Below, one piece after another: positions 1 to 64,000 of a DNA stretch of 64,000 nt. The DNA is taken from positions 7,010 through 71,009 of IMG/VR virus record IMGVR_UViG_2834101283_000005; one strand, written 5' to 3'. This DNA comes from a virus (Duplodnaviria; Caudoviricetes). Made by a program: the position numbers and the translations under genes. Positions within the stretch are counted from its first letter, which is position 1. Each line of letters opens with the position of its first letter. The notes below the pieces were generated by a model. That model had not been told where the DNA came from, searched no databases, and worked only from the letters and a program-made list of their open reading frames with translations.

Positions 1-411
1 ACAACATTCAAGGATGCTCTGGAAATCTTTAATCTTTTCTCCGTTTTCCCACAACGAGCAGCGAATGAAGTTTCTTACTGGCGACATGGTTTCGTATGAC
101 CGCTTGAGATTTTCTTTGCGAGTGACCCAGCGAAGGTTATTCGCATGGTTGTTTCTTATATTTTTGTCTATATGGTCTACCTCTGGTTTGTTTTCTGGAT
201 TTGGGACAAACGCTGTTGCTACCAATCTATGTATAGAAAAACGTTTTCCTTTCCCATCTTTCCATAAATTCACATACAAATATTTTGAAGTGGAAGTTGG
301 AGACGCACTAATGAAAATGTTGTTTTTTAAGGAATATACGCGCCCATCATCAGAAACCATGTATGAATCTTCGTACCCTTTTATCGGTAACATATTAGGT
401 AAGTTAGTTAT
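1..411 (-). CDS. NUMOD4/HNH homing endonuclease, intron-encoded; 3' end runs off the window
   Basis: Manual translation: (ITNLPN)MLPIKGYEDSYMVSDDGRVYS...RFSIHRLVATAFVPNPENKPEVDHIDKNIRNNHANNLRWVTRKEN, a NUMOD4 plus HNH signature. SD AGGAG at 423-419, then ATA at 411 or ATG at 393. Absent from the ORF track because it has no stop in the window. Confidence 0.9.
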   Translation of the reverse strand, partial: MTNLPNMLPIKGYEDSYMVSDDGRVYSLKNNIFISASPTSTSKYLYVNLWKDGKGKRFSIHRLVATAFVPNPENKPEVDHIDKNIRNNHANNLRWVTRKENLKRSYETMSPVRNFIRCSLWENGEKIKDFQSILECC

Positions 412-609
412 AATAAATCTCCTTTTTATGAAGTCTTAGCACGGTATTGCCTGCTATCTATTGCATAGACCGTAGGTTCTCTTACGAAGTGTATTCGAGC
501 AATAATGCCTTATATAACTTCTACCGTTAGCCCCGTTAGGGACACCTGTAAGCAATACAGTTCACGTGAATTAACATCTATTGTTTCCAATAAACTCGAC
601 ATAAAATTT
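1..609 (-). mobile_element. Group I intron interrupting dnaE (5' part only)
   Basis: DnaE similarity stops at ...PERVTPAD, just before the expected (I/V)DxD catalytic motif. The exon ends in U (GAU, position 610), followed by a structured segment with a P4-like ACGGT...ACCGT(GCTAAG) pair and then an HNH ORF. The 3' exon is outside the window. Confidence 0.75.
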
Positions 610-1758
610 ATCTGCTGGGGTGACTCGCTCTGGGTTGCAGAACCGTTCAAATAAAAGGTTGTATCGCAGGGGGTCAACTTTGGTGATGCCCATAAAGTAA
701 GCCACATCGCTGCCGCAGACACTCCCACGCCCCATACCAGTGCGGATTCCTTTTTCTTTGCACATGCGTATCATGTCGTCGATGATGCACATGTAATTCA
801 AATAGTCCACTTTCCCAAGCATATCGATTTCGTAGTTGATACGGTCGATATGCTCTTTTTTATTGGTCCATTTGCCGACTTTCTTTTCCATGTAGCCTTC
901 ATTGCAGCGTTTACGGATGTAGGCTTCGGGGTCGGCGCAGAAGTTGGGGTAGTGTTGACCACCCACAGGGATTTCCACGTTGCATTTATTCACAATTTCC
1001 TTGACGTTGGCATAAAAGCTGTCTACGTCTTCCCTGCTGAACCCATGAAATTCCATCATGTAATCGTCCACTTCTTCGGTACTCATGAGATAGTACGTCT
1101 GGGTAGGGTAGTAGTCGCTTTCGTCTCCAAGGTTAAGCCATAAGCGGTGATACGGAGCGTCTTCTTTGCGGACATAGTGGCTGTCCAGCGTGACGATAAC
1201 TTTGTGACCATGAGCCTTGGCAAATTCATAGGCTTTTCGGTTGTATGCCTTTTGGTCATCCATGTCGTGTGGCTGTACCTCAACGTACAAGTCACGTCCA
1301 AAGATACAGGACAGCTCGTGCATGTCTTCCAATGGGTCGTCCTGTCGGAGGATACCGGCAAGGCAAGCGGTAGTGCAAATCAGTCCTTCGTGAAACTCGT
1401 CAATGGCTGTCATATTGATTCTGGGCTTCTTGTAGAAGTTTTCATGGGCAAACTTATTGAGCCGCATGAGATTCTTGTAGCCATCAAGGTCTTTTGCAAG
1501 AAACAGCATGTGATACATTGTGGATTCCTTGAGGTTGATGTCATGTACGAAATACATTTCGCATCCCAACAGCGGCTTGATTCCTTCCTTTTTGCAGGCT
1601 TCGTAGAACTGGAACAGGCCACTGACGGTGCCGTGGTCGGTGAGAGCTAAGGCTTCATAACCAAGCTCTTTGGCTCTCTTTGGCAATTCATTTATGTTCG
1701 CATATCCGTCATGGAGGCTATTATCGCCATGGCTATGCAAATTAGCTACAAAGTTCAT
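571..1758 (-). CDS. dnaE: DNA polymerase III alpha subunit, exon 1 (PHP domain and start of palm; exon probably ends at 610)
   Basis: NLHSHGDNSLHDG, ALTDHG, GMGRGSVCGS and LLFERFCNPER motifs of DnaE. Confidence 0.93.
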   Translation of the reverse strand: MNFVANLHSHGDNSLHDGYANINELPKRAKELGYEALALTDHGTVSGLFQFYEACKKEGIKPLLGCEMYFVHDINLKESTMYHMLFLAKDLDGYKNLMRLNKFAHENFYKKPRINMTAIDEFHEGLICTTACLAGILRQDDPLEDMHELSCIFGRDLYVEVQPHDMDDQKAYNRKAYEFAKAHGHKVIVTLDSHYVRKEDAPYHRLWLNLGDESDYYPTQTYYLMSTEEVDDYMMEFHGFSREDVDSFYANVKEIVNKCNVEIPVGGQHYPNFCADPEAYIRKRCNEGYMEKKVGKWTNKKEHIDRINYEIDMLGKVDYLNYMCIIDDMIRMCKEKGIRTGMGRGSVCGSDVAYFMGITKVDPLRYNLLFERFCNPERVTPADKFYVEFIGNNRC

Positions 1759-2524
1759 GCTGTAGTTCCTTCTTCCTTAAAAACAGATTGACAAAATAAA
1801 GCTGTCCTTCGCCGGTGACATAGGTTGTGAAGAAGGTGAGAGTGCCATTCGAGCCGACGCGATGGCGTTCGTTGACTCGGAACAGTCCCTTCTCCATAGC
1901 AATCTGGGTGGGTCGATTCTTGTCCATCCCAGTCTTCATGAGGTAATCGTTATCTCTCAGCCACTGGAATAACCGCTTTTGACCAATTTCAATTCCGTTC
2001 TGCTTGAGAATTTTGGAGAGATTTCCAATGGTGCAGTCGCTTTTTGTGATGCCGACAGCATTGGCGAACAACACCTTCGGCTTGTCTTGCTCGATTTTAA
2101 GCTCTGCCTTACGGCGAGCTTCTTTTTCTTTCTTTAATTCTGTCGCAAGGCTAATCAAAAAGTCTGGTTCGGTAATGGCTTTATAGATGGCTTCGTCGGT
2201 CATATATGCGCCATGCTTATGAATGGTGGGGAGGACTTCGTCGAAAACCCAACGCTCGAACCTTTCGGCAGCAGGAAGTTTACTACGAATGATTAATCGG
2301 TATACGTCACCTTCTGGTATAAATAACATGTTCTGCCTACCACCACTAGTAGGTACTTCCATTTTGGAAACCCCTTTGCAATGTGTATTTACTGCTTTCG
2401 AGGGGATGGCATAACCCAAAGCTTTGGCTACATCACTAGCGCAGAACAAGACATTCCCTTGCTCCACGATAGTTCTTACTTGACCGAATTCTTCGTTGTT
2501 GAATACTTGCACTTCGTTGTTCAT
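1742..2524 (-). CDS. Bro-N / ANT phage antirepressor
   Basis: FNNEEFGQVRTI...FCASDVAKALGY...WVFDEVLPTI (Bro-N); PKVLFANAV...TYVTGEGQLYF (ANT C-terminal domain). Confidence 0.92.
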   Translation of the reverse strand: MNNEVQVFNNEEFGQVRTIVEQGNVLFCASDVAKALGYAIPSKAVNTHCKGVSKMEVPTSGGRQNMLFIPEGDVYRLIIRSKLPAAERFERWVFDEVLPTIHKHGAYMTDEAIYKAITEPDFLISLATELKKEKEARRKAELKIEQDKPKVLFANAVGITKSDCTIGNLSKILKQNGIEIGQKRLFQWLRDNDYLMKTGMDKNRPTQIAMEKGLFRVNERHRVGSNGTLTFFTTYVTGEGQLYFVNLFLRKKELQHELCS

Positions 2525-2559
2525 TGGCAGTCACTCCTTTATTCAATAAATGTAACTAA

Positions 2560-2940
2560 TAGATACCTTTATTTATGGCTGGTTTTTAAAGGCATATACT
2601 TGACAACCTTAAGCCAGTGTGGCATCCGGCACCGGAGTCCGAGATATACTCATCCCAAAGGAGGCTCCGTAGAGTCGTCCTTGGGTGAGTATTGGGCATC
2701 CGTATACCGTCGCCTCGTTATAGCTGCTCTCATACACGCTTCATCGTCCCCAATCTGTCCCGGTTCCTCCACATGTTCCCACGTCCGAAGACGCCAGATT
2801 CCCGCCTGACCATTATGCCGTCATCGCCTTAGAGGGAAGCTTTATGAGCAGCACATAGGCCTGTCCGGCGTCACCCGTAACCCTCAGCCAGTTTTTTCTT
2901 TCGGTGATAGCGACACCGCTGTTTTTTAGAGTGTTATTCC
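2560..2940 (-). ncRNA. Candidate structured leader or ncRNA upstream of the Bro-N/dnaE operon
   Basis: About 380 nt with no credible ORF. Hairpins CGTC-UUCG-GACG and AUACUCA/UGAGUAU, and long-range GCUGCUC/GAGCAGC. Confidence 0.35.
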
Positions 2941-2987
2941 ACTAACCACTTTAGGTTAACTATTTAACTTGAACTGTTGACAGGAAG

Positions 2988-3113
2988 ATTGTACCTCTAA
3001 AAATGGCTATCGTCAATAGGGTAAAGCATTATTCTCTTTAGAATAATAAGTAAATTATTCGATTTAGAATAATTATGACGGGTATTGACGAAAAACTTTT
3101 CTGGAGGTATGAT
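2988..3113. promoter_or_regulatory. Divergent sigma70 promoters with two palindromic operators
   Basis: Minus strand: TTGACG-N17-TACAAT (3016-2988). Plus strand: TTGACG-N17-TATGAT (3085-3113). ATTATTC-N6-GAATAAT at 3028-3047 and 3054-3073. Confidence 0.8.
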
Positions 3114-3181
3114 ATATGCGTGCTCAAGTTAACGAGTTAACTTAGCATACAAAAACAATAGAAATGAAAGGGTGAAACAGT

Positions 3182-3724
3182 ATGATTACGCCGAAAGGCA
3201 AACTTATGTACGTCCACATCAATGGACGCGAAGAAGAATATCCCAAGGGGAATAAGACGGGTCGCTACACGGCAACGTTGGAGCTTACCGAAGAAAACTA
3301 CAATCTTGTCAAAGATGAGTTGAACAAGATTTGGGAAGCTTCGGACGAATACAAAGATGTGGCCGAAGTGGTCGAGGTGATGAACCCGAACCTTGGTGTC
3401 AAAAAGAAGAAAGATAAAAAGACAGGAGAAATCCATTATCTTCTCAAAGCCAAGCTTACGCGGTTCAAGGTCGATAAGACTACAGGTGAGCAGACAGAAC
3501 GTTTCGTTACCATTAAGGACGGTGCAAATGTCCGCTTAGCCGACGACACAAAAATCTTCAACGGCAGCGAAGGGCGGTTGATGGTATATCCACGCCCGTA
3601 CAACTTGGGGGCAAATTATGGCGTTAGCTTGTATTTGCAGGAAATCCAGTTAACCAAAGCAGCTACTGGCAACACCGAGGAATTCCCTATTGACGACGAA
3701 GACATCGAAGAAGCACCGTTTTAA
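3182..3724 (+). CDS. Single-stranded DNA-binding protein (T7 gp2.5/DUF2815-like)
   Basis: TPKGKLMYVHI...Y.ATL...GSEGRL...GVSLYLQEIQL, with an acidic tail ending in F (DDEDIEEAPF). Confidence 0.8.
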   Translation: MITPKGKLMYVHINGREEEYPKGNKTGRYTATLELTEENYNLVKDELNKIWEASDEYKDVAEVVEVMNPNLGVKKKKDKKTGEIHYLLKAKLTRFKVDKTTGEQTERFVTIKDGANVRLADDTKIFNGSEGRLMVYPRPYNLGANYGVSLYLQEIQLTKAATGNTEEFPIDDEDIEEAPF

Positions 3725-3855
3725 TCGGGAAGGGGGCTGAATCAACGGCCCTTTGAAATGCCTTGGAAGGACACCTTGTGTGCAACTGACATGCCAGCCT
3801 AAAAACGTCATTACACAAACTTACACGCTCCTTTCTTTAAATCTTTCCTTCCAAG

Positions 3856-4815
3856 GTGTCTCTAAGGGCCGTTCATATGACTCCAGGTGAATTTAGTAAA
3901 TTAGATATAAAAAAGCAGGCTCACCGGCTAACATTGCTGTACTTCAAAGGGCAATGTTTTCAGCGCGGTAAACCTGTTACTGGTTACTTTCAGTTGCGGT
4001 CGACATTCCTTAAAGCCAAGCAAGAGGACTTAACCGAAATGTTCCTTTACTTGTCTGGGACGGACGAACGGCCACCATTGAAAGAACTGTGGAATGGCTG
4101 CAAGCTTTGGAACCAAGAAAAAATCCAAAGTCATGCAGTCAGCGATTATGAACCTTTAAGCGTGGAGGAATTATGCCGGGACATGGAATGAAATTTACGC
4201 CAGAGAAGAAAGCCGTTGCATGGCTTAATGAAAATAGAAGCATTTACGCCGGCGTTTCCACGGGAATTCGTACCGAAGAACAGCTCCGTGAATGGAAAAA
4301 GAAGTGGAAACATGACATGGACACGCCGTTATATCGTAAATTGATGGACGAGCGGTCCGCCCTTGTTTCCATTTCGGACCTTGGAACATGCTACTTCATC
4401 GAATCCCTCGCCGCCAAGGCATTCAGTCTTTGGCTTGCGAAAGGGTACTTAAAGTGGCTCTGGGGCCCAACGCAGCGTGTTGAAGCGTTGCACGTTTGGA
4501 TTCCCATGCGCGGAATTGTTCATTCATTTGCAAGAAAGATGAAAAAAAATTACAACAAAGACGAAGAATTTAATATGAGAAAAGTAAAAAAACATGGGGA
4601 GGAAGGGAAACTTGAAAGTAGGCTCAAGAATCAAAAGCAGAAAGTTAAAAGGACTCGCAACCGTAGTCGCACAGCGAGGTTCCGAGATACTCGTTGAATG
4701 TGACGACCGGGAAGACGGCAAGTTTGTCGTGTCGGCCTTTAATGGCTATTATGCACGGGATATGAAACGTCGCCTGCGTTGGCTCAAATTGAAAGATGTC
4801 GAATTATGGACGTAA
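3856..4815 (+). CDS. Three hypothetical proteins (3856-4191, 4173-4697, 4594-4815)
   Basis: Overlapping, operon-like ORFs between SSB and primase; no recognisable motif. Confidence 0.55.
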
Positions 4816-5726
4816 TCGGTAGCCTGCTTTACAAGATTGATTTACGTGACCTTGTATGTTTCTACACGGAACTGACAGAATCCAGTAACGGCATCGCAAG
4901 AGGTAAGTGTCCGATACATCATGGCAACAACCCAACAAGCCTTGCAATATACCCTGATGGTACGTACTATTGCTTTGCTTGTCACTCTACCGGCAACGCT
5001 ATCAATTTTTATAGCGCGGTTACTGGCTATCCCTTTTATCAGGCCGTTGAGCGACTTTGCGAAGAATACGAAGTGTCAATGGATGATGCGACGTTCAAAG
5101 CGCAAAAGGACATCGTTGGGCGAAACACCCAGATGGCCGCGCGATTCAGCCGCTACATCGGACATTTGAGCGACTACTTGATGAAGTCACGAAAGCTGAC
5201 AGAGGAAACCATCAAAGAGTTTCATTTGGGTTACGACGGTGGAAATTTCCTAATGGAAACACCTGGGCTTATTATCCCAATTCAAGACAAATATGCTCGC
5301 ATCGTCGGTTTTTCCAAACGTCGCCTCAACGATGGGAAACCTAAGTACCGCAACAGTCCCGATGACGACATTTTCAAGAAGGGTAACATCCTTTTCAATT
5401 ACCATCGGGCCATTGGGCGCATCAAAGATTGCGGTTGCCTTCATCTTGTTGAGGGTTATATGGATGTTATGTCGGCTCATCAACAGGGGTTGCCATGCGT
5501 GGGCTACCTTGGAAGTAAACCGACAAAGCAACAACTATTGATACTTTCAGAGTTGCAGAAGCGTTACCCCGACATGGTAATCTACCTGTCCGTAGATAAT
5601 CCAAAGGTTGACAAGGAAGGCCGACGGATGCTGCCGAGAATCCGCAACGACATTGTAAAATACGCACCGAACTTGAATGTCCGATGCGTAGTATTCCCGG
5701 ATGGAGAAGATGATGAGAAATATTGA
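4779..5726 (+). CDS. dnaG: DnaG-type primase (CHC2 zinc finger and Toprim), C-terminally short
   Basis: CPIHHGNNPTSL..YYCFACH; PKYRNSP; LVEGYMDVMSAHQ. Confidence 0.9.
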   Translation: MAQIERCRIMDVIGSLLYKIDLRDLVCFYTELTESSNGIARGKCPIHHGNNPTSLAIYPDGTYYCFACHSTGNAINFYSAVTGYPFYQAVERLCEEYEVSMDDATFKAQKDIVGRNTQMAARFSRYIGHLSDYLMKSRKLTEETIKEFHLGYDGGNFLMETPGLIIPIQDKYARIVGFSKRRLNDGKPKYRNSPDDDIFKKGNILFNYHRAIGRIKDCGCLHLVEGYMDVMSAHQQGLPCVGYLGSKPTKQQLLILSELQKRYPDMVIYLSVDNPKVDKEGRRMLPRIRNDIVKYAPNLNVRCVVFPDGEDDEKY

Positions 5727-5919
5727 GGTGTTCGACATTATCATTGACCGTAAGTGTCATGCGTATGTCGTGAAAAATAAGCGTAAAGACCGAAACGGTC
5801 ATGACATTTTTGATTGTGCGACGACAGGCATACGACCACAAAGCCGTACCATTCAACGCGAAAACATCGTGGCCGTTTTGAACAGTATGAAAGGAGAACC
5901 ATTTGAATGCGAAAGTTAG
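5701..5919 (+). CDS. Hypothetical protein
   Basis: Overlaps both neighbours and is coupled in the operon. Confidence 0.6.
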   Translation: MEKMMRNIEVFDIIIDRKCHAYVVKNKRKDRNGHDIFDCATTGIRPQSRTIQRENIVAVLNSMKGEPFECES

Positions 5920-7046
5920 CAAGCGTTCAAGTCATTCAGGACTTGACGCCGATTCCGAACGCAGACCGCATTGAGACGGCGCATGTGCTCGGCTGGGAAG
6001 CTGTTGTGAAAAAGGGAGATTTCAAGGTAGGTGACAAATGCGTCTACATCGAAATTGACTCGCTACTCCCCGAAGACAACCCTGCGTTTGACTTTCTAAA
6101 GGATAGTAAGGGAAAAATCGAAAGAATCCGAACCAAGAAGCTTCGGGGACAGATTAGTCAAGGTTTGATAATGCCTATGTCGATACTGCCGGAAGACCAT
6201 GAGGTTGGCGACGACGTGACAAAGGTGCTGAAAATCAAGAAGTGGGAGCCGGATTTGTGGAACCGCCCGGCAGATAAACGTCCGAGTCGCCTTGTCCGCA
6301 AGTATAGTGGCAAGTGGGCGAACCGCCTCTTGTACAATAAGCCGTGGACGAATTGGTTCAGCAGATACCTTTTCACGCAGACAGCCAAGAGCTTCCCTGA
6401 CTTCATTAATCGCACTGACGAGACTCGCTGCCAAGCGATGCCAGAAGTTGTTGCTTATTATGCTGGCACTGATTGCGCTGTAACCGAAAAAATGGACGGC
6501 AGCTCTATCACTATTTGGTTTGACGATAAGCTCAAATTGCATGTCGCAAGCCGTAACCTTGAGGTGCTTGACACGAGCAATTATTTCTGGAAGGCGGTCA
6601 TTAACGAGGACATTGAGGATAAGCTTCGGGCTTGCTTTGTAAGCAACCTGGACAAGCTCAAGTGGTTATGCTTGCAGGGGGAACTCTGCGGGCCGAACAT
6701 TCAGGGCAACAAGTACAAGTTCAAGCAGAAAGGCATTTTCTTTTTCAATATTTTGTACTGCAACCCTGTTCGGTATCTGAGTTTGGCCAACTTGTGTGAC
6801 CTTACAACCCGCTGCGGACTCAAGACGGTACCTATTTTGGATATGCAATATAAGCTTCCGAGTGACATCGCAAGTATCGTAGACATGTCCAAAGGCGAAT
6901 CGTATTACGGCAATACGCCGAGGGAAGGTGTGGTTGTCCGTCCAGAGCCGCCTATTATCGACCATAACGGGTTTCCTGGGATGGTTGGCAATCGGGTTTC
7001 CTTCAAGGCAATCAACCCTGAATTTCTTTTGAAGTACAAATTGTAG
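5907..7046 (+). CDS. RNA ligase, DRB0094-like (N-terminal OB/tRNA-binding fold and Rnl2-type nucleotidyltransferase)
   Basis: MRKLAS...PIPNADRIE...VVKKGDFKVGD..YIEIDSLLP; motif I TEKMDGSS; LQGELCGPNIQGN; REGVVVR; SFKAINPEFLL. Confidence 0.9.
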   Translation: MRKLASVQVIQDLTPIPNADRIETAHVLGWEAVVKKGDFKVGDKCVYIEIDSLLPEDNPAFDFLKDSKGKIERIRTKKLRGQISQGLIMPMSILPEDHEVGDDVTKVLKIKKWEPDLWNRPADKRPSRLVRKYSGKWANRLLYNKPWTNWFSRYLFTQTAKSFPDFINRTDETRCQAMPEVVAYYAGTDCAVTEKMDGSSITIWFDDKLKLHVASRNLEVLDTSNYFWKAVINEDIEDKLRACFVSNLDKLKWLCLQGELCGPNIQGNKYKFKQKGIFFFNILYCNPVRYLSLANLCDLTTRCGLKTVPILDMQYKLPSDIASIVDMSKGESYYGNTPREGVVVRPEPPIIDHNGFPGMVGNRVSFKAINPEFLLKYKL

Positions 7047-8086
7047 GTGATTTATATGGGGGTCAAAGCTTGGGTGCTTTATATTGCAATGAGCATCCTT
7101 GACATAATTTGCATTTTCTTTGCCATCAAGGGAGCGGCGATTTTATTCGGGTTTGAGGGGATTGAACCGTTTGCCTTTGCGGTTGCTGTTGGTTTTGGCG
7201 TAAATAATTTCTTGGAGCGTGACAGATTTGGAATGCGAGATTAAACGAGAGTTCCGTGGTGAGGTCAACGGGTATGAGTTTGACAATCAAAACGCATATT
7301 TCGCCGTATCGAACATCATAGACACTCTCGAACATAAATTAGGAAGAAAATTTGGTGACTTTGAATTGGCGGCTTTGATTGCTGATGCCTATTTCTTGTA
7401 TCAAGATTTAGGGCTGTCAGCAGAGAAATTTGAAGATTCCTGCCTTTCAAACATATCTAAGGGTTCTTTAAGGTTTCTACCTAAGAACAAAAAAATTAAA
7501 GAATACAACGAATTATTGGGAGGGTTGTTGTCATGATGCGTAAATTTGATGTCGGTGATGATGTCTTTTATAACGGTGAGAGGGCTACGATTATTGGCCT
7601 TTATGTTCTTAACGGAAAAGCTAAATACCTCATTGCTGTCGATACAGACCACTCTGTTTTTGCTGCCGAGGATGAATTACTCGGCCTTGACTTAGATAAT
7701 GGTGTGCTGCGCTTCATTAAGGAAACGTATTCGTTTTTGCAGCACCATGAGGATGTTAAAGGGTTTAGCCTTTCGCTTGGCCCTACAGGAGTCTTGTCGG
7801 TAGACATTACAACGAATGTTCAGGGCAACTTTGATTTCGACCTTGATAAATTCGATTATGTGATGGCGACCGAGTACATCAACCGCTTTTTAGATTAATG
7901 AAGCGATACATGGTGTATGGTAACATTGCCGTTCCTGTCTACGCCGAGGATGAAGACGAAGCGATGGATAAGGTAGCTGAATGGATTGACGACATTTACG
8001 ACCGTCATCATGTTGCCGATAGTATTGAACTAACCGGTGCAGAACGGGACTACGATGGTGACTTTGACAAAGAATTATTGAGTTAG
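7047..8086 (+). CDS. Four small hypothetical proteins (7047-7244 membrane, 7219-7536, 7533-7898, 7898-8086)
   Basis: Tightly coupled ORFs with SD sites. Confidence 0.6.
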
Positions 8087-8089
8087 GGG

Positions 8090-9244
8090 GTGATTGCGGT
8101 ACTTAAAGATTACAATGATTTGCTTAAAAATGGCATAGAGATAGCGTCGTTAAAGACGGTTCCGCTTGATATTGCGGCTCTTGAGATTGAGTTGGACAAC
8201 TTGAGCGACAAAGAATCTGAGTATCGCAAAGCCTCGGCGTTTTGCCGCACGGTCAAGGACGGCCTGGTCAAGAGCGACATTGCGGAGCTGTTGGCCGACC
8301 GATGGAATAAGCCGGTAAAGGAAATTAAACAGTACCTGCAGGTCGACGCTGATTCAGCAGACGAGTTGCTTGCGTTGGCTCACGGTGTAGATGACTGCTT
8401 TGCCGACTTCAAGAATTTCCTGTCTGGCGGCGTCATCAACCTTGGGCTTAAATCCATCGACGAGTCCATTGGAGGCATTCAACCTACGGATGTTATTGGC
8501 TTGGCTGCATATTCTAATCATGGTAAATCCTTCTTGGCGGCCAAGATTGCGGCTTATCAGCTCGTAAGAGAAAAGCGTAACGTTTTAATTATCTCGCGAG
8601 AAATGACCAGAGGGGCATACCTTCAAAGTATTGTCCAAAACATCCTTCACATGCCCAAGCGCAAACTGATGGACTACATCAATACTGACCAAGGGGCAGA
8701 ACTGTACGGCAAGGTCACGGATGCCCTGTCGAACCGGCTACGGATTGTGGACGAAGGGTGCGGCTCCATCGATGCTATTTGGAAGCTGACACAAGCGTTG
8801 AACACGAATGGGTTTCATGTAGATTTCGTCATTGTTGACCATTTTATGCTGCTCGACGGCGTAAGCGAATTTACCAAGTTTGAAGAACAGGCCAACATGA
8901 TGAAAGCCTTCACGAAGCACTTCAAGGCTCCCTTGTTGATGCTTACTCAGTTCAATGATGCGTCGCTATCGTCTATGTCAAAGAAAAAGACGCCGACGAA
9001 CAATAACATCAAGGGCAGCAACGCATTTATTGCCGTGTGCGATGTAACGCTTCTTCTCTGGCGACCAGCCTTACTCGAAAACAGTATGGACTCGATAGCC
9101 AAGGAAGAAAACAAAGATATTACCTATATTAAAATCAGCAAAAGCAGAAGGGAGTTGGAAGGGCCTGTGCTGTTCAAATATAAGTACAACAAGGATGATT
9201 ACGGCTTCAATGAAGTGCCGTTAGGAGATTTTTCGGATGATTGA
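8090..9244 (+). CDS. DnaB-like replicative helicase
   Basis: Walker A variant AAYSNHGKS, VIVDH Walker B, LMLTQ, IKGS, ISKSRR. Confidence 0.88.
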   Translation: MIAVLKDYNDLLKNGIEIASLKTVPLDIAALEIELDNLSDKESEYRKASAFCRTVKDGLVKSDIAELLADRWNKPVKEIKQYLQVDADSADELLALAHGVDDCFADFKNFLSGGVINLGLKSIDESIGGIQPTDVIGLAAYSNHGKSFLAAKIAAYQLVREKRNVLIISREMTRGAYLQSIVQNILHMPKRKLMDYINTDQGAELYGKVTDALSNRLRIVDEGCGSIDAIWKLTQALNTNGFHVDFVIVDHFMLLDGVSEFTKFEEQANMMKAFTKHFKAPLLMLTQFNDASLSSMSKKKTPTNNNIKGSNAFIAVCDVTLLLWRPALLENSMDSIAKEENKDITYIKISKSRRELEGPVLFKYKYNKDDYGFNEVPLGDFSDD

Positions 9245-10073
9245 GTTTTTCAAGTGTCCGAATGGCGATAAGGTTCCTGTTAAGGATTGCCTCGCAGGGT
9301 GTGACCATCGGTGCCTGACATTGCCAACGTTGATTTTTGCGTCACGGACGCGCAAATGGGACGGCAAGACATTCTCGGTTACGCAGCTTTTACAGCCAAC
9401 ATTGCAGGCCTATTTGAAGTTGACGGTACCAGAGAGTATCAGCCCTATTGATTCTTTGGTGGCAGGTTTAGGAACAGCTGGTCATGCCTTGCTTGAGAAT
9501 TGTATTCCGCAAGGTTATGTTGGGGAATTCCGAATGATTAACAATAAAGGCACAATCACGGGTCAGCCAGATTTGATTGACCTAAAAAATCGTATTCTTT
9601 ATGACTACAAATTCGTGAGCGCATTTTCCCTTGCTATGATGCTTGGGTATCACTCCGTTGGTTACTGGCACGAGTTCAAGCGTGGCCCCAAAAAAGGCAC
9701 GAAAGAATGGCGGTTTAAGTACGAACACGGCGGCAAACCCGACTACCACAACTATGACTATCAACAGAATATGTATCGGCTGCTGTTAAAGGAAAACGGA
9801 ATAACTATTGACAAAATGATTTTGCAGGTTACGGCCAAGGAGTCAGATGCTCAAATCAAGCAACTTGGTCTTGACCGCAGGACATACCTTATTGAAATTC
9901 CCAAGTACGACGATGATGCTGTCTATGCGAAATTCGACGAAGCTTACGATAAGCTAAAGACTGCATTGGACACCCAAACGATGCCACCGATGTGTGACGA
10001 CACATGGAATGGCCGTCGGTGCAGCGGATATTGTTCCGTAAATGCGCACTGCCCATATTACAAGAAAGGATAA
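9237..10073 (+). CDS. Cas4-like PD-(D/E)XK exonuclease with Cys cluster
   Basis: GTAGHALLE, ITGQPDLID...YDYKF, YQQNMY, C-terminal C...C..YC.....C. Confidence 0.8.
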   Translation: MIEFFKCPNGDKVPVKDCLAGCDHRCLTLPTLIFASRTRKWDGKTFSVTQLLQPTLQAYLKLTVPESISPIDSLVAGLGTAGHALLENCIPQGYVGEFRMINNKGTITGQPDLIDLKNRILYDYKFVSAFSLAMMLGYHSVGYWHEFKRGPKKGTKEWRFKYEHGGKPDYHNYDYQQNMYRLLLKENGITIDKMILQVTAKESDAQIKQLGLDRRTYLIEIPKYDDDAVYAKFDEAYDKLKTALDTQTMPPMCDDTWNGRRCSGYCSVNAHCPYYKKG

Positions 10074-10075
10074 TC

Positions 10076-10333
10076 ATGAAGGTTGAACTTGATAGGGAAT
10101 TTTGGCACAAGATGGCATATCTGTACAGAGAAGGATTGATAAATTATCAATGCCTTTCCTGTGATTATACATGTGGAGCAGACACTTTAGATGAATTAGT
10201 AAGCTATTTCCCGCAGCGAGTAAATGACATGTGGAATAAAATCACCAATGTGGTATACCGCCACAGGCACGAGTGTGGTTATGATTCAACCCCCGAAATT
10301 AATAAAATTCTTGATGAATGGAAGATTGAGTAA
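10076..10333 (+). CDS. Hypothetical protein
   Basis: SD AAGGA before ATG 10076. Confidence 0.55.
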   Translation: MKVELDREFWHKMAYLYREGLINYQCLSCDYTCGADTLDELVSYFPQRVNDMWNKITNVVYRHRHECGYDSTPEINKILDEWKIE

Positions 10334-10349
10334 AGAGGGTGAAAGGGAA

Positions 10350-10715
10350 ATGAATATTGTGGTTGCAGGGAGTCGTAGCTTTAACGATTACCAGCTATTG
10401 CAAAAAACTTTAAATCGCTATATTAAAAACTTACCTAAACAGCCTATTACGATTATTTCTGGTGGCGCAAAAGGCGCAGACCAATTAGGCGAGAGATACG
10501 CCAAAGAACATAAGCTTTCTATCCAGCAATTTCCCCCAGATTGGGACTTGTGGGGTAAAGCTGCTGGCCCAATCCGTAACCGTAAGATGGCTCAAGTGGC
10601 AGATGTAATTTTCGTCTTTTGGGATGGCAAGTCAAGGGGTAGTCAAAGTATGATTCAGTGCGCTAAAAACGCAAAAGTCCAGTGTTTTGTGATAAGGAGT
10701 TATGGAAATGATTGA
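10350..10715 (+). CDS. YspA/SLOG-family protein (DUF2493-like)
   Basis: IVVAGSRSFNDY...IISGGAKGADQLG...AAGPIRNRKMA...FWDGKSRGS. Confidence 0.88.
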   Translation: MNIVVAGSRSFNDYQLLQKTLNRYIKNLPKQPITIISGGAKGADQLGERYAKEHKLSIQQFPPDWDLWGKAAGPIRNRKMAQVADVIFVFWDGKSRGSQSMIQCAKNAKVQCFVIRSYGND

Positions 10716-10881
10716 GATAAAATCGGACAGCGACCTTACGTTTGTCATTGACGTGCAAAATATGCCTTCGGAATACGACAAGGCGCGGAAGATTAGCGAG
10801 GGTATTGCCGAGTTTAAATCTATTAAAAAGTCGTTAGGTGCACTTAAATGTAGCGTAGGGATTTTATATTGAGGTGATTCA

Positions 10882-11424
10882 ATGATTGTGATTAATTTTT
10901 TCGGGCCATCATGTAGCGGCAAAAGCACATTAGCCGCAGGGGTGTTTTATCGGCTCAAAAGCTTTGGTTTAAACGCCGAGGTGGCCTTGGAGTACGTCAA
11001 AGACAGCGTGTATGATGGCAACCCATATCCCTTCAAAGACCAGATTTATGTTTTTGCTCATCAGCTCAAGCGGTTGCGACAATACGAAGGGAAGGTTGAT
11101 TATGTCGTCACGGATGCACCTTTGCTACTCTCGCATTCATTTGCAGGCGACAAGGAATGCCAGGCGTTCCATGACCTGATTGACCATGAATGGAAACGAT
11201 ACAATAACGTCAATGTCTTCCTTGATTGGCATAACGTCCCTTACACATCAAGTGGCCGAAAATCAGAGCATGACAACCGAGAGAAATATGCAAAGAAAGT
11301 CAAAAAACTCCTTGACGATAGAAACGAAAAATACATCGTTGTACCGAGCGACGGTGACCTTCTTGGTATCGTTGCTTTGATAAGCGACGAAATCGAAAGG
11401 GTGGAAAAGGGGGTGGCCGAATGA
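10882..11424 (+). CDS. NadR-like/AAA_28 P-loop kinase
   Basis: INFFGPSCSGKST, EYVKD, VVTDAPLL. Confidence 0.8.
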   Translation: MIVINFFGPSCSGKSTLAAGVFYRLKSFGLNAEVALEYVKDSVYDGNPYPFKDQIYVFAHQLKRLRQYEGKVDYVVTDAPLLLSHSFAGDKECQAFHDLIDHEWKRYNNVNVFLDWHNVPYTSSGRKSEHDNREKYAKKVKKLLDDRNEKYIVVPSDGDLLGIVALISDEIERVEKGVAE

Positions 11425-11870
11425 GTTATCGAACGAATTATGTTGACGAGTTTCTACAGGACAACGGCTTGGAGTATGAGAAGTGGTTTCTCATCGATGA
11501 GTTTCCCGGCGTCCATTTCATGATTGATAGATATTATAGGCTCAACATTTCCGACCCAACGGGAACAGTAAGTGGCACACGAATAGATTTTATTTATGAC
11601 AATCTTTTAGCGGGAATCTATCGCACATCAGCCATAAATGAAGGTATGGACTATCTGCGGAAAATCATTGGTATCAAGGTTGACGAAATTTTTAATGTCG
11701 TAAATGGAGATGGAGAGCTTGTTGCTGCCGGAGGGGAACCCTCAAGATACATTATGAAAAACGATAAAATTTTTTATCTCAATGGTAAGAATACCACAAT
11801 CGCTTGGGGAGTTATGGGAAAGCTTTTAAGTGGAGAATATAGAGCCGCCAAACAGGAGGGTTGTGTATGA
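11421..11870 (+). CDS. Hypothetical protein
   Basis: Coupled ORF. Confidence 0.6.
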   Translation: MSYRTNYVDEFLQDNGLEYEKWFLIDEFPGVHFMIDRYYRLNISDPTGTVSGTRIDFIYDNLLAGIYRTSAINEGMDYLRKIIGIKVDEIFNVVNGDGELVAAGGEPSRYIMKNDKIFYLNGKNTTIAWGVMGKLLSGEYRAAKQEGCV

Positions 11871-12015
11871 AAATCAAAGAGTTGATTGAGTTGCTACAAA
11901 AGGCTGACACAGACACAAAATTGTGGGCTGAATCTATTGATGAGCGGTTTGACATCGTTGGGGTCGAGACCGTAACAGAATTGAAACACGGGGAAAAATT
12001 TACGAGGATTGTCTT

Positions 12016-12618
12016 ATGTTAATCATTGGGAAAGCCGGCAGCGGCAAAGACACATTTGCGTCCATGTTTCCGCAGCTCAAGAGATACGCATTTGGTGATG
12101 AAGTAAAGAAAATAACCAAGATTTGTCAGATTGACGGGGCTAAGGCTGCCCATGATTACGTGCTTGCCAAGACCGGCATTTTGGATTCCGCCGTATATCC
12201 TATTTTGGAGTATGCAGCGGCGCACCACGAAGGTGGCAAACAGAGGCATATCCTGCAGGTGGTCGGCCAGGGCTTCCGTAACATTGAACCAAATTTCTGG
12301 GTTAATCTGGTTATCGGCAAAATAGCGGCAGACGGAAACCCACCGCATATCATTACAGATTGCCGTTATCGGAATGAATTCGACGCCTTCAAGGATGAAA
12401 TTTCAGTCTTCCTTTACGCGTCCCGCAAGACTCGCCTACGCAGACTCAAGGCAAGGGACGGTACGGTTTCATGGAAAGACTTGTCTCATCGGTCCGAGAC
12501 AGAAATTAACGAATTTTGCGACCTCTGCACGTATCGTATCGACAACAGCCGAGACAGCTTGCAAGAGCTGCGCCACAAAGCCGAGGCGATTATGCGCAAA
12601 GAAGGCGAGCTGTATTAG
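12016..12618 (+). CDS. Deoxynucleoside monophosphate kinase
   Basis: IIGKAGSGKDT, R..LQ.VG, FWVN, IITDCRYRNE, HRSETE. Confidence 0.85.
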   Translation: MLIIGKAGSGKDTFASMFPQLKRYAFGDEVKKITKICQIDGAKAAHDYVLAKTGILDSAVYPILEYAAAHHEGGKQRHILQVVGQGFRNIEPNFWVNLVIGKIAADGNPPHIITDCRYRNEFDAFKDEISVFLYASRKTRLRRLKARDGTVSWKDLSHRSETEINEFCDLCTYRIDNSRDSLQELRHKAEAIMRKEGELY

Positions 12619-12919
12619 ACGTAAGCCAAACGGTTCCCTTCCGGGATGGAATGAAGTCCGCATGGTTGTTTGGAACCGTGACAAGTGGTGTGTCATTTGC
12701 GGAAAACGCGGCGAAGAAGTCCATCATGTGACGTTTCGCTCGCAAGGCGGTAAAGACGTGTCGGACAATTTGGTGCTACTTTGTAGGAATTGTCACAAGG
12801 CAATCCATAACGACTATGCGACAGCTGATATGAATCGCCGAGGAATTCACAATAAGACAGAAGCCACGGAATATTTACGTCGGTATATAAAGAATAAATT
12901 ATGGAGGTGTTCGATTTAG
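12614..12919 (+). CDS. HNH endonuclease (true start uncertain, possibly ATT 12614)
   Basis: RD..CVICG....EVHH..FRSQGG....NLVLLC..CH..IH. Confidence 0.85.
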   Translation: MRRKPNGSLPGWNEVRMVVWNRDKWCVICGKRGEEVHHVTFRSQGGKDVSDNLVLLCRNCHKAIHNDYATADMNRRGIHNKTEATEYLRRYIKNKLWRCSI

Positions 12920-13140
12920 TGACGGTAAATTTACGGCCAAGAAAGCGAGACAAAACCAAAAAGGGAGCCGCCAAAATCGCTGATTTGGTAGCATGTGCTG
13001 CATCGGGTTTATTCCTTTGCGTTGTTGGTTTAGTTTTGTTGCTGATTGGTCTTGTTGTTCAGGTTTTGCCGATTGCGATTGTTGTCGGCGTGGTTTGTTT
13101 AATCATCAAGTGCTGTTTCTTTGGTGGCCTGCCGTGGTAA
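12901..13140 (+). CDS. Small membrane protein
   Basis: Long hydrophobic stretch. Confidence 0.5.
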   Translation: MEVFDLVTVNLRPRKRDKTKKGAAKIADLVACAASGLFLCVVGLVLLLIGLVVQVLPIAIVVGVVCLIIKCCFFGGLPW

Positions 13141-13484
13141 ATAGCAAAGCCAAGGGCAAAAGAGCAGAACTTGCCATTGCCCATTATTTTCAGGGACATG
13201 GGTTCCCTGATGCTCACCGAACGGCTCAAGTTATGGGCAAGACTGGCGGTTGCGCTGACGTAGAAGGTGTTCCGGGAATCCACATCGAGGTCAAGCATAA
13301 CGAACACTTGAATCTTTATGATGCGATTGACCAAGCGGTTCGTGACAGCGAAGCCAATGGGAACGGGAATGTCCCTACGGTCTTCCACAAGAAGAACGGT
13401 AAAGAATGGCTTGTGACAATGCGCCTTGATGATTGGTTCGGATTATATGAACGATGGAAAGGTGATAGTACCAATGCACAGTAA
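13134..13484 (+). CDS. Hjc-like Holliday junction resolvase (PD-(D/E)XK)
   Basis: NSKAKGKRAE...ADV...IHIEVKH; GTG start at 13134. Confidence 0.8.
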   Translation: MVNSKAKGKRAELAIAHYFQGHGFPDAHRTAQVMGKTGGCADVEGVPGIHIEVKHNEHLNLYDAIDQAVRDSEANGNGNVPTVFHKKNGKEWLVTMRLDDWFGLYERWKGDSTNAQ

Positions 13485-13777
13485 AGCATTGACCCTTGGG
13501 AGCCTGTTTGACGGCTTGGGTGGGTGGCAAATTGCTGCCGTAAGGGCAAACGTTACGCCACTCTGGTCAAGTGAAATAGAAAAATTTCCCTTGACGTTGA
13601 CTAAGATTAGGTTTCCAGAGACGGAGCAGTTGGGCGACATTACAAAGATTGACGGGAGCCAAATTGAGCCGGTTGATATTTTGACTATGGGAAGCCCATG
13701 CCAAAATTTGTCCGTTTCAGGCAACAGGAAGGGATTGAACGGTAACGAATCGTGTTTATTTAGAGAGGGGATTAGAA

Positions 13778-14202
13778 TTGCAAGAGAAATGCGTAAGGCA
13801 ACCAACGGGGTGTATCCCAGATACATTGTTTGGGAAAATGTTCCCGGAGCCTTCTCCACTAACAAAGGGGCTGACTTTAGAGCTGTGCTGGAAGAAATCA
13901 CAGAAACCGAAATTCCAATGCCTCGTAGCGGGAAATGGGCAACAGCTGGACTGGTTAGAAGCCCTGAGTGTACAGTCGGATGGCGAACATTGGACGCCCA
14001 GTATTGGGGAGTCGCCCAACGTCGCCGTAGAATCTTCCTTGTCGCAGATTATCGTGACGGGGGGGGGGCTGCGTTGAGGAAATACTTTTTAAGCCCGAAA
14101 GCCTGTCAGGGAATCCTGCGCCGAGCCAAGACGAAAGGGAAAACGTTGCCGGACATCCTGACAAAAGCTTTGGAATCGCAAGCTGCGACCCTTGGTGTAT
14201 AG
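13778..14202 (+). pseudogene. Overlapping alternative-frame protein (M.EcoHK31I beta-like), broken by the same G10 tract
   Basis: LFGKMFPE...GESPNVAVESSLSQI before the tract joins RKYFLSPKACQGILRRAKTKGKTLP after it when one G is added. Confidence 0.65.
14059..14068 (+). repeat. G10 homopolymer tract
   Basis: GAC-GGGGGGGGGG-CT. Confidence 0.95.
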
Positions 14203-14799
14203 CCGGTAACATAATCGGTCGCAATGACTGCAACGGCGGCAATCAACTAGGTGTTCAAAAGGATAAAAGCTACACTTTAACGACACAGGATAGGCATGCT
14301 GTTGTTTATGACATGGGGCATCCTTGTGACGTTATCAGGGAATTTCGGCGCGTGTCTCCTACATTATTGAGTGCTATGGGAACACACGGGAATAGAGTGC
14401 CTTTGGTTCTAAATGACCAAGGCGGAGAATCTATAGGGGTTAGCCATGGGGTTACAGCCACTCTCAGGGCAAGCGAACATGGTCATCAACCAGTTATCGT
14501 CCAGGCTGATTCGTTTAGCAGTTTTAGCGATACTGGCGTGGCAAGTTCACTCAAAGCCAGCGGCGGTGTCCTTGGGGGAGGCTCAGAAAACCTTGTCACA
14601 GGGAATGAGGAAGTTTGCCCAGTGGTGCGCAAGCTAACTCCCTTGGAATGTGAGCGGCTACAGGGGCTACCAGATAATTGGACACTGATTGACGATAAAA
14701 GTTGCAGCGATTCGGCTCGATATAAAGCTATTGGGAACGGCATGGCACAACCTTGTGCAGACTTTATTATTGCCAGAATCGCAGAAGTAGAAAGGAAAT

Positions 14800-15318
14800 A
14801 TGAAGGAAATTAAAAGGAGCAATGTTCCTTGTTGGGGAAATGAGCAGAATCCCTTCCATGTCAACGAAATGGACGATACGATTTCACAAGTCAATTCGAT
14901 TGACACGAGTATTGCAGAAGTTAATTCGTTGCCGTGGACGTGGAAGCCTGACCCAAGTCTAACACCCACAGAACTTATTGATTCGTGGAAGAATTTCCAA
15001 ACCACTCTTAATGGAGCAGTAGAGAAACAGAAAAAGGAACAAGCGGCTAAGAAGACAGAAAGACTAAAAGAAAGGAAAGTGTTAGGGATGAACAAAAGCA
15101 GTGTCGAGTACGCAAATAAATTGAAACGATTTTTGAAGTATAAAGAGTACGATAAAGACACGCTGAAGCTGCTTGGAGTTATTGCAACTCGTAGCAGTGA
15201 AAAGCATACGAAATTGGATAGCGAAATTAAGAATGCCATTGTTGAGCTTGAATGTAGGCTTAACGACAGCACATGGCTCGTTAATCAAGCAAGAATGATT
15301 GGGAAGGGGATTCACTAA
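14800..15318 (+). CDS. Hypothetical protein
   Basis: Operonic ORF with SD. Confidence 0.6.
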   Translation: MKEIKRSNVPCWGNEQNPFHVNEMDDTISQVNSIDTSIAEVNSLPWTWKPDPSLTPTELIDSWKNFQTTLNGAVEKQKKEQAAKKTERLKERKVLGMNKSSVEYANKLKRFLKYKEYDKDTLKLLGVIATRSSEKHTKLDSEIKNAIVELECRLNDSTWLVNQARMIGKGIH

Positions 15319-15792
15319 ATGGCAGTGGCAAGAAAGACAGAAACAACCAATGAAACTGAACCGATTGAAGTCAAGGTAAAGCTCTTGCGGGATGGCGCAC
15401 AGATGCCCGTAAAGAAGGATGGCGACGCGGCTTTTGATTTCTTTGCCGCTGAGGATATCCGCATTTCCCCAAGATGTGCAGGCGTCCCGGTTCCTACGGG
15501 CGTTGCCATTGAAATGCCTAAAGGGTATTACATGGAACTGTTCATGCGGTCGTCTTACGGAGCCAAGAAGCAGCTGCGGTTGAGCAACTGCGTGGGAGTT
15601 ATTGACAATTCTTACCGTGGCGAAATCAAAGGTTTATTTGACAACCATAGCGTAGAAACTGACTTTATCCGCAAGGGTGAACGGTTCATGCAGGGGATTA
15701 TCAAAAAGGAAACCCCTGCGAATCTGGTCTTGGTTGATAAGTTATCGGAAACAGACCGTGGCGACGGTGGCTTTGGGAGCACCGGTAAGTAG
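15319..15792 (+). CDS. dut: Trimeric dUTPase
   Basis: AAFDF, MRSS, GVIDNSYRGEI, RGDGGFGSTG. Confidence 0.95.
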   Translation: MAVARKTETTNETEPIEVKVKLLRDGAQMPVKKDGDAAFDFFAAEDIRISPRCAGVPVPTGVAIEMPKGYYMELFMRSSYGAKKQLRLSNCVGVIDNSYRGEIKGLFDNHSVETDFIRKGERFMQGIIKKETPANLVLVDKLSETDRGDGGFGSTGK

Positions 15793-16328
15793 TGTACGGC
15801 ATTATTTATGCTGACCCACCGTGGCCTATCACGATGGCAAATCCTAGGAACTCAAAGAAAAATCTCATCCCTGAGCTACCATATAAAACCATGAGCGTTG
15901 ATGATTGCTTTGCGGCGATTGACCCATTTCTGCAACAGGCGAACGATAAGCACAACGTTTTCATCTGGGCGGTCGATAAGTTCTTGTGGGATGCTGAACA
16001 GCAAATGAAAAATCGTGGCTACAAGTTGCACGCTCGTATGATTTGGGACAAGGGCAATGGGTTCCCGGCGGCGTTTACCATAAGGCCAAGTCATGAATAT
16101 TTGCTATGGTTTTACAAGCCGGGGCATTTGCTAAAACCTCGGAAGGAAGTCCAAGGCAAGTACACAACGGTCTTTTATGAGCCAAGTACGGTCCATAGCA
16201 AGAAACCCATTGCCGCATATAAAATGCTTGAAGATATGTTCCCAGATGTGACCAAAATCGAGCTGTTCGCAAGGAACACTCGTGATGGTTGGCAGTCTTG
16301 GGGTAACGAAGTAGGGAAGTACAATTAG
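15792..16328 (+). CDS. MT-A70-family adenine methyltransferase
   Basis: IIYADPPW, IWDK, HSKKP, IELFAR. Confidence 0.9.
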   Translation: MYGIIYADPPWPITMANPRNSKKNLIPELPYKTMSVDDCFAAIDPFLQQANDKHNVFIWAVDKFLWDAEQQMKNRGYKLHARMIWDKGNGFPAAFTIRPSHEYLLWFYKPGHLLKPRKEVQGKYTTVFYEPSTVHSKKPIAAYKMLEDMFPDVTKIELFARNTRDGWQSWGNEVGKYN

Positions 16329-16337
16329 GAGGGTATC

Positions 16338-16685
16338 ATGTACAAAGATAAAGATTTTGCAAGTTGGGCAGCCGAAGATTTTCTGGAAGCTTATGATGAT
16401 GGATATGAATTTAATGAAGACAAGATTCGCCAGTTAGCATGGGGCGACATTGGCTTTGGGGAAATGATTACACAAGAAGAAGGTGACAGCGGACGTTGGG
16501 AACGGTACATGACGACAATTCTTAAAATTAAAGATAGATACTTTGCCGTAGGGTGGGAATCTGGTCTTACGGAATGCCAAGAAAATTACTACGATGGTCC
16601 GGTATATGAGGTTAAGCAGGTCAAGAAAATGGTTGAGATTACCGAATGGGTTGGGGTAAAAGCAGATGCCGAACATGAAGATTAA
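16338..16685 (+). CDS. Hypothetical acidic protein
   Basis: SD GGAGG; operonic. Confidence 0.65.
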   Translation: MYKDKDFASWAAEDFLEAYDDGYEFNEDKIRQLAWGDIGFGEMITQEEGDSGRWERYMTTILKIKDRYFAVGWESGLTECQENYYDGPVYEVKQVKKMVEITEWVGVKADAEHED

Positions 16686-16926
16686 ATATTTCCCTTATAA
16701 TGTCTGCGCTACGGAAATCCGATGCGACATCATAGATGGCCGTGTCTATAATGTCGAATTTGATGGCGGCTGCGCAGGAAACCATTTTGGGATTGCACGA
16801 TTGGTTGAAGGGATGAAGGTCGAAGATGTTATCCATAAGCTCAGTGGTGTTCGTTGTGGTAGCAGAAAGACATCCTGCCCCGACCAGTTAGCGGAGGCAT
16901 TGATAGAGCGATATGGGGAAGTTTAA
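16666..16926 (+). CDS. TSCPD-domain protein (TIGR03905-like)
   Basis: VCA.EI...FDGGC.GN...L.G..CG...TSCPDQLA. Confidence 0.9.
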   Translation: MPNMKIKYFPYNVCATEIRCDIIDGRVYNVEFDGGCAGNHFGIARLVEGMKVEDVIHKLSGVRCGSRKTSCPDQLAEALIERYGEV

Positions 16927-17416
16927 GCTACCTGTCGTTTCCGAAGGGGTTACGCTGACCGAAATCCCGAAACATTTGGCGGTATACTTTGAGATTGGCA
17001 ACTGTACCCTTCATTGCAAAGGGTGTCATAGCAAGCATCTGTGGGACTCGATGAAGGGTGACTGCACAGATTCGTTAGATGATATCATGTATTACATCGA
17101 CAGATATTATGAGACAGGAGCCAATGCGATTTTGTTTATGGGTGGTCTTCGTAGTTCCAATGTGCCGCCATTAAAGTTTATAACCTGTATTTTGCGCCCG
17201 TTGTATGAAAAAGGGTATGACATTGGTCTGTATGATGGCGGCGAGTGGGACGGATGGATAGAAAAGGCTTCCCGGTATTGTAAATGGGTCAAGGTAGGGC
17301 CTTATATTGAGAAATTAGGAGGCCTTGACAATTCCACAACAAATCAGCGGTTTTACGAAAAGATTGACGGAAAATTCGTGGACAAGACTGCCGATTATTT
17401 CCAGAAGGGAGAATAA
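16913..17416 (+). CDS. nrdG: Anaerobic RNR activase (radical SAM)
   Basis: CTLHCKGCHS; adjacent to nrdD. Confidence 0.9.
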   Translation: MGKFKLPVVSEGVTLTEIPKHLAVYFEIGNCTLHCKGCHSKHLWDSMKGDCTDSLDDIMYYIDRYYETGANAILFMGGLRSSNVPPLKFITCILRPLYEKGYDIGLYDGGEWDGWIEKASRYCKWVKVGPYIEKLGGLDNSTTNQRFYEKIDGKFVDKTADYFQKGE

Positions 17417-17418
17417 AC

Positions 17419-17700
17419 TTGGTTATTACGAAATATTACATCGCAAATTGTTTCCATTGCAAGCATATTGAACAAACATTTGCGGATTTAAAGAAACAGT
17501 TTGAGTGCGAACAAATTAAATTCCGTGAAGTGTTCGTTGCCGGCGAATCTGATTTGACCCGCAAATTGAAGCTTCACATCTTTCCGGCGGTTATTATTAC
17601 AGATAATGAAGGCAACACATTAGAAAGAGTAGAAGGTGTGATTCTTCCTAAAGAATTGAAAAAGATGGTAGAAGGGGCGGTTCGTTCAGTTAATGACTAA
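17419..17700 (+). CDS. Thioredoxin/glutaredoxin-like protein
   Basis: CFHC motif, FPAVII. Confidence 0.75.
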   Translation: MVITKYYIANCFHCKHIEQTFADLKKQFECEQIKFREVFVAGESDLTRKLKLHIFPAVIITDNEGNTLERVEGVILPKELKKMVEGAVRSVND

Positions 17701-19519
17701 CAAAAAACAATACTTCAACTGGCTCACAGCAGACCAGATTCAAAAGAAAATTGATTTTATCAAGTTTTATGTGGGACAGGAAAATAACGCATCGGCGTCT
17801 TTGGTTGACCCAAATTCCAATGTGTCCGAAAAGAATATGGGGACGTTGGTTTCGGAAATGTACAAATTCGAGAACATTCAGGTTAGCCGAAAAATCATTC
17901 AAGATAAGCTGCGGGAATTGTTTGGTGACGACCTTGCAGAGCAGTACAACAAAGACATTGAGTCTCATCTTTTATACTGTCACGATGAGACTTTAGCGGC
18001 GTTCCTTCCGTATTGTGCAAGTGTTACCATGTACCCCTTCCTTTTGGGCGGTACAAAATGTATCGGCGGCACTAGTAAAGCCCCTACAAATCTTCAAAGT
18101 TTCTGTGGTTCCTTTGTCAATTTGGTATACCAGTTGGCGACAAATTGGGCTGGAGCCACGGCGACGGTCGAGTTCCTTATGTACTTTGATTATTTCGCAC
18201 GTAAAGAATACGGAAATGATTACCTTGTGACTAACCCGAAAGAAATTGCTCAAGAATTTCAAGGTGTCGTGTATGCGTTAAACCAACCGGCGGCAGCACG
18301 AGGCAACCAATCTGTGTTTTGGAACATCAGTGTATTCGATAAATTTTATTTCGATTCTATTTTTGGCGGGTTTAAATTCCCCGATGGAGACGAACCAAAC
18401 TACGACAACCTTGCAGCCTTGCAAAAGTTTTTCATGGATTGGTTCCGAGAAGAACGAAAGAAAGAGCTTCTAACGTACCCGGTCTTGACAGCGGCTATTT
18501 TAGTAGATGAAGAGGGAAACCCTCGCGACGATGATTTCGTCGAGTTCTTGGCTGACGAAATGTCGAAAGGTTTAAGTTTCTTCCTCTATGAGTCCAAGAG
18601 TGCCGACTCGCTTGCGTCGTGTTGCCGGTTGCGTAACGAATTGGCCGACAACGAATTTTCGTACACTTTGGGCGCAGGTGGGGTAAGCACTGGTTCTTTC
18701 CGGGTCATCACGGTCAATATGAATCGGTATGTCCAGATGTACGAAAAAGATTTACCATTTAGTGGCCTGATTGAGCGAATTCATAAATACCTTGTGGCTC
18801 ACCGGGAGGTTATCAAATGGTATGTCGGTAAAGGCATGCTTCCGGCTTACACTGCCCAGTTTATTAATTTGGACACCCAGTTTGGCACCATTGGTATCAA
18901 CGGCATGTTAGAAGCTATGGAGTTTAAGGGCTATTCTCCTACAAAAGATATGGATGCTTACCAAAATGCTGTGGCTACGTATCTCAAAGTTATCTACGAT
19001 TCCAACAGTAAAGACCGCATTAAGTACGGATTCCGATTTAACACAGAATTTGTCCCCGCCGAGGGATTGGGTGTTAAAAATGCCCAGTGGGACAAACATG
19101 ACGGCTTAGTGGTGCCGAGAGACTGCTACAATAGCTATTTCTTCCCTGTAGAAGATAACTCACTGAACATTTTGGATAAACTGATTCTTCATAGCAACAA
19201 GACCACACAATACCTTGATGGTGGTAGTGCATGTCACCTCAATATTGCCCAGTTGCTCAGCAAAGAACAGGCATTACAGCTTATCAAGGTAGCTGGCATA
19301 TTGAACGTGAACTACTGGACATATAATTGCCTAGTTACGATTTGCAATGATTGTGGTTACATCAACGTCAACACCGAAGACCATTGTATCAAGTGTGGCT
19401 CCAAGAATGTTGATTATGGCACGAGAGTTATTGGCTACTTAAAGAGAATTAGTTCCTACTCCAAGGAACGTATGATGGAAGCCTCTAAACGTTTCTATGT
19501 AAAAGTAAAGAAGGAGTAG
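17693..19519 (+). CDS. nrdD: Class III anaerobic ribonucleoside-triphosphate reductase
   Basis: HD..PYC, SCCRL, FVPAEGLG, CNDC/CIKC, RVIGYL. Confidence 0.95.
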   Translation: MTNKKQYFNWLTADQIQKKIDFIKFYVGQENNASASLVDPNSNVSEKNMGTLVSEMYKFENIQVSRKIIQDKLRELFGDDLAEQYNKDIESHLLYCHDETLAAFLPYCASVTMYPFLLGGTKCIGGTSKAPTNLQSFCGSFVNLVYQLATNWAGATATVEFLMYFDYFARKEYGNDYLVTNPKEIAQEFQGVVYALNQPAAARGNQSVFWNISVFDKFYFDSIFGGFKFPDGDEPNYDNLAALQKFFMDWFREERKKELLTYPVLTAAILVDEEGNPRDDDFVEFLADEMSKGLSFFLYESKSADSLASCCRLRNELADNEFSYTLGAGGVSTGSFRVITVNMNRYVQMYEKDLPFSGLIERIHKYLVAHREVIKWYVGKGMLPAYTAQFINLDTQFGTIGINGMLEAMEFKGYSPTKDMDAYQNAVATYLKVIYDSNSKDRIKYGFRFNTEFVPAEGLGVKNAQWDKHDGLVVPRDCYNSYFFPVEDNSLNILDKLILHSNKTTQYLDGGSACHLNIAQLLSKEQALQLIKVAGILNVNYWTYNCLVTICNDCGYINVNTEDHCIKCGSKNVDYGTRVIGYLKRISSYSKERMMEASKRFYVKVKKE

Positions 19520-19522
19520 GCT

Positions 19523-19699
19523 ATGGAAGCTATTTACGCTAAAAGCAACATCTGGAAAGCCATCAGGGCCAAGTGCATGGACTGTTCCGGCAACGTGTTT
19601 AAGGAAGTTGAACACTGTGCCGTCAAGAACTGCCCCTTGTATCCTTACCGCTTTGGCAAGTCCGAAAAAGTGTACAAGAAAAAGGCTCAGAAAGCTTAG
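19523..19699 (+). CDS. Small Cys-rich protein (58 aa; not in ORF track)
   Basis: MEAIYAKSNIWKAIRAKCMDCSG...CAVKNCPLYPYRFG; SD AAGGAG. Confidence 0.7.
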   Translation: MEAIYAKSNIWKAIRAKCMDCSGNVFKEVEHCAVKNCPLYPYRFGKSEKVYKKKAQKA

Positions 19700-19738
19700 A
19701 TTTTAGATTTGAGACATACCCTTTAGCGACAAAATCAC

Positions 19739-20839
19739 ATGTCGACGATTCCGCTTATGATTTATCCTAAAGGGTGTGTACATAAAATTAGATACGAAAG
19801 GGTTGATAATTTGGTTGAGATTTTTATTGTGATTACCGTATTGGTAATTTTGTATATTTGCATTTCATGGTATCAAGGTTCCAAAGACGAAGCGGTAGGT
19901 CGCAAGGACATGATGGCGGATTACGCCGACGCCAAGAATGGATTAACCATGTTGTGCAATAAGATGCTCCGATATGGCGTTCCGCACTCGGAAGTCATCG
20001 AGTTGGTCGATAAGGCTGCCGATGCGGCATTGCTTGCGGATGCCCTGCAAGTGGGTGCGGAAGAAGATAAATATGTGCCTTTGGTGGCAACATATGACGG
20101 CGTAGATATTACGATTCAGCCGGAATGGAGCGACCTTGAAAGACACGCTTAGTCTCTTTAACGAGATTCGCGAGATGTACCCGCTTGTTAAAGACACTGA
20201 CGCCACCCAGGCGTACAATCTGATGCAAAAAGCAAACCTGCTGCGGGCTACATTGGATGAGTTTGCTGTAGAGTGCGACAAGGCTGCCATCGTGGCAAAG
20301 AATAATATCGACGTGGTTAAGTCGTACTTGTCTTATCAGTTTGACCCCAAAAACAGCACTAATGGGAACCGCCGGGCCATGTGCTGTGACTCCTATAAGG
20401 ATGCGGTCGAGGCTTACGCGGATGCCAAATCCAAGGCCGACCTGTACGCACGACAAATTGAATTCCTTAAAAATGTTTCCTTCCAGATGTTCGCTGTGTG
20501 GGACAACTGCCGGAAAGTAGGCGAGCGGTATTGATTGTTCACTACTTTTTGGTTGATTACGGCAATAGTGGCGACATCTATGACATTGGCTGTGTGGGCG
20601 ACTTGGACGCCTTGAAAAAGTATTGGCAGGGAATCAGCCGGGACGTGCGGTACAAATACACGCAGGAGTTGCACGAATTCAACGAGAACGGCAAACCAAG
20701 ACGGCTCCCCAAGGGATGCGGGAAATTAGGGAATGCTGGTTATGCCGTGTCCTGCAAGTTCTTCTGCGATTTTCCGCAAAGTATCACGCGGTCGATGCGG
20801 TTGAAATATTTTGACGAGAGGTATAAGTTTGTTGACTAA
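19739..20839 (+). CDS. Three hypothetical proteins (19739-20152 N-terminal TM, 20136-20534 coiled-coil, 20498-20839)
   Basis: Overlapping operonic ORFs. Confidence 0.55.
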
Positions 20840-21437
20840 CGAAGAACAGTATATCCAATTTGAACGTACCGAACGGTTTAAAGAATGGGAACAGGATAAG
20901 CGGCAGCGAGGATTGGCCCAGACATTATCGGAGGGTATGCTCGATTATGTCCCACCCCCGGATGTCATCTTGAGTGCTGCTGAACGAAAGAAACTTATCG
21001 CTGACATGATTCGGAGCCTGCAGGAATATCTTGGTGATGATTGTTTCGAGTTCCTTTGCCGGTATCACCTGAGCGAAGAAACTGCGGACGACTTGGCGGA
21101 AGCTTATGGTGTCTCCAAACGGACGGTGTATCGAACGGCAAGATTGAACGATGCGGTCGCTCGGAATTTCCTTCTGGGGGCATTCGAGGATTGCTTGGAA
21201 GCAGTCTATTATACGCCGCCCGGTAAATCTTCGTCGGGAATCATTGGCCCTATGTTCCAATTTGAATACGAACAGAAGCGGCCGCATAAAATCTACAAAT
21301 ATAAAGGTAAGAGGGCCAAAACCAAGTGTATGATACCTGAGTATCTGGAATGCGCCTTTGGGGATGCGGCTACGAAATGTAGTTTATGTTTCAATGATTG
21401 GGGTGGTAGCACATGCAAGAGGCATTTGGAAAATTAA
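20811..21437 (+). CDS. Sigma70 region-4-like HTH transcription factor with C-terminal Cys cluster (candidate late activator)
   Basis: YHLSEETADDLAEAYGVSKRTVYR HTH; terminal C..C...C....C. Confidence 0.5.
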   Translation: MTRGISLLTNEEQYIQFERTERFKEWEQDKRQRGLAQTLSEGMLDYVPPPDVILSAAERKKLIADMIRSLQEYLGDDCFEFLCRYHLSEETADDLAEAYGVSKRTVYRTARLNDAVARNFLLGAFEDCLEAVYYTPPGKSSSGIIGPMFQFEYEQKRPHKIYKYKGKRAKTKCMIPEYLECAFGDAATKCSLCFNDWGGSTCKRHLEN

Positions 21438-21581
21438 TGGATGCATATTGCGAGTTAATAGATAACCATCCCGTTGGATGTTTGTTAGGGCTTGTAATTT
21501 TTAGTATAGCGTTCGAGGTGACATTTGGGCCGATTGTAACTTCTTTAGCTTCGGTGTGTATTAGCTTCGTCGCTCTTGTTG

Positions 21582-22154
21582 TTACGTTTTTGGCTTCTCG
21601 CTAGGCGGTTTAAACACCGACACATCAACATCTCTCCTAAAGGTTTTCCATGGAGTTTCAACGATTAATTCTGCCGAAAATGCTCGCGGTTTATCAATTA
21701 AGAAGTATGCAAATCCAAATTCTATAGTATAAGCATCTATTTTTAACGGCGGGATTAGTTGTTTGTCTACATGCAAGACAGATAAGGTGTCTAAGTCCAA
21801 GGGGAATATCTCACCTTGGACTTTTGTATGTGGGCTAGTGACATATTTTGTTTTTACTCTATCGTGAGGGCGTAAATAGATGCGGCTCACAGATATAGGA
21901 GCGGAAGCTTTATTAGCTAACTCTAGCCATAAACAACAACGTGCTTTTTGGTCATACCCTACTTTCTCTAAAGGTGAAGCGAGAAAGGAAATTGAAGTTT
22001 CTTTATTATAAAAAATTTCTAACTTAGGTCTGGAATTCCAGTATGCCTTTATTGATAGCGCCGCAGTGGCAACCGAAATCAGAAAAGCTAGGGTGGCAAT
22101 AACATCTGAGTATTTTAATACTTTAATTAATGGTGCCAAATCCAAAATTATCAC
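21582..22154 (-). CDS. Low-GC membrane-anchored moron protein
   Basis: N-terminal TM (ATLAFLISVATAALSIKAY) followed by a soluble domain; opposite strand to neighbours. Confidence 0.7.
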   Translation of the reverse strand: MIILDLAPLIKVLKYSDVIATLAFLISVATAALSIKAYWNSRPKLEIFYNKETSISFLASPLEKVGYDQKARCCLWLELANKASAPISVSRIYLRPHDRVKTKYVTSPHTKVQGEIFPLDLDTLSVLHVDKQLIPPLKIDAYTIEFGFAYFLIDKPRAFSAELIVETPWKTFRRDVDVSVFKPPSEKPKT

Positions 22155-22302
22155 TTCCGATGTTCAAAAAATAAGGATTGGAAAACTTTGAAATCCCAAA
22201 GCCAAATCTATTCTACTCCAAAAATAAAAAATGAGAAACTCCAAAAATAAGAAATCCAAAACTTGAAATTTTCTACCAGAAAAATAAGAATTGGGTACAA
22301 AG

Positions 22303-22350
22303 AAAACCGCCATTGGTAGCTCTTAATGAGTTGTCATTTGGCGGTTTTTG
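22303..22350. terminator. Bidirectional intrinsic terminator
   Basis: AAAACCGCCA...TGGCGGTTTTT. Confidence 0.7.
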
Positions 22351-22956
22351 TCATTCTCTATAGTTTTCTTTTGTGTCATTCCCTGCAGGCTTTTCGGGAG
22401 TTTCAGTGGTTTTGTTATCTGTGTTATCTGGAGTATCCTTTTGATTGACGCGCCTTAAAATGTCGCTTAGTTTGTCGGAGATGTCTTTCATCTCGCTTTT
22501 TGTGGTCTCCTTTGAGAATTGGGATATAAGTTTCAGGTCTGCTTTGGTTACTTCGTCCGATTTGCTCAAGCTTCTTCGTTGCAAGCTCATGTATAAATCG
22601 TCGAGACATTCTTCTTCGGTCATCGGAAGCGGTAGCTTGGTATCTTGGTCGTAATGCGTAGGGGATGAGAAGAAATATTTCCCGATGCGGAACCTTGATT
22701 CTGGTGCGCTTATGTATTTATCTATATCTTTTTCAAAATCAGCAACCCAAGGGATATTTATGATACCCTCTGCCGCATCTTGGATGTCTTGAGTCTTAAC
22801 GTTCAGGAGGTCTTTAAGTTTATAATTGGCTGCAAATAATTTCAGCATAAGTTGGATGTATGCAGAGCGAATCTTAATTTTTTCTATTTTCTTAAATACC
22901 GCAACAACTTCTTTGTCTTGGTTTTGCGGAGTCAGTATCATAAATTTCACCTCCAT
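22351..22956 (-). CDS. Hypothetical protein, weakly resembling a degenerate tyrosine recombinase
   Basis: YKLKDLLNVKTQDIQD and KYFFSS resemble LRISDLVKLKPEDIKD and EYLFQS of the 30537 recombinase. Confidence 0.55.
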   Translation of the reverse strand: MEVKFMILTPQNQDKEVVAVFKKIEKIKIRSAYIQLMLKLFAANYKLKDLLNVKTQDIQDAAEGIINIPWVADFEKDIDKYISAPESRFRIGKYFFSSPTHYDQDTKLPLPMTEEECLDDLYMSLQRRSLSKSDEVTKADLKLISQFSKETTKSEMKDISDKLSDILRRVNQKDTPDNTDNKTTETPEKPAGNDTKENYRE

Positions 22957-23759
22957 TTAGTTATTTGGTTAACCTTTATTACATTCTATCATATCATAGC
23001 AACTTATACAACTATAATTTATTGGCATTGATGATTAGTAAATGAGTGAGTATATGTTAATATAATTAATGTATATGCCGCATAAGTTTTAAAATTTGTC
23101 TTCTATTATATATAATTTGCATAATATGACAATATATATTATTTGTAGTTAAAGTGTTAATGAGATTAAATAGGTAAATATAGTGGGAATAAGTAGTATA
23201 TATAGTGGATAGTATAAGTAATATATAGTAAGTATAAGTAGTGGTATATAGTAGTAGGTAATAGTTTGAAGAAGGTAGTAAGTCGGCCGGGCAACCAGAA
23301 CGAAAAAGTTTGGGCCAGTGAAGGCTGCGCGTCTTGTCCTGCGGGCGGCTGACCGATAGGCCACGACGCCCATTGTGACGGTCTACAAGTAGTAACCTTG
23401 CACAATGTCGCCATATTTGCCGATTTGACGGCCTAAAATTTTCTGTAGGTATAAAACCATTAGCGGCCGTATTTTCGTGTCTTAAATCGGCAAATATGAA
23501 ACATTCGACGCAGCGACGGCGGCAAAATAATTTGCAAAATATGGGGAACGCCCAAAAATCGCCCATTTTGCCACCTGTAAGGCGTTCTATTTGTCGGCAG
23601 GTATAAAACCATTCAAGGCAAAAATAAAACGCCTTAAAACGGCAAATTCAAAGGCGTTCGGGTGTTGATTATGTGAGATTTTAGAGGTAAAATAAATATG
23701 GCACTACGCCACTACGCGGCAGGCGGTCAAACCTTGCCCCTAGAATTGGGGTGTTGCGT

Positions 23760-23831
23760 ATGGACAACATCAATACAACGATTGTTTTGTTGATTATGTT
23801 TGCTCTTGTATTGCAGCACATAAAGAAATAA
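23760..23831 (+). CDS. Type I toxin-like hydrophobic peptide (23 aa)
   Basis: MDNINTTIVLLIMFALVLQHIKK. Promoter TTGATT-N17-TAAAAT (23665-23693); SD within a CCCC/GGGG hairpin; downstream AAGCCGC...GCGGCTT stem. Confidence 0.7.
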   Translation: MDNINTTIVLLIMFALVLQHIKK

Positions 23832-23953
23832 GCCGCCCATAGGCCCAACTATTAGCGGCTTAATTTCTTGCTAGTATTTATACGGGCATGGCCGTCTGTT
23901 GGCGTAGTGCCTTTTTACGTCTTCATAATAGCAGATTGACCGGCGCAAGTCAA
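23830..23953 (-). ncRNA. Candidate antisense antitoxin RNA and its promoter
   Basis: Minus-strand TTGACT-N17-TATTAT (23953-23925), convergent on the toxin 3' end. Confidence 0.5.
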
Positions 23954-24029
23954 GCGGCCCAAACGTACAGACCACGCCGGAAATCTCAACAGGCACAAAA
24001 AAAAAGGGCCGCCTTAGTGGCGGCTCTTG

Positions 24030-24086
24030 TTATCCTTTTAAGTTTACAATTATCCAGACCAGCAGTGCGGCCACTATTGTGCCCAT
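24030..24086 (-). CDS. 18-aa hydrophobic peptide
   Basis: MGTIVAALLVWIIVNLKG; SD GAGGTG, upstream TGTTATAAT, followed by a GC-rich terminator with a U run. Confidence 0.5.
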   Translation of the reverse strand: MGTIVAALLVWIIVNLKG

Positions 24087-24130
24087 GATTACACCTCATT
24101 TCTTATGATACATATTATCAATTATAACAA

Positions 24131-26119
24131 CTAATCCAATACAAAATACTTCACTCTATACCCCAATTCATGACATTTATTATAGTATAATAATTCATTT
24201 GCAAATTCGAAAAATCCTTTTTCGGTGCGCCCTTCTGATTGACTTACAAGGCTAGGAAAAGCCCATTCACTGCACAAATTTTCCTTATCCATGCAGGCGA
24301 ACACGTCAAACCCTTGTAAATAAGCTTTTAAAGCTTGTGTTTTATTAACTCTAACGTACTTTTTGCCGTGCAAGTTATATGTTTCTTGTCTCATCCTGCG
24401 CCACCTCCTACAACGGAAACAATGTATTGACTAGCCAGCTACCGAAAAGGCACCACAAGGCAAGTAATATCATTACAGGAATAGGGGATAAATATTCGAT
24501 TAAATTCCAAAATTTTTCAAACATACGAATCGCCGTCCTTTAATTTTTTCAAAATATAATTGATATTAATTTGCATAATAAGACAAGTCTTCGACGGGCG
24601 AAAGGTTAAGGCCGAATTCTTTATTGTGAATTTTGCAAAGAATTGCACATGCTTTTTTGAGTTTCCACGGCGCAAGATAGCGATGTAATGTATACGCCGC
24701 TTTTATGTTTGGGGCACGGTCAAACGCATATGCGTTATGCAACATAATTGTGTCCTCATAGTCGAATGCGTTTGGGTCCCCTTTTAAGGTAAAATAGTCA
24801 AATTTTCCAATAGAATTCCTTACAACGCGCCATTCAACGCCTGCAATTTTGTATGTCTGTTTCATAATGTGCACCTCTTCTAAATTCCGTAAATCTTATC
24901 AAAGTCATTCCTATACGTGTCTTTGAAAATACTATCTAAGTCATGCAAAATACAGATACAAGCGGCGACATGGTTATTATATTCGTCAAGAATCGCCTCA
25001 AAGTTGGCCGCCTGCGCCTCAATCATTTCTATGCGTTGGCGCATTCCTTCACGGCCTCTATTGATAGCCTTCACAATGGCCGGGGCGTTTACGCGTTCTG
25101 TTTTGCCAACTACGCGCGCCCATGGGCGGTCACTGTTGTTCATTAACGCCATGACTGCGTATGTGTAGCAGTTGGCCGGGCTTGCCAAAATTTCAAAATG
25201 TCCGTTGTTCATTTCATAGCCCCTGCATACGGCTTTTCCGTCTGCCGACTTGACGGCCCGTAAAGCGTCATTAAATCGCTTATTAAATTGCTTACCGTCG
25301 AATTTTTCAACGACTGCAATAATAGCTGGGGCCATTTCAATATATTTTTTAAGCATTTCAATTTCGTTTGTGATAGCCTTCATTTTTTTGTCTGCATTAT
25401 ACATCATGATATTCTCCCCCTATTTTTCGAATCTATCGGCATAGCCTTCTATTAACCACGGCACCAAACGGCCATATTTTTCAATTTCTCTCATCATCTC
25501 AGCAATGACTTGCACTGAATTTTTATAAAGAGCATAGAATAAGCTACTAGCCCCTATAAACTGCTGAAAAGCTTGATTTTCCTCTTCCCGTTGTCCTGCT
25601 TTTCTAAAAGTGAAATAAGCGTCCAAACGGTCAGCCATATACGTTACTGCTACTATTTTTTCTTTTCTAGTCATAATCAATTACCTACCTTCCTTTTATT
25701 TCAAAATATTCTATATGTTTTTTCCAGTCGTCAACTTGAAAATCAGCAACCACGCAGGCGACTATATAACTTTCATCGCTTGTAAGTTTTTCCTTTTCGT
25801 AAGCCTTAAAACGATATACTAAGCCTTCATATTTGCGAATCATGGCCCCATAGGTTAAAAAGCCATAATCTTCATACAGCCGATTTATTTCATTGGCTGC
25901 ATATTGCAATGACTTATAATATTCACGGTTACAAGTGATACATAATGCCGCATTTACGACTTTTTCAATATCGAAAGAGTCAATGCCTAGAATATTCGCG
26001 TATTGTTCGGCAACTTCTGACGTGCTGCCGTAACATTCTGTAAATTTTTTTGTCCAATAGTCTTGCGATTTTTGAGTGTTTAACATGTGAATCATCCTTC
26101 CAGATTTTAAAATATTCAT
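24131..26119 (-). CDS. Early operon of small hypothetical proteins (25685-26119, 25420-25680, 24880-25407, 24566-24874, 24408-24524 membrane peptide, 24131-24394)
   Basis: Co-oriented, each with SD; downstream of TTGACA-N17-TATAAT at 26221-26193. Confidence 0.75.
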
Positions 26120-26301
26120 TACATGTATGTATTTGTAATTACATAAACGGTTATTTTTTTAGGGGCTTTTCCCTGCCCCTTATCTTGATTATATTATACC
26201 TCCGTTGTAATTACATGTCAATACAAATGGATTAAATTAATTACAAATATTGACATGTTATTACAAATAATTTATACTTAATCAAAAAGGGGGTGCATTG
26301 T

Positions 26302-26463
26302 ATGGAATTGCAAAAGGAAAAAACCAAAGTTTTACAAATTAGAATAGAAGAGCATTTATTACAAGATTTTAATACAATCACGAAAAAATATAGCATAAAT
26401 AAAAGCGAATTAATTAGGAAATGGATAGAAAAATATGTTAATGACCATAAAGAAATAGAGTAG
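26302..26463 (+). CDS. Ribbon-helix-helix repressor 1 (53 aa; not in ORF track)
   Basis: KTKVLQIRIEEHLLQDFNTITKKYSINKSELIRKWIEKYV is an RHH pattern; promoter TTGACA-N17-TATACT (26250-26278). Confidence 0.8.
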   Translation: MELQKEKTKVLQIRIEEHLLQDFNTITKKYSINKSELIRKWIEKYVNDHKEIE

Positions 26464-26488
26464 GGGCGGGCTATAGCTTGCCCTTGTT

Positions 26489-26843
26489 TTAAATTTCAAT
26501 GTCTTGCAAATAGGCGATAAGGTCAGCCACTAAGGCAGCACGTCCTGCCGATAATGGCGGTCTAAATGTGTTGGTGTCGTCGTACCAGGCTGAACAAATG
26601 TCGTATAGTGTCATAGCAATCAACCTCCTAAAATTCCCGCCCGTCGGCGAAAAGGGTGTAAATAATTTCCCCGTTTTCATCTTCTACGTCGACACCGGCA
26701 AAATTTACGCCTCCATTGTCAAGCAACTCATGGGCGAATTCGATAGCGGTATCAAGGCTATCGAATTCTTTCCATTCCATGTCAGTTTCTTCCCATTCGT
26801 CGCCCGTGGGATAAAATTCATAATTCAAAATATATTTACTCAT
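26489..26843 (-). CDS. Two small early proteins (26628-26843 highly acidic; 26489-26680)
   Basis: SD GAGG; downstream of a TTGACA-N16-TATAAT promoter. Confidence 0.7.
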
Positions 26844-27033
26844 AATTACAACCTCTTTTCTATGTACGCTGTTTGTTCGTACAAAATATTTTAAAATTTT
26901 TTAGGAAGGTTTTTACTTCCTTCCCTTATCTTGATTATATTATACCTCTTGTACGTACAATGTCAATAGAAACAAAAAGAAATTTGCACATTGTACGGAC
27001 GTATGATATAATCAAAAAAAAAGAGGTGGTAAT

Positions 27034-27195
27034 ATGAAAACAAAAGACAATAAAACCGAAAGAATATACTTCCGATTAACAAAAGAAACAAAAGATAAAT
27101 TTATAGAAACATTAGAAAAAAATGGGGACACTATGAGTGGCTTTTTGCAGCGTTCAATAGTTGCATATATCAATAAAAACGAAAAAGAGGCGTAG
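27034..27195 (+). CDS. Ribbon-helix-helix repressor 2 (53 aa; not in ORF track)
   Basis: KTERIYFRLTKETKDKFIETLEKNGDTMSGFLQRSIVAYI; promoter TTGCAC-N17-TATAAT (26984-27012). Confidence 0.8.
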   Translation: MKTKDNKTERIYFRLTKETKDKFIETLEKNGDTMSGFLQRSIVAYINKNEKEA

Positions 27196-27301
27196 GCATA
27201 GCAAAATATATGGTTTTAGAAAATAATTGCTTGCAAATGGTTGACATGTGGCGACATGTATGATAAAATAACACCCCAATAAAAAAAAGGAGGGCTACAG
27301 T

Positions 27302-27538
27302 ATGTTTTATCTACATTTACAAGTATGGCAACATGGCGAATTGACTTATGAAGGAAATATTAGTGAAGAATTTGAAACCGTAGAGGACGCTATCACATTT
27401 GTTAATCGCGGAAATGTTTGTAAAGCAGACTCTTCAAAATGGGATTATGATTTTCATGGCAACATCTTTGAATTATACGACATAAAAAAAGACATTGAAT
27501 ACAAATTGCAAATAAAGCGCGACTATAGCGATGATTAA
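27302..27538 (+). CDS. Small acidic early protein
   Basis: Own TTGACA-N17-TAAAAT promoter and SD GGAGG. Confidence 0.7.
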   Translation: MFYLHLQVWQHGELTYEGNISEEFETVEDAITFVNRGNVCKADSSKWDYDFHGNIFELYDIKKDIEYKLQIKRDYSDD

Positions 27539-27580
27539 GGCATAAAAGAGCCGCCCGGAGTGGGGCGGCTTTTTATTAAA

Positions 27581-28063
27581 TCATTTATTCCAGCGTTCAG
27601 GGTACATTTCTTCCTTTATAATATCGCCGTCGTCGTTTGTGTAAACGTTGCGACGCAACCAGCCATTTTCTTGATATGTGTCAACTATAATACTATCGTG
27701 CGACACATGTATATTTACCTCTTCATTATTTTCATTATGGCCGGTATATATGTATTTACTATCCCCGAACTTTTCCATAATTTCCAGCAAACCGTCGTAG
27801 TCCGTAGGGTCAACTACAAATACAGCTTTTTTCTTTTCCATGTTTGTACCTTCCTTTTTTATAAATAGAGGGGCGAATTGGCACCCCATGCCTGCCGCTA
27901 ATTTTTCCAGTGTCTCAATAGTGACGTTCTTTTTACCGCGCTCTATCTTGCTTATTTCACTTTGGGCAACGCCGGAGGCAGCGGCTAATTCTTTTTGTGT
28001 CATTCCTGACTCTTTGCGTGCGTCAATTAAACTATAGAACACGCATTTATTATCGCTATTCAT
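27581..28063 (-). CDS. XRE-family HTH protein fused in frame to an acidic domain
   Basis: ARKESGMTQKELAAASGVAQSEISKIERG...TLEKLAAG; internal SD and ATG (KKEGTNMEKKK). Confidence 0.8.
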   Translation of the reverse strand: MNSDNKCVFYSLIDARKESGMTQKELAAASGVAQSEISKIERGKKNVTIETLEKLAAGMGCQFAPLFIKKEGTNMEKKKAVFVVDPTDYDGLLEIMEKFGDSKYIYTGHNENNEEVNIHVSHDSIIVDTYQENGWLRRNVYTNDDGDIIKEEMYPERWNK

Positions 28064-29141
28064 CCATTACCTCCCTCCCTTTATCTATATATATTATATA
28101 TGTTTTCCCTCATATTGTCAAGAAAAAATATAAGAAATAACTAATATTTTTATTATATCAAATGTCTTCTATGAGTGTACGCAATTAATCAACGTATATA
28201 GACTTTTGCGGCGTTTTTTATTGTTTGTATGTGATTATACCTATTTTTCTTTTTCGTGCGTCATACGGGCAAATAGGGGCATGCCTTATCTGTATTTTGT
28301 TGTAGTGGATAATGGTTATTCATAAGGCTGCGCGGGAAATAAAAAATTTTTTCGTTCATAGTCTCATTCTTATATATAGAGTAGTAAGGGATAAAAGCAT
28401 ATAAAAGGTAGGTATCTATTTTTGTTTATGAACGCGCATAGGTCTTTATATAGGTTTAGATAGGTGTATCAAAAAAGGCGCAAAGGGCATTGCGATAGCT
28501 ATGATATTTTGCGTATTGTGATGAGTCCTATAGGTCTATATAGATACAATATATGTATACCTATAGGGGTATAGGGTGCCTTAGGGTAATATAGTTTGGG
28601 CCGCAAGTATAGAAGCGCGCGAGAGATATATCATACTGTTGACTAAGTCAACTATCTAAAATCACAAGTCCAGGCTGGCAAAAGGGGCGACATGGGGCAG
28701 ACGATAAGGCCATAGGGGGTATATTAAATAATAATAAATTAAAGTAAATTTAATTAAAATAAAATAAAAATTGATAACACAAATGAGAACAAATGCGAAT
28801 CTTTTACAAATCTTTCGCATTCCGCATAACCATGCCGTCTTTCGCAATTCCAAAAAGCCCTTTTTTATTCGTCTCCGGCGGCGTATTACCCCTCGAAATC
28901 ATCCCCACAAAATTTCACTAAAGGAATCACTTCAAGGGTGCCATCCTGGTCGTCTTCTCTGATTCCAAAAGGGGACCCAAAATAGGACTCCAAAAGCCAT
29001 CAAAATTACCCCCAAAATGGCTATAAATGACATATGTCAAAAACATGCTATATATCGCTCCCCATGATACCGCACCCCAAGAAGCCTAAAATTGAGATTC
29101 TTTTGCGAATAAGACGATTCTCTTGAGAATAATCAAAAATC

Positions 29142-29181
29142 GTGTCACAAAATGGCACTTTCAGACATTATATATAGAGGG
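29142..29181 (+). promoter_or_regulatory. 40-bp conserved phage promoter motif, copy 1
   Basis: GTGTCACAAAATGGCACTTTCAGACATTATATATAGAGGG, identical to 31853-31892. Confidence 0.8.
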
Positions 29182-29189
29182 AGCATTTT

Positions 29190-29700
29190 CCGTGAGGTTT
29201 GCTTGCGCACGTGGATAAAAAATAGTGAAGCGTGGTAGTCCAATCCCCTCCGATTTGGGCCAGTTCGAGAACCTTGGCCATATAACCCGTACTGTGTGAC
29301 GTCGAGCCCTATGGACCTTTCAAGTAAGTGGGGGAAAGGTGATGTAGGGGGTGGAATAATCAGGTCACTTGTTTACTCTTAGGCTTCGGCCTTCATGGTA
29401 AAGAATACATCTGGACTGGTGAGGGATACAGGATAAACAACCGCGGTTTGGTCGGGAACCGATTAGACAACTTCGACCTTTATAAAGCGAGGCAATACCA
29501 CAGTACTCAAGTCCGACGAGTCTTCGGGCAGTCTAAGAAGCTGCTTAGGAGCCGTTTAGGGACAATCACATAGGCACGACCCATGTCAAGTCGTCTTCCA
29601 TGCTCAGACGGCGTAGTGATTTTAGGGATGCATTTCTCGCGGCCGTAGGGAAAGGTGGTGGCAGTTCCTACGCTCCGGGTGGCATGGGTAAATAATATCT
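29190..29700 (+). ncRNA. Candidate structured ncRNA downstream of motif copy 1
   Basis: GC-rich with several hairpins (AGGC-UUCG-GCCU, GUAGGGAA/UUCCCUAC) and no credible ORF. Confidence 0.35.
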
Positions 29701-29754
29701 TGGAGGAGGAATATCTTAAATAAAGTCTTAAACCTAACCCTGATAAAAAATAAA

Positions 29755-30060
29755 GCCACGAACGAAGTGAGTGGCTCTGGCGAACGTAGTGAGCCAGCAA
29801 GTAAAGGTAAGCCTTAAGGCTACCTTATAAGAGTCACTTATAAGTGTCACTTAAAGGAATAGCCTTAAAGTTACCTTTAGGATTAGCCTTAATGTGCTGC
29901 CGCTACGCGGCAGAAAGGCTCGCTTCGCTCGCCTTTTACTTATTGAATCAGTAATGATAAAGATAGTGTAAAGGCAAGCTTTAAAGATAGCCTTTACACC
30001 CTTTACCCTTACCTGGTCAATAAAGAAAGTGCGAAGCACTTTTGCGAGCCGAAGGCGAGC
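29755..30060. repeat. Cluster of GNA-triloop DNA hairpins with short periodic CCTTA/CTTATAAG repeats (origin-like)
   Basis: AC-GAA-GT, AC-GTA-GT, CTGCCGC-TAC-GCGGCAG, GC-TTC-GC, AAAGTGC-GAA-GCACTTT, CC-GAA-GG. Confidence 0.6.
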
Positions 30061-30114
30061 AAACCCTTACAAGACGACTCCTAATGTTCTCTTGACCAAT
30101 AAAAAAGAGCAGCA

Positions 30115-30474
30115 TTACGCCGCCCTTTTGTGAGTCTTGAGATATGCCTTGATATAATCTATAAGCATGTCTCGGTCAAGCATTGCACCATTGAAAGAAT
30201 TCATTGGAGACATAGCTGGTTCATCCTCGATGAGCCCGATGGCCCACAGGTGACCTTCCAGATGACATGGGGCGAAGACCGAAAAGGTATCGTCCCTTTG
30301 GTTCAGTCCATAGTGGCGACCGGCGCACAGCACAAGGGAAACGAATCGCTCGTCCGTAGGCATTTCGCCAGTGAGCAGAATTGTTTCCAAATATTCATTC
30401 CATTCCTTTCTAGCCTTCAACAGTGCGGTTTCAATACTGGTCATTCCTTGCCCTCCTATGCTCTTATTATACAA
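30115..30474 (-). CDS. Hypothetical protein
   Basis: SD GGAGG before ATG (MTSIE). Confidence 0.65.
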   Translation of the reverse strand: MYNKSIGGQGMTSIETALLKARKEWNEYLETILLTGEMPTDERFVSLVLCAGRHYGLNQRDDTFSVFAPCHLEGHLWAIGLIEDEPAMSPMNSFNGAMLDRDMLIDYIKAYLKTHKRAA

Positions 30475-30536
30475 TTACCGAACAAATGTTTCAAGAGGGG
30501 AGCATAAAAAATCCACGGACGATGCCGTGGAAATTT

Positions 30537-31085
30537 TTACATATCCATTTTGCCATACGCTTCTTTGTTCATAATGTCTTCGGTGATGCCGAGATACCGC
30601 ATAGTGGTTCTTGGGGAGGAATGGTTGAACGCTGTCTGAATCAGTTCGAGGGGTACTTCCCGACGCCATGCGTGGTACCCAAATGTTTTCCTCATGGAGT
30701 GGGTGCCAATATGTTCAAGGCCAAGTTTCAATCCGGCTTCATGGATGATACGCCATGCGGATTTTTCTTGAATATGCCCACCCTTTCGCGACTGGAACAG
30801 ATATTCCTTTGGGTAGGCGTCAATATATTCAACGACTTGTTTATACACAGAATCGCTGAGTTGTAAGCGTTTAATCTTAGATGTTTTCTTTTCTCGGAGT
30901 TCGATATGCCCGTCTTTGATGTCTTCGGGTTTAAGCTTTACCAAGTCGCTAATACGCAGACCTGTGTTAATCCCGATGGTGAACATGATACGGTCACGCC
31001 ATCTCGGCAGGACTTCTTTCATTTTTTTTACATCTTCCATATCACGAATCGGTTGTGTGGTTTTGATGTCTTCCATCTTTTTCAT
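30537..31085 (-). CDS. Short tyrosine recombinase (catalytic domain only)
   Basis: TGLRISD, THSMRKTF, FNHSS, TMRYLG: complete R-H-R-H-Y set. Confidence 0.92.
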   Translation of the reverse strand: MKKMEDIKTTQPIRDMEDVKKMKEVLPRWRDRIMFTIGINTGLRISDLVKLKPEDIKDGHIELREKKTSKIKRLQLSDSVYKQVVEYIDAYPKEYLFQSRKGGHIQEKSAWRIIHEAGLKLGLEHIGTHSMRKTFGYHAWRREVPLELIQTAFNHSSPRTTMRYLGITEDIMNKEAYGKMDM

Positions 31086-31174
31086 AGTATCACCCCTTAA
31101 TGCGATTTAATTGTACCTCTATTCGCATTCATTGTCAATAATAAAAGATTAATTGAGAAAGGAAGTGACAGATA

Positions 31175-31825
31175 ATGCCCGCAAGTAAACTAAAACCAAT
31201 AGACCCGAATGCCCCTTATGCATTTGCCAACGCTAATATGTCTAAGATTGACTATTATGGCTTAGGAGAAACTGTCATCGAATTGCGCCGAAAGGGTATG
31301 TCTTATTTGAATATTTCAAGGGAACTGTCAACGAATTACCTAGATAAGACAAATGGCGACAAAATTTCGATGGATGCTGTGTCTCGTTGGTTAAAGCAGC
31401 ACGAAGAAGAATCTGCGGACTACGAGAGCGAATATATTGCCGTCAACACATACCGGGAAAACCTCAAGATGCTTCGTCTGGTTGACAACAATATTGAAAT
31501 GCTCAAGGTCTTCCTCGATGCCGTTCAAAACATGATTGCCAATGGGGCAGACGATGCGACGGTATTAAAAATGTTCAGGCACACCAAAGAGTTGCAGACC
31601 GAACTAGAACATTACATTGCCCGTAAGCAAAGCATCGTCACCAATATCTATAATTCGCAGAAGGAAATTTTTAACATGATGACCTTGAACGAAATTATTC
31701 GGACAACCCTTGACACGGTTCGTAAGCTTGACAAGGGGATTTATGCAAAGGTGCTGGTGCAGCTCCGAAATAACCCAAAATACGTCGAGGCAATCAAGAA
31801 AATCGACGATACAGACGTAAAATAA
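31175..31825 (+). CDS. Terminase small subunit (probable)
   Basis: N-terminal HTH (RRKGMSYLNISRELS...VSRWLK), helical C-terminus, located upstream of TerL. Confidence 0.65.
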   Translation: MPASKLKPIDPNAPYAFANANMSKIDYYGLGETVIELRRKGMSYLNISRELSTNYLDKTNGDKISMDAVSRWLKQHEEESADYESEYIAVNTYRENLKMLRLVDNNIEMLKVFLDAVQNMIANGADDATVLKMFRHTKELQTELEHYIARKQSIVTNIYNSQKEIFNMMTLNEIIRTTLDTVRKLDKGIYAKVLVQLRNNPKYVEAIKKIDDTDVK

Positions 31826-31852
31826 TTATTCTATTTAGAATAATGAAAATTT

Positions 31853-31892
31853 GTGTCACAAAATGGCACTTTCAGACATTATATATAGAGGG
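31853..31892 (+). promoter_or_regulatory. 40-bp conserved phage promoter motif, copy 2
   Basis: Identical to 29142-29181; preceded by the ATTATTC-N6-GAATAAT palindrome (31825-31844). Confidence 0.8.
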
Positions 31893-32760
31893 GTAATTTT
31901 TTAGGCGGCGACCCGACAACGAGAGCGCTGTAATCTCTACGGGGACCGGCGCGATGGGCGGCGACCTATTACGCCTCGATGCTAAATGCAGTTAGATGTA
32001 TCTTTTTGAACACTGTGAAGACCGTTGACAGCGTGCAGTGACTAGCCCATATTCGGGGGCTTTTTACGGATACGTAAAATTGACCAACCGTTTCGTGTAG
32101 CAGCGATGCTGCACGAGTAGGAGCCGACCAAAGTTCCGAAATAAGGCTATGGTGCTGCGCCATAAGGTACTGTAATGCAGGGCTTTCGGTGGGATGCGTA
32201 ATTTGTCGTGAGTGAAAAGCTGCGGCAGCCTGCGACGGCGATAGTGGGGGCTATCGAGCCTAGCAGGAATCCCAACCAAGCATCTTAGCTGTGACGCCTT
32301 GGAAACAGGGCTATAACATTGGAAGCTTGTACAAGTAGCTCAAACGGCTGATTCAAAAAAGACATTTGTTATTTAATACTACATTAAAATCATATGGCGA
32401 ATGTCGAGTGAACGTTGCCGGTAACAACCCGGCCATGCATTTTCCGTTCTAAAACGGCTTGGAGATAGTCATGGGGTAGCTCCCCTCGGCTCGCCCTCCT
32501 TGGCATGTAGCAAAACAGCTTTATGGCGGAGTAAGCAGAAATGCTCAATAAAGGTGCATCTGAGTGCATTTAGCACAATATATAGTGAATGTCCTAAGGG
32601 ACATGTTCAAAAAGGGGCACGGCTCCTTGGGTATAACAGCTTTGTGCTGACATACATATGATTACCGGGTTCCTTTTTCAGGTGCGGTCTTGGACAAACC
32701 GCACCTTGGGACCGTTATGTTGCGAGGCTTAGGGCGAGCCTTCAATCGCTCTATTTTCAT
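31893..32760 (+). ncRNA. Large structured ncRNA candidate (ROOL/GOLLD-like)
   Basis: About 870 nt without a credible ORF, ahead of tRNAs. Perfect 11-bp pair TGCTAAATGCA (31980-31990)/TGCATTTAGCA (32565-32575) closes 596 nt; many internal hairpins. Confidence 0.6.
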
Positions 32761-32836
32761 ACTCCGATAGCTCAATCGGTAGAGCAACTGGCTGTTAACC
32801 AGTGGGTTACAGGTTCGAGACCTGTTCGGGGTGCCA
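32761..32836 (+). tRNA. tRNA-Asn(GTT)
   Basis: ACUCCGA/UCGGGGU acceptor stem, CU-GUU-AA loop, GGTTCGAG T-arm, CCA. Confidence 0.92.
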
Positions 32837-32839
32837 TAT

Positions 32840-32916
32840 GCCGGTGTAGCTCAGTTGGCTAGAGCAATAATCTTGTAAATTAAAGGTCGAAGGTTCGAGT
32901 CCTTCCATCGGCTCCA
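32840..32916 (+). tRNA. tRNA-Thr(TGT)
   Basis: GCCGGUG/CAUCGGC acceptor stem, CU-UGU-AA loop, CCA; one mismatch in the anticodon stem. Confidence 0.88.
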
Positions 32917-33024
32917 CGATTGAAAAATCGTCTAAGCGCACGGTTTTTGGAGGGGTTAGGTTACGACCAGACCCCAATTTTTTATCATCACAGATAATTG
33001 GCAGGGTACGTTCCTGCCTCGCAT

Positions 33025-33112
33025 GGGCGGTTGGCCGAGCGGTTGAAGGCACTTGTCTTGAAAACAAGCAGGCTGAAAAGTCTCGTAGGTTCGAATCCTG
33101 CACCGTCCGCCA
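33025..33112 (+). tRNA. tRNA-Ser(TGA)
   Basis: GGGCGGU/ACCGUCC acceptor stem, CU-UGA-AA loop, long variable arm, CCA. Confidence 0.92.
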
Positions 33113-33175
33113 GAATGTCTAAGGATGCGAAGCTGCTGCCTTAGACCCAAAGAAAACTAGCTAGGAGGTGATACA

Positions 33176-34810
33176 ACGGACGAGATATTTAAGGAAATCC
33201 TTGGCGACAAAGCCGAAGAGAAGAAAGCTGTGGAAGAAAAAAGCAACGTGGAGCTTGGGAAAAATGATTTTCAGTTCTTTGCGCTGACATATTTCCCGCA
33301 CATTTTCACGAAGCCGCTCTCCCGGTTCCATCGGGAAATGTTTCGCGATTCGCAGCGGATGATTCTTGGGGATAGATTTTCCCAGAAGTTTTTCGTCCGG
33401 GCTGCCCCTCGTGGCTTTGGTAAGTCTCGTATCATTTCCGTTGTATTGCCGCTTTGGTGTGTTTGTTATCGGCACCGCAGGAATATTTGTTTAATTTCCG
33501 ATACTGGTCCCCAGGCTACAGAGTATATCCAGACAATTAAAGATGAACTGGAATCCAACGAAAAACTACGAGCTGACTTTGGTCACTTAGAGACAGACCG
33601 TAAATGGTCTGAATCTGAAATTGAGACAGCCAACGGAGTGCATGTCGTGGCGAAATCGTCTGGTAAATCCCTTCGTGGTACGTCTTGGCATAACATTCGC
33701 CCCGACTTGGTTGTTCTTGATGACCTTGAAAATGATGAAATGGTAAACACCGAAGACCAGCGAGCCAAGCTTCGTACATGGTTTACGAAAGTTGTGCTCC
33801 CGATTGGCAACGAATCGACATCTTTTTTGTACGTCGGTTCCATTTTACACTACGATGCACTGCTTAACATCGTGTTGACTAGTCCTAAGTATTCCAACTG
33901 GGACAGGGAAATTTACCGCTCGATTTATGAGTTTTCGCAGTCGTCCTTATGGGATAAATGGGAAGAACTCTTTACCGACTTGTCCGACAAAAGAGCGGCT
34001 CAGACGGCTTACAAGTTTTATCAAAGGCACCGCAAGGAAATGCTTGAAGGTGCCGAGGTGCTGTGGCCGGAGTGGCGTGTCGATAAGGACGGCAAGAGCG
34101 ACACTTATTACATGCTGATGATTCAACGTCTGCAGGATTCAGATGCCTTCAACTCGGAATACCAGAATAACCCGATGACAGAAGATACGCGAATCTTCAA
34201 GGAGGCGTGGATTAAAAATAATTACTACGACGAGCTGCCAAAGATGAAAGAAATCTACGGGGCAGTCGATTTGTCAATGGGCAAAACCCGGACAGCCGAC
34301 ACGTCGGCAATCATCATCGTTGGCCGGGGCATTGATAATTATATGTATGTTTTAGAAGCGGATATTTCAAGGCGCAACCCGGACGCCATTATCGCCGACA
34401 TTATCAAATATCTGGTCAAGTACGAAGGCGAGATGACTGGTTTTATCGTTGAAACAAATGTATTCCAGGAATTTTTTGCCAACACGCTTGAACAGACATG
34501 CATTGATATGGGCATGTATGTCAACTGGATTGAGCGGAAGAGTGTCGCTGGGGACAACAAGTTACTGCGTATCAAGGCCCTAGCTCCGAAAATCAAGCTT
34601 GGTTATATCAAATTTAACCGATACCATTCGGTGCTTGAAAATCAACTCAAGGATTTTCCGAAAAGTCATGACGATGGTCCAGACGCATTGGAAATGTGCG
34701 TTTCCCAATTTGTAGAAAATGGCAGCCGCATCGCTGTGACCTGTTTGCGACATGCTCCGTCTAGTAAAGGTCTGGATGCGGGAAAAATTATAAAGGGGTG
34801 GTTCAGATAA
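33176..34810 (+). CDS. terL: Terminase large subunit (probable ACG start at 33176; ORF track start 33230)
   Basis: RAAPRGFGKS Walker A, LVVLDDLE Walker B, nuclease GAVDLS and HDDGPDAL. Confidence 0.93.
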   Translation, partial: TDEIFKEILGDKAEEKKAVEEKSNVELGKNDFQFFALTYFPHIFTKPLSRFHREMFRDSQRMILGDRFSQKFFVRAAPRGFGKSRIISVVLPLWCVCYRHRRNICLISDTGPQATEYIQTIKDELESNEKLRADFGHLETDRKWSESEIETANGVHVVAKSSGKSLRGTSWHNIRPDLVVLDDLENDEMVNTEDQRAKLRTWFTKVVLPIGNESTSFLYVGSILHYDALLNIVLTSPKYSNWDREIYRSIYEFSQSSLWDKWEELFTDLSDKRAAQTAYKFYQRHRKEMLEGAEVLWPEWRVDKDGKSDTYYMLMIQRLQDSDAFNSEYQNNPMTEDTRIFKEAWIKNNYYDELPKMKEIYGAVDLSMGKTRTADTSAIIIVGRGIDNYMYVLEADISRRNPDAIIADIIKYLVKYEGEMTGFIVETNVFQEFFANTLEQTCIDMGMYVNWIERKSVAGDNKLLRIKALAPKIKLGYIKFNRYHSVLENQLKDFPKSHDDGPDALEMCVSQFVENGSRIAVTCLRHAPSSKGLDAGKIIKGWFR

Positions 34811-34811
34811 T

Positions 34812-36140
34812 TTGAAACTTGTAGAGCAGTTGGTTTATCTGGCAGCCCAACGGTTTATTAAGCGAGATACGGCTTACAACATGTTTGACTCCTGGTATCC
34901 TTATGGAGCCAGAAGTAGAACACCGCAACAGAAAGCCAGTGTCCGAACGTTACGAAATCTTGCAAGGACTCCGATTGCCCGGTCGGCCATCAACCAAATC
35001 AAAGATGGTGTCTTGGCATTGGATTGGCATTTTGTGTCCGCCGATGGGAAGGAACACGAGAAAGAAATTGAGTTACTGACACGGATAATGAAGCGGCCTA
35101 ACCAAGTGAACGATTTCCAGTCTTTTATTGGACAGGAACTCGACGACATGTTGGTCCTTGACATGGGATGCTTTGAAAAGAAAAAAGTTCGTTCCGAGAT
35201 TCAGCCATTGTATCTCTTCCCAATCGATGCCCAGACTATCAAGATATTGGAAGACTGGGACGGCAATCCCAAGAGCCCTCGATATGAACAGGACGTTCAC
35301 GGTAAGCAAACCTATTTCACGACCGAAGAAGTGGCCGTAATGACCAAAAATGAGTTTACTCATTCGTGGTTTGGCCTTTCGCCGACAGAACAGGCATGGC
35401 GACATATCCAATATCTTGTGGATTGTCAATCCTATGCCAATGATATTGCTTCTAATGCGATGCCAAAGTATCTGGTAAGCCTTGGTGAAAAAGCCGGGGA
35501 AGACGAGTTGCGGAAGCTTCGTATGTACATCGCAAACGAGGTGCAGGGGCAGTCAACGCTTGCTATTTTTGGCTCCAAAACGTTGGATGCCAAGCAGGTA
35601 AGCCCTATTGGCGATGATGCAGCTTGCTTGAATTGGCAAAAGATGCTGTTGCAGATTATTTCGGTATGTTACCGAGTACCTGCAGAACGGCTTGGTTCGG
35701 CAATATCCAATGACCGCTCAACGGTAGCCGACCAAGAAGAAGATTTTGTAGAGAACACGATTAAACCATGGGCGCAAATTATTGAAAACGCAATCAATCA
35801 TCATGTGGTTGAATTGCTTGGGTTTGGTAACAAGGTAAGGTTTGAATTTATCTATTTGCCGACGCAGGCCCAAAAGACCGTACTGAAAGATACGGTAGCG
35901 TCGTTAGTAGAAAAAGATGTAATCACATTTAACGAAGCTCGCCGGGCTGTTAAAGGTGTGTTACCTATAGAGCTTCCTGATTTAGACGACGGAGACATGC
36001 GAATGAGCCAATACAAGAATAGCTTAAATATCAAGCTGGCAGAGGCGCACGGAGCCGCAAGCGGATTAGGGGACGCTCAAAATCACAACAATAAAGATAA
36101 TAAAGGTGGTGAAGGCGACGGACGAAAAGAGGACGATTAA
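34812..36140 (+). CDS. Portal protein
   Basis: LFPIDAQTIK, FGLSPTE, YRVP, TIKPW; follows TerL. Confidence 0.9.
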   Translation: MKLVEQLVYLAAQRFIKRDTAYNMFDSWYPYGARSRTPQQKASVRTLRNLARTPIARSAINQIKDGVLALDWHFVSADGKEHEKEIELLTRIMKRPNQVNDFQSFIGQELDDMLVLDMGCFEKKKVRSEIQPLYLFPIDAQTIKILEDWDGNPKSPRYEQDVHGKQTYFTTEEVAVMTKNEFTHSWFGLSPTEQAWRHIQYLVDCQSYANDIASNAMPKYLVSLGEKAGEDELRKLRMYIANEVQGQSTLAIFGSKTLDAKQVSPIGDDAACLNWQKMLLQIISVCYRVPAERLGSAISNDRSTVADQEEDFVENTIKPWAQIIENAINHHVVELLGFGNKVRFEFIYLPTQAQKTVLKDTVASLVEKDVITFNEARRAVKGVLPIELPDLDDGDMRMSQYKNSLNIKLAEAHGAASGLGDAQNHNNKDNKGGEGDGRKEDD

Positions 36141-37068
36141 ATTTGAGTCATCGGACATACAAGTGTCTCTGACGAATGACGGTCACATCAACAAGCTGCC
36201 GTTCATAGCCACTTTTATGCAGATTGGCTCGCCTTCCAATGGTACGCCATGTGGAGCTGATTATCCGATTGTTTTAGCAATGGACGAGGCTCAAAAGTGC
36301 GTCAGCACGATGGACTTGATGGCTGTTGATTGCGTCTGGTCTGATTGGTGGCCTGAAGATTGTATGACAGGTCACGACAGCCGGAATAAAATCGGCGTTA
36401 TCGAAAAAGCGTACATTGAAGGCAATGAAATGAAGATGAAAGGGTTTATCTATGCTTTAGATTTCCCGGACATCGCATACTTTATCAAAAATGCAACGCC
36501 CGCCTTGGGGTTCAGCATGGAGTGCATAGCCGATGTAGAAACAAAAGATGATGGCTATGAGCACATGACGAACGTCACGTTTACGGGGGTTGCTATTTTA
36601 TTTCAAAATTTAGCCGCATTTAAAGACACCTACATTGACTACATTGCGGCCAAGCGAAAGGAACAAGAAGAATTGACAGAACAGGAAAAGAAAGAACTGA
36701 TGGCGTCCATCAAAGAAATGATGGAAACAACGGTGTCGGAAAAAATTAGCGCTTTAGAAGAAAAGCTCGAAGCCAGTAAGACCGAACCGAAAGCAGACGA
36801 AGCTATGGAAGCCGAACTCGAAAAGGTAAAGGCTGAAAAAGAAGCTTTGGAAGCGGCAAAAAAGGAAGCCGAAGAAAAGGCTGCCGCAGAAAAGAAAGAA
36901 TTGGAACAGAAGATTGCAGACCTTGAGGCGAGCCGTAAGTCTAGTGGCATCAAAGCTAACAAAAAGACCGATGGCGTTGATTACAGTCATGTTTGGGATA
37001 ACGGCTACAAGAAAGGCGTTTCCTTGATGTTTGCGAAAATGAAAGAAGAAGTAGAGGGGAAAGAGTAA
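36106..37068 (+). CDS. Prohead protease/scaffold
   Basis: GH....IG.I, LGFSME, FTGVAIL; coiled-coil C-terminus. Confidence 0.8.
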   Translation: MVKATDEKRTIKFESSDIQVSLTNDGHINKLPFIATFMQIGSPSNGTPCGADYPIVLAMDEAQKCVSTMDLMAVDCVWSDWWPEDCMTGHDSRNKIGVIEKAYIEGNEMKMKGFIYALDFPDIAYFIKNATPALGFSMECIADVETKDDGYEHMTNVTFTGVAILFQNLAAFKDTYIDYIAAKRKEQEELTEQEKKELMASIKEMMETTVSEKISALEEKLEASKTEPKADEAMEAELEKVKAEKEALEAAKKEAEEKAAAEKKELEQKIADLEASRKSSGIKANKKTDGVDYSHVWDNGYKKGVSLMFAKMKEEVEGKE

Positions 37069-38082
37069 TTGAGCAATATCAACACAAAATTTTTGAGCGC
37101 AGCCGAAGTCGCTGACTACAACACTTCGCACTATTGGGAATTCCCGCAGTTCCAGCCGGGTATCCTTGATTTTATCAATCGTAACGTAACTATTTTGCCT
37201 AGAATCAAAACGGTGGCGGCGACAGGTCATCCGTCTCGGTATCGCGAACAGGCAAAATTACCGTCGAATGCTCAGTTTGTTAATGTCCGCAACGGCGTTG
37301 CTGATGGTAGCTATGGCTTGACAAGTGTTAATGCAGATTATGGCCGTGTCGAAAAGGCCGCCTTCTTGAAATGCCTTGTAAGTCGCATTCAGTACACCTT
37401 GTTTGACAAAGAAGTTGTTCAGCAGCAGGGTATCACAGAAGAAACACTTACGAAAGATTTCAATGACATGTTGGCTGACTTCTATATGGTCCAGAACGAT
37501 AAAATCTGGAATGGCAAAGGCACTGGCCCGGACGACAGCTCATCGACGGAATACTCCGGTATCTTGACACAGGTTAAGACGAAACTCTCCATCGCTACGC
37601 CGTATGACTTTACGACGAAGCAGGGCGATATGGTCACGGACCAGATTCGTGCGCAGATTGCCAAAATGCTCGCCGAGGCAAAATGGAACGTATGGCCGAC
37701 AGCAGTCTACACAGACCCCGTAATGGTTGAACGTATCACGATGGAAGAACGGAACCGCGAAGGTACGGTACAGGTCGTTCCGCCTACGATGAAACTGGCA
37801 AATGGCTGGGAAGTCCCGACGATTAATACGCCGGTTGGTAATTTGCCGTTGATTCCTGACGCTGCATTGAAATCTACGGCTGATGCTGGCAAGCAGAAAC
37901 ATACGATTGCGGTTGTGAATGAAAACCTCATCGAACGCCATTATTTGACATCCTCGACGCCGCGTATTTTCAAGATGTCGCAGGACGAAAAATTGATGGA
38001 TGATTACATTGCTATTTTGTTTGATACTCTCGTTGTAAAAGGCGCAGAACAGGCGCACTTTATTATCGAAGAAAGCATCTAA
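37069..38082 (+). CDS. Major capsid protein
   Basis: 337 aa; position after the scaffold; HK97-like features. Confidence 0.8.
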   Translation: MSNINTKFLSAAEVADYNTSHYWEFPQFQPGILDFINRNVTILPRIKTVAATGHPSRYREQAKLPSNAQFVNVRNGVADGSYGLTSVNADYGRVEKAAFLKCLVSRIQYTLFDKEVVQQQGITEETLTKDFNDMLADFYMVQNDKIWNGKGTGPDDSSSTEYSGILTQVKTKLSIATPYDFTTKQGDMVTDQIRAQIAKMLAEAKWNVWPTAVYTDPVMVERITMEERNREGTVQVVPPTMKLANGWEVPTINTPVGNLPLIPDAALKSTADAGKQKHTIAVVNENLIERHYLTSSTPRIFKMSQDEKLMDDYIAILFDTLVVKGAEQAHFIIEESI

Positions 38083-38137
38083 GTGACTGGGGCCTTCATT
38101 GGCCCCGCCAATTTTGATATTTCGTAGAGGATAGTAT

Positions 38138-38341
38138 ATGACAAAATACACGTTAAAGGATAAGAAAGTTACCGAGGTCATGGTAAATCACTATATTTAC
38201 CCTGTTGCTTCGGATGGCACTGTAGAATTGCCCGACGCATCGAATATTGATAAAAACTTATTTGAAGCATCTGGTGATGGTGACGACGAAGAGTCTGCTG
38301 AGGTGGGCAAAGCTAAAGTCGGCATAGCAAAAGTAAAATAA
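38138..38341 (+). CDS. Small head-associated protein
   Basis: Ends AEVGKAKVGIAKVK. Confidence 0.6.
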   Translation: MTKYTLKDKKVTEVMVNHYIYPVASDGTVELPDASNIDKNLFEASGDGDDEESAEVGKAKVGIAKVK

Positions 38342-38350
38342 GGAGAGCGT

Positions 38351-40461
38351 ATGGCTGAACCTTCGAGATATATTCCAGATGAAGAAATCAATTTATATTG
38401 CGATATGCTCCCGGTAACGCCGACGCAAATCATGTTTGCGAGCGGCATTATTGACGCATTCGTAGGGATGCGCAAAGGCAAGAGCAAATTTCAGTCGGAG
38501 CAAGTGACCGAAAAAGGGTTGCGCCCGAATCGCAAAGGCGTTGTTAAACTCAAATATGCGCCGGTGATTTCGCTCGATGACATCAGCCTATGCGTTCCCA
38601 ATGCCTTTAAATTTACATCAGCCGTAAAAATCAATCCGTCTGAGGTCTACGTGGAGCCAGAAGGGTATGTGTATTTACCCTTATATGATGAGTTGCCGGT
38701 CACGCCGAATAATCTGTACGGGCGGCCGCCTGTAGGAATGGATATTACGTATACCTATGGCTATGAGACGGTGCCTGAAAAGGTAAAGCTTGCGTGCGCC
38801 ATGATTGCCATGAACATTTCGCAGCAGGGCGGCTTTGCGAATATCGAAAGTGCAACCAACTTGGACGCCAGATATGCACTGACCGACCCAAGCGTTTTTA
38901 CCGAAGATATTAGGCGGATGCTTATGGAGTATCGCGGATGACGTGGGCAGTCAACTTTGATGCGACGGCCATGTTTAATCAGTTTCGCCTAAGATGCTCA
39001 GTCAAAGATAAAGAGGACGAGTTTGTATTGTTCACGCGAATTGGTCGTGGTACGAAGCGGTTTACCGTCAACAATGTCTTCTGGGGGTTGCTTAAATACG
39101 ACTCAGCGTTCGACGTTGGGGACATCGTAACCGACCCGAAAGGGTTCAAATATTTCCTCGTGGCGAAATCCAATTCGTACCGAGCCGATAAGGCCGAATT
39201 GTACAAGTCGAACTGCACGGCCAAAATCGTGCGGCTCAAAGATGTGTATGAGGGGTACGAAGTGGTCGGCCAAGAGGAAGACATTATTTGTGAAGACATG
39301 ATTGGCGTTTATGAACGAGTATCGGCGCGGATGAAGTTGTTTGATTTGGGCCTTTTGAAATCAACGACTATGCGAGTCTTGGTGCCTAAGATTGAAGGGA
39401 TTAAGTTACTCGACCGACTATACATAAACGAAAAGGCTTACCAAATCGACGACATAGACACCGCATCCTTCCCAAACTTCCTTTATATCCAGCTTTCCGA
39501 GGACAATCGTGGATAGCTTTAATAAGCACCTGCAGGATTTCGTCAAAGGGCAAGTAAAGGTACTTAACGACCGCATCCGCATGAAATTATCAGCCTACGA
39601 GGGCAGCCATGAAGGATTTACGGATTGGCATGTCCACGAGCCGGTATTTACGGCGACGCCGACAACGATACGAGCCTTGCTGACATATAGCGGATTGGCG
39701 GCATGGATTGCGGAATATGGGTCAGGCTCCGAAATGGACATTAATAGCCCGTATTACCATAGCTATACTATGAATCCGGCACGACGAGCCAAAGGAAATG
39801 CGTTTCTGGGCCGTGGTGAAGGAGAAGTAGTGTATCGTCCAGACGGCACAACCTATATCTCATCGGGTCAAGCCAAAGGGCGCAATCTTGAAATGCCACT
39901 TGGTAAATTGGCTCCGTACATTCCGCAAAAGGCGCAGCATATCATCCATCAAGAGATTGATATGTGGGTGCAGGAAATGGTGCCGGAGTTGAAGCAACTA
40001 GTGCGAAGGGAAATTATCACAAGAATCAAAGAAGGGGTGAGAACTTGAAATATTCGCTTGAATTGCAGGACGAGTTGTTTGGCCTGTTTATCAAAGACGC
40101 TACGATTTGCGAGCTTTTGGGGATTACAGATAGCGAAGACTTCGAGTTTTGCTCTAATGTGATTCGCCGAGGAGTACAGCCCGCAGCGGTCATTAATGAA
40201 GCCCCCGATTTGTTTTTTAGTTACTATATCGTTCCAACCTACAGCGGTTTTAGCGAAAACTATTTGGTGAATCAGCAGGTTGTCGAATTTACAGTCTACG
40301 GTAAATTTAAAGGCCAAATTACAAAACTATTCAAGGCGATTAATGCTGTCTTGAAACGAAATTATGAAGATATGCGCATGGTAGCGGAAGGGAATGTTTC
40401 TTCTTCCGTCACCGGCCTTTACGCATATATGTTTAGGGTTAAGCCCTTAGTAAGAAGTTAA
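38351..40461 (+). CDS. Head-tail connector and tail completion genes (38351-38941, 38938-39516, 39509-40048, 40045-40461)
   Basis: Synteny between MCP and tail tube; YTYGYETVPEKVKLAC adaptor motif in the first. Confidence 0.75.
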
Positions 40462-40474
40462 AGGAGAAAAATAA

Positions 40475-41284
40475 TTGGCAAAACAGTCTAAACCTATTGT
40501 ATTGAATGGCGTAGGCAAGGCATACATTTCGTCTACTGTCAATGGTAAAGCACAGGTCACGCCGATGGGTACCATGCAGGACATGAAGATTTCCTTTAGT
40601 GGTTCCACAGATAAAGTATACGGTGGCGACGGCCTAGCACCTATTTACATCATCAATAAAGACCAGGACATCACGGTAACGGTCACAGAAGCCCGTTTTG
40701 GTCTTGAATACCTGAATCTTGTCCGTGGCGCGAACATGGAATCGAATGGCTTGCTTATCTTTGATGATGGCCCGTCTCTGATTGCATCTGGTACGTCGTA
40801 TACGGTTTCGGGCGAACTCACTACGATTGTCCCCGAAGAAACTATCGTTACGATTTCGGATGACGCAGACGGCGAAGAAAATGCAACCCCGTTGGCTTAC
40901 GTAGCTGAGTCTCCGGACGAAGGCGAATTTACTATCACGGCGGCTGGTGAAGTTACCCTTGGCGCAGAAGTTACGAATAAGTACATTTCTGTTTCGGGCA
41001 TGTACACGGTTTCCGATACGGTTTCCGCAGCGGTTACGACAGCGTCGCTTCCGGGCTTTGTCATGCTTCGTCATAAATCCATGCCGATTGATATTGACGA
41101 TGGCAAGAAAGTTGTTATCCACACGGTCATCTACAAGGCTCGTTCGACAGGTTCCTTGGATGTAGATTACAAACGTCAGGAAGCATCGGCTCCCGAACTG
41201 GAATTCGATGTATTCGATTCTGGCCGGAAAGACGGTGTAATCTTACGCATGACACAGGAAATTGTAGATTCTGCGAGTGAATGA
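40475..41284 (+). CDS. Major tail (tube) protein
   Basis: Position, size and beta-rich sequence; precedes the chaperones and TMP. Confidence 0.8.
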   Translation: MAKQSKPIVLNGVGKAYISSTVNGKAQVTPMGTMQDMKISFSGSTDKVYGGDGLAPIYIINKDQDITVTVTEARFGLEYLNLVRGANMESNGLLIFDDGPSLIASGTSYTVSGELTTIVPEETIVTISDDADGEENATPLAYVAESPDEGEFTITAAGEVTLGAEVTNKYISVSGMYTVSDTVSAAVTTASLPGFVMLRHKSMPIDIDDGKKVVIHTVIYKARSTGSLDVDYKRQEASAPELEFDVFDSGRKDGVILRMTQEIVDSASE

Positions 41285-41363
41285 AAAGAACCGACCTCTA
41301 GCGTTGCCAAAGTAGGCAGCGCTAAGGTGGGCGAATCGGTTATTGGATAGGAGATAATAACGA

Positions 41364-41816
41364 ATGGCATACACAAAACAGACTTGGGCAGCAGGCCAGA
41401 CAATTACGGCCGAAAAAATGAATCACATGGAAGACGGCATTCTGAATAATCAGGGTGCTAAGGGGGACCCTGGCCCTGCTGGTGCTGATGGAGCCGCGGC
41501 GGAAATTACGTCGGTAACGGCAACAGTAGACGCCAACACCGGCACGCCGTCTGTGACAGTCACGCCGGGAGGTACGGCGCAGGCGAGAACCTTTGCCTTC
41601 GCATTTAAAAATCTAAAAGGCGCGAAGGGGGATAAGGGTGATACGGGAGCCACTGGCGCAGACGGGCAGGACGGTGCAACGGGCCCTGCTGGCAAGAATG
41701 CGCCGACGATTACTGGCTGTACAATTAATGTGAATGGCACGACCATTTCGGGTCAGCTCACAATGTCGGAAGGCGAACCTATCACTATTACTGGTACATA
41801 TACAGCAGGCGAATAG
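41364..41816 (+). CDS. Collagen-like virion decoration protein
   Basis: MAYTKQTW...[10 protein letters not shown] plus Gly-X-Y repeats. Confidence 0.8.
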
Positions 41817-41892
41817 CCTATAAATTTTTGAAAGGGGGAGAACAAAGGAGGTTTCTTCCCCTTATTTTTTTTTATTGAAAGGAATCTAATGA

Positions 41893-42470
41893 ATGGCAAA
41901 TGATACATTAGTACCACAAGAAAACTATGTCGGATTAGACGGCAAAGAATATAAGATTTTCCCTATGCGGTTACATGACTATGCAAAGGTAGAACGGCTT
42001 TTTAGCAAAATTGACGACCAATTTTTGTACCTTAACCTTCCTTTCCCGGAAACCGATAAAGAAGGCAAGGTGGTTCGCTCCAAAGAAGGTAAAATTAAAT
42101 ATAATTATGACCGATGGAACGCTATGTGCGAGCTGTTTGAGTTGGCCCTGCATGTCCCCCGTCGTGAACTTGTTGAGATTTTGGATGTCAACACAGGCGT
42201 ATTTGTTTTAGACGCTTACCGCGGTATCAGCGGATTAAAAAAAAAGATGGTGGAACAGATGACACAGGCAGCCTTGATGTCGTCATTGCAAGCCTTATCC
42301 AAAACACCAGCGAAACCAGAGAAAGCATAATGCGGTACACCATTCCGCAGCTTGAAGGATTGGCCGAGGCGATTTCTGAAATCAACAAAGACATTAAAAC
42401 GGATGATGACGATACGCCGCTTACCGGCAAGGACGCAGTAGCCGCATTGCAGGCTCGCGGATTATTTTAA
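41893..42470 (+). CDS. Tail assembly chaperone G (41893-42330) and GT product via -1 frameshift (to 42470)
   Basis: A9G slippery run at 42237-42246; the -1 frame is open for about 74 codons to TAA 42468-42470, directly before TMP. Confidence 0.85.
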
Positions 42471-42493
42471 CATGATTATAGAAAGGTAATTAC

Positions 42494-44605
42494 ATGGCAG
42501 ACGAATTAAATAATGAACGCATAGGGTTTTCCGTCGATGTGACGACAGGGAAATCTACAGAAAATATTGATGCGGTCGTTAAACAGATTGACTCTTTAAA
42601 AGACCGAATTACTGATTTAAAGAAGCAGCGTAAAGGTGCAGATGAGGTTGCTCTTGACGACTTAAATAAGAGCATCCGAGAAGCACAACGGGAGTTGAAT
42701 AAGCTCAATTCGGTCTACACTTCATGGATTCAAAAAGCAACCGACATCAACACGAAACCTATCGGCGACGTAAAGAAACAGATTCAGGAATTGCAGAGAG
42801 TGTTGGAGTCGTGGAGTGGCAACCCGAAGGATTTTCAAAAGCAGATTCTTGACCGCTTCCTGATTCCCAACTCAGCCATCGAACAAGCCCGGTTGTATCG
42901 GGAAGCTATTCGGCAGATTGAAGGCCTGGCTAATTCGGGAGCTATCAGCACGCAGAGAGCAGCCCTAGCTACAAATCGATTTAGTGCATCTTTAAAAGAC
43001 GCAGAACGTAGAGCTAGGGCATTAAAAGATGCGGTCGATGGCATTCCGAGTTCGACTAAGCGGTTAACCGATAGAACCGTTCAGCAGGTCTTCTCTGGTT
43101 GGGATGGAAAGACCGATTTCCTTCGTAATTTCACGCCCGCTGAAAGCTACTCTAAAGAGCTTTCACAGCTTAAGAAGATGGTCGATGAACTCAAAAGGGG
43201 TTTCGGAGATAGCACAGACATTGGCGTTCAGAACCGCTTAAAGAAAGCCATCGATGAGATTACGGTTGCCTATCGAGAAGCCAAAAAGGCCAAAGATGAG
43301 CTGAACGGGCGGATTACTGGCAAGGCCGAAGAAGAAGCCAAAAAGGCACAGGCCAAAGCGCAGCAAGAATTAAACAAGGAAATCCGAGAACAAGCCAAAG
43401 CGTCCAAAGAGGCAGAGCAGGCGACAACGCAAAGTGTGCGGTCGGCAGTACAACAGTATAGACGCCTTCAAGAGCAGCTTGAAGAAGTACAAGCCAAGAT
43501 TAAGATGAATTACATCGACAACTATAAAACGAACCGTAACGCTTATGGCGAGAATTTAGCTCCTTTGCTTACTCAATATAAACAGCTTTCTAAGCAAATT
43601 AAGGATGCAGAACGCAACATGGATTTGTTGGCACTCAAGGCGGACTTTTTCGGGACCACTTGGGATAAAATTACTCATCGTATGGGTTGGGTATTGACAA
43701 GTTTTGGAGCAGCAGGACTTTTCGGTGGCGCAAACGCATATTTCAACACATTACGCGATGTTGAAAAAGAAATGGCTCAATTTTCACAGGTCATGAGCCA
43801 CGGTGCGCCTGTCGTCGAAGGAGCAGAAGAACTTTCCCGGTCGGTTGGAGCTGCTTCCATTTCCGTAAACGCTTTTGGTAAATCCATCCATGACTTGTCT
43901 ATTGAGGATTTGCAAAAAGGGATGCGCGAAGGGGTTGTTGGTTCCAAATTATTTAAAGATGAACTTGACGCTATGCAGCAATCCTTGATAAACCTTGCGA
44001 TTAAATATGGCGAAGCTCATAAAGACGTTGCCGAGTCCGCTACATTGTGGGGCCGGATGTACAAAGATAATAACATCGTCCTGACCATGACTGACGCTGC
44101 CATGAAATTGGCCGTAGCGGATAGTTTTAGCGTTGTTCAGGCGAATAAAAATCTCGAATCGTCTATTGCTCAGTGGGGATTTGAGATTAAAAACAACAAC
44201 GATGCAATGGCCGTTTCGTCTAAGATTTGTGACTCATGGACTGCGATTGCGCACAACATGGCCGTATCCGCACAAGACTTGTCGGCTGCTAATCAGAGAG
44301 CTGCTTCTTCGATGCACGCTGCAGGTATCGAATTTGACGTAGGGCAAGCCATCCTCGCCACAATGCTTCGTAATACGCAGCAGGCAGGCGGCGAAATCGG
44401 TAACGCTATGAAGTCTATTATCGGTTCTATTCACAGCAAAAAAGCTGTTGAAGAAATCGAAAAAATGGGCGTTGCGGTATACGAGTTCGACGAAAATGGT
44501 TCTAAGCATTTCCGTAATGTAGGCCAAGTGCTTGTCGACTTAATGATTAAAACCCAAGGCACAGAAAAGAACCTTGAAAACCTGTTCATGAAAATTGCTG
44601 GGGGT
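42494..44605 (+). CDS. Tape measure protein, exon 1
   Basis: TP901-type TMP core (SLINLAIKYG...EIGNAMKSI); similarity ends at KIAGG. Confidence 0.9.
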
Positions 44606-44895
44606 AAACCATCATACTTGCCCCAACCGCAGGTAACTGCGGCGTAAAAAACGGTTTTATATCGGTCAAAGTCCCAGAAGTGGGGGAGACCGAGGGAAAC
44701 TGCAATTATTCCAATTAGAACACAAACATATGTTTGTATAAAAAGAAAAAATGTGTTATAATATATTTAGTGATATAAAAAAAGAGCCTACAGCTCAGAT
44801 TCGGCATGTTTAAAAAAATAGGGTATAAGCGAAGCGTAACGTAAACGGCCCTGAGTATCAGCGAAAACCTTCGTTGGGTTGCAACGCTGCGCATG

Positions 44896-44982
44896 TTAGC
44901 ACAGCTTAATGACCCAAATCAGGTTGGAGACAGAATCAACCAACCGAGACAGGGCCAAAATGAGAGATACAATATCACTCAT
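44896..44982 (-). CDS. 28-aa hydrophobic peptide (type I toxin-like) inside intron loop L6
   Basis: MSDIVSLILALSRLVDSVSNLIWVIKLC; SD AGGGAGG; overlapped by a plus-strand transcript from TTGTAT-N17-TATAAT (44734-44762). Confidence 0.65.
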   Translation of the reverse strand: MSDIVSLILALSRLVDSVSNLIWVIKLC

Positions 44983-45072
44983 AAGACAACCTCCCTAGGA
45001 CTAATCACCAATAAAAAACATGCCCCTTGGCTGTGGCTCTCGTATATTACTATAACACAATACGCGCAAAAG

Positions 45073-45100
45073 AAAAAGACACCCCAAAAGGTGTCTTTTT
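45073..45100. terminator. Bidirectional terminator inside the intron
   Basis: AAAAAGACACC-ccaaaa-GGTGTCTTTTT. Confidence 0.8.
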
Positions 45101-45200
45101 GATTGGAATAAATGCAGACCCCGAACGACTGACATAACCGCCCCTTGCAGGACACAAGGGTGAATATACAGTCTAACCATAGGGATAACTGAAAAGAAGC

Positions 45201-45563
45201 CTATGATTTATTTTGTTGTTGCTGTTCGTATGCTGCTTGTAGAATAAAGGGGAAGAAAAAGACTATTGCTACAATGACCGCAATAATAATTCCGCCAAAT
45301 GACCAAGATGGGCTAACCCCCAACCATTTAAAGAATTCTATTACAAGTAAACACCAAATTATCCAACCTATTATTTGAACAAGCCAACCAAGGAAGAAAA
45401 ATTGCAGAATCCCGTAAAATATAGGAATCATGACCCTAGCTAAGCACAGAAAAACAATGGTCATAATAAAGCCCATCGCCCCAACTTTTGCGGCGTAGGC
45501 AAATCCGAGGATTAACAAAATAATTCCGATTAATATGGTTCCGCACCCTATTTTATCGTTCAT
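45201..45563 (-). CDS. Multi-pass membrane protein encoded antisense within the intron 3' region
   Basis: 120 aa, 3-4 TM segments; own TGGTATAAT promoter and SD AAGGAAG. Confidence 0.8.
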   Translation of the reverse strand: MNDKIGCGTILIGIILLILGFAYAAKVGAMGFIMTIVFLCLARVMIPIFYGILQFFFLGWLVQIIGWIIWCLLVIEFFKWLGVSPSWSFGGIIIAVIVAIVFFFPFILQAAYEQQQQNKS

Positions 45564-45641
45564 AGTATCACTTCCTTTATAACAATATTATACCACGAAC
45601 ATACATACGTAACAAAAATAATTACAACAGAATAATATAAG

Positions 45642-48600
45642 AAGTATCAATGGAACAAAGCCGGAGCTATGCTTAACTACAGCGATTTTCTTCATGCGTT
45701 GCGGTTAAGCACTGAATCTTACGGCTTTACTCAAGAACAGGTAGCAATGCAAATGGATACGATAGCAAGAAAAGCTGAACAATTTCAGCAACAGCTTGTA
45801 TCACTATCCACTGGTGCAGGCAATTTATCTTCTGCCTTTAAATTAATTATTGACGGCGCAAGGAAAATAGTTGAAATAGCAGACCAATTAAGCACATCCC
45901 AATTAATCACTTTTGTTGTAAGCGGTGTTTTGTTTGCTAAAACAACTGCTATTGTGGGTGCGTTGAAAAGTATAGTTAGTATTTTAGGGACTATGCGTGC
46001 TTTGTTGGTCAGTATAGGGACTAGAAATTTCCTTAGTAATTTAAGTGCCACAGCCACTTTGCCGGGTATATTAAAAATTGTTGGTGCTTTGGGAATGTTA
46101 ATCACCCTTTATGACGTATTGAGTGGAAAAGAAGCAGATGCTCGTGCTATCCGTGAAGGCCAAGCGGAAGAAATTACATCCCAAATTGAACTTGAAGAAG
46201 AATTATTAAACCGTAAAGAACAGTCTCTCGAATCTATCCGCGCATATGCGGAAGGATACCGTGCAATTTCCGAACGCTTGAAAGAAGCCAACCTTTCAGA
46301 AGAAGAACGGAATAAGTTGCTTAAAGACCAGCAAAGCACCCATGAGGCGTTGGTTAATATTATTGGCGAAAAAGACGCGGTTAATGTAGAGGCTCACGCA
46401 AACGAGTCTGCTTATTTAGACGAAATTATCAGTAAGCATAAAGAGCAAATCGCCACAGACCGAAGTGGATTGCAGGAAAAAGCTCAAGGTTTAAAAACGA
46501 TTGCGGATGCCGAACTTGAATACACTAAACAAGTTGCTGAAAACCTCGACATCCAAAAACAGGGTATTGGTGGCGTTATTGAGGAATTAATCAGGTTGGG
46601 CCGTTGGTGGGACGCCATTATGTTGAAATTACAGGATTTCAACCGCTCCTTCGATTCGGCAATGCTTAAAAACCACACTCGGCGGTTACAGTCTTTGCAG
46701 AACATGAAAAAGCAAGGGCTTACTAATGAATGGGGGCTTTTGGGCGAACTTGTTGGTACTCAAAGCATAGACGAAGCGATTGCCGAAGAACAAGAGTTAG
46801 TCAATAAATATAGTAGCGCAGTAGACGAAGATACTAAATCCATCAATGGGGCAGCTAATCGCACCAAAGGGGAAGAAGTTACTAAAGGATTGCAAAATAT
46901 ACAGCGCTACAATGCCAATATGAACAGCATACTTGGTAATGGCTTTAACCAGACCTCAAAGGGTGGTTCGGAAATTGATGAATCTGGTGGCGGCTCTGGC
47001 GGTTCTGGCAAGAAAGGCAAAAAGCGAGTTTTTGACATGGAAGGCAACGAAATCCGCATCCCGAACGCTTCCAATTACGTAACCGAAGATGGCGTAGACC
47101 GCAATGTAACCCAAGATACAGAACTCAAGCTCCGCATTATGGACGAAGCCTTTTATCGCAAATTTGGACAGCACTTGCTTGTATCTTCCATGAAGCGGAA
47201 TCGTGGCGATGGCTCCAAACATGACGATGGGTTAGCATTCGACCTTGTTGGAGACATCCTTGAAAATAACCCCGGCGCACGTCAATGGTTGTCGGATTAT
47301 GGCTCTTGGATTGGCTTGACCGCCTTGGACGAATATTTGCCAGAGAATGCGCATTATGCTCGTGGCGGTGGCAATCTTCATTTTTCCAACAACGGTGCAT
47401 CCATTTATGACATCCTTGGTTCAGCAGCTAAGACGAATGCCGACTTTAAGGACAATTCTGTTCAAAGGCAGCTTTATGATGCCCTGAAAGCAGAAAACCT
47501 TTCGGACAAACAGGCATGGGCCGCAATGGCTGCTATTGGTGGAGAATCCAGTTTTGACCCCGGTGCCATCCAAGAAGGGATGAGTTTTGAAGACCCCAAG
47601 GCTGGTATTGGTTTGATGCAATGGACAGCCGACCGCAAACAGGCTTACCTTGACTTTGTGGCTCAGAGGGCTGCAATGGGGGGCAGTTCAGATTGGCGTG
47701 ATTTGGCAAACCAGTTGGCCTTTATGCGGTGGGAAATGAATAACACCGAAGCAGGCTCTTGGCAAGAATATTTAAATGGCGTAACCAATGACACATCTGC
47801 CGAAGGCGACGTAAGACTGTTCACGTCGAAGGTAGAACGTGCGGGCATCCCCAATATTGCCAACCGTATGCAGTATTACGGCGACGTTTCCAGCCATTAC
47901 GTAAACGGTATGTCCCTTTACGACTCTGACCCGTCTAAGGTAAAACAACTCACGCCTGAACAGAGAGCCGAAAAAGAAGCGAAACGGTTGCAGCAATATT
48001 ACAATACGCTCAACAAAGCCGCCGATACGCTCGAAAAAGTTGTTGGAGAAAAGTATAAGTACGCTATGGATGTTATCAATGAAGACCAGCAGTTGTTTGG
48101 TCAGAACATGGAAAACACTGGCAAGCAGCTCGACACCTACCAGGCGAAACTTGTGGACGACGTAAATATTACGGAGCAGTATTCCAAGGTGCTTGAAAAA
48201 GTTGTCAACAACTTGAGCGATGCTGACTCACAGCGGCTTTTCCATATGGGTAAAGACGACTTTTTGAAACTTGAACTGGAAGAGCAGCAAAAGCTTATTG
48301 CCGGGATTGATGCAGAATCAGCCCTCTATAAACCTATTCTGGCAACTTTGAATGAGATTGTCAAGGTTAAGCAAAAGATTCGTGAGTCGGATGAGCAATA
48401 TCATAAAGACCAAATGGAATGGGTTAAGCTGTATCAGAACCGCACAAAGCTTCGGTATGACAAGCCAATCCAAAGCGAAAACGACGACATCCGGGAATGG
48501 GAAATTACGCATAGCAATGAAAGATATGATGCGTTTTATCGTAATATTTTCGAACAGCAACATCTTGAAGAAATCGCAAGACTTGCCAAGGAAAAATACG

Positions 48601-49898
48601 ACGAAATGATGCAGCCTATCTTGGATGCGGAAGGGAACCCTGTGTATGACCGAGCTGGCAATCAGTTGTTCGGTGGTTCTCCCGAAGAAATCGAAAAGCA
48701 GAAACAGGCATGGCTTGAAGCGGATGCAGCAGCCAAAAAGTATGCGGCGACGCTCAAGAACGACGTAAACCAGCAGTTTACCGAGTTTACTAAGAGTGTA
48801 CTAATCCAAGGAGAAAGCTTGCGGGATAAACTCAAAAACCTTTGGAAGCAGCTTGGCGAAGATGCTTTAACGTTACTTTTGAGCGGTGGCAAAGAAGGGA
48901 CAAATTCGCTTCTTGGAAACATCCTGCGTCAATTCGTAAATCGTCATCGTGACCAGAAAGACCAATTTTTAGATGGCCCATATGGCTATAAAATGCCATA
49001 TGACACAACCTTTACAACGTATGCGACTGGTCCCATGTCGGCATATATGAGCAACGGCACCTATCGGCCTAGTATGGCTTCTTGGGGACAAGCAATCGGA
49101 GCAACCGAGCCAGTTGTAGGGGTTGACCCGTTGACAGGTAGCCACTTCTCGACCATCAATACAGCCACATTGGCGAATCCGACACCCGTGTACGTAACTA
49201 ACGCAGCTAACATTGCAGGTGGAATCGGGAACGCAGTTAACTCACTCACTGATGGGCTACCTGCAGGCACGGCTATCCCTGATATGAAATATTCTTTTGG
49301 CGTCGACGGAAGCGTAACCAATATGGCTAAAACTTTGCAAGGTATAGCCGGTTTTACGACTAAATACAACTGGGGGATGCCAACCTCCGGTGGCGGTTGG
49401 GGAGATTTAGCTCTTGGCAATAAGCTTGGTATTTTTGCTAATACACTTCCTTGGCTGTTCCGTTTATTTGGCCATCATGCGAGCGGTGGCAAAGTAGATG
49501 AAGAAGAAATAGCAACCCTTGGCGAAAATGATAAGACCGAATACGTCATCCCTACGGAGCAGAACCGCCCTCGTGGTGTGGCTCTTTGGAAGAAAGCTGG
49601 GGAAGATTTGGGTGTACTCTCAAAAGGTTCCCCGGTAGTCCCGAACTTCAAGAACAAGGAACTTGCCACGAGGGGTGTCATGTCAGTACAAGTCAAACAG
49701 CAGGCAGTCTACATGGAGCAGATGAAGCGGCAGAATCAGACGTTGCTTAACATCCTTTCGGCGATGGCTAATAACCAGGCCAACAACGGCGGTGGCGGAA
49801 CAGCCGTTATGCAGCCGGTTGTCGTTAAGCAGTCTATGGACATGAACGAATTCACTCGGATGTACCAGAAAGGGAAAAGCTACAACTACTTGAAATAA
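45642..49898 (+). CDS. Tape measure protein, exon 2 (peptidase M15-like and phage-lysozyme-like domains); spliced product about 2122 aa
   Basis: In frame with ORF 45669-49898; SKHDDGLAFDL...LHFS; AIGGESSFDP...GIGLMQWT...QLAFMRWE. Confidence 0.88.
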   Translation, partial: KYQWNKAGAMLNYSDFLHALRLSTESYGFTQEQVAMQMDTIARKAEQFQQQLVSLSTGAGNLSSAFKLIIDGARKIVEIADQLSTSQLITFVVSGVLFAKTTAIVGALKSIVSILGTMRALLVSIGTRNFLSNLSATATLPGILKIVGALGMLITLYDVLSGKEADARAIREGQAEEITSQIELEEELLNRKEQSLESIRAYAEGYRAISERLKEANLSEEERNKLLKDQQSTHEALVNIIGEKDAVNVEAHANESAYLDEIISKHKEQIATDRSGLQEKAQGLKTIADAELEYTKQVAENLDIQKQGIGGVIEELIRLGRWWDAIMLKLQDFNRSFDSAMLKNHTRRLQSLQNMKKQGLTNEWGLLGELVGTQSIDEAIAEEQELVNKYSSAVDEDTKSINGAANRTKGEEVTKGLQNIQRYNANMNSILGNGFNQTSKGGSEIDESGGGSGGSGKKGKKRVFDMEGNEIRIPNASNYVTEDGVDRNVTQDTELKLRIMDEAFYRKFGQHLLVSSMKRNRGDGSKHDDGLAFDLVGDILENNPGARQWLSDYGSWIGLTALDEYLPENAHYARGGGNLHFSNNGASIYDILGSAAKTNADFKDNSVQRQLYDALKAENLSDKQAWAAMAAIGGESSFDPGAIQEGMSFEDPKAGIGLMQWTADRKQAYLDFVAQRAAMGGSSDWRDLANQLAFMRWEMNNTEAGSWQEYLNGVTNDTSAEGDVRLFTSKVERAGIPNIANRMQYYGDVSSHYVNGMSLYDSDPSKVKQLTPEQRAEKEAKRLQQYYNTLNKAADTLEKVVGEKYKYAMDVINEDQQLFGQNMENTGKQLDTYQAKLVDDVNITEQYSKVLEKVVNNLSDADSQRLFHMGKDDFLKLELEEQQKLIAGIDAESALYKPILATLNEIVKVKQKIRESDEQYHKDQMEWVKLYQNRTKLRYDKPIQSENDDIREWEITHSNERYDAFYRNIFEQQHLEEIARLAKEKYDEMMQPILDAEGNPVYDRAGNQLFGGSPEEIEKQKQAWLEADAAAKKYAATLKNDVNQQFTEFTKSVLIQGESLRDKLKNLWKQLGEDALTLLLSGGKEGTNSLLGNILRQFVNRHRDQKDQFLDGPYGYKMPYDTTFTTYATGPMSAYMSNGTYRPSMASWGQAIGATEPVVGVDPLTGSHFSTINTATLANPTPVYVTNAANIAGGIGNAVNSLTDGLPAGTAIPDMKYSFGVDGSVTNMAKTLQGIAGFTTKYNWGMPTSGGGWGDLALGNKLGIFANTLPWLFRLFGHHASGGKVDEEEIATLGENDKTEYVIPTEQNRPRGVALWKKAGEDLGVLSKGSPVVPNFKNKELATRGVMSVQVKQQAVYMEQMKRQNQTLLNILSAMANNQANNGGGGTAVMQPVVVKQSMDMNEFTRMYQKGKSYNYLK

Positions 49899-49925
49899 AT
49901 ATTCTCTCTCAAATAATGCAAAAAT

Positions 49926-49965
49926 GTGTCACAAACCGACACTTTGGGACATTATATATAGAGGG
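49926..49965 (+). promoter_or_regulatory. 40-bp conserved phage promoter motif, copy 3
   Basis: GTGTCACAAACCGACACTTTGGGACATTATATATAGAGGG; followed by a GGGACTC/GAGTCCC hairpin and U run. Confidence 0.75.
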
Positions 49966-50011
49966 GTAATTTTTAGGGACTCTCGCGTGGGAGTCCCTTT
50001 CTTTTTACTAG

Positions 50012-50437
50012 GTGATTTATATGAAAGAAAATTTGAATAAATATATTGGGAAAGTCCATGAGTACCAAGGGGCAGGCGACACCTGCGACTGTCTAAATCT
50101 TGTGCAGCAGTTTTATAAAGACCACGGCTACGAACAAGATTTTGACGACGGCAGGCCCAGACCTGCGACCTACGACGAATATATTAAGCACGAACCAACA
50201 CGGCTCATTCGGTACCTTTTGAAGCACTTTGCCGTAACGGAAAACCCCGACGAGCTAGAATACGGAGACGTTATCCTTGTGTTGGTCGATGGCGACCCCC
50301 ACGTCGGCGTTTATGTGGGCGAGGGGAAAGCTCTTGCAATGGAAATTCCGGTAATTTATGGGAAGTCAAAGAGTACGATTTATAGGGCTAGATATTGGAA
50401 GCCTTTCTTTCGTGCGGGATTTAAAAGGAGAAAATAA
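50012..50437 (+). CDS. NlpC/P60-like tail tip assembly protein (lambda gpK-like)
   Basis: CDCLNLV...GDVIL...HVGVYVG. Confidence 0.8.
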   Translation: MIYMKENLNKYIGKVHEYQGAGDTCDCLNLVQQFYKDHGYEQDFDDGRPRPATYDEYIKHEPTRLIRYLLKHFAVTENPDELEYGDVILVLVDGDPHVGVYVGEGKALAMEIPVIYGKSKSTIYRARYWKPFFRAGFKRRK

Positions 50438-51629
50438 ATGGCATTACAGAAATTTCCGTTGCCATATATCTTCGAAATAGACAAGAGTAAAGCGTATGCT
50501 ACCAAATCGGTCAAATTCTACTCCCAGAAGGAACAGGTGCAGATTCAGTCGTTGAACCCTGTTCGCACATGGAAAATTAATGTAAGGGGGACTGCCGACG
50601 AAGCGGCTGTATTAGAGTCCTTTTTTGACGATTGTGTAGGCGATGCTTATCCTTTTCTTTTTACAGACGAAAATGGCGACGAGCAGCAAGTGCGTTTTGC
50701 AGACGCAACACTAAATATAAAGAAATATAGAGATTTTGACAAAGGAAGCGCAACGCATGGCTTTGTGGTTGGTTTTGAAGCGGATATTAACTTGAAGGAG
50801 GTGTTATAACTTGGCAGTATCGTTGCCTGTATCAATGGCCGGAGCAAAAGAGTCCGGCACGACGTTTTTCATTGAACTGTATCGGATTGAGTTACCTAGT
50901 TATGACCTCTTGATTGCTTCGTGCGACCAAGACATCCCCTTTGCAGGAGAAACCTACATGGCTTATCCTGTCAAGCGTGGGGAAATCACAAAGACGGTAG
51001 ATAGCCGTGTCGATAACTGCGACATCGAAATTAGCAACACCAATGACTATTTTACGCTGGCTTTATTAAACGGTAAAAATTTCTTGGGGTGCCGCTGCTA
51101 TATCTATCGGATTCAATACCCCGAAAGCCTGACAGACCCGAATTGTGTGTCGCTAGTCTTTTACGGGCAGATAGACAGCCCGGAACTCTCCGAGGACGCA
51201 ACATTTAAGTGCTCTATCGTGTCGGACATCCCAAACATGGATAGTTGTCGTACAATGGGGTATAACTGTAGCGCAGAATTCGGGGACGAGAATTGCAAAC
51301 ACTCCATCGCAACCGCAAGCGGCTCCTGCCGTCTTGAGACGATGAAATTTGACGGGGTGATGCGGCCAACGTGTTACAGTACCGTCTTGGGCAACGGGTA
51401 TTGGCTCAACGCAATCATAACCATTGACGGCCTGTCTCGCAGGGTTGTTGGGCAGGGGCCAAATTATGTTGTCCTTGAATACGAATTTCCTTCGGAGATT
51501 GATACAAGTGGCGGATTTAAGATTGCACAGAATTGCGACAAGACGGTTCCCTCGTGCAAAGCATATGGCAACTTACATCGCTACGGCGGATTTTTGTACG
51601 TACCGTTTGAATATCAGGTTAAGACGTAA
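50438..51629 (+). CDS. Minor tail proteins (50438-50809 gpM-like; 50811-51629 gpL/DUF2163-like with Cys cluster)
   Basis: Synteny; C...FGD..C and CDKT...C...GN...YGGF. Confidence 0.75.
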
Positions 51630-51644
51630 TGAGAGGTGAATTAA

Positions 51645-54600
51645 TTGGGTAAAGGCGGAGGCAAAGGCGGAAAGTCAGGCTTAGGGAAAGCGTTAGGCCT
51701 TGTTGGGGCTGTGGCCGGGTTTGCATTTCCAGGGATGTTTGGGATTTCTTCTGGGCTTTTATGGGTACAGAGAACAGCCGGAGCCATTATGGGGTTGTCT
51801 TTAGGCCAGACAATCGGGTCGGCATTAGACCCTATTGACCAAGAGACAAAGGCAAGTTCGTTCGATTCCAAGATGAATACCGTCGACTCGGATGCTCGTA
51901 TTCCTTTGGTGTATGGGACCCGAATGATTGGCGGATTACAGTCTTGGCACCAAACCAATTCAGATGATAAATGGTTAATTAAAGACGTAATCCTCGGTGA
52001 AGGGCAGTTCAGTGGTGCATACGGCTTGACAGCCAATGGCTACTTATTGAAACCGAACGGGAATATCCCGACGGTTGTTCGTCAGTACACGACAAACAGC
52101 CACTATATGTCCTCTATCAGCACTGGGAATAATCCTGTTTTTGGGCTAATTAACTGGAAATATCCAGACGCATCCGTTGAAATTAAAAATGGCGGATGGG
52201 GACGGCCCACTGATAACGATAAGCAGCTTATTCTTCGTTGGGGAACCAACGAGGTAAAGATTTGGTTGCAAGACCCAGTAGATTTAAATGACGATAGTTC
52301 CAATGATTATAATTGCTCTTTCTCTTTGTTGTACCAGTATCTCGAAGGGATTCATTATGATACCAATTTTGCAGCGGAAGGGTGGCAAGTAGTCAACCCT
52401 GTTGTTATTTCTGACCCGCCGGAAGATTTAGCTACGTGTAGTCGTACAGGCTGTTACCAAAAGCCAGTCATGTTCCGGCTGGAATCATATGACGCCACAA
52501 ACGATTCATGGATTCAGTTTTTTGATGGCACACAGGGTGCGCCGGAATATTACGAAAAGTCCGGGGCATACCCCAACATGGCATATCTCCATGCGTACCT
52601 TAAATATTCCGACAAGTTGGGGGCAGGGAACCCTACAGTAGTCTGTATTGCACATGGCCGTAAAATTTACGACACACGGACCGGCAAGACCGACTATTCG
52701 GAAAACCCCGCGATGATTGTCCGAGACTTTTTGATTAACCGAACGTTCGGCGCAGGGCATTTCATCACAGCGGACATGCTTGATGAGGATTCCTTTAAGG
52801 ATGTGGCGAATTATTGTGATGAAATTATTACGAGTACCGATGGCGCAGGGCGTTCCATTACGGAACCCCGTTACCGGCTGAATATCGTTGTCAACGAAAA
52901 GCAGACTTATCTTGAGACGTTGCAGAATATGTTGGCTTGCTTTGCCGGGTTCCTCGTATTTACCAACGGGAAAGTAGCACTAAAAGTAGAAAAAGCCGAA
53001 TCGGCGGTTTATTCTTTTACGGACGATAATATTATCGCCGACAGTATTTCCTATAAGGCCGACTCTACGGCAGACAGCCCGAATCGCTACAACGTAAAAT
53101 ACATCGAACCGAACCTTAACTGGACGGCAGTCCCGGTTATCGTGGAAGATTTAGTAAGCCAGGCGGCAAGCCCGATTGGCCGAGGAAAAGTCATTTCCAA
53201 AGATGTTGAGCTGATTGGGGTTACAAGCCAGTCCCAGGCTTCACGGTTAGGGAAAATTTATCGTGACCTTGTACGATTATGCCCCATCACCATGACCTTT
53301 AAAACTGGGATGCAGGGGATGCATTTGGAACCGGGCGATGTCGTGTTGGTTTCGCATAAAATGGTCGTTGAAGGCAAAGAAGTGGATTTGTTCAAGGATA
53401 TGCCGGTGCGTATCTTGCAAATCCAAGACGACAACGGCGAATACACGCTGACTTGTCGTCAATACAACGCATCCATTTATGACGACCGATTCGGTGGTAA
53501 CTTACAACTTCATTCGTATACGCCGATTCAGCCCGGCGACGAGGAAGAAATTATGCCCACGGCTGTCCCTCAACCAGAAAATCTAAGTGCCTACACCGTG
53601 TATAAGCAAGGGCCAGATGGTGCGGTTGCCTACGATTTGGTTGTTAAATATGACTTGCCGGATGGTTATGGAATTGAAACTGGTTTGGTCTATTATAAAA
53701 CCAATGAAGATTACGACTTGGAAAACGCCGGTGTTATTGAAGAAGATGTCCCGGCTGACGAAATTGGTTTTTCTCGTGAGTGGAAATATGCCGGTGACGC
53801 GCCTGGCGAATTCATTTTTAGTAACGTGAATGTGGGCGTAACGTATAAAATCATGGTCCGCTGCCGTAACATTAATGGCGGCGTTTCGTCCGAAGTCGGC
53901 GCGCCTACGGAAACCATTACGATTGCCCGCAAGACAGAAGTCCCGAACACTCCTGCAGGTTTCAGCGTTGTATTTGGGCAAACGTGCAAATTTGTCTGGG
54001 AGCCGGTAACAAACTCTGATGTCGACTTCTACGAATTGCGTAGCGACGAAAACGCAGGCGAACAGGAAGGATTAATTGCTAGAACAACCAACACGAGCGT
54101 TGAAGCTTCATTAACCGAACGGACTGGGACGGTCTATTTGTTCGCTCATAATGCTACAAAAGCCTATGGTTATCCTGCGGTTTTGGAATACAGCAAGGAA
54201 GAACCGCCGACGCCAGAAGTTCCTAAACTAGAGGCTAAATTAGGTGGCTTTAGCATTACTGCCGACCCAATCCCTAATGGATGCATGGGGATGAGCATTT
54301 ATATTAGTGCTTCTGGTGCTGATAATGCAGATACCGTCATCTATACACAAAATAACGTCTACTCTCATATGTGTGGAGCAGGTATTTACGACGTACAGAT
54401 TGCCTACAAGGACATCTTCGGCGAAGGCAATAAGTCTCAAGTCTCAAGCGTCCTTGTAAAAGTGTTGGTTGACAACGACTTTTTGGATGACGAAGCGGTC
54501 AGCGTAGAAAAAATTGATAAGGTTATCCAAGATGCTATCGACCAGGGCATTGAAGCTAAGAATCAAGTAGTCCAGTTAGTTGGCAACTTGAATTCTGAGG

Positions 54601-54944
54601 ATGGGGCAAAGAACTATTCGGCGTTGGTACAGCTTGAAGACGCAATTAATCTGCGAGTCAAAAAGGATGATGTGATTAACCAAATCAATGTATCCCCAGA
54701 GAGTATCTTAATTGATGGTAGCAAGGTTCATGTGACTGGTGACACTATTTTTGATAATAACGTTATCACAAACGGTATGGTTCAAGCCGGAGCCATTTCG
54801 ACCGATAAATTAGCGGCCCAAGATATAGCTATCGGCGTTGACCCGACGACAGGCATTGTGGGTGGCGCAGTTCGGCTTGACGAAAATGGTCTTACGGTAA
54901 CAGGAGATATGGGACGTCGGTTGTCTTTGACGACCAAGGCATGA
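51645..54944 (+). CDS. Central tail tip/host-specificity protein (lambda gpJ-like, FnIII domains)
   Basis: IPLVYG, YPNMAY, YSENPA.I.RD.L, LEPGDVV. Confidence 0.88.
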   Translation: MGKGGGKGGKSGLGKALGLVGAVAGFAFPGMFGISSGLLWVQRTAGAIMGLSLGQTIGSALDPIDQETKASSFDSKMNTVDSDARIPLVYGTRMIGGLQSWHQTNSDDKWLIKDVILGEGQFSGAYGLTANGYLLKPNGNIPTVVRQYTTNSHYMSSISTGNNPVFGLINWKYPDASVEIKNGGWGRPTDNDKQLILRWGTNEVKIWLQDPVDLNDDSSNDYNCSFSLLYQYLEGIHYDTNFAAEGWQVVNPVVISDPPEDLATCSRTGCYQKPVMFRLESYDATNDSWIQFFDGTQGAPEYYEKSGAYPNMAYLHAYLKYSDKLGAGNPTVVCIAHGRKIYDTRTGKTDYSENPAMIVRDFLINRTFGAGHFITADMLDEDSFKDVANYCDEIITSTDGAGRSITEPRYRLNIVVNEKQTYLETLQNMLACFAGFLVFTNGKVALKVEKAESAVYSFTDDNIIADSISYKADSTADSPNRYNVKYIEPNLNWTAVPVIVEDLVSQAASPIGRGKVISKDVELIGVTSQSQASRLGKIYRDLVRLCPITMTFKTGMQGMHLEPGDVVLVSHKMVVEGKEVDLFKDMPVRILQIQDDNGEYTLTCRQYNASIYDDRFGGNLQLHSYTPIQPGDEEEIMPTAVPQPENLSAYTVYKQGPDGAVAYDLVVKYDLPDGYGIETGLVYYKTNEDYDLENAGVIEEDVPADEIGFSREWKYAGDAPGEFIFSNVNVGVTYKIMVRCRNINGGVSSEVGAPTETITIARKTEVPNTPAGFSVVFGQTCKFVWEPVTNSDVDFYELRSDENAGEQEGLIARTTNTSVEASLTERTGTVYLFAHNATKAYGYPAVLEYSKEEPPTPEVPKLEAKLGGFSITADPIPNGCMGMSIYISASGADNADTVIYTQNNVYSHMCGAGIYDVQIAYKDIFGEGNKSQVSSVLVKVLVDNDFLDDEAVSVEKIDKVIQDAIDQGIEAKNQVVQLVGNLNSEDGAKNYSALVQLEDAINLRVKKDDVINQINVSPESILIDGSKVHVTGDTIFDNNVITNGMVQAGAISTDKLAAQDIAIGVDPTTGIVGGAVRLDENGLTVTGDMGRRLSLTTKA

Positions 54945-55705
54945 GCTTTAAAGATTCTTTAGGGAACCGCTTTGCTGGCGTCGGCCGATTTTGTACAGGT
55001 GTTGCTTCCGACGGAGACAAAGTTAGGTTTAGCACCCCTTGGGATGTTGTGCCGTCAGTGCTTATTTTCCCGTCTAATTTACAGACATCTGCTGTTGGAT
55101 ATTCTAATGTCAATATTTACCAAATGGTATCAGCATCTGAAATATCTACAGCCGGATTTACCGTAAACTGCCGGAGTATTTTAAAAGCCGGTTCTGGTGG
55201 ACAGGTTATTGTAAATAAACAGTTTGCCGATTGGAATGGCACTGATGATGGTGGATGGAAAGAATATTCGTATACATTCCCAGTTACATCAAATGCTAAC
55301 TCCATGACATTTGCTGTATCTGTTTCTGGTTGGGGACACGTTATGGAGTATCGGGACCCTCATTATTACCAATATGGGCAATGCAATGTAGATGTAAAAT
55401 GGGTAGTAGATGGCGTAGCTGTTCAGGATTGGACGAATGTTATATATCACGCTCAATCAGCTACAGTAACCAAAAATATAGAAAAAACAATTCCCGTTAC
55501 TGGGAAAAAGAATGTTGTTTTTTATGTAAAATTCTATGGTGGGAAAACTGGTGATGGGAGTGGGGACTTAAGCTATCCACCTTGCTCTGGCACCGCTTAT
55601 GTAAACTATTACAAATCAGATGTCACCACCGACACGGTAATTACTAGAGGGAAGGCCGGTTTTATCGCAGTCGACCCCAATACTGTCCCGTATCGCATTG
55701 AATAG
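54941..55705 (+). CDS. Probable C-terminal module of the gpJ-like protein, separated by a frameshift
   Basis: Its frame extends upstream as GTSVVFDDQG|MSF, continuing LTVTGD; ATGA overlap. Confidence 0.7.
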   Translation: MSFKDSLGNRFAGVGRFCTGVASDGDKVRFSTPWDVVPSVLIFPSNLQTSAVGYSNVNIYQMVSASEISTAGFTVNCRSILKAGSGGQVIVNKQFADWNGTDDGGWKEYSYTFPVTSNANSMTFAVSVSGWGHVMEYRDPHYYQYGQCNVDVKWVVDGVAVQDWTNVIYHAQSATVTKNIEKTIPVTGKKNVVFYVKFYGGKTGDGSGDLSYPPCSGTAYVNYYKSDVTTDTVITRGKAGFIAVDPNTVPYRIE

Positions 55706-55713
55706 GAGGCATT

Positions 55714-55899
55714 GTGGCATACAAAATTTACAAACAAAAATTACTCCATATCCTTGCAGAGCAGCAAGAGGATGGGAGCTACGTCATCAAACCTTATAGG
55801 TACTCAGAAAACGGTGACGTGGAGTTGCTTAATGCGGATAGCACACAAACCATGCCGCAAGAAATTTTTGAACAAAATTATGAAGTAGTGGAGGAATAA
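55714..55899 (+). CDS. Small tail-associated protein
   Basis: SD GGAGG; operonic. Confidence 0.6.
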   Translation: MAYKIYKQKLLHILAEQQEDGSYVIKPYRYSENGDVELLNADSTQTMPQEIFEQNYEVVEE

Positions 55900-58125
55900 G
55901 TGAAGCGACAAGCATTTCAGCGCGGGGAAATCCGCGATTCAAACGACAATATTATCCAAGCCGGTTCATATGGCAAAAAGTCGCCGTTTGTCACAAAGGA
56001 TAACCAAGGTATTCTTGACTATATCATAAACAACTTCCAGGCGTTGTTTGATATGGTCAGCGGAGCCTTTATTTACGTAGACAACTATGCTTCATTGCCC
56101 GAAGCCGGCTTAGATAATGCATTTTATGTGACGAAAGATGACGGTAAGACGTATCGCTGGGACGGGGAATCATGGGTTTTAGTTTCTTCGTCCGTGGATG
56201 GTTTGTCTGCATACGAGATTGCCGTAAATCATGGTTTCGAAGGCAGCGAAGACGAATGGCTTCAAAGCCTTATTTGTCAAGTTATCGACGCCGAAGTGGA
56301 TGATAACGGCAATCTGTTCTTTAATTTCAACAATGGGGTTAAGGTAGAGACACCGATTCAGCCGATTATTGATGCTATAAAATATCGCGACGAAGCAGCG
56401 GAAAGTGCGACCGAGGCGAAAACAAGTGAGACTAACTCGAAGACATCAGAACTTAATGCTAAATCTTCCGAGACAGCAGCTAAAGCGTCGGAGAATGCGG
56501 CGGCGGAATCTGAATCTAATGCCCAGGTCAGCGAAACTAATGCAAAGGCATCCGAAAATTTAGCTCAGGCTTGGGCCGTATCGGAAGGTTCCCCAGACAA
56601 CCAAAGCGACAACGAAAGCCCTACAGGAAAAACTAGAAGTGCTCGTTCATGGGCGTTAGAAACGATTGCGGCGAAAAAAGCTGCGGCAGTATCGGAGGCT
56701 AACGCAAAGGTCAGCGAAACGAACGCCAAGGCGTCCGAAGTGTCTAGTGCCAATAGCGCATCTGCTGCGGCATCATCAGAAACCCATGCGGCAAGTAGCG
56801 AAACGTCCGTGGCCCAAGCGTTAGCTGAAATTAAAGTCATCCAAAATTCCCTTGAGAGCGCGCTCTCAAAAGTTACTGGCATGGCTAAGTATTGTGGCTC
56901 GGTCAATAACTACTCAGACTTGCCGACAAGCGGGAATAAAACTGGTGATGTGTGGAATGTTGTGAATGCTGATTCCTCGCATGAAATCAAAGCTGGTGAC
57001 AATGTTATCTGGAATGGGGCTGGATGGGACAACCTTAGTGGCTTCGTAGATTTGTCCAATTACCCAACGAATGCGGACGTGTCAAAAGCTGTGGTTTCTG
57101 TCACTTACAGCAACGACCAATTAACATTTATTCAAAAGGATGGCAGCCGTATTTCTACTACGGTGAATAATGTTAATTCTGCCGTTAAGGCCACATATGA
57201 TGGTAATGGGCGTAACATAGCCAATACTTACGAAACCCAAAGCGATGCGTCTAGTGCGCATCAAGAACTAAGCGGGTATATTAACGGTATCGTATCTGGG
57301 ACAACAACTGTAGGGAAAGCCAAACAGGATGCTTCCGGCAACATCATCAATGAAACATATTTGCGACAGGATGTAGCTTCGAGTGTTTACGAGAGTAAAT
57401 CGCAAGCTAATAGCTTGGTCAAAACAGTTACGGAAAATGAGGGGAAAGTCACGGTTACGACTCAAGCTGGCTCTCAGAATAGTTTTTACACCGGTTTGAA
57501 CTTATTGCAACGTAATAAGAAATACGCTGTAGGCGATATAGCGTATAGCCCAAATCTTCCTAGTTGGGCATACCTAGAATGTATTCAAGCAGGCACAACG
57601 GGTGCGGCTGAACCCGACCTCCAAAGTAGTGGGGGGGGGGTACTAACGTCTGATGGGAGTGTACGTTGGCGCATTCGAGACAAAAGATGCCGCTATGAAG
57701 TTGGCGATATAGTGCCTAAATTGGTATCACCCAAGGATTACGAATATTTGCTTATATGTGACGGCAGTAGCTTTGATACGAGTAAATACCCTTTATTGGC
57801 TGAGGTGTTCCCGGATGGAGTATTGCCAGATTTAAGAGAGCGGTATCTCGAAGGAGCTGCTACATCAAAACAATATCGGGAAGCAGGGTTGCCGGGGATA
57901 TATGCTGCGGTTGCTGCTAAAGACGCTGTTGCATGGGGGAGTACAGGCGGAGCCTTTTACCTTAGTGGAGATTATTACAATGGGCCATTAGGGAATGGCA
58001 CGCAACCATATGCACAGAATATACTCAATTTCAATGCGTCATTGTGCAGTCCGATTTATGGCAAATCTGATACAGTACAACCTGCTTCTTATACAGTTAC
58101 TTACTATGTGTGTTGCGGAGGATAA
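55900..58125 (+). CDS. Tail fibre protein (AK.SE repeats, tail-collar-like C-terminus) with an in-frame G10 tract at 57631-57640
   Basis: NAKASE repeats; LICDGSSF...LPDLRERY; C-terminal IYGKSDTVQP. Confidence 0.88.
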   Translation: MKRQAFQRGEIRDSNDNIIQAGSYGKKSPFVTKDNQGILDYIINNFQALFDMVSGAFIYVDNYASLPEAGLDNAFYVTKDDGKTYRWDGESWVLVSSSVDGLSAYEIAVNHGFEGSEDEWLQSLICQVIDAEVDDNGNLFFNFNNGVKVETPIQPIIDAIKYRDEAAESATEAKTSETNSKTSELNAKSSETAAKASENAAAESESNAQVSETNAKASENLAQAWAVSEGSPDNQSDNESPTGKTRSARSWALETIAAKKAAAVSEANAKVSETNAKASEVSSANSASAAASSETHAASSETSVAQALAEIKVIQNSLESALSKVTGMAKYCGSVNNYSDLPTSGNKTGDVWNVVNADSSHEIKAGDNVIWNGAGWDNLSGFVDLSNYPTNADVSKAVVSVTYSNDQLTFIQKDGSRISTTVNNVNSAVKATYDGNGRNIANTYETQSDASSAHQELSGYINGIVSGTTTVGKAKQDASGNIINETYLRQDVASSVYESKSQANSLVKTVTENEGKVTVTTQAGSQNSFYTGLNLLQRNKKYAVGDIAYSPNLPSWAYLECIQAGTTGAAEPDLQSSGGGVLTSDGSVRWRIRDKRCRYEVGDIVPKLVSPKDYEYLLICDGSSFDTSKYPLLAEVFPDGVLPDLRERYLEGAATSKQYREAGLPGIYAAVAAKDAVAWGSTGGAFYLSGDYYNGPLGNGTQPYAQNILNFNASLCSPIYGKSDTVQPASYTVTYYVCCGG

Positions 58126-58128
58126 AGA

Positions 58129-58600
58129 TTGAATATAAACGATGTGATTACAGACGGTACGGCAAAATTTGTCGTCCGCTCTATGGGATTTTTGGATTTA
58201 CTGGATGCCCTTCATCCTATTGGAGATATTTATTTGACAGTAAAAGAAGGGACTCCTTTTGCCAAATTTGGTTTCGGCCAGTGGAAACTTGTAGGACAAA
58301 ACAAATGTCTCTGGGGGGGGGGGTACTGATAATGTAGCAGGGACGGAAATCGAAGCAGGTTTGCCAGAAATATATGGCAACACTGATATAGGCGGATTCT
58401 CTGGGATATATTCTGAGGCTAGTGGCGCGTTCCACTCAACGATTGTTGTTCCTAATACTACTGTTGCTACGGTAGCAAGTGCGGACACTCATTTAGAAGT
58501 AGTAGATTTTATGGCTTCTCGGTATAACCCTATTTACGGCAAATCTACTACAGTACAACCACCAGCTTATATAGTATATATATGGCAGCGAATAGCATAG
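58129..58600 (+). pseudogene. Tail tip module 1, frameshifted at G11 (58313-58323)
   Basis: G10 would give QNKCLWGGGTDNVAGTEIEAGLP, colinear with modules 2 and 4. Confidence 0.85.
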
Positions 58601-58612
58601 CAAGGAGGATAT

Positions 58613-59095
58613 ATGCAGGAAAACGATATAATTACAGATGGAGCAGCCAAGTTTAAGGTTGTAAGTAAATCAATGTTACATTGGTTTGACATTATATACC
58701 CAGTTGGGAGTGTATATGCAACAACGAAAAAAGGGAAACCCTTTGAACTTGGCGAATGGGAATTAGTCGGGCAAGACGGGACTCTCTGGGGAGTAGGAGA
58801 AGATGAAGAAGCCGGGCAGAAGAAAGATGCTGGCCTACCGAATGCGACCGGCTCTTTTGCCACCTTTAATTGGTGGGACAAGTCTGGTGCTGGAGAGACT
58901 GCGGATTATGGAGTTATTCGTAGGCGGTACAATAACAATACAAAGGCGAGCACGGTTGCTGATAATAGTGGCGGAAAAGGATTTTTTAATACGTTTATAG
59001 ACGTTGAATTATCAGGCGGGAATGGTATTTATGGCAACTCAGATACAGTTCAACCCCCAGCATACACCGTCTATTTTTGGCATAGAATTGCTTAG
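58613..59095 (+). CDS. Tail tip module 2 (YPVGS-type, no G tract)
   Basis: IITDG..KF.V, YPVGSVY, DAGLPN, IYGNSDTVQPPAY. Confidence 0.85.
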   Translation: MQENDIITDGAAKFKVVSKSMLHWFDIIYPVGSVYATTKKGKPFELGEWELVGQDGTLWGVGEDEEAGQKKDAGLPNATGSFATFNWWDKSGAGETADYGVIRRRYNNNTKASTVADNSGGKGFFNTFIDVELSGGNGIYGNSDTVQPPAYTVYFWHRIA

Positions 59096-59103
59096 GAGGA
59101 TAT

Positions 59104-59628
59104 ATGATACAGGAAAATACAATTATTACGGACGGTTCATGTAAGTTCGTAGTACGAAATATTGGTGGGGGGGGGGTAATTTCTAAAGGTTTCATTGCGA
59201 TGTTCGATGGGACTTTTCAGAACGGATACCCCATAGACGAAACCACAGGACTTCCCGATACTCATTGGCATATATGTGATGGCACGAATGGGACTCCCGA
59301 TTTGAGGGATAGGTTTATTGTTGGTTCAGGAAGTTCATATAAGGTGGGCGACAAGGGCGGCGAAGAAAAACATAAGTTAGCGGTAAACGAGTTACCAGAA
59401 AGAACTGTTGTTTCTTTTAAAAACACTAGCGGGAAAGGTATTACCACCCAACCAATTAGAGTCTGGAATACCGAACTTGAGACGATGGTGAATAATGGCT
59501 GGGGAGATTGTAATATTTATGACGCTAAAAATAATGTAACCCCACCATTAACCTCTGGTAATTTATGGCAACCCCACGAAAACCGACCACCATATTACGC
59601 TTTAGCATTTATTAAAAAGATTAGATAG
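59104..59628 (+). CDS. Tail tip module 3 (tail-collar-type) with in-frame G10 (59167-59176)
   Basis: IITDG..KF.V; WHICDGTNGTPDLRDRF; HENRPPYYALAFI. Confidence 0.85.
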   Translation: MIQENTIITDGSCKFVVRNIGGGGVISKGFIAMFDGTFQNGYPIDETTGLPDTHWHICDGTNGTPDLRDRFIVGSGSSYKVGDKGGEEKHKLAVNELPERTVVSFKNTSGKGITTQPIRVWNTELETMVNNGWGDCNIYDAKNNVTPPLTSGNLWQPHENRPPYYALAFIKKIR

Positions 59629-59637
59629 GAGAAATTA

Positions 59638-60135
59638 TTGGACAATATGATTACAGACGGGACAGCTAAGTTTGCTGTCCGCAGCTTCAAATTCAAGGAT
59701 ATTTTAGTTGGCGTATTAGACGCCATTTTCCCCGTCGGGAGCATTTACTTGACAACAGCCGAGGGTAGCCCATTTGAAAGCTTTGAATTTGGCACTTGGG
59801 AACTTGTGTCGCAGGATAGATGCCTGATGGGGGGGGGGGCTAAACACCCTGTAGGAGAGAACGTAGAAGCAGGGCTGCCAAATATTATAGGTGGTGCTAA
59901 TTTTAGAGATTGTACTACCGAAAATAGAGATACGTTAATGCAAGCACACGATGCATTTTATACTAAAAAAACTCTTTGGAAAGGCCGTCATGGGTCACTT
60001 ACTATAGAAGCGAACGAAGACCCATATTATAACTATTTATATATGGATGCTTCTCGTTGTAGCAGCATCTACGGTGCATCCGATACGGTACAGCCCCCTG
60101 CGTACACGGTTTATGTGTACAAAAGAATAGCATAA
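59638..60135 (+). CDS. Tail tip module 4 (FPVGS-type) with in-frame G11 (59829-59839)
   Basis: MITDGTAKF.V; FPVGSIY; EAGLPN; IYGASDTVQPPAY. Confidence 0.85.
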   Translation: MDNMITDGTAKFAVRSFKFKDILVGVLDAIFPVGSIYLTTAEGSPFESFEFGTWELVSQDRCLMGGGAKHPVGENVEAGLPNIIGGANFRDCTTENRDTLMQAHDAFYTKKTLWKGRHGSLTIEANEDPYYNYLYMDASRCSSIYGASDTVQPPAYTVYVYKRIA

Positions 60136-60143
60136 GGAGAAAT

Positions 60144-60653
60144 ATGGAACTATCACAAGATTTACAAAATAAAATTAACGCTGTCGCTGTTACGAGCCAA
60201 ATCAATAAACTATTAATTAAAGTAGCATTGGCGATACTTACGGGGCAGCCATACGACGACATCAAGACTGAATATGAATCAAAATTAGCCGCTGTAGATG
60301 ATACAGTGGCTTTATGTATGCCAGATTACTTCCCTGCTTGGGATGGGAACGGAGTAGCTTATGAAGTTGGGCAAAGGGTTGTGTATGATAATGTTTTATA
60401 TAAAGTCATCACAGCACACACATCACAAGCTACATGGACACCTGTGGATGCTCCGTCATTGTTTGCCAAGGTGCTGACCTCCGACGATGGAACGCCATTA
60501 CCTTGGGAGCAGCCAGACTCGACGAACCCATATATGAAGGGCGACAAAGTGCTCTATAATGGTAAGGTTTATGAGTCGTTGATTGATAATAATGTTTGGG
60601 CACCAGACGCGTATCCTGCAGGATGGAAGGAAATAGGAGACGCAGAAACATGA
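60144..60653 (+). CDS. Protein with tandem CBM5/12-like (chitin-binding type 3) domains
   Basis: PAW...YEVGQRVVY...YKVITAHTSQ.TWTP; Y..GDKV.YNGKVY.S...N.W.P...W. Confidence 0.8.
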   Translation: MELSQDLQNKINAVAVTSQINKLLIKVALAILTGQPYDDIKTEYESKLAAVDDTVALCMPDYFPAWDGNGVAYEVGQRVVYDNVLYKVITAHTSQATWTPVDAPSLFAKVLTSDDGTPLPWEQPDSTNPYMKGDKVLYNGKVYESLIDNNVWAPDAYPAGWKEIGDAET

Positions 60654-61341
60654 TGTTGAATTACTCTGTAACCGAAGTTTTAAACTTGTTAATGATTATT
60701 GGGGTTTTAGCTACATGGTTCCACTATGTAGCCTTGCGCCCTATCAAGCAGCTTTTGTTTGCGCTCAAGGATGAAATTAAAGAGCTGTCGGTCGAAATAA
60801 AAAACAGTCGGGAAGACCGCCGACATTTTGCGGAAAAGTTGTCTGGCCTTGAAGAAAGTCTCAAAGCGGCTCATGCGCGTATCAAGGAATTACGTCAAGA
60901 GCTTTTGACGTTGCGGCGAGAAGTAGAGGATGGCAAGAAATGATAGAAAAAATCGTCAACCTTTTAAACAGCGTAACATCTAAAGCTGTGGCGTTAAAAA
61001 AGCCTATTTTATGGGTTGTCATGGCTTACTTATTGGCTGTAGCTTTTATCGTTGCTGCGGTCATTGTGGGATGGGTTGCCTTATGGTACACGAGTGGCAA
61101 CCCTAATATACCTCAGGGGTTGCAAATCATTCATGAATTGGTTGGCCCGTCTACGGTTGCTTTCGTGACTTTCGTTGCGGGTTGCTTCGTAGACACTAAT
61201 AGCAATAATATCCCCGACAATATGGAAAAGAATGTTTCGAAAAGTGAACCTCAAAAATTGCACAATAAAAATGAAAGTCCGGCAGTTAATTATTGTCCTG
61301 GTAGACGGAAAAGTAAAAATAATGGAGGATTGAATAACTAA
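60650..61341 (+). CDS. Two holin/antiholin-like membrane proteins (60650-60943; 60940-61341)
   Basis: TM helices directly upstream of the endolysin. Confidence 0.65.
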
Positions 61342-61994
61342 TGTTAGGAGAATTATCAGCACGTTATGAATCAAACGGCGATTGTGGCTGCATTTCAAGC
61401 GGCTACAATGACGCCGGGGGTAAATCTTACGGTACGTATCAGTTGGCAAGCGCAGTCGGCAGCGTAGATGAGTACATCAGCTGGCTTTGCGATAAAGGGT
61501 ATTGGTTCGGTAAAGAGCTGGCTAAATATCAGGTAGTTAGTTCTGAATTTGATGCGACATGGCGATGGCTTGCGGAAACCAATAAAGCCGACTTTGAAAA
61601 GTCCCAGCACGACTATATCAAGGAAAAGTATTACGACCACGCAGTTGCTCTTTTGGCTTCTAAAGGCTGGCACATTGAAAACCACAGCGAAGTCATGAAG
61701 GATGTTGTTTGGTCAAGAGCTGTCCAGTACGGCATTGGTGATGGCTCTGGGGCGAATGGCGGCGTAGATGAAATGTGGGACGATGCGGTACACCAGATGT
61801 GGAACGTCAACGATGGCGGTTATACGGGCTATCCTAATTTGTCCTATATTGACGATGCACGGTTCGACTATGACTTCATCTATGCCATCTACATTCTGGT
61901 TTGCTCAAGCCCTGAATGGAATAGCTCGGCCTTGCGGGATAGCCTGAATAACCGATTTGCGGACGAATGTAACAGAGCCTTGGCACGCTTATAG
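61341..61994 (+). CDS. Endolysin, lysozyme-like (VgrG3-C-like muramidase fold)
   Basis: LGELSARYES.G...SG.ND.GGKSYG.YQLAS...VWSRAVQYG. Confidence 0.8.
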   Translation: MLGELSARYESNGDCGCISSGYNDAGGKSYGTYQLASAVGSVDEYISWLCDKGYWFGKELAKYQVVSSEFDATWRWLAETNKADFEKSQHDYIKEKYYDHAVALLASKGWHIENHSEVMKDVVWSRAVQYGIGDGSGANGGVDEMWDDAVHQMWNVNDGGYTGYPNLSYIDDARFDYDFIYAIYILVCSSPEWNSSALRDSLNNRFADECNRALARL

Positions 61995-62002
61995 GTGACT
62001 CA

Positions 62003-62446
62003 ATGTGGAAAGCCGTAAAAATCTTTTGCCTGTGCTTGGCGTTGTCTTGTTCATCTGCTTTTGTTTTGCCATCGCAAGCTGCGTCCACGATAGCAACAAC
62101 GCAGCAAAAGCAGACAGTGACAATATCCGAATCACAGTTGAGCAATCTCAAAAGGACAGCCAGCGAGCTACGGATGAAATTGGAACTGCTCAACAGCAAC
62201 TCTCAAGCGGACAAGAAACGCTTGGAAGAGCTAAATCAACAGTTGCAGACTTACGAGAATCAAATCAATCAAGCGCAGACCTCATTGGCCAATGCACAGA
62301 CTTACTTGACGAACTTGACCGCCAACTTGGAGAAATTGGGAACTCAGGTAAATGAGTTGGAACATAAGTTGGCCGTCAAGAATCGTCAAAATAAGACTGG
62401 TTGGACAGTTGCTGGGATTGCGTTGTTGATGGCCGTAACAAAATGA
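62003..62446 (+). CDS. Spanin-like exported coiled-coil protein (outer frame)
   Basis: N-terminal signal, heptad coil, C-terminal hydrophobic GWTVAGIALLMAV. Confidence 0.65.
   Translation: MWKAVKIFCLCLALSCSSAFVLPSQAASTIATTQQKQTVTISESQLSNLKRTASELRMKLELLNSNSQADKKRLEELNQQLQTYENQINQAQTSLANAQTYLTNLTANLEKLGTQVNELEHKLAVKNRQNKTGWTVAGIALLMAVTK
62005..62355 (+). CDS. Spanin-like lipoprotein fully nested in another frame
   Basis: Hydrophobic signal with lipobox IAS-C and a coiled coil; starts 2 nt after the outer gene. Confidence 0.6.
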   Translation: MESRKNLLPVLGVVLFICFCFAIASCVHDSNNAAKADSDNIRITVEQSQKDSQRATDEIGTAQQQLSSGQETLGRAKSTVADLRESNQSSADLIGQCTDLLDELDRQLGEIGNSGK

Positions 62447-62448
62447 CA

Positions 62449-62485
62449 AAAAAGCCAAAAGAGCCAATTCTTTTGGCTTTTTTTA
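62449..62485. terminator. Terminator ending the lysis operon
   Basis: AAAAGCCAAAAGA...TCTTTTGGCTTTTTTT. Confidence 0.8.
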
Positions 62486-62560
62486 TTAGAAAAATTAATA
62501 TCAATATGGTAAAATAAAATTAAATAGCGACTATTAGAAAACCATGGAAGAGGTTTTTGT

Positions 62561-63010
62561 ATGAATCCATATGTGCAAGATAATGAATTTCCAGATTCAT
62601 TTCCTCGGAATTTTGTGAGTGAAATTTTGCCAGAAAACGCAGTCCCGATAAACTTAAATGTTTATCGAGTATGTTTAGAAGGGGTTATAAATGCAGAAGC
62701 ATTTCAAAGTTCTTTTGAAGCCGAGTCTCGACTAATCAGGCCAAGAGAACTTGATTTAAAAGACCCGTCGACGTATTCAACTAGTTGTTTCGAAAAAGCA
62801 AAAGACATAAAAAGAAGTTTAAAAATGTTTCGAAAGAAAAACCATCCTAAAGCAATAGTGGCTAGAGGAGAAACTGGTACTACTCATGGACTAGTTTTAC
62901 AGGCTCCGCATAAGAGCAAAACAAGCCATGTAAATTGGTGGATTTATAAAGGACATGATGTGTCTGGGAATTTTACAGATGTTACAGATGAGATTGTAGG
63001 GGGAGAATAA
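62561..63010 (+). CDS. Putative ADP-ribosyltransferase-like toxin
   Basis: VYRV...YSTSCF...HVNWWIY, an R/STS-type ART-like pattern; first gene of a low-GC operon. Confidence 0.5.
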   Translation: MNPYVQDNEFPDSFPRNFVSEILPENAVPINLNVYRVCLEGVINAEAFQSSFEAESRLIRPRELDLKDPSTYSTSCFEKAKDIKRSLKMFRKKNHPKAIVARGETGTTHGLVLQAPHKSKTSHVNWWIYKGHDVSGNFTDVTDEIVGGE

Positions 63011-63014
63011 AGTA

Positions 63015-63572
63015 ATGAAAATACCAAAGCCATATTTTACCAATGTCCCCCATGTTGGGGATTTAGAATTTTATTATGCTTTTTACATGCTTGAAAGACC
63101 CATTTTATTTATTTGCAAAGACGCTAACAACAACGTTTATTTGTGTTCATGTTGTGAGTTGTACCCAGAATTACAATGGGTAATAGCTAAGATTTCTATT
63201 CAAGAGATACTTTCTTTAATCGATAATAAGCTTTCACTGTTTGACATTTTCCAGTCAAGTGAAAACAAATGGGTTGCCGAATGGAAAGAAGGAGATTTAA
63301 CAGAACGTATTTATGAAGTGAATTTATTTGACGATGATATGTTGCCTGACCAAGGCGAATTCCTAGATGCAGAAGATGGCGAATTTAACGATGTTGCTTC
63401 TGTGTTATTGGCAGAAAATATTGACACTAATGATATTCAATATGACCAAGACGATGGAGTTGGGGCTTCCGAATACTTCTCCGAAGGGGTTTATGTATGT
63501 AACTTTAATTGGTCAAGTGAAATTAACCAAAAAACGATTAGTCTTGCTGACAATTTCTCATCAGCGGCATAG
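63015..63572 (+). CDS. Putative antitoxin (DUF6575-like) with acidic, aromatic C-terminal tail
   Basis: FYYAFY...PILFICKD...YLC; tail ends LADNFSSAA. Confidence 0.5.
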   Translation: MKIPKPYFTNVPHVGDLEFYYAFYMLERPILFICKDANNNVYLCSCCELYPELQWVIAKISIQEILSLIDNKLSLFDIFQSSENKWVAEWKEGDLTERIYEVNLFDDDMLPDQGEFLDAEDGEFNDVASVLLAENIDTNDIQYDQDDGVGASEYFSEGVYVCNFNWSSEINQKTISLADNFSSAA

Positions 63573-63586
63573 TAAAAAAGGAGGGG

Positions 63587-64000
63587 TTGATTTTGGAAGA
63601 AAGTCACGTTCAGTTTAAGCAACCAATGTTAGAAGAATGTTGCTTTAGTGTTAATAAAGGTTTTTTTAAAGCGGACAAAAAAAACACAAGTAAATCCCAA
63701 AAAATAAAGTTACCATTAAAAACCGAAATTAATGTGGGGGAAATAATAGATAATAAATCGTTTGTCTCGTTATTGGTAGAAGTTGGCGAGAAAAATAACA
63801 ATACCCCATTTTACGCTCGCACCAAAATGAGTAGTTTGTTTGTTTTAGGAGAAGGCTTATCAGAAGATGAATGTGAAAGTTTTTTAAAAATAAATGCTCC
63901 GGCATTATTATTGAGCTACACTCGTCCCATTATCGCATCGTTAGTTAACGATGCTGCCCTTCCTAAATATAACATTCCTTTTATAAATTTTACTAAATAA
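63587..64000 (+). CDS. SecB-like chaperone
   Basis: NAPALLLSYTRPIIASLVNDAALPKYNIPFINF is a SecB-family C-terminal signature. Confidence 0.8.
   Translation: MILEESHVQFKQPMLEECCFSVNKGFFKADKKNTSKSQKIKLPLKTEINVGEIIDNKSFVSLLVEVGEKNNNTPFYARTKMSSLFVLGEGLSEDECESFLKINAPALLLSYTRPIIASLVNDAALPKYNIPFINFTK

Follow-up and report, generated by a model that had tools for sequence, protein, structure and literature searches.

We analysed a 64,000-nt stretch of DNA (the window) from a prophage of a gut bacterium, of the Megasphaera type to judge from the prophages in which relatives of its tail fibre occur. The tail-fibre gene (55900..58125, plus strand; 741 aa in the open reading frame list) encodes an N-terminal anchor, an Ala/Ser/Glu-rich repeat shaft, a small CBM5/12-like domain, and a built-in (cis) tip. 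The first part of the small domain (fibre residues ~533–577; 57496..57630, plus strand; AlphaFold2 pLDDT 92–95) is followed by a tract of exactly 10 G (57631..57640, plus strand), which is in frame (ON) and codes for GGG in the loop preceding this domain's last hairpin. As the sequence-only reading had stated, the fibre around this tract reads ...SSGGG and then VLTSDGSVRWRIRD; the latter peptide is the built-in beta-hairpin (residues 581–595; 57640..57684, plus strand; strands assigned by DSSP), the final element of the small domain. The remainder (57685..58125, plus strand) is the built-in tip, a probable T4 gp37/gp12 collar-type receptor-binding domain by VIA-align and phmmer, which matched T4 gp37 with an E of 7.6e-6 (phmmer) and whose AlphaFold2 model aligned with 2xgf_A (Z 10.3) and 1ocy (Z 8.9) in VIA-align. 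In Pfam, the fibre presented a weak Collar match at residues 617–649, the tip scoring 22.2 bits against the Phage Tail Collar domain (PF07484), just below the 24-bit gathering score. A tblastn search of GenBank phages with the fibre as query gave short partial matches only, and viral and genome loci retrieved with the whole fibre had the N-terminal part alone in common, their tips being different.

Stand-alone tip modules

Four stand-alone tip modules follow the fibre gene on the plus strand. Module 1 (58129..58600) is out of frame at an 11-G tract (58313–58323), giving a 66-aa product in the open reading frame list; with 10 G it would encode 156 aa. Module 2 (58613..59095; 160 aa) has no tract. 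Module 3 (59104..59628; 174 aa in the same list) contains an in-frame 10-G tract (59167–59176) right behind its hairpin, such that its OFF states would yield a hairpin-only peptide of 24–27 aa; homologues in three loci (L025, L158, and L044) have a tract at the same place. Module 4 (59638..60135; 165 aa) contains an in-frame 11-G tract (59829–59839), and P0121 represents a natural OFF fragment of a module 4 homologue with 92% identity. The earlier observation that each module has its own Shine-Dalgarno sequence and a common motif at its start was borne out: all four modules start 5–8 nt past GGAGGA, AGGAGGA, or AGGAG, with the start codons 3–7 residues upstream of a motif homologous to the post-tract fibre peptide (module 1, NDVITDGTAKFVV; module 2, NDIITDGAAKFKV; module 3, NTIITDGSCKFVV; module 4, DNMITDGTAKFAV).

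From the hairpin on, the modules align to the fibre C-terminus (18–30% identity to the fibre tip); identity among modules is 24–45%. Modules 2 and 4 scored 36.5 and 40.5 bits, respectively, against Pfam Gp10_C (PF21939, a T4 baseplate gp10 C-terminal-type domain; gathering cut-off of 27), and the in-frame form of module 1 is 42–45% identical to both. Module 3 (24–35% identical to the other modules) matched no Pfam family at E ≤ 0.1 and did not reach the 27-bit Gp10_C cut-off; its translation holds a fibre-collar-like stretch, HICDGTNGTPDLRDRF. The hairpin precedes unrelated folds, namely Gp10_C-type, collar-type, and small coiled-coil/beta domains, as well as a 382-aa protein adjoining a reverse transcriptase.

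The module hairpins have 8–10 of 12 residues identical between modules, as compared to 19–42% identity elsewhere in the modules, and in each module pair 5–6 of the 13 hairpin codons differ synonymously, indicating conservation at the protein level rather than recent copying of DNA; judged by these codons, the hairpin peptide is under purifying selection in the modules. The built-in hairpin has only 2–4 of 12 residues in common with those of the modules. It appears extremely improbable that the modules are decaying duplicates of the fibre 3′ end, or assembly chaperones, with no receptor-binding role. Module 1 is out of frame in the window and the modules sit directly 3′ of the fibre gene, a position at which phage fibre modules often encode a chaperone; however, the frameshift of module 1 lies in a G tract and is reversible, the modules have intact reading frames and an apparently selected hairpin, stand-alone module homologues amounted to 488 matches, and modules 2 and 4 pass the cut-off for a tip/baseplate-type domain that is not a known chaperone family.

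G tracts and their slip products

The count for runs of at least 8 G was 17 matches, as compared to 1.3 expected, with none of 100 shuffles reaching 17, and four of the five G tracts of the window fall within the fibre/module locus. Read directly from the DNA, any slip at the fibre tract by other than a multiple of three leads to a stop 1–3 codons past the encoded GGG; tracts of 9 or 12 G give the C-terminus ...GGG(G)Y*, and tracts of 8 or 11 G give ...GG(G)GTNV*. The proposal that a slipped fibre ends just before the motif is correct. Natural OFF lengths occur among database relatives of the fibre, whose ends (...SSGGGY, ...SSGGGGY, or ...GGGGTNV) fit tracts of 9, 11, and 12 G, and four natural OFF variants (P0002, P0012, P0028, and P0036) stop at the tract. 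Tract length also varies among related loci, with 7, 8, or 9 G in the L124 family, 11 G in L035, 6 G in L036, and 9 G in L039. The fibre tract has the hallmarks of a contingency locus: a homopolymer of at least 8 within an open reading frame, a frame that switches with its length, and length polymorphism between nearly identical natural copies; it is probably a reversible ON/OFF switch of the built-in tip. As read in the window, the built-in tip and modules 2, 3, and 4 are simultaneously in frame.

As the window has no in-frame start 3′ of the tract, we rejected re-initiation of translation of the built-in tip after a slip here. An ATG immediately 5′ of the cis hairpin, in a shifted frame, was seen in L026/L129 and L028/L039.

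Structure of the fibre C-terminus

An AlphaFold2 model of fibre residues 515–741 (pLDDT 84) was used to place the domain boundaries, which were taken from aligned ranges. While Foldseek found no match for this model in the PDB at E ≤ 0.001, VIA-align applied to the Foldseek match list separated two domains. Model residues 19..80/81 aligned as one unit with the C-terminal domain of the Pam1 tailspike (7eea_A; Z 7.8, rmsd 1.9, 55 residues) and with CBM5/12 modules of chitin deacetylases (Z about 5); alignments of the tip with gp37 and gp12 cover model residues 84/85..227 only. CBM5/12 membership is defined by a sequence profile match and by a three-stranded fold with aromatic binding residues; the similarity here is one of fold, with no Pfam CBM5/12 (PF02839) match, and on the model we call the small domain CBM5/12-like rather than filing it as a PF02839 member.

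The hairpin corresponds to DSSP strands 68–71 and 74–80 of the model, inside the small-domain alignments and outside the tip alignments. In the model, the post-tract peptide is the last hairpin of the small domain and not part of the gp37/gp12-type tip, and the boundary of the small domain is at this hairpin, so that the modules begin at the very point where the tract cuts the domain. The common element had initially been described as a single strand; the model shows it to be a two-stranded beta-hairpin. The structural premise that the post-tract peptide completes the last domain of the fibre holds in these alignments, and because the hairpin is part of the small domain that comes before the tip, a slipped fibre and a free module would represent complementary halves of one fold. 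In a single-chain AlphaFold2 read-through of the L035 fibre stub and its trans protein, the stub domain was completed by the trans hairpin (pLDDT 93), and the completed domain (model range 35..146) matched 7eea_B over 56 aligned residues; this surrogate is not independent evidence, because homologues with the hairpin in cis were part of its alignment and bias it towards the expected result.

Proposed mechanism

With moderate confidence, drawn from sequence and models, we favour a split tail-fibre system in which interchangeable tips would dock via the hairpin on a truncated shaft. With the tract in frame, the hairpin and the built-in tip are joined to the shaft; after a slip, the shaft stops just past the Gly loop, leaving its last domain without a hairpin. 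Each downstream gene encodes a hairpin of the same type at its N-terminus and then a tip domain that differs from gene to gene, and G tracts are present in three of these genes. A trimer of any expressed module would insert three hairpins into the three incomplete shaft domains to form a receptor-binding tip. Since the socket would be filled by the cis hairpin in the ON state, the built-in tip would win when in frame and trans tips would serve otherwise. The outcome would be heritable, reversible, and combinatorial host recognition. What we infer here is that modules physically dock, with this stoichiometry and in a manner that depends on the state of the tract.

Related loci and alternative explanations

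Metagenomes, of the human gut and others, contain about 100 related loci in which split, fused, and switchable forms can be read directly; a family search centred on a Megasphaera MAG contributed a few loci. Shaft domains show almost no variation. L044 encodes a 689-aa shaft that ends ...AGTTGATEPDFSEVK TAA TAA, without a tract, followed by two hairpin-led modules; the incomplete small domain is the part of this shaft best conserved relative to the fibre described here (38/44 residues vs. 32% overall). The reading frame would permit a fusion of the L044 shaft with its first module by a −1 ribosomal frameshift, but no canonical slippery heptamer is present there. L171 is natively split in a similar manner. 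Four loci (L035, L036, L201, and L216) have a deletion of the built-in tip, and their sole hairpin-bearing gene encodes the 382-aa protein, which starts MTKEITDGTAKF. Modules fused to the shaft at the hairpin were identified in L135, L163, L169, L187, L239, L243, and L249, among others, as well as by comparison of L109 with P0135; module hairpins in these fusions therefore occupy the cis position.

The L124 family contains at least four distinct shaft–module fusion junctions (SGIEVNDGSAKF, SGWREVNDGSAKF, SEWGEVNDGSAKF, and SGWGEVNDGSAKF), and none of these fusions keeps a trans module. This pattern is what would be expected if the modules were mainly a cassette reservoir, with deletion or fusion, through recombination at the hairpin DNA, swapping the built-in tip and any trans expression being incidental. 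We nevertheless find this explanation very unlikely, as each module has its own Shine-Dalgarno sequence and start codon, three have frame-switching tracts, and in natively split systems there is no built-in tip that could be replaced; in addition, deletion is irreversible and would thus represent an evolutionary route rather than a switch. In the window, moreover, 0–1 of 13 codons are identical between cis and trans hairpins, and the locus has no high-identity repeats of at least 20 nt and only weak inverted repeats (70–82% complementary), none of them convincing. For lack of long identical repeats or convincing inverted repeats, programmed inversion and gene conversion were rejected.

The proposed docking of trans tips on a truncated shaft is further supported, on comparative grounds, by an association between junction tracts and modules. 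Among 76 assessable loci, hairpin-led stand-alone genes were present in 45/47 loci with a junction G tract as compared to 7/29 without one, counts that are uncorrected for shared ancestry and correspond to roughly 8/10 vs. 3/10 at the lineage level; in the L124 family, they were present in 28/28 loci with a tract and 0/6 without. Together with the native splits and the fusions at the hairpin, this supports the notion of trans-acting tips. The association would also be expected with docking elsewhere, since a phage can tolerate a switchable tip only if it has another receptor-binding protein. Such docking is the basis of a second alternative, in which the modules are independent small receptor-binding proteins on the side of the fibre or on the baseplate, the hairpin is a general beta-sheet tag, and the tract toggles the built-in tip only; we consider it rather unlikely. 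Three lineages (L130/L218; L160/L162/L183/L196/L213; and L240) pair a trans module with a tract-less built-in tip, which speaks against a strict need for a truncated shaft or in favour of another docking site. The window itself, with the built-in tip and modules 2–4 all in frame, would leave three expressed modules without a free site, and other stand-alone Gp10_C proteins carry different N-terminal adaptors (112/120 among the matches listed). Against independent attachment, no second protein with an incomplete small domain was found within the window, natively tip-less shafts are kept with a highly conserved incomplete domain, natural fusions set modules exactly at the position of the cis hairpin, and the hairpin is, in the model alignments, part of the fold of the shaft domain. 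The initial suggestion that the modules are plug-in tips acting in trans thus gains from the splits, fusions, and tract association, while its link to the slipped state is weakened by the three lineages with a tract-less tip.

Comparison with known systems

In phages of the K1-5/SP6, G7C, and Klebsiella KP32/KP34 types, the short N-terminal peptide by which a second, interchangeable receptor-binding protein docks is conserved (Latka et al. 2019, PMC6872550). The modules present such a peptide (~13 aa here, 7–29 aa there) before variable binding domains, and attachment to a virion-anchored first protein is non-covalent in those anchor-branch systems and proposed to be so here. However, the docking site there is a complete T4gp10-like (domains 2/3) module or adaptor and both proteins are present together, whereas the site proposed here is an incomplete CBM5/12-like domain, the peptide is the missing hairpin of that same domain, and the site is filled in cis by the built-in tip unless the G tract slips; neither Pfam nor a fold search with fibre residues 515–741 detected a T4gp10-like docking module. 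Campylobacter phage receptor-binding genes carry hypermutable poly-G tracts, according to work cited in PMC10877375, and contingency loci have been described in T2/T4 (bioRxiv 10.1101/2025.10.21.683753). As there, homopolymer slippage in structural or host-range genes would create reversible ON/OFF subpopulations; in those phages the tract toggles a whole gene, while here it lies exactly at a domain split and the OFF shaft appears built for trans-encoded tips, themselves with further tracts. We consider the system reasonably likely to be a new form of phage receptor-binding proteins that dock by an N-terminal peptide, combined with contingency-locus switching.

T2-type gp38 is reportedly a non-covalent adhesin at the distal end of gp37 that sets host range. 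The modules would resemble it as separately encoded adhesins for a long-fibre end; T2-type phages, however, have one adhesin each, of a different fold and without a phase switch, and we know of no split-domain complementation involving gp38. In chaperone-usher pili, the incomplete beta fold of a subunit is completed by the N-terminal extension of the next subunit (donor-strand complementation). There, an Ig-like pilin fold lacks one strand and needs a periplasmic chaperone and an usher, while here a CBM5/12-like fold in a phage fibre would lack its C-terminal hairpin; we compare the two by analogy only. Invertible fibre-tip segments in Mu (Gin) and P1 (Cin), and diversity-generating retroelements, also vary host range, with alternative C-terminal tips encoded beside the shaft. 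Gin/Cin switching involves oppositely oriented alternative segments between inverted crossover sites, together with a recombinase. In contrast, the locus has no usable inverted repeats and each of its tips has a separate translation start; every gene is on the plus strand and no invertase or other recombinase is present among the open reading frames listed for 52000–64000.

Host range, gut phage–bacterium dynamics, and the choice of phages for therapy depend centrally on how several receptor specificities are carried and switched, and known solutions include DNA inversion, diversity-generating retroelements, branched spike complexes, and ON/OFF tracts. If correct, the mechanism proposed here would add a slippage tract at a domain split, so that a shaft losing its built-in tip would gain a docking site for spare tips in trans; the hairpin, as delimited by sequence and model, would be a very small natural connector (~13 residues) that links binding domains to fibre shafts. 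Because about 100 loci show it in split, fused, or switchable form, the mechanism is directly testable. We give about even chances to a broader reading, in which many phages of gut Negativicutes would share a portable split-domain plug: a universal N-terminal connector formed by the last hairpin of the CBM5/12-like domain. Unrelated folds would then compete for one socket at the shaft end and poly-G slippage would pick the built-in or a trans tip, making up a natural plug-and-play set of fibre tips with heritable combinatorial switching. The competing folds may include Gp10_C-type, collar-type, and small coiled-coil/beta domains and a protein apparently diversified by the adjoining reverse transcriptase.

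The gene next to module 4 (60144..60653, plus strand) encodes a 169-aa protein with two CBM_5_12 domains (Pfam PF02839, E 2.7e-18).

Layout of the Fibre-Module Locus and Its G Tracts

The window comes from a 71-kb IMG/VR provirus record, and the closest relatives of its tail fibre are found in Megasphaera and other Negativicutes assemblies. On the + strand, genes for a host-specificity-type tail protein of 1099 aa (Phage-tail_3) and for an H-type-lectin protein are followed by the fibre gene (55900–58125; 741 aa), four short genes encoding stand-alone tip modules (mod1 to mod4), a gene for a protein with two CBM5/12 domains (60144–60653), and lysis genes. A 61-aa ORF (55714–55899) lies upstream of the fibre; in L024, a related locus on another contig, one 231-aa protein (2290–2985) seemingly joins this ORF to the two-CBM5/12 protein.

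Runs of at least 8 G occur exactly five times in the 64-kb window (17 matches versus 1.3 expected), four of them inside the fibre-module locus. The fibre has 10 G at 57631–57640, mod1 (58129–58600) has 11 G and is out of frame in the window, mod2 (58613–59095) has no tract, mod3 (59104–59628) has 10 G in frame straight after the motif described below, and mod4 (59638–60135) has 11 G in frame. The fifth run (10 G at 14059–14068) falls close to the 3′ end of an ORF of 258 aa (13426–14202, + strand) in which the DNA cytosine-5 methyltransferase motifs PCQ and ENV can be recognized by eye; this ORF may encode a phase-variable phage methyltransferase.

At its tract the fibre reads ...SSGGG|VLTSDGSVRWRIRD. 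With 9 or 12 G, the fibre would end in ...GGG(G)Y-stop, and with 8 or 11 G in ...GG(G)GTNV-stop, so that the claim of the earlier sequence-only reading that slippage ends the fibre right at the motif holds for all four lengths, each of which stops within a few codons. Common flanks (GT-Gn-TA) surround the tracts at 57629–57642, 58312–58325, and 59165–59178, and out-of-frame readings of these tracts meet TAC TAA, TAC TGA, or TAA within 1–4 codons; because of these shared flanks, stops are soon met out of frame and the products of slipped tracts end cleanly. Four database relatives with 74–94% identity to the fibre (P0028, P0036, P0002, and P0012) stop at the tract, where lengths of 9, 11, or 12 G would be expected to end them, in one full-length relative the tract is interrupted (SSWGGG), and P0121, a 92%-identical mod4 homologue, was called from the post-tract part only. 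By these records tract lengths do vary in nature, unless the differences represent homopolymer sequencing errors.

A Conserved Motif Heads All Four Modules

Reading frames and alignment bore out that the fibre motif following ...SSGGG also leads each of the four modules, every one of which has a Shine-Dalgarno site and a start 3–7 residues ahead of (V/I/M)ITDG(T/A/S)(A/C)KF.V. The modules are paralogues of the C-terminal 160 residues of the fibre, with homology beginning exactly at the motif; mod2 and mod4 pass the Pfam Gp10_C cut-off. Modules share 8–10 of 12 motif residues versus 19–42% identity in the remainder, and each module pair shows synonymous differences in 5–6 of 13 motif codons; this combination of high peptide identity and diverged codons indicates, at the level of sequence comparison, that the motif is selected as a protein and is not a recent DNA copy.

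In mod3 (59104–59180), the tract abuts the motif, and its out-of-frame states would therefore yield a 24–27-aa peptide that is scarcely more than the motif hairpin; this peptide could cap the shaft socket or compete for it. A tract at the equivalent place is also present in homologues from L025, L158, and L044.

The Tract Precedes the Last Hairpin of a CBM5/12-Like Domain

An AlphaFold2 model of fibre residues 515–741 (alignment of 66 relatives; pLDDT 84) was divided by structural alignment into two units. Model residues 19–81 (fibre 533–595) align with the C-terminal domain of the tailspike of cyanophage Pam1 (55 residues at rmsd 1.9; Z 7.8) and also with CBM5/12 modules from chitinases and chitin deacetylases, at Z about 5, while residues 84/85–227 match the tips of T4 gp37 (Z 10.3) and gp12 (Z 8.9). 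The motif had been read as a single strand; it does head all four modules and in the fibre completes the preceding domain, but in the model it forms a β-hairpin (strands 68–71 and 74–80) within the first unit. The G tract thus encodes a Gly loop preceding the last hairpin of the small domain, and, on this model, module starts and tract divide the same CBM5/12-like fold at one shared point. Other fibres (P0053, L029, and L033) carry the small domain as an internal repeat with every copy ending in ...ITDGTAKF.V, confirming that the hairpin is part of this domain.

These features suggest a split fibre, which we consider somewhat more probable than all other readings together. With the tract in frame, the built-in tip would be joined to the shaft and would presumably take precedence; after a slip, the shaft would end in a small domain without its hairpin, and a trimer of any expressed module would supply three hairpins, thereby completing the shaft and becoming its tip.

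One related locus, L035, in which a short shaft stub and the downstream module gene share one frame with two TAA codons between them, provided a surrogate for such a complex. The region 3362–3850 was modelled with AlphaFold2 as a single chain, with the TAA codons read as Gly and with an alignment of cis domains. The stub strands (pLDDT 89–96) and the trans hairpin block (93) were separated by a 45-residue linker (50–70). The Pam1 domain aligned to range 35–146 of the surrogate with all its 56 residues (Z 6.5), spanning stub and trans block, and the trans hairpin thus occupies the place of the cis hairpin in this model; because the alignment includes cis homologues, the fit represents compatibility and not independent proof.

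Split, Fused, and Switchable Forms in Related Loci

Searches of viral and metagenome contigs with back-translated patterns for the domain core (PSWAYLEC) and the hairpin (ITDGTAKF) yielded 99 non-identical loci in which the core is present. L044 encodes a tract-less 689-aa shaft of the same architecture that ends ...AGTTGATEPDFSEVK TAA TAA; this shaft is 32% identical to the window fibre overall but identical in 38 of 44 residues of the incomplete domain. Two hairpin-led modules are located downstream, one with an 8-G tract just past the hairpin, like mod3. A second tract-less shaft, in L171, also stops before the hairpin and has a hairpin-led gene downstream. In L035, L036, L201, and L216, an 87–92-aa stub ends at the tract, and the built-in tip is deleted except for about 30 last codons; the next genes encode a 382-aa protein starting MTKEITDGTAKFVVRS and a reverse transcriptase. 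By their gene sequences, all six loci are natively split systems. The 382-aa protein, which has a Cys/Gly/Arg-rich C-terminus and is followed by the reverse-transcriptase gene in L035 (3749–6250) and also in L036, L039, L028, L201, and L216, looks like a retroelement-diversified tip on the same hairpin connector. On the contig of L024 (2964–8386; shared with L086, L130, and L218), the fibre gene seemingly lies in two pieces (294-aa N-terminal and 404-aa C-terminal), and the insert between them encodes 389-aa, 144-aa, and 345-aa reverse-transcriptase-like proteins.

The hairpin is portable, heading several unrelated downstream folds, and one module occurs in cis in L109 and stand-alone in P0135. 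In the large L124 family, shaft and trans module also occur as one protein joined at the hairpin, with at least four junction variants. Fusions in L135, L243, L169, L239, L187, L163, L249, and L229 show four junctions (SGIE, SGWRE, SEWGE, and SGWGE), with the G tract interrupted in each; the tract is lost where one tip alone remains. These fusions show that recombination between module and shaft has occurred in evolution, but it is improbable that the modules serve as a recombination reservoir: in the window, hardly any codons are identical between cis and trans hairpin DNA, the locus contains no long repeats, and starts and tracts are present in the modules themselves. We give hardly any credence to the modules being decaying duplicates or chaperones.

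Association between Junction Tracts and Stand-Alone Modules

The count was restricted to loci whose downstream sequence extends for 700 nt or more, with hand corrections for L201, L216, and L171. Hairpin-led stand-alone genes were present in 45 of the 47 such loci that have a junction tract and in 7 of the 29 that lack one (Fisher about 1e-10, ignoring shared ancestry). Within the L124 family, the stand-alone module was present in 28/28 members with a tract versus 0/6 without; members lacking a tract carry either only tip A or a fused tip B, and none has the spare module. The spare module of this family has no tract of its own, making the L124 locus a simple two-state switch.

Counter-examples occur, however, in three lineages (L130/L218, the L160 group, and L240), where a hairpin-led gene stands beside a tract-less built-in tip. 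These lineages, and the fact that the built-in tip, mod2, mod3, and mod4 are all in frame in the window, favour modules that dock elsewhere whatever the tract state, an explanation that we regard as unlikely given that tip-less shafts are kept with a conserved incomplete domain and that shafts and modules are fused at the hairpin.

Phage receptor-binding genes that phase-vary through poly-G tracts are already known (cited in PMC10877375), as are phage contingency loci (bioRxiv 10.1101/2025.10.21.683753). In K1-5, G7C, and Klebsiella phages, secondary receptor-binding proteins dock by conserved N-terminal peptides of 7–29 residues (PMC6872550). N-terminal-peptide docking and poly-G switching are thus of known kinds; our literature searches found no description of the arrangement proposed for the window, which differs in three respects. 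Unlike in the K1-5, G7C, and Klebsiella systems, the docking peptide would be the very hairpin that the last domain of the acceptor lacks, and the socket would be filled in cis unless the tract slips; in addition, the spare modules bear further tracts.

In L026/L129 and L028/L039, a shifted-frame ATG is found just past the junction tract and directly ahead of the cis hairpin (MADGNVHWRVRD and MTDGTAHWRVRD), with the G tract at the Shine-Dalgarno position relative to this ATG; after slippage, translation of the built-in tip of these loci might restart there and give a trans module.
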